A DNA stretch of 39,093 nt from the sequence record AY264775.1, one strand, 5' to 3'. The translations under genes were made by a program, and so were the position numbers. The notes under the pieces were generated by a model. The model was given only the letters and a program-made list of their open reading frames with translations, made no database searches and was not told the DNA's origin. The first letter of the stretch is position 1, and each line of letters opens with the position of its first letter. The DNA comes from Escherichia phage T7. Below, in pieces: positions 1 to 39,093 of the stretch.

Positions 1-136
1 TCCCCCCTAGGGGGTACCTAAAGCCCAGCCAATCATCTAAAGTCAACCTTCGGTTGACCTTGAGGGTTCCCTAAGGGTTGGGGATGACCCTTGGGTTTGT
101 CTTTGGGTGTTACTTTGAGTGTTTCTCTGTGTCCCT
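1..136. repeat. Left terminal direct repeat (partial; window starts about 24 nt inside the T7 TR)
   Basis: 1..136 matches 38958..39093 at the other end of the window apart from 3 mismatches; sequence is the T7 TR. Confidence 0.9.
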
Positions 137-145
137 ATCTGTTAC

Positions 146-320
146 AGTCTCCTAAAGTATCCTCCTAAAGTCACCTCTTAACGTCCATCCTAAAGCCAAC
201 ACCTAAAGCCAACACCTAAAGACCCATCAAGTCAACGCCTATCTTAAAGTTTAAACATAAAGACCAGACCTAAAGACCAAACCTAAAGACACTACATAAA
301 GACCAGACCTAAAGACGCCT
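146..320. repeat. Left-end array of imperfect CCTAAAG-type short repeats (T7 concatemer-processing/packaging region)
   Basis: Repeated cctaaag / acctaaag / cataaag units read directly in sequence. Confidence 0.8.
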
Positions 321-363
321 TGTTGTTAACCATAAAGGGATAACCTTTAATCATTGTCTTTAT

Positions 364-386
364 TAATACAACTCACTATAAGGAGA
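364..386 (+). promoter_or_regulatory. T7 RNAP promoter phiOL
   Basis: taatacaactcactataaggaga, close match to 23-bp T7 promoter consensus. Confidence 0.8.
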
Positions 387-437
387 GACAACTTAAAGAG
401 ACTTAAAAGATTAATTTAAAATTTATCAAAAAAAGTA

Positions 438-474
438 TTGACTTAAAGTCTAACCTATAGGATACTTACAGCCA
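438..474 (+). promoter_or_regulatory. Host sigma70 early promoter A1
   Basis: -35 ttgact (438-443), 17-bp spacer, -10 gatact (461-466); position matches T7 A1. Confidence 0.85.
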
Positions 475-564
475 TCGAGAGGGACACGGCGAATAACCAT
501 CCCAATCGACACCGGGGTCAACCGAATAAATAGACAGCCTGATAAGTCGCACGAAAAACAGGTA

Positions 565-602
565 TTGACAACATGAAGTAACATGCAGTAAGATACAAAT
601 CG
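565..602 (+). promoter_or_regulatory. Host sigma70 early promoter A2
   Basis: -35 ttgaca (565-570), -10 taagat (589-594). Confidence 0.8.
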
Positions 603-689
603 CTAGGTAACATTAGCAGCGTCAACCGGGCGCACAGTGCCTTCTAGGTGACTTAAGCGCACCACGGCACATAAGGTGAAACAAAACAG

Positions 690-726
690 TTGACAACATG
701 AAGTAAACACGGTACGATGTACCACA
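690..726 (+). promoter_or_regulatory. Host sigma70 early promoter A3
   Basis: -35 ttgaca (690-695), 17-bp spacer, -10 tacgat (713-718). Confidence 0.8.
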
Positions 727-814
727 TGAAACGACAGTGAGTTACCACACTGAAAGGTGATGCGGTCTAACGAAACCTGACCTAAGACGCTCTTTAACAA
801 TCTGGTAAATAGCT

Positions 815-872
815 CTTGAGTGCATGACTAGCGGATAACTCAAGGATATCGCAAGGTGCCCTTTATGATATT
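815..872 (+). promoter_or_regulatory. RNase III processing site R0.3 (approximate)
   Basis: ctcaagg...ccctttatgat hairpin motif upstream of gene 0.3, same family as the other T7 RNase III sites in the window. Confidence 0.5.
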
Positions 873-900
873 CACTAATAACTGCACGAGGTAACACAAG

Positions 901-1254
901 ATGGCTATGTCTAACATGACTTACAACAACGTTTTCAACCACGCTTACGAAATGCTGAAAGAAAATATCCGTTATGATGACATCCGTGACACTGATGACC
1001 TGCACGATGCTATTCACATGACTGCCGATAATGCAGTTCCGCACTACTACGCTGACATCTTTAGCGTAATGGCAAGTGAGGGCATTGACCTTGAGTTCGA
1101 AGACTCTGGTCTGATGCCTAACACTAAGGACGTAATCCGCATCCTGCAAGCGCGTATCTATGAGCAATTAACGATTGACCTCTGGGAAGACGCAGAAGAC
1201 TTGCTCAATGAATACTTGGAGGAAGTCGAGGAGTACGAGGAGGAGGAAGAGTAA
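901..1254 (+). CDS. 0.3: Ocr, DNA-mimic anti-restriction protein (gp0.3)
   Basis: 117-aa ORF, acidic C-terminus, recognisable Ocr sequence. Confidence 0.95.
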
Positions 1255-1409
1255 TGTCTACTACCAACGTGCAATACGGTCTGACCGCTCAAACTGTATT
1301 TTTCTATAGCGACATGGTGCGCTGTGGCTTTAACTGGTCACTCGCAATGGCACAGCTCAAAGAACTGTACGAAAACAACAAGGCAATAGCTTTAGAATCT
1401 GCTGAGTGA
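1254..1409 (+). CDS. 0.4: gp0.4 (small early protein, reported FtsZ inhibitor)
   Basis: 51-aa [13 protein letters not shown]...; start overlaps the 0.3 stop (TAATG). Confidence 0.8.
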   Translation: MSTTNVQYGLTAQTVFFYSDMVRCGFNWSLAMAQLKELYENNKAIALESAE

Positions 1410-1410
1410 T

Positions 1411-1452
1411 AGACTCAAGGTCGCTCCTAGCGAGTGGCCTTTATGATTATCA
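1411..1452 (+). promoter_or_regulatory. RNase III site R0.5 (approximate)
   Basis: actcaaggtcgctcctagcgagtggcctttatgatt hairpin motif. Confidence 0.5.
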
Positions 1453-1471
1453 CTTTACTTATGAGGAAGTA

Positions 1472-1615
1472 ATGTATATGCTTACTATCGGTCTACTCAC
1501 CGTTTTAGATCTAGCTGTAGGTGCATCCTTTGGGAAGGCTTTAGGTGTAGCTGTAGGTTCCTACTTTACCGCTTGCATCATCATAGAAATCATCAAAGGG
1601 GCACTACGCAAATGA
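1472..1615 (+). CDS. 0.5: gp0.5, small hydrophobic early protein
   Basis: 47-aa [15 protein letters not shown]... preceded by gaggaag SD; the longer track ORF 1406..1615 begins inside the RNase III site. Confidence 0.75.
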
Positions 1616-2256
1616 TGAAGCACTACGTTATGCCAATCCACACGTCCAACGGGACAACCGTATGTACACCTGATGGGTTCGCAATGAAACAACGAATCGA
1701 ACGCCTTAAGCGTGAACTCCGCATTAACCGCAAGTTCTTTGAGGGCATCGCCTCATTCGACATGCATAGCGGGAACATCATGTTCTCAAATGGAGACGTA
1801 CCATACATCACCAACCCGGTATCATTCTCGCAGAAGAAAGATGGTGGCGCATTCAGCATCGACCCTGAGGAACTCATCAAGGAAGTCGAGGAAGTCGCAC
1901 GACAGAAAGAAATTGACCGCGCTAAGGCCCGTAAAGAACGTCACGAGGGGCGCTTAGAGGCACGCAGATTCAAACGTCGCAACCGCAAGGCACGTAAAGC
2001 ACACAAAGCTAAGCGCGAAAGAATGCTTGCTGCGTGGCGATGGGCTGAACGTCAAGAACGGCGTAACCATGAGGTAGCTGTAGATGTACTAAGAAGAACC
2101 AATAACGCTATGCTCTGGGTCAACATGTTCTCTGGGGACTTTAAGGCGCTTGAGAAACGAATCGCGCTGCACTGGCGTAATGCTGACCGGATGGCTATCG
2201 CTAATGGTCTTACGCTCAACATTGATAAGCAACTTGACGTAATGTTAATGGACTGA
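1612..2256 (+). CDS. 0.6/0.7: In-frame fusion: N-terminal ~41 aa of gp0.6 joined to the C-terminal ~173 aa of gp0.7 (host-transcription shutoff part; protein kinase domain deleted)
   Basis: ORF starts [14 protein letters not shown] (gp0.6) and continues ...RINRK|[17 protein letters not shown]... (gp0.7 C-terminal region); length accounting against T7 indicates ~820 bp missing here. Confidence 0.8.
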
Positions 2257-2261
2257 TAGTC

Positions 2262-2312
2262 TTATCTTACAGGTCATTTGCGGGTGGCCTGAATAGGTAC
2301 GATTTACTAACT
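2262..2312 (+). promoter_or_regulatory. RNase III site R1 (approximate)
   Basis: Hairpin-forming leader upstream of gene 1 at the T7 R1 position. Confidence 0.45.
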
Positions 2313-2326
2313 GAAAGAGGCACTAA

Positions 2327-4978
2327 ATGAACACGATTAACATTGCTAAGAACGACTTCTCTGACATCGAACTGGCTGCTATCCCGTTCAACACTCTGGC
2401 TGACCATTACGGTGAGCGTTTAGCTCGCGAACAGTTGGCTCTTGAACATGAGTCTTACGAGATGGGTGAAGCACGCTTCCGCAAGATGTTTGAGCGTCAA
2501 CTTAAAGCTGGTGAGGTTGCGGATAACGCTGCCGCCAAGCCTCTCATCACTACCCTACTCCCTAAGATGATTGCACGCATCAACGACTGGTTTGAGGAAG
2601 TGAAAGCTAAGCGCGGCAAGCGTCCGACAGCCTTCCAGTTTCTGCAAGAAATCAAGCCGGAAGCCGTAGCGTACATCACCATTAAAACCACTCTGGCTTG
2701 CCTAACCAGTGCTGACAATATAACCGTTCAGGCTGTAGCAAGCGCAATCGGTCGGGCCATTGAGGACGAGGCTCGCTTCGGTCGTATCCGTGACCTTGAA
2801 GCTAAGCACTTCAAGAAAAACGTTGAGGAACAACTCAACAAGCGCGTAGGGCACGTCTACAAGAAAGCATTTATGCAAGTTGTCGAGGCTGACATGCTCT
2901 CTAAGGGTCTACTCGGTGGCGAGGCGTGGTCTTCGTGGCATAAGGAAGACTCTATTCATGTAGGAGTACGCTGCATCGAGATGCTCATTGAGTCAACCGG
3001 AATGGTTAGCTTACACCGCCAAAATGCTGGCGTAGTAGGTCAAGACTCTGAGACTATCGAACTCGCACCTGAATACGCTGAGGCTATCGCAACCCGTGCA
3101 GGTGCGCTGGCTGGCATTTCTCCAATGTTCCAACCTTGCGTAATTCCTTCTAAGCCGTGGACTGGCATTACTGGTGGTGGCTATTGGGCTAACGGTCGTC
3201 GTCCTCTGGCGCTGGTGCGTACTCACAGTAAGAAAGCACTGATGCGCTACGAAAACGTTTACATGCCTGAGGTGTACAAAGCGATTAACATTGCGCAAAA
3301 CACCGCATGGAAAATCAACAAGAAAGTCCTAGCGGTCGCCAACGTAATTACCAAGTGGAAGCATTGTCCGGTCGAGGACATCCCTGCGATTGAGCGTGAA
3401 GAACTCCCGATGAAACCGAAAGACATCGACATGAATCCTGAGGCTCTCACCGCGTGGAAACGTGCTGCCGCTGCTGTGTACCGCAAGGACAAGGCTCGCA
3501 AATCTCGCCGTATCAACCTTGAGTTCATGCTTGAGCAAGCCAATAAGTTTGCTAACCATAAGGCCATCTGGTTCCCTTACAACATGGACTGGCGCGGTCG
3601 TGTTTACGCTGTGTCAATGTTCAACCCGCAAGGTAACGATATGACCAAAGGACTGCTTACGCTGGCGAAAGGTAAACCAATCGGTAAGGAAGGTTACTAC
3701 TGGCTGAAAATCCACGGTGCAAACTGTGCGGGTGTCGATAAGGTTCCGTTCCCTGAGCGCATCAAGTTCATTGAGGAAAACCACGAGAACATCATGGCTT
3801 GTGCTAAGTCTCCACTGGAGAACACTTGGTGGGCTGAGCAAAATTCTCCGTTCTGCTTCCTTGCGTTCTGCTTTGAGTACGCTGGAGTACAGCACCACGG
3901 CCTGAGCTATAACTGCTCCCTTCCGCTGGCGTTTGACGGGTCTTGCTCTGGCATCCAGCACTTCTCCGCGATGCTCCGAGATGAGGTAGGTGGTCGCGCG
4001 GTTAACTTGCTTCCTAGTGAAACCGTTCAGGACATCTACGGGATTGTTGCTAAAAAAGTCAACGAGATTCTACAAGCAGACGCAATCAATGGGACTGATA
4101 ACGAAGTAGTTACCGTGACCGATGAGAACACTGGTGAAATCTCTGAGAAAATCAAACTGGGCACTAAGGCACTGGCTGGTCAATGGCTGGCTTACGGTGT
4201 TACTCGCAGTGTGACTAAGCGTTCAGTCATGACGCTGGCTTACGGGTCCAAAGAGTTCGGCTTCCGTCAACAAGTGCTAGAAGATACCATTCAGCCAGCT
4301 ATTGATTCCGGCAAGGGTCTGATGTTCACTCAGCCGAATCAGGCTGCTGGATACATGGCTAAGCTGATTTGGGAATCTGTGAGCGTGACGGTGGTAGCTG
4401 CGGTTGAAGCAATGAACTGGCTTAAGTCTGCTGCTAAGCTGCTGGCTGCTGAGGTCAAAGATAAGAAGACTGGAGAGATTCTTCGCAAGCGTTGCGCTGT
4501 GCATTGGGTAACTCCTGATGGTTTCCCTGTGTGGCAGGAATACAAGAAGCCTATTCAGACGCGCTTGAACCTGATGTTCCTCGGTCAGTTCCGCTTACAG
4601 CCTACCATTAATACCAACAAAGATAGCGAGATTGATGCACACAAACAGGAGTCTGGTATCGCTCCTAACTTTGTACACAGTCAAGACGGTAGCCATCTTC
4701 GTAAGACTGTAGTGTGGGCACACGAGAAGTACGGAATCGAATCTTTTGCACTGATTCACGACTCCTTCGGTACCATTCCGGCTGACGCTGCGAACCTGTT
4801 CAAAGCAGTGCGCGAAACTATGGTTGACACATATGAGTCTTGTGATGTACTGGCTGATTTCTACGACCAGTTCGCTGACCAGTTGCACGAGTCTCAATTG
4901 GACAAAATGCCAGCACTTCCGGCTAAAGGTAACTTGAACCTCCGTGACATCTTAGAGTCGGACTTCGCGTTCGCGTAA
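2327..4978 (+). CDS. 1: T7 RNA polymerase (gp1)
   Basis: 883-aa ORF, essentially identical to canonical T7 RNAP apart from a handful of substitutions. Confidence 0.99.
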   Translation: MNTINIAKNDFSDIELAAIPFNTLADHYGERLAREQLALEHESYEMGEARFRKMFERQLKAGEVADNAAAKPLITTLLPKMIARINDWFEEVKAKRGKRPTAFQFLQEIKPEAVAYITIKTTLACLTSADNITVQAVASAIGRAIEDEARFGRIRDLEAKHFKKNVEEQLNKRVGHVYKKAFMQVVEADMLSKGLLGGEAWSSWHKEDSIHVGVRCIEMLIESTGMVSLHRQNAGVVGQDSETIELAPEYAEAIATRAGALAGISPMFQPCVIPSKPWTGITGGGYWANGRRPLALVRTHSKKALMRYENVYMPEVYKAINIAQNTAWKINKKVLAVANVITKWKHCPVEDIPAIEREELPMKPKDIDMNPEALTAWKRAAAAVYRKDKARKSRRINLEFMLEQANKFANHKAIWFPYNMDWRGRVYAVSMFNPQGNDMTKGLLTLAKGKPIGKEGYYWLKIHGANCAGVDKVPFPERIKFIEENHENIMACAKSPLENTWWAEQNSPFCFLAFCFEYAGVQHHGLSYNCSLPLAFDGSCSGIQHFSAMLRDEVGGRAVNLLPSETVQDIYGIVAKKVNEILQADAINGTDNEVVTVTDENTGEISEKIKLGTKALAGQWLAYGVTRSVTKRSVMTLAYGSKEFGFRQQVLEDTIQPAIDSGKGLMFTQPNQAAGYMAKLIWESVSVTVVAAVEAMNWLKSAAKLLAAEVKDKKTGEILRKRCAVHWVTPDGFPVWQEYKKPIQTRLNLMFLGQFRLQPTINTNKDSEIDAHKQESGIAPNFVHSQDGSHLRKTVVWAHEKYGIESFALIHDSFGTIPADAANLFKAVRETMVDTYESCDVLADFYDQFADQLHESQLDKMPALPAKGNLNLRDILESDFAFA

Positions 4979-4986
4979 CGCCAAAT

Positions 4987-5009
4987 CAATACGACTCACT
5001 ATAGAGGAA
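4987..5009 (+). promoter_or_regulatory. T7 promoter phi1.1A
   Basis: caatacgactcactatagaggaa. Confidence 0.85.
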
Positions 5010-5010
5010 C

Positions 5011-5050
5011 AAACTCAAGGTCATTCGCAAAAATGGCCTTTATGATTGAT
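5011..5050 (+). promoter_or_regulatory. RNase III site R1.1 (approximate)
   Basis: actcaaggtcattcgcaaaaatggcctttatgattg motif. Confidence 0.5.
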
Positions 5051-5061
5051 CTTCTTCCGGT

Positions 5062-5084
5062 TAATACGACTCACTATAGGAGAA
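5062..5084 (+). promoter_or_regulatory. T7 promoter phi1.1B
   Basis: taatacgactcactataggagaa. Confidence 0.9.
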
Positions 5085-5160
5085 CCTTAAGGTTTAACTT
5101 TAAGACCCTTAAGTGTTAATTAGAGATTTAAATTAAAGAATTACTAAGAGAGGACTTTAA
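5085..5160. other. AT-rich region downstream of phi1.1A/B, the position of the T7 primary origin of replication
   Basis: AT-rich stretch ttaaggtttaactttaagaccc...aaattaaagaattactaag; assignment by position in the T7 map. Confidence 0.5.
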
Positions 5161-5162
5161 GT

Positions 5163-5291
5163 ATGCGTAACTTCGAAAAGATGATCAAACGTTCTAACCG
5201 TAATGCTCGTGACTTCGAGGTAACCAAAGGTCGCAAGTTGAATAAGACTAAGCGTGACCGCTCTCACAAGCGTAGCTGGGAGAGTCAGTAA
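5163..5291 (+). CDS. 1.1: gp1.1, small basic protein
   Basis: 42-aa ORF MRNFEKMIKRSNRNARDFEV... Confidence 0.8.
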   Translation: MRNFEKMIKRSNRNARDFEVTKGRKLNKTKRDRSHKRSWESQ

Positions 5292-5292
5292 G

Positions 5293-5550
5293 ATGGGACG
5301 TTTATATAGTGGTAATCTGGCAGCATTCAAGGCAGCAACAAACAAGCTGTTCCAGTTAGACTTAGCGGTCATTTATGATGACTGGTATGATGTCTATACA
5401 AGAAAAGATTGCATACGGTTACGTATTGAGGACAGGAGTGGAAACCTGATTGATACTAACACCTTCTACCACCACGACGAGGACGTTCTGTTCAATATGT
5501 GTACTGATTGGTTGAACCATATGTATGACCAGTTGAAGGACTGGAAGTAA
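5293..5550 (+). CDS. 1.2: gp1.2, inhibitor of host dGTPase (Dgt)
   Basis: 85-aa ORF MGRLYSGNLAAFKAATNKLF... Confidence 0.85.
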   Translation: MGRLYSGNLAAFKAATNKLFQLDLAVIYDDWYDVYTRKDCIRLRIEDRSGNLIDTNTFYHHDEDVLFNMCTDWLNHMYDQLKDWK

Positions 5551-5570
5551 TACGACTCAGTATAGGGACA
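5548..5570 (+). promoter_or_regulatory. T7 promoter phi1.3
   Basis: taatacgactcagtatagggaca. Confidence 0.85.
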
Positions 5571-5572
5571 AT

Positions 5573-5612
5573 GCTTAAGGTCGCTCTCTAGGAGTGGCCT
5601 TAGTCATTTAAC
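5573..5612 (+). promoter_or_regulatory. RNase III site R1.3 (approximate)
   Basis: cttaaggtcgctctctaggagtggccttagtcatt motif. Confidence 0.5.
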
Positions 5613-5630
5613 CAATAGGAAATAAACATT

Positions 5631-6710
5631 ATGATGAACATTAAGACTAACCCGTTTAAAGCCGTGTCTTTCGTAGAGTCTGCCATTAAGAAGGCTCTGG
5701 ATAACGCTGGGTATCTTATCGCTGAAATCAAGTACAATGATGTACGCGGGAACATCTGCGTAGACAATACTGCTAACAGTTACTGGCTCTCTCGTGTATC
5801 TAAAACGATTCCGGCACTGGAGCACTTAAACGGGTTTGATGTTCGTTGGAAGCGTTTACTGAACGATGATCGTTGCTTCTACAAAGATGGCTTTATGCTT
5901 GATGGGGAACTCATGGTCAAGGGCGTAAACTTTAATACAGGGTCCGGTCTACTGCGTACCAAATGGACTGACACGAAGAACCAAGAGTTCCATGAAGAGT
6001 TATTCGTTGAACCAATCCGTAAGAAAGATAAAGTTCCCTTTAAGCTGCACACTGAACACCTTCACATAAAACTGTACGCTATCCTCCCGCTGCACATCGT
6101 GGAGTCTGGAAAAGACTGTGATGTCATGACGTTGCTCATGCAGGAACACGTTAAGAACATGCTGCCTCTGCTACAAGAATATTTTCCTGAAATCGAATGG
6201 CAAGCGGCTGAATCTTACGAGGTCTACGATATGGTAGAACTACAGCAACTGTACGAGCAGAAGCGAGCAGAAGGCCATGAGGGTCTCATTGTGAAAGACC
6301 CGATGTGTATCTATAAGCGCGGTAAAAAATCTGGCTGGTGGAAAATGAAACCTGAGAACGAAGCTGACGGTATCATTCAGGGTCTGATATGGGGTATAAA
6401 AGGTCTGGCTAATGAAGGTAAAGTGATTGGTTTTGAGGTGCTTCTTGAGAATGGTCGTTTAGTTAACGCCACGAATATTTCTCGTGCCTTAATGGATGAG
6501 TTCACTGAGACAGTAAAAGAGGCCACTCTAAGTCAATGGGGATTCTTTAGCCCATACGGTATTGGCGACAACGATGCTTGTACTATTAACCCTTACGATG
6601 GCTGGGCGTGTCAAATTAGCTACATGGAGGAAACACCTGATGGCTCTTTGCGGCACCCATCGTTCGTAATGTTCCGTGGCACTGAGGACAACCCTCAAGA
6701 GAAAATGTAA
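5631..6710 (+). CDS. 1.3: ATP-dependent DNA ligase (gp1.3)
   Basis: 359-aa ORF, T7 ligase. Confidence 0.95.
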   Translation: MMNIKTNPFKAVSFVESAIKKALDNAGYLIAEIKYNDVRGNICVDNTANSYWLSRVSKTIPALEHLNGFDVRWKRLLNDDRCFYKDGFMLDGELMVKGVNFNTGSGLLRTKWTDTKNQEFHEELFVEPIRKKDKVPFKLHTEHLHIKLYAILPLHIVESGKDCDVMTLLMQEHVKNMLPLLQEYFPEIEWQAAESYEVYDMVELQQLYEQKRAEGHEGLIVKDPMCIYKRGKKSGWWKMKPENEADGIIQGLIWGIKGLANEGKVIGFEVLLENGRLVNATNISRALMDEFTETVKEATLSQWGFFSPYGIGDNDACTINPYDGWACQISYMEETPDGSLRHPSFVMFRGTEDNPQEKM

Positions 6711-6715
6711 TCACA

Positions 6716-6742
6716 CTGGCTCACCTTCGGGTGGGCTTTTCT
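6716..6742 (+). terminator. Early terminator TE (intrinsic, for host RNAP)
   Basis: GC hairpin ggctcaccttcgggtgggc followed by ttttctg. Confidence 0.8.
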
Positions 6743-6763
6743 GCGTTTATAAGGAGACACTTT

Positions 6764-6919
6764 ATGTTTAAGAAGGTTGGTAAATTCCTTGCGGCTTTGG
6801 CAGCTATCCTGACGCTTGCGTATATTCTTGCAGTATACCTTCAAGTAGCACTAGTAGTAATTGGCGCTTGTTATTTAGCGACAGTGTGTGCTTGCGTGTG
6901 GAGTATAGTTAACTGGTAA
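6764..6919 (+). CDS. 1.4: gp1.4, small hydrophobic protein
   Basis: 51-aa ORF MFKKVGKFLAALAAILTLAY... Confidence 0.75.
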   Translation: MFKKVGKFLAALAAILTLAYILAVYLQVALVVIGACYLATVCACVWSIVNW

Positions 6920-6939
6920 TACGACTCACTAAAAGAGGT
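6917..6939 (+). promoter_or_regulatory. T7 promoter phi1.5 (variant: A at +1)
   Basis: taatacgactcactaaa|agaggt; every other class II promoter in the window has G at +1. Confidence 0.8.
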
Positions 6940-6946
6940 ACACACC

Positions 6947-7039
6947 ATGATGTACTTAATGCCATTACTCATCGTCATTGTAGGATGCCTTGCGCTCTAC
7001 TGTAGCGATGATGATGATATGCCAAATGGTCACGCTTAA
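6947..7039 (+). CDS. 1.5: gp1.5 (30 codons here; contains a GAT x4 run)
   Basis: ORF MMYLMPLLIVIVGCLALYCSDDDDMPNGHA. Confidence 0.7.
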   Translation: MMYLMPLLIVIVGCLALYCSDDDDMPNGHA

Positions 7040-7059
7040 TACGACTCACTAAAGGAGAC
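7037..7059 (+). promoter_or_regulatory. T7 promoter phi1.6
   Basis: taatacgactcactaaaggagac. Confidence 0.9.
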
Positions 7060-7064
7060 ACTAT

Positions 7065-7325
7065 ATGTTTCGACTTCATTACAACAAAAGCGTTAAGAAT
7101 TTCACGATTCGCCGTGCTGACCGTTCAATCGTATGTGCGAGCGAGCGCCGAGCTAAGATACCTCTTATTGGTAACACAGTTCCTTTGGCACCGAACGTCC
7201 ACATCATTATCACCCGTGGTGACTTTGAAAAAGCAATAGACAAGAAACGTCCGGTTCTTAGTGTGGCAATGACCCGCTTCCCGTTCGTCCGTCTGTTACT
7301 CAAACGAATCAAGGAGGTGTTCTGA
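7065..7325 (+). CDS. 1.6: gp1.6
   Basis: 86-aa ORF. Confidence 0.85.
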
Positions 7326-7904
7326 TGGGACTGTTAGATGGTGAAGTCTGGGAAAAAAACCCGCCAGTACAAGCAACTGGATGTATAGCTTGCTTAGAGA
7401 AAGATGACCGTTATCCACACATCTGTAACAAAGGAGCTAACGATATGACTGAACGTGAACAAGAGATGATCATTAAGTTGATAGACAATAATGAAGGTCG
7501 CCCAAATGATTTGAATGGCTGCGGTATTCTCTGCTCCAATGTCCCTTGCCACTTCTGCCCCACAAATAACGATCAAAAGATAACTTTAGGTGAAATCCGA
7601 GCGATGGACCCACGTAAACCACATCTGAATAAACCTGAGGTAACTCCTACAGATGACCAGCCTTCCGCTGAGACAATCGAAGGTGTCACTAAGCCTTCCC
7701 ACTACATGCTGTTTGACGACATTGAGGCTATCGAAGTGATTGCTCGTTCAATGACCGTTGAGCAGTTCAAGGGATACTGCTTCGGTAACATCTTAAAGTA
7801 CAGACTACGTGCTGGTAAGAAGTCAGAGTTAGCGTACTTAGAGAAAGACCTAGCGAAAGCAGACTTCTATAAAGAACTCTTTGAGAAACATAAGGATAAA
7901 TGTT

Positions 7905-7912
<8 letters not shown>
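7325..7912 (+). CDS. 1.7: gp1.7 nucleotide kinase (195 aa here)
   Basis: 195-aa ORF starting at the ATG that overlaps the 1.6 stop. Confidence 0.85.
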
Positions 7913-8245
<333 letters not shown>

Positions 8246-8248
<3 letters not shown>

Positions 8249-8268
8249 TACGACTCACTATTAGGGAA
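8246..8268 (+). promoter_or_regulatory. T7 promoter phi2.5 (A-initiating)
   Basis: taatacgactcactattagggaa. Confidence 0.85.
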
Positions 8269-8313
8269 GACTCCCTCTGAGAAACCAAACGAAACCTAAA
8301 GGAGATTAACATT

Positions 8314-9012
8314 ATGGCTAAGAAGATTTTCACCTCTGCGCTGGGTACCGCTGAACCTTACGCTTACATCGCCAAGCCGGACTACGGTAACGAAGAGCGT
8401 GGCTTTGGAAACCCTCGTGGTGTCTATAAAGTTGACCTGACTATTCCCAACAAAGACCCGCGCTGCCAGCGTATGGTCGATGAAATCGTGAAGTGTCACG
8501 AAGAGGCTTATGTTGCTGCCGTTGAGGAATACGAAGCTAATCCACCTGCTGTAGCTCGTGGTAAGAAACCGCTGAAACCGTATGAGGGTGACATGCCGTT
8601 CTTCGATAACGGTGACGGTACGACTACTTTTAAGTTCAAATGCTACGCGTCTTTCCAAGACAAGAAGACCAAAGAGACCAAGCGCATCAATCTGGTTGTG
8701 GTTGACTCAAAAGGTAAGAAGATGGAAGACGTTCCGATTATCGGTGGTGGCTCTAAGCTGAAAGTTAAATATTCTCTGGTTCCATACAAGTGGAACACTG
8801 CTGTAGGTGCGAGCGTTAAGCTGCAACTGGAATCCGTGATGCTGGTCGAACTGGCTACCTTTGGTGGCGGTGAAGACGATTGGGCTGACGAAGTTGAAGA
8901 GAACGGCTATGTTGCCTCTGGTTCTGCCAAAGCGAGCAAACCACGCGACGAAGAAAGCTGGGACGAAGACGACGAAGAGTCCGAGGAAGCAGACGAAGAC
9001 GGAGACTTCTAA
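8314..9012 (+). CDS. 2.5: Single-stranded DNA-binding protein (gp2.5)
   Basis: 232-aa ORF with acidic C-terminal tail ...DEESEEADEDGDF. Confidence 0.95.
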   Translation: MAKKIFTSALGTAEPYAYIAKPDYGNEERGFGNPRGVYKVDLTIPNKDPRCQRMVDEIVKCHEEAYVAAVEEYEANPPAVARGKKPLKPYEGDMPFFDNGDGTTTFKFKCYASFQDKKTKETKRINLVVVDSKGKKMEDVPIIGGGSKLKVKYSLVPYKWNTAVGASVKLQLESVMLVELATFGGGEDDWADEVEENGYVASGSAKASKPRDEESWDEDDEESEEADEDGDF

Positions 9013-9432
9013 GTGGAACTGCGGGAGAAAATCCTTGAGCGAATCAAGGTGACTTCCTCTGGGTGTTGGGAGTGGCAGAGCGCTACGAACAATAAAGGGT
9101 ACGGGCAGGTGTGGTGCAACAATACCGGAAAAGTTGTCTACTGTCATCGCGTAATGTCTAATGCTCCGAAAGGTTCTACCGTCCTGCACTCCTGTGATAA
9201 TCCATTATGTTGTAACCCTGAACATCTATCCATAGGAACTCCAAAAGAGAACTCCATTGACATGGTAAATAAGGGTCGCTCACACAAGGGGTATAAACTT
9301 TCAGACGAAGACGTAATGGCAATCATGGAGTCCAGCGAGTCCAATGTATCCTTAGCTCGCACCTATGGTGTCTCCCAACAGATTATTTGTGATATACGCA
9401 AAAGGAGACGACATGGTAGGTTACGGCGTTAA
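9013..9432 (+). CDS. 2.8: gp2.8, HNH endonuclease-like protein
   Basis: 139-aa ORF in frame from a GTG at 9013; Cys/His-rich HNH-like motif region. Confidence 0.8.
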   Translation: MELREKILERIKVTSSGCWEWQSATNNKGYGQVWCNNTGKVVYCHRVMSNAPKGSTVLHSCDNPLCCNPEHLSIGTPKENSIDMVNKGRSHKGYKLSDEDVMAIMESSESNVSLARTYGVSQQIICDIRKRRRHGRLRR

Positions 9433-9862
9433 AGGAATCCGAAAGGTTGGAGCGTTTCGCTCTGGCCTAGAGGACAAGGTTTCAAAGCAGTTGGAATCAA
9501 AAGGTATTAAATTCGAGTATGAAGAGTGGAAAGTGCCTTATGTAATTCCGGCGAGCAATCACACTTACACTCCAGACTTCTTACTTCCAAACGGTATATT
9601 CGTTGAGACAAAGGGTCTGTGGGAAAGCGATGATAGAAAGAAACACTTATTAATTAGGGAGCAGCACCCCGAACTAGACATCCGTATTGTCTTCTCAAGC
9701 TCACGTACTAAGTTATACAAAGGTTCTCCAACGTCTTATGGAGAGTTCTGCGAAAAACATGGTATTAAGTTCGCTGATAAACTGATACCTGCTGAGTGGA
9801 TAAAGGAACCCAAGAAGGAGGTCTCCTTTGATAGATTAAAAAGGAAAGGAGGAAAGAAATAA
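9413..9862 (+). CDS. 3: Endonuclease I, Holliday-junction resolvase (gp3)
   Basis: 149-aa ORF MVGYGVKGIRKVGAFRSGLEDKV... Confidence 0.95.
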   Translation: MVGYGVKGIRKVGAFRSGLEDKVSKQLESKGIKFEYEEWKVPYVIPASNHTYTPDFLLPNGIFVETKGLWESDDRKKHLLIREQHPELDIRIVFSSSRTKLYKGSPTSYGEFCEKHGIKFADKLIPAEWIKEPKKEVSFDRLKRKGGKK

Positions 9863-10317
9863 TGGCTCGTGTACAGTTTAAACAACGTGAATCTACTGAC
9901 GCAATCTTTGTTCACTGCTCGGCTACCAAGCCAAGTCAGAATGTTGGTGTCCGTGAGATTCGCCAGTGGCACAAAGAGCAGGGTTGGCTCGATGTGGGAT
10001 ACCACTTTATCATCAAGCGAGACGGTACTGTGGAGGCAGGACGAGATGAGATGGTTGTAGGCTCTCACGCTAAGGGTTACAATCACAACTCTATCGGCGT
10101 CTGCCTTGTTGGTGGTATCGACGATAAAGGTAAGTTCGACGCTAACTTTACGCCAGCCCAAATGCAATCCCTTCGCTCACTGCTTGTCACATTGCTGGCT
10201 AAGTACGAAGGCGCTGTGCTTCGCGCCCATCATGAGGTGGCGCCGAAGGCTTGCCCTTCGTTCGACCTTAAGCGTTGGTGGGAGAAGAACGAACTGGTCA
10301 CTTCTGATCGTGGATAA
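9862..10317 (+). CDS. 3.5: Lysozyme, N-acetylmuramoyl-L-alanine amidase and RNAP inhibitor (gp3.5)
   Basis: 151-aa ORF MARVQFKQRESTDAIFVHCSATKPSQNVGV... Confidence 0.97.
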   Translation: MARVQFKQRESTDAIFVHCSATKPSQNVGVREIRQWHKEQGWLDVGYHFIIKRDGTVEAGRDEMVVGSHAKGYNHNSIGVCLVGGIDDKGKFDANFTPAQMQSLRSLLVTLLAKYEGAVLRAHHEVAPKACPSFDLKRWWEKNELVTSDRG

Positions 10318-10318
10318 T

Positions 10319-10341
10319 TAATTGAACTCACTAAAGGGAGA
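10319..10341 (+). promoter_or_regulatory. T7 promoter phi3.8
   Basis: taattgaactcactaaagggaga. Confidence 0.85.
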
Positions 10342-10380
10342 CCACAGCGGTTTCCCTTTGTTCGCATTGGAGGTCAAATA

Positions 10381-12479
<2,099 letters not shown>

Positions 12480-12482
<3 letters not shown>

Positions 12483-12502
12483 TACGACTCACTAAAGGAG
12501 AC
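12480..12502 (+). promoter_or_regulatory. T7 promoter phi4.3
   Basis: taatacgactcactaaaggagac. Confidence 0.9.
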
Positions 12503-12507
12503 ACACC

Positions 12508-12720
12508 ATGTTCAAACTGATTAAGAAGTTAGGCCAACTGCTGGTTCGTATGTACAACGTGGAAGCCAAGCGACTGAACGATGAGGCTCGTAAAGAGGCC
12601 ACACAGTCACGCGCTCTGGCGATTCGCTCCAACGAACTGGCTGACAGTGCATCCACTAAAGTTACCGAGGCTGCCCGTGTGGCAAACCAAGCTCAACAGC
12701 TTTCCAAATTCTTTGAGTAA
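12508..12720 (+). CDS. 4.3: gp4.3
   Basis: 70-aa ORF. Confidence 0.8.
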   Translation: MFKLIKKLGQLLVRMYNVEAKRLNDEARKEATQSRALAIRSNELADSASTKVTEAARVANQAQQLSKFFE

Positions 12721-12739
12721 TCAAACAGAAGAAACCATT

Positions 12740-13009
12740 ATGTCTAACGTAGCTGAAACTATCCGTCTATCCGATACAGCTGACCAGTGGAACCGTCGAG
12801 TCCACATCAACGTTCGCAACGGTAAGGCGACTATGGTTTACCGCTGGAAGGACTCTAAGTCTTCTAAGAATCACACTCAGCGTATGACGTTGACAGATGA
12901 GCAAGCACTGCGTCTGGTCAATGCGCTTACCAAAGCTGCCGTGACAGCAATTCATGAAGCTGGTCGCGTCAATGAAGCTATGGCTATCCTCGACAAGATT
13001 GATAACTAA
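12740..13009 (+). CDS. 4.5: gp4.5
   Basis: 89-aa ORF MSNVAETIRLSDTADQW... Confidence 0.85.
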   Translation: MSNVAETIRLSDTADQWNRRVHINVRNGKATMVYRWKDSKSSKNHTQRMTLTDEQALRLVNALTKAAVTAIHEAGRVNEAMAILDKIDN

Positions 13010-13013
13010 GAGT

Positions 13014-13050
13014 GGTATTCTCAAGGTCGCCAAAGTGGTGGCCTTCATGA
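13014..13050 (+). promoter_or_regulatory. RNase III site R4.7 (approximate)
   Basis: tctcaaggtcgccaaagtggtggccttcatgaat motif. Confidence 0.5.
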
Positions 13051-13053
13051 ATA

Positions 13054-13076
13054 CTATTCGACTCACTATAGGAGAT
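13054..13076 (+). promoter_or_regulatory. T7 promoter phi4.7
   Basis: ctattcgactcactataggagat. Confidence 0.85.
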
Positions 13077-13082
13077 ATTACC

Positions 13083-13490
13083 ATGCGTGACCCTAAAGTT
13101 ATCCAAGCAGAAATCGCTAAACTGGAAGTTGAACTGGAGGACGTTAAGTACCATGAAGCTAAGACTCGCTCCGCTGTTCACATCTTGAAAAACTTAGGCT
13201 GGACTTGGACAAGACAGACTGGCTGAAAGAAACCAGAAGTTACCAAGTTGAGTCATAAGGTGTTCGATAAGGACACTATGACCCACATCAAGGCTGGTGA
13301 TTGGGTTAAGGTTGACATGGGAATTGTTGGTGGATACGACTACGTCCGCTCAGTTAGTGACAAATATGCACAAATGTCATACATCACAGATGTTACTCCA
13401 CGCGGTGCAATCGTTACCGATAAGACCAACATGATTCACACAGATTTCTTGACAGTTGTTTCATATGAAGAGATTGTTAAGTCACGATAA
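13083..13490 (+). pseudogene. 4.7: gp4.7 reading frame interrupted by an in-frame TGA at 13224-13226 (codon 48 of 135)
   Basis: ATG at 13083 after phi4.7 and an SD; same frame continues to the stop at 13488-13490; the track splits it into ORFs 12954..13226 and 13248..13490 in one frame. Confidence 0.8.
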
Positions 13491-13508
13491 TCAATAGGAG
13501 AAATCAAT

Positions 13509-15623
13509 ATGATCGTTTCTGACATCGAAGCTAACGCCCTCTTAGAGAGCGTCACTAAGTTCCACTGCGGGGTTATCTACGACTACTCCACCGCTGAGTA
13601 CGTAAGCTACCGTCCGAGTGACTTCGGTGCGTATCTGGATGCGCTGGAAGCCGAGGTTGCACGAGGCGGTCTTATTGTGTTCCACAACGGTCACAAGTAT
13701 GACGTTCCTGCATTGACCAAACTGGCAAAGTTGCAATTGAACCGAGAGTTCCACCTTCCTCGTGAGAACTGTATTGACACCCTTGTGTTGTCACGTTTGA
13801 TTCATTCCAACCTCAAGGACACCGATATGAGTCTTCTGCGTTCCGGCAAATTGCCCGGAAAACGCTTTGGGTCTCACACTTTGGAGGCGTGGGGTTATCG
13901 CTTAGGCGAGATGAAGGGTGAATACAAAGACGACTTTAAGCGTATGCTTGAAGAGCAGGGTGAAGAATACGTTGACGGAATGGAGTGGTGGAACTTCAAC
14001 GAAGAGATGATGGACTATAACGTTCAGGACGTTGTGGTAACTAAAGCTCTTCTTGAGAAGCTACTCTCTGACAAACATTACTTCCCTCCTGAGATTGACT
14101 TTACGGACATAGGATACACTACGTTCTGGTCAGAATCCCTTGAGGCCGTTGACATTGAACATCGTGCTGCATGGCTGCTCGCTAAACAAGAGCGCAACGG
14201 GTTCCCGTTTGACACAAAAGCAATCGAAGAGTTGTACGTAGAGTTAGCTTCTCGCCGCTCTGAGTTGCTCCGTAAATTGACCGAAACGTTCGGCTCGTGG
14301 TATCAGCCTAAAGGTGGCACTGAGATGTTCTGCCATCCGCGAACAGATAAGCCACTACCTAAATACCCTCGCATTAAGACACCTAAAGTTGGTGGTATCT
14401 TTAAGAAGCCTAAGAACAAGGCACAGCGAGAAGGCCGTGAGCCTTGCGAACTTGATACCCGCGAGTACGTTGCTGGTGCTCCTTATACCCCAGTTGAACA
14501 TGTTGTGTTTAACCCTTCGTCTCGTGACCACATTCAGAAGAAACTCCAAGAGGCTGGGTGGGTCCCGACCAAGTACACCGATAAGGGTGCTCCTGTGGTG
14601 GACGATGAGGTACTCGAAGGAGTACGTGTAGATGACCCTGAGAAGCAAGCCGCTATCGACCTCATTAAAGAGTACTTGATGATTCAGAAGCGAATCGGAC
14701 AGTCTGCTGAGGGAGACAAAGCATGGCTTCGTTATGTTGCTGAGGATGGTAAGATTCATGGTTCTGTTAACCCTAATGGAGCAGTTACGGGTCGTGCGAC
14801 CCATGCGTTCCCAAACCTTGCGCAAATTCCGAGTGTACGTTCTCCTTATGGAGAGCAGTGTCGCGCTGCTTTTGGCGCTGAGCACCATTTGGATGGGATA
14901 ACTGGTAAGCCTTGGGTTCAGGCTGGCATCGACGCATCCGGTCTTGAGCTACGCTGCTTGGCTCACTTCATGGCTCGCTTTGATAACGGCGAGTACGCTC
15001 ACGAGATTCTTAACGGCGACATCCACACTAAGAACCAGATAGCTGCTGAACTACCTACCCGAGATAACGCTAAGACATTCATCTATGGGTTCCTCTATGG
15101 TGCTGGTGATGAGAAGATTGGACAGATTGTTGGTGCTGGTAAAGAGCGCGGTAAGGAACTCAAGAAGAAATTCCTTAAGAACACCCCCGCGATTGCAGCA
15201 CTCCGCGAGTCTATCCAACAGACACTTGTCGAGTCCTTTCAATGGGTAGCTGGTGAGCAACAAGTCAAGTGGAAACGCCGCTGGATTAAAGGTCTGGATG
15301 GTCGTAAGATACACGTTCGTAGTCCTCACGCTGCCTTGAATACCCTACTGCAATCTGCTGGTGCTCTCATCTGCAAACTGTGGATTATCAAGACCGAAGA
15401 GATGCTCGTAGAGAAAGGCTTGAAGCATGGCTGGGATGGGGACTTTGCGTACATGGCATGGGTACATGATGAAATCCAAGTAGGCTGCCGTACCGAAGAG
15501 ATTGCTCAGGTGGTCATTGAGACCGCACAAGAAGCGATGCGCTGGGTTGGAGATCACTGGAACTTCCGGTGTCTTCTGGATACCGAAGGTAAGATGGGTC
15601 TTAATTGGGCGATTTGCCACTGA
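13509..15623 (+). CDS. 5: DNA polymerase (gp5)
   Basis: 704-aa ORF, T7 DNA polymerase including the thioredoxin-binding region. Confidence 0.98.
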
Positions 15624-15638
15624 TACAGGAGGCTACTC

Positions 15639-15995
15639 ATGAACGAAAGACACTTAACAGGTGCTGCTTCTGAAATGCTAGTAGCCTACAAATTTACCAA
15701 AGCTGGGTACACTGTCTATTACTCTATGCTGACTCAGAGTAAAGAGGACTTGGTTGTATGTAAGGATGGTAAATTTAGTAAGGTTCAGGTTAAAACAGCT
15801 ACAACGGTTCAAACCAACACAGGAGATGCCAAGCAGGTTAGGCTAGGTGAATGCGGTAGGTCCGAATATAAGGATGGAGACTTTGACATTCTTGCAGTTG
15901 TGGTTGACGAAGATGTGCTTATTTTCACATGGGACGAAGTAAAAGGTAAGACATCCATGTGTGTCGGCAAGAGAAACAAAGGCATAAAACTATAG
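15639..15995 (+). CDS. 5.3: gp5.3
   Basis: 118-aa ORF. Confidence 0.85.
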   Translation: MNERHLTGAASEMLVAYKFTKAGYTVYYSMLTQSKEDLVVCKDGKFSKVQVKTATTVQTNTGDAKQVRLGECGRSEYKDGDFDILAVVVDEDVLIFTWDEVKGKTSMCVGKRNKGIKL

Positions 15996-16006
15996 GAGAA
16001 ATTATT

Positions 16007-16306
16007 ATGGCTATGACAAAGAAATTTAAAGTGTCCTTCGACGTTACCGCAAAGATGTCGTCTAACGTTCAGACAATCTTAGAGAAAGATATGCTGCATC
16101 TATGTAAGCAGGTCGGCTCAAGTGCGATTGTCCCCAATGGTAAACAGAAGGAAATGATTGTCCAGTTTCTGACACACGGTATGGAAGGATTGATGACATT
16201 CGTAGTACGTACATCATTTCGTGAGGCCATTAAGGACATGCACGAAGAGTATGCAGATAAGGACTCTTTCAAACAATCTCCTGCAACAGTACGGGAGGTG
16301 TTCTGA
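16007..16306 (+). CDS. 5.5: gp5.5, H-NS-binding protein
   Basis: 99-aa ORF MAMTKKFKVSFDVTAKMSSNVQTILEKDMLHL... Confidence 0.9.
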   Translation: MAMTKKFKVSFDVTAKMSSNVQTILEKDMLHLCKQVGSSAIVPNGKQKEMIVQFLTHGMEGLMTFVVRTSFREAIKDMHEEYADKDSFKQSPATVREVF

Positions 16307-16515
16307 TGTCTGACTATCTGAAAGTGCTGCAAGCAATCAAAAGTTGCCCTAAGACTTTCCAGTCCAACTATGTACGGAACAATGCGAGCCTCGTAGCGGA
16401 GGCCGCTTCCCGTGGTCACATCTCGTGCCTGACTACTAATGGACGTAACGGTGGCGCTTGAGAAATCACTGCTTCCGATATTCGCTTTCTGAAACGAATG
16501 AGAGGATGTGTCTAA
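16306..16515 (+). pseudogene. 5.7: gp5.7 (inhibitor of sigma-S RNA polymerase) interrupted by an in-frame TGA at 16459-16461 (codon 52 of 69)
   Basis: MSDYLKVLQAIKSCPKTFQSNYVRNNASLVAEAASRGHISCLTTNGRNGGA*EITASDIRFLKRMRGCV*. Confidence 0.8.
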
Positions 16516-16673
16516 TGTCTCGTGACCTTGTGACTATTCTACGCGATGTGTGAAACGATATACAGGGCTACATCGACTCTCTGGAACGTGAGAACGATAG
16601 CCTTAAGAATCAACTAATGGAAGCTGACGAATACGTAGCGGAACTAGAGGAGAAACTTAATGGCACTTCTTGA
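16515..16673 (+). pseudogene. 5.9: gp5.9 (RecBCD inhibitor) interrupted by an in-frame TGA at 16551-16553 (codon 13 of 52)
   Basis: MSRDLVTILRDV*NDIQGYIDSLERENDSLKNQLMEADEYVAELEEKLNGTS*. Confidence 0.85.
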
Positions 16674-17562
16674 CCTTAAACAATTCTATGAGTTACGTGA
16701 AGGCTGCGACGACAAGAGTATCCTTGTGATGGACGGCGACTGGCTGGTCTTCCAAGCTATGAGTGCTGCTGAGTTTGATGCCTCTTGGGAGGAAGAGATT
16801 TGGCACCGATGCTGTGACCACGCTAAGGCCCGTCAGATTCTTGAGGATTCCATTAAGTCCTACGAGACCCGTAAGAAGGCTTGGGCAGGTGCTCCAATTG
16901 TCCTTGCGTTCACCGATAGTGTTAACTGGCGTAAAGAACTGGTTGACCCGAACTATAAGACTAACCGTAAGGCCGTGAAGAAACCTGTAGGGTACTTTGA
17001 GTTCCTTGATGCTCTCTTTGAGCGCGAAGAGTTCTATTGCATCCGTGAGCCTATGCTTGAGGGTGATGACGTTATGGGAGTTATTGCTTCCAATCCGTCT
17101 GCCTTCGGTGCTCGTAAGGCTGTAATCATCTCTTGCGATAAGGACTTTAAGACCATTCCTAACTGTGACTTCCTGTGGTGTACCACTGGTAACATCCTGA
17201 TTCAGACCGAAGAGTCCGCTGACTGGTGGCACCTTTTCCAGACCATCAAGGGTGACATCACTGATGGTTACTCAGGGATTGCTGGATGGGGTGATACCGC
17301 CGAGGACTTCTTGAATAACCCGTTCATAATCGAGCCTAAAACGTCTGTGCTTAAGTCCGGTAAGAACAAAGGCCAAGAGGTTACTAAATGGATTAAACGC
17401 GATCCTGAGCCTCATGAGACGCTTTGGGACTGCATTAAGTCCATTGGCGCGAAGGCTGGTATGACCGAAGAGGATATTATCAAGCAGGGCCAAATGGCTC
17501 GAATTCTACGGTTCAACGAGTACAACTTTATTGACAAGGAGATTTACCTGTGGAGACCGTAG
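16660..17562 (+). CDS. 6: 5'-3' exonuclease (gp6)
   Basis: 300-aa ORF. Confidence 0.97.
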   Translation: MALLDLKQFYELREGCDDKSILVMDGDWLVFQAMSAAEFDASWEEEIWHRCCDHAKARQILEDSIKSYETRKKAWAGAPIVLAFTDSVNWRKELVDPNYKTNRKAVKKPVGYFEFLDALFEREEFYCIREPMLEGDDVMGVIASNPSAFGARKAVIISCDKDFKTIPNCDFLWCTTGNILIQTEESADWWHLFQTIKGDITDGYSGIAGWGDTAEDFLNNPFIIEPKTSVLKSGKNKGQEVTKWIKRDPEPHETLWDCIKSIGAKAGMTEEDIIKQGQMARILRFNEYNFIDKEIYLWRP

Positions 17563-17663
17563 CGTATATTGGTCTGGGTCTTTGTGTTCTCGGAGTGTGC
17601 CTCATTTCGTGGGGCCTTTGGGACTTAGTCAGAATAATCAAGTCGTTACACGACACTAAGTGA
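17550..17663 (+). CDS. 6.3: gp6.3 (37 aa)
   Basis: Frame from GTG at 17550: VETVAYIGLGLCVLGVCLISWGLWDLVRIIKSLHDTK. Confidence 0.55.
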   Translation: METVAYIGLGLCVLGVCLISWGLWDLVRIIKSLHDTK

Positions 17664-17722
17664 TAAACTCAAGGTCCCTAAATTAATACGACTCACTATA
17701 GGGAGATAGGGGCCTTTACGAT
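17656..17722 (+). promoter_or_regulatory. RNase III site R6.5 (approximate; overlaps phi6.5)
   Basis: aactcaaggtccc ... ggggcctttacgattatt motif flanking the promoter. Confidence 0.5.
17684..17706 (+). promoter_or_regulatory. T7 promoter phi6.5 (class III, consensus)
   Basis: taatacgactcactatagggaga. Confidence 0.95.
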
Positions 17723-17760
17723 TATTACTTTAAGATTTAACTCTAAGAGGAATCTTTATT

Positions 17761-18015
17761 ATGTTAACACCTATTAACCAATTACTTAAGAACCCTAACG
17801 ATATTCCAGATGTACCTCGTGCAACCGCTGAGTATCTACAGGTTCGATTCAACTATGCGTACCTCGAAGCGTCTGGTCATATAGGACTTATGCGTGCTAA
17901 TGATTGTAGTGAGGCCCACATCTTGGGTTTCATTCAGGGCCTACAATATGCCTCTAACGTCATTGACGAGATTGAGTTACGCAAGGAACAACTAAGAAAT
18001 GATGAGGAGAATTGA
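17761..18015 (+). CDS. 6.5: gp6.5
   Basis: 84-aa ORF. Confidence 0.85.
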
Positions 18016-18019
18016 CACT

Positions 18020-18286
18020 ATGTGTTTCTCACCGAAAATTAAAACTCCGAAGATGGATACCAATCAGATTCGAGCCGTTGAGCCAACGCCTCTGACCCAA
18101 GAAGTGTCAAGCGTGGAGTTCGGTGGGTCTTCTGATGAGACGGATACCGAGGGCACCGAAGTGTCTGGACGCAAAGGCCTCAAGGTCGAACGTGATGATT
18201 CCGTAACGAAGTCTAAAGCCAGCGGCAATGGCTCCGCTCGTATGAAATCTTCCATCCGTAAGTCCGCATTTGGAGGTAAGAAGTGA
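18020..18286 (+). CDS. 6.7: gp6.7, virion protein
   Basis: 88-aa ORF MCFSPKIKTPKMDTNQIRAV... Confidence 0.85.
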   Translation: MCFSPKIKTPKMDTNQIRAVEPTPLTQEVSSVEFGGSSDETDTEGTEVSGRKGLKVERDDSVTKSKASGNGSARMKSSIRKSAFGGKK

Positions 18287-18687
18287 TGTCTGAGTTCACA
18301 TGTGTGGAGGCTAAGAGTCGCTTCCGTGCAATCCGGTGGACTGTGGAACACCTTGGGTTGCCTAAAGGATTCGAAGAACACTTTGTGGGCTACAGCCTCT
18401 ACGTAGACGAAGTGATGGACATGTTTGGTTGCCGTGAAGAGTACATTCTGGACTCTACCGGAAAACATGTAGCGTACTTCGCGTGGTGCGTAAGCTGTGA
18501 CATTCACCACAAAGGAGACATTCTGGATGTAACATCCGTTGTCATTAATCCTGAGGCAGACTCTAAGGGCTTACAGCGATTCCTAGCGAAACGCTTTAAG
18601 TACCTTGCGGAACTCCACGATTGCGATTGGGTGTCTCGTTGTAAACATGAAAGCGAGACAATGCGTGTATACTTTAAGGAGGTATAA
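18286..18687 (+). CDS. 7: gp7, host-range protein
   Basis: 133-aa ORF MSEFTCVEAKSRFRAIRW... Confidence 0.85.
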   Translation: MSEFTCVEAKSRFRAIRWTVEHLGLPKGFEEHFVGYSLYVDEVMDMFGCREEYILDSTGKHVAYFAWCVSCDIHHKGDILDVTSVVINPEADSKGLQRFLAKRFKYLAELHDCDWVSRCKHESETMRVYFKEV

Positions 18688-18690
18688 GTT

Positions 18691-18990
18691 ATGGATAAGA
18701 AAGTTAAGAAGGCCGTGAAGAAAGTCGCCAAGTTCGTTAAGAAAGTCGTTAAGGAAGGGGCTCGTCCGGTTAAACAGGTTGCTGGCGGTCTAGCTGGTCT
18801 GGCTGGTGGTACTGGTGAAGCACAGATGGTGAAAGTACCACAAGCTGCCGCACAGATTGTTGACGTACCTGAGAAAGAGGTTTCCACTGAGGACGAAGCA
18901 CAGACAGAAAGCGGACGCAAGAAAGCTCGTGCTGGCGGTAAGAAATCCTTGAGTGTAGCCCGTAGCTCCGGTAGCGGTATCAACATTTAA
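18691..18990 (+). CDS. 7.3: gp7.3, tail-associated virion protein
   Basis: 99-aa Lys/Ala-rich ORF. Confidence 0.85.
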   Translation: MDKKVKKAVKKVAKFVKKVVKEGARPVKQVAGGLAGLAGGTGEAQMVKVPQAAAQIVDVPEKEVSTEDEAQTESGRKKARAGGKKSLSVARSSGSGINI

Positions 18991-19003
18991 TCAAGAGGTT
19001 ATC

Positions 19004-19396
19004 GTGGAAGACTGCATCGAATGGGCCGGAGGTGTCAACTCTAAGGGTTATGATCGTAAGTGGGTTAATGGTAAACTTGTGACTCCACATAGGCACATCT
19101 GTGAGGAGACATATGATCCAGTTCCAACAGGAATTGTGGTGATGCATATCTGCGATAACCCTAGGTGCTATAACATAAAGCACCTTACGCTTGGAACTCC
19201 AAAGAATAATTCCGAGGACATGGTTACCAAAGGTAGACAGGCTAAAGGAGAGGAACTAAGCAAGAAACTTACAGAGTCAGACGTTCTCGCTATACGCTCT
19301 TCAACCTTAAGCCACCGCTCCTTAGGAGAACTGTATGGAGTCAGTCAATCAACCATAACGCGAATACTACAGCGTAAAACATGGAGACACATTTAA
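19004..19396 (+). CDS. 7.7: gp7.7, HNH endonuclease-like protein
   Basis: 130-aa ORF with HNH-like Cys/His motif resembling gp2.8. Confidence 0.85.
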   Translation: MEDCIEWAGGVNSKGYDRKWVNGKLVTPHRHICEETYDPVPTGIVVMHICDNPRCYNIKHLTLGTPKNNSEDMVTKGRQAKGEELSKKLTESDVLAIRSSTLSHRSLGELYGVSQSTITRILQRKTWRHI

Positions 19397-21006
19397 TGGC
19401 TGAGAAACGAACAGGACTTGCAGAGGATGGCGCAAAGTCTGTCTATGAGCGTTTAAAGAACGACCGTGCTCCCTATGAGACACGCGCTCAGAATTGCGCT
19501 CAATATACCATCCCATCATTGTTCCCTAAGGACTCCGATAACGCCTCTACAGATTATCAAACTCCGTGGCAAGCCGTGGGCGCTCGTGGTCTGAACAATC
19601 TAGCCTCTAAGCTCATGCTGGCTCTATTCCCTATGCAGACTTGGATGCGACTTACTATATCTGAATATGAAGCAAAGCAGTTACTGAGCGACCCCGATGG
19701 ACTCGCTAAGGTCGATGAGGGCCTCTCGATGGTAGAGCGTATCATCATGAACTACATTGAGTCTAACAGTTACCGCGTGACTCTCTTTGAGGCTCTCAAA
19801 CAGTTAGTCGTAGCTGGTAACGTCCTGCTGTACCTACCGGAACCGGAAGGGTCAAACTATAATCCCATGAAGCTGTACCGATTGTCTTCTTATGTGGTCC
19901 AACGAGACGCATTCGGCAACGTTCTGCAAATGGTGACTCGTGACCAGATAGCTTTTGGTGCTCTCCCTGAGGACATCCGTAAGGCTGTAGAAGGTCAAGG
20001 TGGTGAGAAGAAAGCTGATGAGACAATCGACGTATACACTCACATCTATCTGGATGAGGACTCAGGTGAATACCTCCGATACGAAGAGGTCGAGGGTATG
20101 GAAGTCCAAGGCTCCGATGGAACTTATCCTAAAGAGGCTTGCCCATACATCCCGATTCGGATGGTCAGACTAGATGGTGAATCCTACGGTCGTTCGTACA
20201 TTGAGGAATACTTAGGTGACTTACGGTCCCTTGAAAATCTCCAAGAGGCTATCGTCAAGATGTCCATGATTAGCTCTAAGGTTATCGGCTTAGTGAATCC
20301 TGCTGGTATCACCCAGCCACGCCGACTGACCAAAGCTCAGACTGGTGACTTCGTTACTGGTCGTCCAGAAGACATCTCGTTCCTCCAACTGGAGAAGCAA
20401 GCAGACTTTACTGTAGCTAAAGCCGTAAGTGACGCTATCGAGGCTCGTCTTTCGTTTGCCTTTATGTTGAACTCTGCGGTTCAGCGTACAGGTGAACGTG
20501 TGACCGCCGAAGAGATTCGGTATGTAGCTTCTGAACTTGAAGATACTTTAGGTGGTGTCTACTCTATCCTTTCTCAAGAATTACAATTGCCTCTGGTACG
20601 AGTGCTCTTGAAGCAACTACAAGCCACGCAACAGATTCCTGAGTTACCTAAGGAAGCCGTAGAGCCAACCATTAGTACAGGTCTGGAAGCAATTGGTCGA
20701 GGACAAGACCTTGATAAGCTGGAGCGGTGTGTCACTGCGTGGGCTGCACTGGCACCTATGCGGGACGACCCTGATATTAACCTTGCGATGATTAAGTTAC
20801 GTATTGCCAACGCTATCGGTATTGACACTTCTGGTATTCTACTCACCGAAGAACAGAAGCAACAGAAGATGGTCCAACAGTCTATGCAAATGGGTATGGA
20901 TAATGGTGCTGCTGCGCTGGCTCAAGGTATGGCTGCACAAGCTACAGCTTCACCTGAGGCTATGGCTGCTGCCGCTGATTCCGTAGGTTTACAGCCGGGA
21001 ATTTAA
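19396..21006 (+). CDS. 8: Portal (head-tail connector) protein gp8
   Basis: 536-aa frame starting MAEKRTGLAEDGAKSVYERL... Confidence 0.97.
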   Translation: MAEKRTGLAEDGAKSVYERLKNDRAPYETRAQNCAQYTIPSLFPKDSDNASTDYQTPWQAVGARGLNNLASKLMLALFPMQTWMRLTISEYEAKQLLSDPDGLAKVDEGLSMVERIIMNYIESNSYRVTLFEALKQLVVAGNVLLYLPEPEGSNYNPMKLYRLSSYVVQRDAFGNVLQMVTRDQIAFGALPEDIRKAVEGQGGEKKADETIDVYTHIYLDEDSGEYLRYEEVEGMEVQGSDGTYPKEACPYIPIRMVRLDGESYGRSYIEEYLGDLRSLENLQEAIVKMSMISSKVIGLVNPAGITQPRRLTKAQTGDFVTGRPEDISFLQLEKQADFTVAKAVSDAIEARLSFAFMLNSAVQRTGERVTAEEIRYVASELEDTLGGVYSILSQELQLPLVRVLLKQLQATQQIPELPKEAVEPTISTGLEAIGRGQDLDKLERCVTAWAALAPMRDDPDINLAMIKLRIANAIGIDTSGILLTEEQKQQKMVQQSMQMGMDNGAAALAQGMAAQATASPEAMAAAADSVGLQPGI

Positions 21007-21026
21007 TACGACTCACTATAGGGAGA
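21004..21026 (+). promoter_or_regulatory. T7 promoter phi9 (class III)
   Basis: taatacgactcactatagggaga. Confidence 0.95.
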
Positions 21027-21105
21027 CCTCATCTTTGAAATGAGCGATGACAAGAGGTTGGAGTCCTCGGTCTTCCTGTAGTTCAACTTTAAGGAGACAA
21101 TAATA

Positions 21106-22029
21106 ATGGCTGAATCTAATGCAGACGTATATGCATCTTTTGGCGTGAACTCCGCTGTGATGTCTGGTGGTTCCGTTGAGAAACATGAGCAGAACATGCT
21201 GGCTCTTGATGTTGCTGCCCGTGATGGCGATGATGCAATCGAGTTAGCGTCAGACGAAGTGGAAACAGAACGTGACCTGTATGACAACTCTGACCCGTTC
21301 GGTCAAGAGGATGACGAAGGCCGCATTCAGGTTCGTATCGGTGATGGCTCTGAGCCGACCGATGTGAACACTGGAGAAGAAGGCGTTGAGGGCACCGAAG
21401 GTTCCGAAGAGTTTACCCCACTGGGCGAGACTCCAGAAGAACTGGTAGCTGCCTCTGAGCAACTTGGTGAGCACGAAGAGGGCTTCCAAGAGATGATTAA
21501 CATTGCTGCTGAGCGTGGCATGAGTGTCGAGACCATTGAGGCTATCCAGCGTGAGTACGAGGAGAACGAAGAGTTGTCCGCCGAGTCCTACGCTAAGTTG
21601 GCTGAAATTGGCTACACGAAGGCTTTCATTGACTCGTATATCCGTGGTCAAGAAGCTCTGGTGAAGCAGTATGTAAACAGTGTCATTGAGTACGCTGGTG
21701 GTCGTGAACGTTTTGATGCACTGTATAACCACCTTGAGACGCACAACCCTGAGGCTGCACAGTCGCTGGATAATGCGTTGACCAATCGTGACTTAGCGAC
21801 CGTTAAGGCTATCATCAACTTGGCTGATGAATCTCGCGTTAAGGCGTTCGGTCGTAAGCCAACTCGTAGTGTGACTAATCGTGCTATTCCGGCTAAACCT
21901 CAGGTTATCAAGTGTGAAGGCTTTGCGGACCGTAGCGAGATGATTAAAGCTATGAGTGATCCTCGGTATCGCACAGATGCCAACTATCGTCGTCAAGTCG
22001 AACAGAAAGTAATCGATTCGAACTTCTGA
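21106..22029 (+). CDS. 9: Capsid assembly scaffolding protein gp9
   Basis: 307-aa acidic ORF. Confidence 0.97.
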   Translation: MAESNADVYASFGVNSAVMSGGSVEKHEQNMLALDVAARDGDDAIELASDEVETERDLYDNSDPFGQEDDEGRIQVRIGDGSEPTDVNTGEEGVEGTEGSEEFTPLGETPEELVAASEQLGEHEEGFQEMINIAAERGMSVETIEAIQREYEENEELSAESYAKLAEIGYTKAFIDSYIRGQEALVKQYVNSVIEYAGGRERFDALYNHLETHNPEAAQSLDNALTNRDLATVKAIINLADESRVKAFGRKPTRSVTNRAIPAKPQVIKCEGFADRSEMIKAMSDPRYRTDANYRRQVEQKVIDSNF

Positions 22030-22042
22030 TAGACTTCGAAAT

Positions 22043-22065
22043 TAATACGACTCACTATAGGGAGA
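22043..22065 (+). promoter_or_regulatory. T7 promoter phi10 (class III)
   Basis: taatacgactcactatagggaga followed by the gene 10 leader familiar from pET vectors. Confidence 0.98.
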
Positions 22066-22100
22066 CCACAACGGTTTCCCTCTAGAAATAATTTTGTTTA

Positions 22101-22122
22101 ACTTTAAGAAGGAAATATACAT
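22101..22122 (+). promoter_or_regulatory. Gene 10 translation initiation region with altered Shine-Dalgarno (aaggaa instead of aaggag)
   Basis: tttaagaaggaaatatacat ATG; the canonical T7 gene 10 leader is tttaagaaggagatatacat. Confidence 0.85.
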
Positions 22123-23160
22123 ATGGCTAGCATGACTGGTGGACAGCAAATGGGTACTAATCAAGGTAAAGGTGTAGTTGCTGCTGGAGATAAACTGGCG
22201 TTGTTCTTGAAGATATTTGGCGGTGAAGTCCTGACTGCGTTCGCTCGTACCTCCGTGACCACTTCTCGCCACATGGTACGTTCCATCTCCAGCGGTAAAT
22301 CCGCTCAGTTCCCTGTTCTGGGTCGCACTCAGGCAGCGTATCTGGCTCCGGGCGAGAACCTCGACGATAAACGTAAGGACATCAAACACACCGAGAAGGT
22401 AATCACCATTGACGGTCTCCTGACGGCTGACGTTCTGATTTATGATATTGAGGACGCGATGAACCACTACGACGTTCGCTCTGAGTATACCTCTCAGTTG
22501 GGTGAATCTCTGGCGATGGCTGCGGATGGTGCGGTTCTGGCTGAGATTGCCGGTCTGTGTAACGTGGAAAGCAAATATAATGAGAACATCGAGGGCTTAG
22601 GTACTGCTACCGTAATTGAGATCACTCAGAACAAGACCGCACTTACCGACCAAGTTGTGCTGGGTAAGGAGATTATTGCGGCTCTGACTAAGGCTCGTGC
22701 GACTCTGACCAAGAACTATGTTCCGGCTGCTGACCGTGTGTTCTACTGTGACCCAGATAGCTACTCTGCGATTCTGGCAGCACTGATGCCGAACGCAGCA
22801 AACTACGCTGCTCTGATTGACCCTGAGAAGGGTTCTATCCGCAACGTTATGGGCTTTGAGGTTGTAGAAGTTCCGCACCTCACCGCTGGTGGTGCTGGTA
22901 TTGCTCGTGAGGGCACTACTGGTCAGAAGCACGTCTTCCCTGCCAATAAAGGTGAGGGTAATGTCAAGGTTGCTAAGGACAACGTTATCGGCCTGTTCAT
23001 GCACCGCTCTGCGGTAGGTACTGTTAAGCTGCGTGACTTGGCTCTGGAGCGCGCTCGCCGTGCTAACTTCCAAGCGGACCAGATTATCGCTAAGTACGCA
23101 ATGGGTCACGGTGGTCTTCGCCCAGAAGCTGCTGGTGCAGTGGTTTTCAAAGTGGAGTAA
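22123..23160 (+). CDS. 10A: Major capsid protein gp10A
   Basis: 345-aa ORF beginning MASMTGGQQMG (T7-tag). Confidence 0.99.
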   Translation: MASMTGGQQMGTNQGKGVVAAGDKLALFLKIFGGEVLTAFARTSVTTSRHMVRSISSGKSAQFPVLGRTQAAYLAPGENLDDKRKDIKHTEKVITIDGLLTADVLIYDIEDAMNHYDVRSEYTSQLGESLAMAADGAVLAEIAGLCNVESKYNENIEGLGTATVIEITQNKTALTDQVVLGKEIIAALTKARATLTKNYVPAADRVFYCDPDSYSAILAALMPNAANYAALIDPEKGSIRNVMGFEVVEVPHLTAGGAGIAREGTTGQKHVFPANKGEGNVKVAKDNVIGLFMHRSAVGTVKLRDLALERARRANFQADQIIAKYAMGHGGLRPEAAGAVVFKVE

Positions 23161-23318
23161 TGCTGGGGGTGGCCTCAACGGTCGCTGCTAGTCCCGAAGA
23201 GGCGAGTGTTACTTCAACAGAAGAAACCTTAACGCCAGCACAGGAGGCCGCACGCACCCGCGCTGCTAACAAAGCCTGAAAGGAAGCTGAGTTGGCTGCT
23301 GTCACCGCTGAGCAATAA
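22123..23318 (+). CDS. 10B: Minor capsid protein gp10B (frameshift product); the -1 frame extension carries a premature TGA at 23277-23279
   Basis: -1 frame after the shift reads ...EAARTRAANKA*KEAELAAVTAEQ*. Confidence 0.75.
23142..23150 (+). other. Programmed -1 ribosomal frameshift region of gene 10 (produces 10B)
   Basis: ggttttcaa slippery stretch just before the 10A stop; the -1 frame continues toward 23318. Confidence 0.7.
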
Positions 23319-23366
23319 CTAGCATAACCCCTTGGGGCCTCTAAACGGGTCTTGAGGGGTTTTTTG
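23319..23366 (+). terminator. Tphi terminator for T7 RNAP
   Basis: ctagcataaccccttggggcctctaaacgggtcttgaggggttttttg, the canonical T7 terminator. Confidence 0.98.
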
Positions 23367-23383
23367 CTGAAAGGAGGAACTAT

Positions 23384-23974
23384 ATGCGCTCATACGATAT
23401 GAACGTTGAGACTGCTGCTGAGTTATCAGCTGTGAACGACATTTTGGCGTCTATCGGTGAACCTCCGGTATCAACGCTGGAAGGTGACACTAACGCAGAT
23501 GCAGCGAACGCTCGGCGTATTCTCAACAAGATTAACCGACAGATTCAATCTCGTGGATGGACGTTCAACATTGAGGAAGGCATAACGCTACTACCTGATG
23601 TTTACTCCAACCTGATTGTATACAGTGACGACTATTTATCCCTAATGTCTACTTCCGGTCAATCCATCTACGTTAACCGAGGTGGCTATGTGTATGACCG
23701 AACGAATCAATCAGACCGCTTTGACTCTGGTATTACTGTGAACATTATTCGTCTCCGCGACTACGATGAGATGCCTGAGTGCTTCCGTTACTGGATTGTC
23801 ACCAAGGCTTCTCGTCAGTTCAACAACCGATTCTTTGGGGCACCGGAAGTAGAGGGTGTACTTCAAGAAGAGGAAGATGAGGCTAGACGTCTCTGCATGG
23901 AGTATGAGATGGACTACGGTGGGTACAATATGCTGGATGGAGATGCGTTCACTTCTGGTCTACTGACTCGCTAA
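23384..23974 (+). CDS. 11: Tail tubular (gatekeeper) protein gp11
   Basis: 196-aa ORF. Confidence 0.95.
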
Positions 23975-23997
23975 CATTAATAAATAAGGAGGCTCTA

Positions 23998-26382
23998 ATG
24001 GCACTCATTAGCCAATCAATCAAGAACTTGAAGGGTGGTATCAGCCAACAGCCTGACATCCTTCGTTATCCAGACCAAGGGTCACGCCAAGTTAACGGTT
24101 GGTCTTCGGAGACCGAGGGCCTCCAAAAGCGTCCACCTCTTGTTTTCTTAAATACACTTGGAGACAACGGTGCGTTAGGTCAAGCTCCGTACATCCACCT
24201 GATTAACCGAGATGAGCACGAACAGTATTACGCTGTGTTCACTGGTAGCGGAATCCGAGTGTTCGACCTTTCTGGTAACGAGAAGCAAGTTAGGTATCCT
24301 AACGGTTCCAACTACATCAAGACCGCTAATCCACGTAACGACCTGCGAATGGTTACTGTAGCAGACTATACGTTCATCGTTAACCGTAACATTGTTGCAC
24401 AGAAGAACACAAAGTCTGTCAACTTACCGAATTACAACCCTAATCAAGACGGATTGATTAACGTTCGTGGTGGTCAGTATGGTAGGGAACTAATTGTACA
24501 CATTAACGGTAAAGACGTTGCGAAGTATAAAATACCAGATGGTAGTCAACCTGAACACGTAAACAATACGGATGCCCAATGGTTAGCTGAAGAGTTAGCC
24601 AAGCAGATGCGCACTAACTTGTCTGATTGGACTGTAAATGTAGGGCAAGGGTTCATTCATGTGACCGCACCTAGTGGTCAACAGATTGACTCCTTCACGA
24701 CTAAAGATGGCTACGCAGACCAATTGATTAACCCTGTGACCCACTACGCTCAGTCGTTCTCTAAGCTGCCACCTAATGCTCCTAACGGCTACATGGTGAA
24801 AATCGTAGGGGACGCTTCTAAGTCTGCCGACCAGTATTACGTTCGGTATGACGCTGAGCGGAAAGTTTGGACTGAGACTTTAGGTTGGAACACTGAGGAC
24901 CAAGTTCTATGGGAAACCATGCCACACGCTCTTGTGCGAGCCGCTGACGGTAATTTCGACTTCAAGTGGCTTGAGTGGTCTCCTAAGTCTTGTGGTGACG
25001 TTGACACCAATCCTTGGCCTTCTTTTGTTGGTTCAAGTATTAACGATGTGTTCTTCTTCCGTAACCGCTTAGGATTCCTTAGTGGGGAGAACATCATATT
25101 GAGTCGTACAGCCAAATACTTCAACTTCTACCCTGCGTCCATTGCGAACCTTAGTGATGACGACCCTATAGACGTAGCTGTGAGTACCAACCGAATAGCA
25201 ATCCTTAAGTACGCCGTTCCGTTCTCAGAAGAGTTACTCATCTGGTCCGATGAAGCACAATTCGTCTTGACTGCCTCGGGTACTCTCACATCTAAGTCGG
25301 TTGAGTTGAACCTAACGACCCAGTTTGACGTACAGGACCGAGCGAGACCTTTTGGGATTGGACGTAATGTCTACTTTGCTAGTCCGAGGTCCAGCTTCAC
25401 GTCCATCCACAGGTACTACGCTGTGCAGGATGTCAGTTCCGTTAAGAATGCTGAGGACATTACATCACACGTTCCTAACTACATCCCTAATGGTGTGTTC
25501 AGTATTTGCGGAAGTGGTACGGAAAACTTCTGTTCGGTACTATCTCACGGGAACCCTAGTAAAATCTTCATGTACAAATTCCTGTACCTGAACGAAGAGT
25601 TAAGGCAACAGTCGTGGTCTCATTGGGACTTTGGGGAAAACGTACAGGTTCTAGCTTGTCAGAGTATCAGCTCAGATATGTATGTGGTTCTTCGTAATGA
25701 GTTCAATACGTTTCTAGCTAGAATCTCTTTCACTAAGAACGCCATTGACTTACAGGGAGAACCCTATCGTGCCTTTATGGACATGAAGATTCGATACACG
25801 ATTCCTAGTGGAACATACAACGATGACACATTCACTACCTCTATTCATATTCCAACAATTTATGGTGCAAACTTCGGGAGGGGCAAAATCACTGTATTGG
25901 AGCCTGATGGTAAGATAACCGTGTTTGAGCAACCTACGGCTGGGTGGAATAGCGACCCTTGGCTGAGACTCAGCGGTAACTTGGAGGGACGCATGGTGTA
26001 CATTGGGTTCAACATTAACTTCGTATATGAGTTCTCTAAGTTTCTCATCAAGCAGACTGCCGACGACGGGTCTACTTCCACGGAAGACATTGGGCGCTTA
26101 CAGTTACGCCGAGCGTGGATTAACTACGAGAACTCTGGTACGTTTGACATTTATGTTGAGAACCAATCGTCTAACTGGAAGTACACAATGGCTGGTGCCC
26201 GATTAGGCTCTAACACTCTGAGGGCTGGGAGACTGAACTTAGGGACCGGACAATATCGATTTCCTGTGGTTGGTAACGCCAAGTTCAACACTGTATACAT
26301 CTTGTCAGATGAGACTACCCCTCTGAACATCATTGGGTGTGGCTGGGAAGGTAACTACTTACGGAGAAGTTCCGGTATTTAA
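23998..26382 (+). CDS. 12: Tail tubular (nozzle) protein gp12
   Basis: 794-aa ORF. Confidence 0.95.
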   Translation: MALISQSIKNLKGGISQQPDILRYPDQGSRQVNGWSSETEGLQKRPPLVFLNTLGDNGALGQAPYIHLINRDEHEQYYAVFTGSGIRVFDLSGNEKQVRYPNGSNYIKTANPRNDLRMVTVADYTFIVNRNIVAQKNTKSVNLPNYNPNQDGLINVRGGQYGRELIVHINGKDVAKYKIPDGSQPEHVNNTDAQWLAEELAKQMRTNLSDWTVNVGQGFIHVTAPSGQQIDSFTTKDGYADQLINPVTHYAQSFSKLPPNAPNGYMVKIVGDASKSADQYYVRYDAERKVWTETLGWNTEDQVLWETMPHALVRAADGNFDFKWLEWSPKSCGDVDTNPWPSFVGSSINDVFFFRNRLGFLSGENIILSRTAKYFNFYPASIANLSDDDPIDVAVSTNRIAILKYAVPFSEELLIWSDEAQFVLTASGTLTSKSVELNLTTQFDVQDRARPFGIGRNVYFASPRSSFTSIHRYYAVQDVSSVKNAEDITSHVPNYIPNGVFSICGSGTENFCSVLSHGNPSKIFMYKFLYLNEELRQQSWSHWDFGENVQVLACQSISSDMYVVLRNEFNTFLARISFTKNAIDLQGEPYRAFMDMKIRYTIPSGTYNDDTFTTSIHIPTIYGANFGRGKITVLEPDGKITVFEQPTAGWNSDPWLRLSGNLEGRMVYIGFNINFVYEFSKFLIKQTADDGSTSTEDIGRLQLRRAWINYENSGTFDIYVENQSSNWKYTMAGARLGSNTLRAGRLNLGTGQYRFPVVGNAKFNTVYILSDETTPLNIIGCGWEGNYLRRSSGI

Positions 26383-26412
26383 TTAAATATTCTCCCTGTG
26401 GTGGCTCGAAAT

Positions 26413-26435
26413 TAATACGACTCACTATAGGGAGA
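26413..26435 (+). promoter_or_regulatory. T7 promoter phi13 (class III)
   Basis: taatacgactcactatagggaga. Confidence 0.95.
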
Positions 26436-26462
26436 ACAATACGACTACGGGAGAGTTTTCTT

Positions 26463-26879
26463 ATGATGACTATAAGACCTACTAAAAGTACAGACTTTGA
26501 GGTATTCACTCCGACTCATCATGACATTCTTGAAGCTAAGGCTGCTGGTATTGAGCCGAGTTTCCCTGATGCTTCCGAATGTGTCACGTTGAGCCTCTAT
26601 GGGTTCCCTCTAGCTATCGGTGGTAACTGCGGGGACCAGTGCTGGTTCGTTACAAGCGACCAAGTGTGGCGACTTAGTGGAAAGGCTAAGCGAAAGTTCC
26701 GTAAGTTAATCATGGAGTATCGCGATAAGATGCTTGAGAAGTATGATACTCTTTGGAATTACGTATGGGTAGGTAATACGTCCCACATTCGTTTCCTCAA
26801 GACTATCGGTGCGGTATTCCATGAAGAGTACACACGAGATGGTCAATTTCAGTTATTTACAATCACGAAAGGAGGATAA
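26463..26879 (+). CDS. 13: gp13, internal virion protein
   Basis: 138-aa ORF. Confidence 0.9.
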   Translation: MMTIRPTKSTDFEVFTPTHHDILEAKAAGIEPSFPDASECVTLSLYGFPLAIGGNCGDQCWFVTSDQVWRLSGKAKRKFRKLIMEYRDKMLEKYDTLWNYVWVGNTSHIRFLKTIGAVFHEEYTRDGQFQLFTITKGG

Positions 26880-26883
26880 CCAT

Positions 26884-27474
26884 ATGTGTTGGGCAGCCGC
26901 AATACCTATCGCTATATCTGGCGCTCAGGCTATCAGTGGTCAGAACACTCAAGCCAAAATGATTGCCGTTCAGACCGCTGCTGGTCGTCGTCAAGCTATG
27001 GAAATCATGAGGCAGACGAACATCCAGAATGCTGACCTATCGTTGCAAGCTCGAAGTAAACTTGAGAAAGCGTCCGCCGAGTTGACCTCACAGAACATGC
27101 AGAAGGTCCAAGCTATTGGGTCTATCCGAGCGGCTATCGGAGAAAGTATGCTTGAAGGTTCCTCAATGGACCGTATTAAGCGAGTCACAGAAGGACAGTT
27201 CATTCGGGAAGCCAATATGGTAACTGAGAACTATCGCCGTGACTACCAAGCAATCTTCGTACAGCAACTTGGTGGTACTCAAAGTGCTGCAAGTCAGATT
27301 GACGAAATCTATAAGAGCGAACAGAAACAGAAGAGTAAGCTACAGATGGTTCTGGACCCACTGGCTATCATGGGGTCTTCCGCTGCGAGTGCTTACGCAT
27401 CCGATGCGTTCGACTCTAAGTTCACAACTAAGGCACCTATTGTTGCCGCTAAAGGAACCAAGACGGGGAGGTAA
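26884..27474 (+). CDS. 14: Internal core protein gp14
   Basis: 196-aa frame starting MCWAAAIPIAISGAQ... Confidence 0.9.
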   Translation: MCWAAAIPIAISGAQAISGQNTQAKMIAVQTAAGRRQAMEIMRQTNIQNADLSLQARSKLEKASAELTSQNMQKVQAIGSIRAAIGESMLEGSSMDRIKRVTEGQFIREANMVTENYRRDYQAIFVQQLGGTQSAASQIDEIYKSEQKQKSKLQMVLDPLAIMGSSAASAYASDAFDSKFTTKAPIVAAKGTKTGR

Positions 27475-27480
27475 TGAGCT

Positions 27481-29724
27481 ATGAGTAAAATTGAATCTGC
27501 TCTTCAAGCGACACAACCGGGACTCTCTCGGTTACGTGGTGGTGCTGGAGGTATGGGCTATCGTGCAGCAACCACTCAGACCGAACAGCCAAGGTCAAGC
27601 CTATTGGACATCATTGGTCGGTTCGCTAAGGCTGGTGCCGATATGTATACCGCTAAGGAGCAACGAGCACGAGACCTAGCTGATGAACGCTCTAACGAGA
27701 TTATCCGTAAGCTGACCCCTGAGCAACGTCGAGAAGCTCTCAACAACGGGACCCTTCTGTATCAGGATGACCCATACGCTATGGAAGCACTCCGAGTCAA
27801 GACTGGTCGTAACGCTGCGTATCTTGTGGACGATGACGTTATGCAAAAGATAAAAGAGGGTGTCTTCCGTACTCGCGAAGAGATGGAAAAGTATCGCCAT
27901 AGTCGCCTTCAAAAAGGCGCTAAGGCATACGCTGAGCAGTTCGGCATCGACCCTGAGGACGTTGATTATCAGCGTGGTTTCAACGAGGACATTACCGAGC
28001 GTAACATCTCGCTGTATGGTGCGCATGATAACTTCTTGAGCCAGCAAGCTCAGAAGGGCGCTATCATGAACAGCCGAGTGGAACTCAACGGTGTCCTTCA
28101 AGACCCTGATATGCTGCGTCGTCCAGATTCTGCTGACTTCTTTGAGAAGTATATCGACAACGGTCTGGTTACTGGCGCAATCCCATCTGATGCTCAAGCC
28201 ACACAGCTTATAAGCCAAGCGTTCAGTGACGCTTCTAGCCGTGCTGGTGGTGCTGACTTCCTGATGCGAGTCGGTGACAAGAAGGTAACACTTAACGGAG
28301 CCACTACGACTTACCGAGAGTTGATTGGTGAGGAACAGTGGAACGCTCTCATGGTCACAGCACAACGTTCTCAGTTTGAGACTGACGCGAAGCTGAACGA
28401 GCAGTATCGCTTGAAGATTAATTCTGCGCTGAACCAAGAGGACCCAAGGACAGCTTGGGAGATGCTTCAAGGTATCAAGGCTGAACTAGATAAGGTCCAA
28501 CCTGATGAGCAGATGACACCACAACGTGAGTGGCTAATCTCCGCACAGGAACAAGTTCAGAATCAGATGAATGCATGGACGAAAGCTCAGGCTAAGGCTC
28601 TGGACGATTCCATGAAATCAATGAACAAACTTGACGTAATCGACAAGCAATTCCAGAAGCGAATCAACGGTGAGTGGGTCTCAACGGATTTTAAGGATAT
28701 GCCAGTCAACGAGAACACTGGTGAGTTCAAACATAGCGATATGGTTAACTACGCCAATAAGAAGCTCGCTGAGATTGACAGTATGGACATTCCAGACGGT
28801 GCCAAGGATGCTATGAAGTTGAAGTACCTTCAAGCGGACTCTAAGGACGGAGCATTTCGTACAGCCATCGGAACCATGGTCACTGACGCTGGTCAAGAGT
28901 GGTCTGCCGCTGTGATTAACGGTAAGTTACCAGAACGAACCCCAGCTATGGATGCTTTGCGCAGAATTCGCAATGCTGACCCTCAGTTGATTGCTGCGCT
29001 ATACCCAGACCAAGCTGAGCTATTCCTGACGATGGACATGATGGACAAGCAGAGTATTGACCCTCAGGTTATTCTTGATGCCGACCGACTGACTGTTAAG
29101 CGGTCCAAAGAGCAACGCTTTGAGGATGATAAAGCATTCGAGTCTGCACTGAATGCATCTAAGGCTCCTGAGATTGCCCGTATGCCAGCGTCACTGCGCG
29201 AATCTGCACGTAAGATTTATGACTCCGTTAAGTATCGCTCGGGGAACGAAAGCATGGCTATGGAGCAGATGACCAAGTTCCTTAAGGAATCTACCTACAC
29301 GTTCACTGGTGATGATGTTGACGGTGATACCGTTGGTGTGATTCCTAAGAATATGATGCAGGTTAACTCTGACCCGAAATCATGGGAGCAAGGTCGGGAT
29401 ATTCTGGAGGAAGCACGTAAGAAAATCATTGCGAGCAACCCTTGGATAACCAATAAGCAACTGACCATGTATTCTCAAGGTGACTCCATTTACCTTATGG
29501 ACACCACAGGTCAAGTCAGAGTCCGATACGACAAAGAGTTACTCTCGAAGGTCTGGAATGAGAACCAGAAGAAACTCGAAGAGAAAGCTTGTGAGAAGGC
29601 TCTGGCTGATGTGAACAAGCGAGCACCTATAGTTGCCGCTACGAAGGCCCGTGAAGCTGCTGCTAAACGAGTCCGAGAGAAACGTAAACAGACTCCTAAG
29701 TTCATCTACGAACGTAAGGAGTAA
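27481..29724 (+). CDS. 15: Internal core protein gp15
   Basis: 747-aa ORF. Confidence 0.95.
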   Translation: MSKIESALQATQPGLSRLRGGAGGMGYRAATTQTEQPRSSLLDIIGRFAKAGADMYTAKEQRARDLADERSNEIIRKLTPEQRREALNNGTLLYQDDPYAMEALRVKTGRNAAYLVDDDVMQKIKEGVFRTREEMEKYRHSRLQKGAKAYAEQFGIDPEDVDYQRGFNEDITERNISLYGAHDNFLSQQAQKGAIMNSRVELNGVLQDPDMLRRPDSADFFEKYIDNGLVTGAIPSDAQATQLISQAFSDASSRAGGADFLMRVGDKKVTLNGATTTYRELIGEEQWNALMVTAQRSQFETDAKLNEQYRLKINSALNQEDPRTAWEMLQGIKAELDKVQPDEQMTPQREWLISAQEQVQNQMNAWTKAQAKALDDSMKSMNKLDVIDKQFQKRINGEWVSTDFKDMPVNENTGEFKHSDMVNYANKKLAEIDSMDIPDGAKDAMKLKYLQADSKDGAFRTAIGTMVTDAGQEWSAAVINGKLPERTPAMDALRRIRNADPQLIAALYPDQAELFLTMDMMDKQSIDPQVILDADRLTVKRSKEQRFEDDKAFESALNASKAPEIARMPASLRESARKIYDSVKYRSGNESMAMEQMTKFLKESTYTFTGDDVDGDTVGVIPKNMMQVNSDPKSWEQGRDILEEARKKIIASNPWITNKQLTMYSQGDSIYLMDTTGQVRVRYDKELLSKVWNENQKKLEEKACEKALADVNKRAPIVAATKAREAAAKRVREKRKQTPKFIYERKE

Positions 29725-29750
29725 CTAAAGGCTACATAAGGAGGCCCTAA

Positions 29751-32700
29751 ATGGATAAGTACGATAAGAACGTACCAAGTGATTATGATGGTCTGTTCCA
29801 AAAGGCTGCTGATGCCAACGGGGTCTCTTATGACCTTTTACGTAAAATCGCTTGGACAGAATCACGATTTGTGCATACAGCAAAATCTAAGACTGGACCA
29901 TTAGGCATGATGCAATTTACCAAGGCAACCGCTAAGGCCCTCGGTCTGCGAGTTACCGATGGTCCAGACGATGACCGACTGAACCCTGAGTTAGCTATTA
30001 ATGCTGCCGCTAAGCAACTTGCAGGTCTGGTAGAGAAATTTGATGGCGATGAACTCAAAGCTGCCCTTGCGTACAACCAAGGCGAAGGACGCTTGGGTAA
30101 TCCACAACTTGAGGCGTACTCTAAGGGAGACTTCGCATCAATCTCTGAGGAGGGACGTAACTACATGCGTAACCTTCTGGATGTTGTTAAGTCACCTATG
30201 GCTGGACAGTTGGAAACTTTTGGTGGCATAACCCCAAAGGGTAAAGGCATTCCGGCTGAGGTAGGATTGGCTGGAATTGGTCACAAGCAGAAAGTAACAC
30301 AGGAACTTCCTGAGTCCACAAGTTTTGACGTTAAGGGTATCGAACAGGAGGCTACGGCGAAACCATTCGCCAAGGACTTTTGGGAGACCCACGGAGAAAC
30401 ACTTGACGAGTACAACAGTCGTTCAACCTTTTTCGGATTCAAAAATGCTGCCGAAGCTGAACTCTCCAACTCAGTCGCTGGGATGGCTTTCCGTGCTGGT
30501 CGTCTCGATAATGGTTTTGATGTGTTTAAAGATTCCATTACGCCGACTCGCTGGAACTCTCACATCTGGACTCCAGAGGAGTTAGAGAAGATTCGAACAG
30601 AGGTTAAGAACCTTGCGTACATCAACGTTGTAACTGGTGGTTCCCCTGAGAACCTCGATGACCTCATTAAATTGGCTAACGAGAACTTTGAGAATGACTC
30701 CCGCGCTGCCGAGGCTGGCCTAGGTGCCAAACTGAGTGCTGGTATTATTGGTGCTGGTGTGGACCCGCTTAGCTATGTTCCTATGGTCGGTGTCACTGGT
30801 AAGGGCTTTAAGTTAATCAATAAGGCTCTTGTAGTTGGTGCCGAAAGTGCTGCTCTGAACGTTGCATCCGAAGGTCTCCGTACCTCCGTAGCTGGTGGTG
30901 ACGCAGACTATGCGGGTGCTGTCTTAGGTGGCTTTGTGTTTGGCGCAGGCATGTCTGCAATCAGTGACGCTGTAGCTGCTGGACTGAAACGCAATAAACC
31001 AGAAGCTGAGTTCGACAATGAGTTCATCGGTCCTATGATGCGATTGGAAGCCCGTGAGACAGCACGAAACGCCAACTCTGCGGACCTCTCTCGGATGAAC
31101 ACTGAGAATATGAAGTTTGAAGGTGAACATAATGGTGTCCCTTATGAGGACTTACCAACAGAGAGAGGTGCCGTGGTGTTACATGATGGCTCCGTTCTAA
31201 GTGCAAGCAACCCAATCAACCCTAAGACTCTAAAAGAGTTCTCCGAGGTTGACCCTGAGAAGGCTGCACGAGGAATCAAACTGGCTGGGTTCACCGAGAT
31301 TGGCTTGAAGACCTTGGGGTCTGACGATACTGACATCCGTAGAGTGGCTATCGACCTCGTTCGCTCTCCTACTGGTATGCAGTCTGGTGCCTCAGGTAAG
31401 TTCGGTGCAACAGCTTCTGACATCCATGAGAGACTTCATGGTACTGACCAGCGTACTTATAATGATTTGTACAAAGCAATGTCTGACGCTATGAAAGACC
31501 CTGAGTTCTCTACTGGCGGCGTTAAGATGTCCCGTGAAGAAATTCGATACACTATCTACCGTAGAGCGGCACTAGCTATTGAGCGTCCAGAACTACAGAA
31601 GGCACTTACTCCGTCTGAGAGAATCGTTATGGACATCATTAAGCGTCACTTTGACACCAAGCGTGAACTTATGGAAAACCCAGCAATATTCGGTAACACA
31701 AAGGCTGTGAGTATCTTCCCTGAGAGTCGCCACAAAGGTACTTACGTTCCTCACGTATATGATCGTCATGCCAAGGCGCTGATGATTCAACGCTACGGTG
31801 CCGAAGGTTTGCAGGAAGGGATTGCCCGCTCATGGATGAACAGCTACGTCTCCAGACCTGAGGTCAAGGCCAGAGTCGATGAGATGCTTAAGGAATTACA
31901 CGGGGTGAAGGAAGTAACACCAGAGATGGTAGAGAAGTACGCTATGGATAAGGCTTATGGTATCTCCCACTCAGACCAGTTCACCAACAGTTCCATAATA
32001 GAAGAGAACATTGAGGGCTTAGTAGGTATCGAGAATAACTCATTCCTTGAGGCACGTAACTTGTTTGATTCGGACCTATCCATCACTATGCCAGACGGAC
32101 AGCAATTCTCAGTGAATGACCTAAGGGACTTCGATATGTTCCGCATCATGCCAGCGTATGACCGCCGTGTCAATGGTGACATCGCCATCATGGGGTCTAC
32201 TGGTAAAACCACTAAGGAACTTAAGGATGAGATTTTGACTCTCAAAGCAAAAGCTGAGGGAGACGGTAAGAAGACTGGCGAGGTACATGCTTTAATGGAT
32301 ACCGTTAAGATTCTTACTGGTCGTGCTAGACGCAATCAGGACACTGTGTGGGAAACCTCACTGCGTGCCATCAATGACCTAGGGTTCTTCGCTAAGAACG
32401 CCTACATGGGTGCTCAGAACATTACGGAGATTGCTGGGATGATTGTCACTGGTAACGTTCGTGCTCTAGGGCATGGTATCCCAATTCTGCGTGATACACT
32501 CTACAAGTCTAAACCAGTTTCAGCTAAGGAACTCAAGGAACTCCATGCGTCTCTGTTCGGGAAGGAGGTGGACCAGTTGATTCGGCCTAAACGTGCTGAC
32601 ATTGTGCAGCGCCTAAGGGAAGCAACTGATACCGGACCTGCCGTGGCGAACATCGTAGGGACCTTGAAGTATTCAACACAGGAACTGGCTGCTCGCTCTC

Positions 32701-33707
32701 CGTGGACTAAGCTACTGAACGGAACCACTAACTACCTTCTGGATGCTGCGCGTCAAGGTATGCTTGGGGATGTTATTAGTGCCACCCTAACAGGTAAGAC
32801 TACCCGCTGGGAGAAAGAAGGCTTCCTTCGTGGTGCCTCCGTAACTCCTGAGCAGATGGCTGGCATCAAGTCTCTCATCAAGGAACATATGGTACGCGGT
32901 GAGAACGGGAAGTTTACCGTTAAGGACAAGCAAGCGTTCTCTATGGACCCACGGGCTATGGACTTATGGAGATTGGCTGACAAGGTAGCTGATGAGGCAA
33001 TGCTGCGTCCACATAAGGTGTCCTTACAGGATTCCCATGCGTTCGGAGCACTAGGTAAGATGGTTATGCAGTTTAAGTCTTTCACTATCAAGTCCCTTAA
33101 CTCTAAGTTTCTGCGAACCTTCTATGATGGATACAAGAACAACCGAGCGATTGACGCTGCGCTGAGCATCATCACCTCTATGGGTCTCGCTGGTGGTTTC
33201 TATGCTATGGCTGCACACGTCAAAGCATACGCTCTGCCTAAGGAGAAACGTAAGGAGTACTTGGAGCGTGCACTGAACCCAACCATGATTGCCCACGCTG
33301 CGTTATCTCGTAGTTCTCAATTGGGTGCTCCTTTGGCTATGGTTGACCTAGTTGGTGGTGTTTTAGGGTTCGAGTCCTCCAAGATGGCTCGCTCTACGAT
33401 TCTACCTAAGGATACCGTGAAGGAACGTGACCCAAACAAACCGTACACCTCTAGAGAGGTAATGGGCGCTATGGGTTCAAACCTTCTGGAACAGATGCCT
33501 TCGGCTGGCTTTGTGGCTAACGTAGGGGCTACCTTAATGAATGCTGCTGGCGTGGTCAATTCACCTAATAAAGCAACCGAGCAGGACTTCATGACTGGTC
33601 TTATGAACTCCACAAAAGAGTTAGTACCGAACGACCCATTGACTCAACAGCTTGTGTTGAAGATTTATGAGGCGAACGGTGTTAACTTGAGGGAGCGTAG
33701 GAAATAA
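29751..33707 (+). CDS. 16: Internal core protein gp16 with N-terminal lytic transglycosylase domain
   Basis: 1318-aa ORF; N-terminal region ...TESRFVHTAKSKTGPLGMMQFT... resembles the SLT motif. Confidence 0.95.
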   Translation: MDKYDKNVPSDYDGLFQKAADANGVSYDLLRKIAWTESRFVHTAKSKTGPLGMMQFTKATAKALGLRVTDGPDDDRLNPELAINAAAKQLAGLVEKFDGDELKAALAYNQGEGRLGNPQLEAYSKGDFASISEEGRNYMRNLLDVVKSPMAGQLETFGGITPKGKGIPAEVGLAGIGHKQKVTQELPESTSFDVKGIEQEATAKPFAKDFWETHGETLDEYNSRSTFFGFKNAAEAELSNSVAGMAFRAGRLDNGFDVFKDSITPTRWNSHIWTPEELEKIRTEVKNLAYINVVTGGSPENLDDLIKLANENFENDSRAAEAGLGAKLSAGIIGAGVDPLSYVPMVGVTGKGFKLINKALVVGAESAALNVASEGLRTSVAGGDADYAGAVLGGFVFGAGMSAISDAVAAGLKRNKPEAEFDNEFIGPMMRLEARETARNANSADLSRMNTENMKFEGEHNGVPYEDLPTERGAVVLHDGSVLSASNPINPKTLKEFSEVDPEKAARGIKLAGFTEIGLKTLGSDDTDIRRVAIDLVRSPTGMQSGASGKFGATASDIHERLHGTDQRTYNDLYKAMSDAMKDPEFSTGGVKMSREEIRYTIYRRAALAIERPELQKALTPSERIVMDIIKRHFDTKRELMENPAIFGNTKAVSIFPESRHKGTYVPHVYDRHAKALMIQRYGAEGLQEGIARSWMNSYVSRPEVKARVDEMLKELHGVKEVTPEMVEKYAMDKAYGISHSDQFTNSSIIEENIEGLVGIENNSFLEARNLFDSDLSITMPDGQQFSVNDLRDFDMFRIMPAYDRRVNGDIAIMGSTGKTTKELKDEILTLKAKAEGDGKKTGEVHALMDTVKILTGRARRNQDTVWETSLRAINDLGFFAKNAYMGAQNITEIAGMIVTGNVRALGHGIPILRDTLYKSKPVSAKELKELHASLFGKEVDQLIRPKRADIVQRLREATDTGPAVANIVGTLKYSTQELAARSPWTKLLNGTTNYLLDAARQGMLGDVISATLTGKTTRWEKEGFLRGASVTPEQMAGIKSLIKEHMVRGENGKFTVKDKQAFSMDPRAMDLWRLADKVADEAMLRPHKVSLQDSHAFGALGKMVMQFKSFTIKSLNSKFLRTFYDGYKNNRAIDAALSIITSMGLAGGFYAMAAHVKAYALPKEKRKEYLERALNPTMIAHAALSRSSQLGAPLAMVDLVGGVLGFESSKMARSTILPKDTVKERDPNKPYTSREVMGAMGSNLLEQMPSAGFVANVGATLMNAAGVVNSPNKATEQDFMTGLMNSTKELVPNDPLTQQLVLKIYEANGVNLRERRK

Positions 33708-33727
33708 TACGACTCACTATAGGGAGA
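33705..33727 (+). promoter_or_regulatory. T7 promoter phi17 (class III)
   Basis: taatacgactcactatagggaga. Confidence 0.95.
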
Positions 33728-33779
33728 GGCGAAATAATCTTCTCCCTGTAGTCTCTTAGATTTACTTTAAGGAGGTCAA

Positions 33780-35441
33780 ATGGCTAACGTAATTAAAACC
33801 GTTTTGACTTACCAGTTAGATGGCTCCAATCGTGATTTTAATATCCCGTTTGAGTATCTAGCCCGTAAGTTCGTAGTGGTAACTCTTATTGGTGTAGACC
33901 GAAAGGTCCTTACGATTAATACAGACTATCGCTTTGTTACACGTACTACTATCTCTCTGACAAAGGCTTGGGGTCCAGCCGATGGTTACACGACCATCGA
34001 GTTACGTCGAGTAACCTCCACTACCGATCGATTGGTTGACTTTACGGATGGTTCAATCCTCCGCGCGTATGACCTTAACGTCGCTCAGATTCAAACGATG
34101 CACGTAGCGGAAGAGGCCCGTGACCTCACTACGGATACTATCGGTGTCAATAACGATGGTCACTTGGATGCTCGTGGTCGTCGAATTGTGAACCTAGCGA
34201 ACGCCGTGGATGACCGCGATGTTGTTCCGTTTGGTCAACTAAAGACCATGAACCAGAACTCATGGCAAGCACGTAATGAAGCCTTACAGTTCCGTAATGA
34301 GGCTGAAACTTTCAGAAACCAAGCGGAGGGCTTTAAGAACGAGTCCAGTACCAACGCTACGAACACAAAGCAGTGGCGCGATGAGACCAAGGGTTTCCGA
34401 GACGAAGCCAAGTGGTTCAAGAATACGGCTGGTCAATACGCTACATCTGCTGGGAACTCTGCTTCCGCTGCGCATCAATTTGAGGTAAACGCTGAGAACT
34501 CTGCCACAGCATCCGCTAACTCTGCTCATTTGGCAGAACAGCAAGCAGACCGTGCGGAACGTGAGGCAGACAAGCTGGAAAATTACAATGAATTGGCTGG
34601 TGCAATTGATAAGGTAGATGGAACCAATGTGTACTGGAAAGGAAATATTCACGCTAACGGGCGCCTTTACATGACCACAAACGGTTTTGACTGTGGCCAG
34701 TATCAACAGTTCTTTGGTGGTGTCACTAATCGTTACTCTGTCATGGAGTGGGGAGATGAGAACGGATGGCTGATGTATGTTCAACGTAGAGAGTGGACAA
34801 CAGCGATAGGCGGTAACATCCAGTTAGTAGTAAACGGACAGATCATCACTCAAGGTGGAGCCATGACCGGTCAGCTAAAATTGCAGAATGGGCATGTTCT
34901 TCAATTAGAGTCCGCATCCGACAAGGCGCACTATATTCTATCTAAAGATGGTAACAGGAATAACTGGTACATTGGTAGAGGGTCAGATAACAACAATGAC
35001 TGTACCTTCCACTCCTATGTACATGGTACGACCTTAACACTCAAGCAGAACTATGCAGTAGTTAACAAACACTTCCACGTAGGTCAGGCCGTTGTGGCCA
35101 CTGATGGTAATATTCAAGGTACTAAGTGGGGAGGTAAATGGCTGGATGCTTACCTACGTGACAGCTTCGTTGCGAAGTCCAAGACGTGGACTCAGGTGTG
35201 GTCTGGTAGAGCTGGCGGTGGGGTAAGTGTGACTGTTTCACAGGATCTCCGCTTCCGCAATATCTGGATTAAGTGTGCCAACAACTCTTGGAACTTCTGC
35301 CGTACTGGCCCCGATGGAACCTACTTCATAGCCTCTGATGGTGGATGGTTACGATTCCAAATACACTCCAACGGTCTCGGATTCAAGAATATTGCAGACA
35401 GTCGTTCAGTACCTAATGCAATCATGGTGGAGAACGAGTAA
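33780..35441 (+). CDS. 17: Tail fiber protein gp17
   Basis: 553-aa ORF MANVIKTVLTYQLDGSNRDF... Confidence 0.97.
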   Translation: MANVIKTVLTYQLDGSNRDFNIPFEYLARKFVVVTLIGVDRKVLTINTDYRFVTRTTISLTKAWGPADGYTTIELRRVTSTTDRLVDFTDGSILRAYDLNVAQIQTMHVAEEARDLTTDTIGVNNDGHLDARGRRIVNLANAVDDRDVVPFGQLKTMNQNSWQARNEALQFRNEAETFRNQAEGFKNESSTNATNTKQWRDETKGFRDEAKWFKNTAGQYATSAGNSASAAHQFEVNAENSATASANSAHLAEQQADRAEREADKLENYNELAGAIDKVDGTNVYWKGNIHANGRLYMTTNGFDCGQYQQFFGGVTNRYSVMEWGDENGWLMYVQRREWTTAIGGNIQLVVNGQIITQGGAMTGQLKLQNGHVLQLESASDKAHYILSKDGNRNNWYIGRGSDNNNDCTFHSYVHGTTLTLKQNYAVVNKHFHVGQAVVATDGNIQGTKWGGKWLDAYLRDSFVAKSKTWTQVWSGRAGGGVSVTVSQDLRFRNIWIKCANNSWNFCRTGPDGTYFIASDGGWLRFQIHSNGLGFKNIADSRSVPNAIMVENE

Positions 35442-35499
35442 TTGGTAAATCACAAGGAAAGACGTGTAGTCCACGGATGGACTCTCAAGGAGGTACAAG

Positions 35500-35703
35500 G
35501 TGCTATCATTAGACTTTAACAACGAATTGATTAAGGCTGCTCCAGTTGTTGGGATGGGTGTAGCAGATGTTAGTGCTCGACTGTTCTTTGGGTTAAGCCT
35601 TAACGAATGGTTCTACGCTGCTGCTATCGCCTACACAGTGGTTCAGATTGGTGCCAAGGTAGTCGATAAGATGATTGACTGGAAGAAAGCTAATAAGGAG
35701 TGA
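35500..35703 (+). CDS. 17.5: Holin gp17.5
   Basis: 67-aa ORF with a hydrophobic segment; in-frame start is a GTG after aaggaggt SD. Confidence 0.85.
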   Translation: MLSLDFNNELIKAAPVVGMGVADVSARLFFGLSLNEWFYAAAIAYTVVQIGAKVVDKMIDWKKANKE

Positions 35704-35708
35704 TATGT

Positions 35709-35978
35709 ATGGAAAAGGATAAGAGCCTTATTACATTCTTAGAGATGTTGGACACTGCGATGGCTCAGCGTATGCTTGCGGATCTTTCGGACCATGAGCG
35801 TCGCTCTCCGCAACTCTATAATGCTATTAACAAACTGTTAGACCGCCACAAGTTCCAGATTAGTAAGTTGCAGCCGGATGTTCACATCTTAGGTGGCCTT
35901 GCTGGTGCTCTTGAAGAGTACAAAGAGAAAGTCGGTGATAACGGTCTTACGGATGATGATATTTACACATTACAGTGA
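35709..35978 (+). CDS. 18: Terminase small subunit gp18
   Basis: 89-aa frame MEKDKSLITFLEMLDTAMAQ... Confidence 0.9.
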   Translation: MEKDKSLITFLEMLDTAMAQRMLADLSDHERRSPQLYNAINKLLDRHKFQISKLQPDVHILGGLAGALEEYKEKVGDNGLTDDDIYTLQ

Positions 35979-35982
35979 TATA

Positions 35983-36025
35983 TTCAAGGCCACTACAGAT
36001 AGTGGTCTTTATGGATGTCATTGTC
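35983..36025 (+). promoter_or_regulatory. RNase III site R18.5 (approximate)
   Basis: tattcaaggccactacagatagtggtctttatggatg hairpin. Confidence 0.5.
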
Positions 36026-36072
36026 TATACGAGATGCTCCTACGTGAAATCTGAAAGTTAACGGAAGGCATT

Positions 36073-36504
36073 ATGCTAGAATTTTTACGTAAGCTAATCC
36101 TTTGGGTTCTCGCTGGGATGCTATTCGGGTTAGGATGGCATCTAGGGTCAGACTCAATGGACGCTAAATGGAAACAGGAGGTACACAATGAGTACGTTAA
36201 GAGAGTTGAGGCTGCGAAGAGCACTCAAAGAGCAATCGATGCGGTATCTGCTAAGTATCAAGAAGACCTTGCCGCGTTGGAAGGGAGCACTGATAGGATT
36301 ATTTCTGATTTGCGTAGCGACAATAAGCGGTTGCGCGTCAGAGTCAAAACTACCGGAACCTTCGATGGTCAGTGTGGATTCGAGCCTGATGGTCGAGCCG
36401 AACTTGACGACCGAGATGTTAAACGTATTCTCGCAGTGACCCAGAAGGGTGACGCATGGATTCGTGCGTTACAGGATATTATTCGTGAACTGCAACGTAA
36501 GTAG
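36073..36504 (+). CDS. 18.5: gp18.5, Rz-like inner-membrane spanin
   Basis: 143-aa ORF with N-terminal transmembrane segment. Confidence 0.9.
   Translation: MLEFLRKLILWVLAGMLFGLGWHLGSDSMDAKWKQEVHNEYVKRVEAAKSTQRAIDAVSAKYQEDLAALEGSTDRIISDLRSDNKRLRVRVKTTGTFDGQCGFEPDGRAELDDRDVKRILAVTQKGDAWIRALQDIIRELQRK
36188..36439 (+). CDS. 18.7: gp18.7, Rz1-like outer-membrane spanin embedded in the +1 frame of 18.5
   Basis: 83-aa ORF entirely within 18.5, contains a lipobox-like ...ISGCAS. Confidence 0.75.
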   Translation: MSTLRELRLRRALKEQSMRYLLSIKKTLPRWKGALIGLFLICVATISGCASESKLPEPSMVSVDSSLMVEPNLTTEMLNVFSQ

Positions 36505-36525
36505 GAAATCAAGTAAGGAGGCAAT

Positions 36526-38286
36526 GTGTCTACTCAATCCAATCGTAATGCGCTCGTAGTGGCGCAACTGAAAGGAGACTTCGTGGCGTTCCTATTCGTC
36601 TTATGGAAGGCGCTAAACCTACCGGTGCCCACTAAGTGTCAGATTGACATGGCTAAGGTGCTGGCGAATGGAGACAACAAGAAGTTCATCTTACAGGCTT
36701 TCCGTGGTATCGGTAAGTCGTTCATCACATGTGCGTTCGTTGTGTGGTCCTTATGGAGAGACCCTCAGTTGAAGATACTTATCGTATCAGCCTCTAAGGA
36801 GCGTGCAGACGCTAACTCCATCTTTATTAAGAACATCATTGACCTGCTGCCATTCCTATCTGAGTTAAAGCCAAGACCCGGACAGCGTGACTCGGTAATC
36901 AGCTTTGATGTAGGCCCAGCCAATCCTGACCACTCTCCTAGTGTGAAATCAGTAGGTATCACTGGTCAGTTAACTGGTAGTCGTGCTGACATTATCATTG
37001 CGGATGACGTTGAGATTCCGTCTAACAGCGCAACTATGGGTGCCCGTGAGAAGCTATGGACTCTGGTTCAGGAGTTCGCTGCGTTACTTAAACCGCTGCC
37101 TTCCTCTCGCGTTATCTACCTTGGTACACCTCAGACAGAGATGACTCTCTATAAGGAACTTGAGGATAACCGTGGGTACACAACCATTATCTGGCCTGCT
37201 CTGTACCCAAGGACACGTGAAGAGAACCTCTATTACTCACAGCGTCTTGCTCCTATGTTACGCGCTGAGTACGATGAGAACCCTGAGGCACTTGCTGGGA
37301 CTCCAACAGACCCAGTGCGCTTTGACCGTGATGACCTGCGCGAGCGTGAGTTGGAATACGGTAAGGCTGGCTTTACGCTACAGTTCATGCTTAACCCTAA
37401 CCTTAGTGATGCCGAGAAGTACCCGCTGAGGCTTCGTGACGCTATCGTAGCGGCCTTAGACTTAGAGAAGGCCCCAATGCATTACCAGTGGCTTCCGAAC
37501 CGTCAGAACATCATTGAGGACCTTCCTAACGTTGGCCTTAAGGGTGATGATCTGCATACGTACCACGATTGTTCCAACAACTTAGGTCAGTATCAACAGA
37601 AGATTCTGGTCATTGACCCTAGTGGTCGCGGTAAGGACGAAACAGGTTACGCTGTGCTGTACACACTGAACGGTTACATCTACCTTATGGAAGCTGGAGG
37701 TTTCCGTGATGGCTACTCCGATAAGACCCTTGAGTTACTCGCTAAGAAGGCAAAGCAATGGGGAATCCAGACGGTTGTCTACGAGAGTAACTTCGGTGAC
37801 GGTATGTTCGGTAAGGTATTCAGTCCTATCCTTCTTAAACACCACAACTGTGCGATGGAAGAGATTCGTGCCCGTGATATGAAAGAGATGCGTATTTGCG
37901 ATACCCTTGAGCCAGTCATGCAGACTCACCGCCTTGTAATTCGTGATGAGGTCATTAGGGCCGACTACCAGTCCGCTCGTGACGTAGACGGTAAGCATGA
38001 CGTTAAGTACTCGTTGTTCTACCAGATGACCCGTATCACTCGTGAGAAAGGCGCTCTGGCTCATGATGACCGATTGGATGCCCTTGCGTTAGGCATTGAG
38101 TATCTCCGTGAGTCCATGCAGTTGGATTCCGTTAAGGTCGAGGGTGAAGTACTTGCTGACTTCCTTGAGGAACACATGGTGCGTCCTACGGTTGCTGCTA
38201 CGCATATCATTGAGATGTCTGTGGGAGGAGTTGATGTGTACTCTGAGGACGATGAGGGTTACAGTACGTCTTTCATTGAGTGGTGA
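36526..38286 (+). CDS. 19: Terminase large subunit gp19
   Basis: 586-aa ORF; the in-frame start at 36526 is GTG after aaggagg. Confidence 0.97.
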
Positions 38287-38367
38287 TTTATGCATTAGGA
38301 CTGCATAGGGATGCACTATAGACCACGGATGGTCAGTTCTTTAAGTTACTGAAAAGACACGATAAAT

Positions 38368-38390
38368 TAATACGACTCACTATAGGGAGA
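38368..38390 (+). promoter_or_regulatory. T7 promoter phiOR (class III)
   Basis: taatacgactcactatagggaga. Confidence 0.95.
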
Positions 38391-38544
38391 GGAGGGACGA
38401 AAGGTTACTATATAGATACTGAATGAATACTTATAGAGTGCATAAAGTATGCATAATGGTGTACCTAGAGTGACCTCTAAGAATGGTGATTATATTGTAT
38501 TAGTATCACCTTAACTTAAGGACCAACATAAAGGGAGGTGACTC

Positions 38545-38694
38545 ATGTTCCGCTTATTGTTGAACCTACTGCGGCATAGAGTCACCTACCGATTTCTTGT
38601 GGTACTTTGTGCTGCCCTTGGGTACGCATCTCTTACTGGAGACCTCAGTTCACTGGAGTCTGTCGTTTGCTCTATACTCACTTGTAGCGATTAG
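38545..38694 (+). CDS. 19.5: gp19.5
   Basis: 49-aa ORF MFRLLLNLLRHRVTYRFLVVLCAALGYASLTGDLSSLESVVCSILTCSD. Confidence 0.7.
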   Translation: MFRLLLNLLRHRVTYRFLVVLCAALGYASLTGDLSSLESVVCSILTCSD

Positions 38695-38699
38695 GGTCT

Positions 38700-38933
38700 T
38701 CCTGACCGATTGATGGCTCACCGAGGGATTCAGCGGTATGATTGCATCACACCACTTCATCCCTATAGAGTCAAGTCCTAAGGTATACCCATAAAGAGTC
38801 TCTAATGGTCTATCCTAAGGTCTATACCTAAAGATAGGCCATCCTATCAGTGTCACCTAAAGAGGGTCTTAGAGAGGGCCTATGGAGTTCCTATAGGGTC
38901 CTTTAAAATATACCATAAAAATCTGAGTGACTA
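38700..38933. repeat. Right-end short-repeat region preceding the terminal repeat
   Basis: Repeated cctaaag / cataaag / cctatag-like units. Confidence 0.6.
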
Positions 38934-39093
38934 TCTCACAGTGTACGGACTTAAAGTTCCCCCATAGGGGGTACCTAAAGCCCAGCCAATCATCTAAAGT
39001 CAACCTTCGGTTGACCTTGAGGGTTCCCTAAGGGTTGGGGATGACCCTTGGGTTTGTCTTTGGGTGTTACTTTGAGTGTCTCTCTGTGTCCCA
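38934..39093. repeat. Right terminal direct repeat (full copy)
   Basis: Begins tctcacagtgtacgga...; 38958..39093 is the counterpart of window 1..136. Confidence 0.9.

What the first reader, a model, noticed from the sequence alone, without database searches (positions are those of the whole stretch)
23270..23318. Premature opal and a missense change in the 10B-specific C-terminal extension
The sequence upstream of Tphi is one I know well from pET vectors: gctgctaacaaagcCcgaaaggaagctgagttggctgctgCcaccgctgagcaataa. The window has gcctga (C->T at 23277, CGA Arg -> TGA) and gctgtcacc (C->T at 23302, Ala->Val). This would truncate the minor capsid protein 10B 13 residues before its normal end; 10B is dispensable.
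Basis: partly seen in the sequence, partly recalled or inferred. Interest (0 to 1): 0.5.

Follow-up and report, generated by a model that had tools for sequence, protein, structure and literature searches.

The report
Mutagen-induced stop truncating T7 10B
The window is a heavily mutagenised laboratory strain of phage T7, and the reported stop codon is a real but ordinary product of that mutagenesis, cutting 13 residues off a minor capsid protein the phage does not need in the lab.

Summary
Both base changes are real. Against wild-type T7 (V01146), the window has C>T at 23277 (T7 24121) and C>T at 23302 (T7 24146). In the -1 frame of gene 10 these give R386* (CGA>TGA) and A394V. Minor capsid protein 10B would be 385 aa instead of 398. 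A394V lies after the new stop, so it has no coding effect.

The context explains the changes. The window is a whole T7 genome with 414 substitutions, 94% of them G:C>A:T and biased to 5'-purine-G sites, which is an alkylating-mutagen signature. It differs by only 31 substitutions from GenBank AY264776 ("T7 isolate K115"). That record belongs to the AY264774-8 series, attributed here to the Bull et al. 2003 bottleneck mutation-accumulation study. K115 carries both changes.

The 171-nt 10B-only segment is expected to carry about 2.0 such changes and carries 2. Essential genes have no premature stops (about 10-15 expected if neutral). Nonessential reading frames have 4 (3.4-4.7 expected), and this is one of them. 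The slippery site, Tphi and the predicted RNA fold are preserved.

One nuance: eight natural T7 relatives conserve the tail at the protein level, and the stop falls inside that conserved block. "Dispensable" therefore holds for laboratory growth only.

Verdict: confirmed, correctly interpreted, already in public records, low interest.

The parts
22109..22114 (+). Gene 10 Shine-Dalgarno sequence, mutated from AAGGAG to AAGGAA (G>A at 22114, T7 22958). It serves both 10A and 10B.
22123..23160 (+). Gene 10A, major capsid protein. 345 codons plus TAA; 6 missense and 2 synonymous changes against T7, no stop.
   Evidence: PDB match to T7 10A
23142..23148 (+). Slippery heptamer G GTT TTC for the -1 frameshift that makes 10B. 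Identical to wild type.
   Evidence: (no substitution between T7 23950 and 24121)
23148..23276 (+). 10B-specific -1-frame codons 343-385 (QSGVML...RTRAANKA) that are still translated. Identical to wild type.
23277..23279 (+). New opal stop TGA, from CGA Arg386 by C>T at 23277 (T7 24121). The next base is A.
23280..23318 (+). Former 10B codons 387-398 plus the original TAA (23316-23318), now untranslated. Contains C>T at 23302 (GCC>GTC, nominal A394V).
23326..23366 (+). Tphi terminator hairpin and U-run, including the CCCC at 23328-23331 reported to take part in long-range stimulation of the gene 10 frameshift. Identical to wild type.

Best explanation
The window is a complete genome of a laboratory T7 lineage. 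It is the parent or a close sibling of GenBank 'isolate K115', and very probably the 'K' line (AY264775) of the Bull et al. 2003 experiment. That lineage was driven through repeated bottlenecks, with a mutational signature typical of an alkylating mutagen, and fixed hundreds of random G:C>A:T transitions. Two of those transitions fell in the 171-nt stretch read only by ribosomes that have slipped -1 at G GUU UUC near the end of gene 10. The first converts Arg386 (CGA) to UGA. The roughly 10% of ribosomes that frameshift therefore terminate 13 codons early and make a 385-aa 10B of about 40.6 kDa instead of 398 aa and about 41.8 kDa. The second change is then untranslated. 10A is unaffected, and phage growth in the lab does not need the 10B tail, so the stop was effectively neutral, was fixed by drift, and was never reverted. 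Shown directly: the base changes, the lineage relationship, the mutational spectrum, the neutral-expectation match, and the intact frameshift signals. Inferred: that the truncated protein is made and assembled, and that its fitness cost is negligible.
For: The window aligns end to end with T7, with 414 substitutions and an 820-bp early-region deletion. It differs from AY264776 (K115) by only 31 substitutions. AY264774 is the T7+ of Bull et al. 2003, and that study fixed random mutations by extreme bottlenecks. AY264775 is the one accession of the series missing from the collection. The spectrum is 199 G>A plus 191 C>T out of 414. The rate by 5' neighbour of the G is GG 3.8%, AG 2.8%, CG 1.0% and TG 0.7%. 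The 10B-only segment has 2.02 changes expected (2.09 context-weighted) and 2 observed. Essential genes have 0 stops against 14.9 expected (9.7 context-weighted). Nonessential frames have 4 stops against 4.66 expected (3.37 context-weighted): genes 4.7, 5.7, 5.9 and 10B. Both changes persist in the fitness-recovered descendant K115 and are absent from the independent P/P82 lineage, so there is no parallelism. The slippery site and Tphi are wild type, and the predicted fold keeps the same architecture. The literature says the 10B C-terminus is a surface-exposed, unstructured extension that display vectors replace, and that the 10A:10B ratio does not affect particle integrity.
Against: No protein data exist here, so production, stability and assembly of the truncated 10B are inferred. 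The Bull et al. 2003 paper could not be read, so assigning the window to 'isolate K', and nitrosoguanidine as the mutagen, rests on the accession series, the spectrum and my memory of that paper. Natural relatives conserve the removed residues under purifying selection, so the truncation may carry a cost outside lab conditions. Non-reversion in K115 is weak evidence of neutrality, because only 5 of the 414 substitutions reverted at all.
Confidence: 0.9

Rival explanations
1. The truncation was positively selected. Shortening the 10B tail would be beneficial or compensatory in this heavily mutated background, for example to offset altered capsid proteins or the weakened gene 10 ribosome-binding site.
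For: The allele is retained through the K115 recovery passages. K115 also gained another change (S365P, T>C at T7 24058) inside the small 10B-only segment. Gene 10A carries 6 missense changes and its SD is weakened.
Against: The mutation density in the segment equals the neutral expectation. The change has the mutagen's transition type. The independent P lineage did not acquire any 10B stop. Nearly all mutations, deleterious ones included, were retained in K115, so retention is uninformative.
Confidence: 0.04
2. The relevant effect is on RNA rather than protein. The two C>T changes would alter the mRNA structure between the shift site and Tphi, and so change frameshift efficiency, gene 10 mRNA stability or termination.
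For: Frameshifting in gene 10 is reported to depend on a distant element, the CCCC in Tphi more than 200 nt 3' of the shift site. Both mutated C's are predicted to be paired in wild type (P about 0.99), and the fold loses about 5 kcal/mol.
Against: The predicted architecture is unchanged. Each change only weakens a predicted G-C pair, which may persist as G-U. Total stability goes from -91.6 to -86.6 kcal/mol. Tphi pairing stays at probability 1.0, and the slippery site, the GGGGG run and CCCC are untouched. In natural relatives the variation in this block sits at third codon positions, so the constraint there is on the protein rather than on an RNA structure.
Confidence: 0.04
3. The differences are sequencing or assembly errors in this record.
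For: The sequences are Sanger-era. K115 contains several N's, and a few left-end differences between the window and K115 look like base-calling noise.
Against: Both changes are present in the separately deposited K115 genome. They match the dominant mutation class of the 414 substitutions.
Confidence: 0.02

Closest known systems
T7 isolate K115, GenBank AY264776 (the AY264774-8 series, attributed to Bull et al. 2003)
   Same: It carries the same two C>T changes (R386*, A394V), the same gene 10 SD change, and all but 7 of the window's comparable substitutions.
   Different: K115 has three further deletions (T7 1502-1758, 2579-3091, 16832-17485), 5 reversions and about 20 new changes, including S365P in the 10B-only segment. 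None of the AY2647xx records fetched (AY264774, AY264776-8) annotates 10B at all.
Wild-type T7 gene 10B, minor capsid protein (V01146, CAA24428; -1 frameshift at G GUU UUC)
   Same: The slippery heptamer, the -1 frame codons 343-385, Tphi and its CCCC element are identical.
   Different: Wild type reads 56 codons in the -1 frame, giving 398 aa. The window reads 43, giving 385 aa.
T7Select-type display vectors and engineered 10B tails
   Same: They show that the natural 10B C-terminal extension can be removed or replaced without loss of viability. The tail is described as unstructured and surface-exposed.
   Different: Those are engineered replacements of nearly the whole extension. From my own knowledge, the vectors truncate 10B at residue 348. 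Here a random point mutation removes only the last 13 residues.
Heat-adapted T7 with a mutated 10B stop codon (A24161C), PMC8923235
   Same: It is another experimental-evolution change confined to the extreme C-terminus of 10B.
   Different: That change lengthens 10B by three residues, was fixed in two replicate populations, and was discussed as possibly adaptive. The change here shortens 10B and shows no sign of selection.

Membership tests
Phage T7 genome, mutagenised K lineage of the AY264774-8 series | Collinear, near-identical alignment to T7 over the full length | tested here: met
   414 substitutions plus 4 indels over 39 kb against V01146
Phage T7 genome, mutagenised K lineage of the AY264774-8 series | Shares the lineage's derived mutations with K115 and not with the P lineage | tested here: met
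   31 substitutions from K115, against 665 from P and 680 from P82. All 14 substitutions in and around gene 10 affect sites that are also mutated in K115 (13 to the same base, one to a third state) and none is present in P/P82
Phage T7 genome, mutagenised K lineage of the AY264774-8 series | Identity with the deposited record AY264775 / the published mutation list | not testable with these tools
   AY264775 is absent from the collection and the paper is not held
Alkylating-agent (MNNG-type) mutagenesis product | Overwhelming G:C>A:T transitions | tested here: met
   390 of 414, or 94%
Alkylating-agent (MNNG-type) mutagenesis product | Preference for G preceded by a purine (5'-RG) | tested here: met
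   Rates are GG 3.8% and AG 2.8% against CG 1.0% and TG 0.7%. That this is the known MNNG signature is from my own knowledge.
Gene 10A/10B programmed -1 ribosomal frameshift | Slippery heptamer G GUU UUC at codons 341-342 of 10A | tested here: met
   Window 23142-23148, unchanged
Gene 10A/10B programmed -1 ribosomal frameshift | Open -1 frame extending beyond the 10A stop | tested here: met
   43 codons are open, against 56 in wild type
Gene 10A/10B programmed -1 ribosomal frameshift | Distal 3' element (CCCC in Tphi) intact | tested here: met
   Window 23328-23331 is unchanged and Tphi pairing probability is 1.0
Gene 10A/10B programmed -1 ribosomal frameshift | A frameshifted protein product is actually made and assembled into the capsid | not testable with these tools
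   Needs SDS-PAGE or mass spectrometry of virions

The most novel reading that the evidence does not exclude
The stop falls inside LTPAQ(K/E)AARTRAANKAR(K/R)EAELAA, the best-conserved block of the 10B tail, which eight natural Teseptimavirus genomes keep under protein-level purifying selection. The K and K115 phages would then be a ready-made partial loss-of-function allele of a 10B tail function that matters in nature but not in the lab. Its truncation, or the RNA change that comes with it, would have a measurable phenotype such as altered particle stability, adsorption or frameshift ratio.
Probability: 0.1. Interest if true: 0.35.

Novelty: already known. Interest (0 to 1): 0.1.

Why it matters
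It matters little. The finding documents that 10B can lose its last 13 residues in a phage that still grows. Display-vector practice already implies this, and the allele has been in GenBank since 2003 in K115. The analysis does give two modest results. First, nonsense mutations are missing from essential T7 genes and occur at about the neutral rate in nonessential frames, which is a clean internal control showing the 10B tail behaves as nonessential in the lab. Second, the 10B tail is nevertheless conserved at the protein level among natural relatives, so its natural function remains an open, minor question.

Tried and rejected
1. I tried to read Bull et al. 2003, Springman et al. 2010 and the three 1991 primary papers on gene 10 frameshifting. 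None is held, so statements about them rest on citing papers or on my memory, marked as such.

2. A tblastn search with the 10B tail was masked over the low-complexity C-terminal half. I fetched eight relatives instead and translated them directly.

3. I considered whether all four stops being TGA points to selection for the leaky stop codon. I rejected this because, once the mutagen's 5'-RG preference is included, 70% of expected stops are TGA and P(all four) = 0.24.

4. I considered an RNA-structure effect on frameshifting or termination. The predicted architecture and Tphi are unchanged.

5. The PDB search with the tail returned only unrelated proteins whose C-termini carry what look like pET-vector read-through tails. 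These are not homologues. T7 capsid entries contain only the 345-aa 10A.

6. Two literature searches failed on term length and one returned nothing.

Full report
**Observation**

The sequence at 23262-23318 reads gctgctaacaaagccTGAaaggaagctgagttggctgctgTcaccgctgagcaataa. A whole-genome alignment with the T7 reference V01146 puts the two differences at window 23277 (T7 24121, C>T) and window 23302 (T7 24146, C>T).

I reconstructed 10B as 342 zero-frame codons followed by the -1 frame starting at the C of TTC. This gives ...RTRAANKARKEAELAAATAEQ* (398 aa) in wild type and ...RTRAANKA* (385 aa) in the window. The changes are therefore R386* (CGA>TGA) and a nominal A394V that now lies after the stop. 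Thirteen residues, RKEAELAAATAEQ (about 1.37 kDa), are lost, taking 10B from 41.8 to 40.6 kDa.

**What the window is**

The gene 10 region matches T7 records at 99.1% identity, but matches one record, AY264776 "T7 isolate K115", at 99.8%. I fetched V01146, AY264774 (T7+), AY264776 (K115), AY264777 (isolate P) and AY264778 (P82) and aligned them all.

| Comparison with the window | Substitutions |
|---|---|
| Wild-type T7 (V01146) | 414 |
| K115 (AY264776) | 31 |
| Isolate P (AY264777) | 665 |
| P82 (AY264778) | 680 |

- Indels against V01146 are the loss of T7 1-24, an 820-bp deletion of T7 1759-2578 (genes 0.6-0.7), a 3-bp insertion in gene 1.5 and a 3-bp deletion in gene 1.7.
- AY264774 is the T7+ of Bull et al. 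2003, a study that fixed random mutations through series of extreme bottlenecks.
- AY264775, the one accession of the series missing from the collection, is therefore very probably the window itself, the "K" parent of K115.
- From memory, that study used nitrosoguanidine. I could not read the paper.

**Mutational spectrum**

Of the 414 substitutions, 199 are G>A and 191 are C>T, together 94%. The per-site rate depends strongly on the 5' neighbour of the mutated G:

| 5' context | Rate |
|---|---|
| GG | 3.8% |
| AG | 2.8% |
| CG | 1.0% |
| TG | 0.7% |

From my own knowledge, this is the 5'-purine-G preference typical of MNNG-type alkylation. Both changes in the finding belong to this dominant class.

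**Is the 10B stop special?**

- The genome-wide rate is 0.0206 per G/C site. The 171-nt 10B-only segment has 98 G/C sites, so it should carry 2.02 transitions (2.09 context-weighted). It carries 2.
- I counted every site at which a G:C>A:T change would create a stop. The essential/nonessential split below is my own classification from general T7 knowledge.

| Gene class | Target sites | Stops expected if neutral | Context-weighted | Stops observed |
|---|---|---|---|---|
| Essential genes | 723 | 14.9 | 9.7 | 0 |
| Nonessential frames, including the 10B tail | 226 | 4.66 | 3.37 | 4 |

- The four observed stops are 4.7 W48*, 5.7 W52*, 5.9 W13* and 10B R386*.
- The stop is therefore one of the handful expected in dispensable reading frames of a genome mutated at this density. 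By this test the 10B tail behaves as a nonessential sequence under lab conditions.
- All four stops being TGA is explained by the context bias (P = 0.24) and needs no appeal to leaky termination.

**Lineage behaviour**

- Both changes persist in K115, the descendant of this lineage. The independent P/P82 lineage has different changes in the tail (E375K, A389T) and no stop.
- There is no parallel evolution that would suggest selection.
- Retention in K115 is only weak evidence of neutrality, because just 5 of the 414 substitutions reverted.
- Of 135 phage records that match this 101-nt region, only K115 is identical to the window.

**Frameshift machinery and RNA**

- There are no substitutions between T7 23950 and 24121. 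The slippery G GTT TTC (window 23142-23148), the G-run after it and the whole of Tphi are wild type. That includes the CCCC (23328-23331) reported to take part in long-range stimulation of gene 10 frameshifting.
- I folded the 233 nt from the shift site through Tphi. The result was -91.6 kcal/mol for wild type and -86.6 kcal/mol for the window, with the same architecture.
- Each C>T only weakens a predicted G-C pair, which may persist as G-U. Tphi pairing probability stays at 1.0.
- An RNA-level phenotype is therefore unlikely, though a prediction cannot exclude it.
- Gene 10's Shine-Dalgarno sequence is weakened from AAGGAG to AAGGAA at 22114. This would lower 10A and 10B together.

**Is the tail really dispensable?**

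The literature describes the 10B C-terminus as an unstructured, surface-exposed extension that display vectors replace. It also says the 10A:10B ratio does not affect particle integrity. No solved capsid structure contains the tail; only 345-aa 10A chains are present. The PDB hits to the tail look like pET-vector read-through tails on unrelated proteins.

However, eight natural Teseptimavirus genomes tell a different story for natural conditions. They are from hosts recorded as Serratia, E. coli, Yersinia pestis and Salmonella, and include phiA1122.

- All eight keep the slippery heptamer and a -1 tail of 54-57 residues.
- The block LTPAQ(K/E)AARTRAANKAR(K/R)EAELAA is almost invariant, and the Arg386 codon CGA is invariant.
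- Within codons 30-51 of the extension, 9 of the 11 variable alignment columns are at third codon positions (P = 0.0014 under equal thirds).
- This shows the tail is translated and under purifying selection in nature.

The stop therefore removes part of a naturally conserved peptide. "Dispensable" should be read as "dispensable in the laboratory".

**Mechanism, with steps marked**

- Shown: the base changes, the lineage, the mutagen-type spectrum, the match to neutral density, and the intact shift signals.
- Inferred: the roughly 10% of ribosomes that shift to -1 terminate at UGA-A 13 codons early and make a 385-aa 10B that still assembles.
- Inferred: the change was fixed by drift during bottlenecking and has negligible cost in the lab.
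- Inferred from general knowledge of UGA leakiness: rare read-through would give Trp386/Val394 full-length protein at trace level.

**Verdict**

The feature is an ordinary, effectively neutral nonsense mutation in a published, deliberately mutagenised T7 genome, and the same allele is already public in AY264776. Interest is low. The only mildly new point is the protein-level conservation of the 10B tail among natural relatives, which is at odds with how readily the tail is lost in the lab.

Noticed in passing
window 22114 (T7 22958): A G>A change in the gene 10 Shine-Dalgarno sequence, AAGGAG>AAGGAA. It is also present in K115. It should reduce translation initiation of the most abundant phage protein, yet it was kept through fitness recovery.
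   Followed up: partly
window 13226, 16461, 16553: Three further premature opal stops, all TGG>TGA: gene 4.7 W48*, gene 5.7 W52* and gene 5.9 W13*. K115 later deleted the 5.3-5.9 region, and its record marks 4.7 as 'similar to gene 4.7'.
   Followed up: yes
window 1734/1735; about 7007; about 7355: An 820-bp deletion of T7 1759-2578 (the 3' end of gene 0.6 and the 5' half of kinase gene 0.7). There is also a 3-bp insertion in gene 1.5 and a 3-bp deletion in gene 1.7. The first 24 bases of T7 are absent from the window.
   Followed up: partly
whole window: The mutational signature is 94% G:C>A:T, with a 4- to 5-fold preference for G preceded by a purine. Essential genes carry no nonsense mutation although 10-15 would be expected if neutral.
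   Followed up: yes
window 4987-5009, 6917-6939, 11810-11832: The class II promoters phi1.1A, phi1.5 and phi4c each carry one G>A in or near the initiation region. All six consensus promoters found, including phi10 (window 22043), are unchanged.
   Followed up: no
L004 and L005 (isolates P and P82), at the position matching T7 24172: The independent P lineage has C>T at the first C of the CCCC in the Tphi stem, the distal element reported to be involved in gene 10 frameshifting. It also has E375K and A389T in the 10B tail. E375K recreates the Lys found in all eight natural relatives.
   Followed up: partly
L002 (K115), at window-equivalent 23214 and 22636: During recovery, K115 gained T>C (S365P) inside the small 10B-only segment. 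It also changed 10A codon 172 to a third state: Ala in T7, Thr in the window, Pro in K115. This could be compensatory evolution in the capsid gene.
   Followed up: no
window 23265-23318 (protein tail AANKARKEAELAAATAEQ): Dozens of unrelated PDB chains end in this T7 10B tail. Examples are orotidine 5'-phosphate decarboxylases, PET hydrolases and homoserine dehydrogenase. Presumably this is translation running into the vector's T7 terminator region in pET constructs. They are vector artefacts, not homologues.
   Followed up: partly
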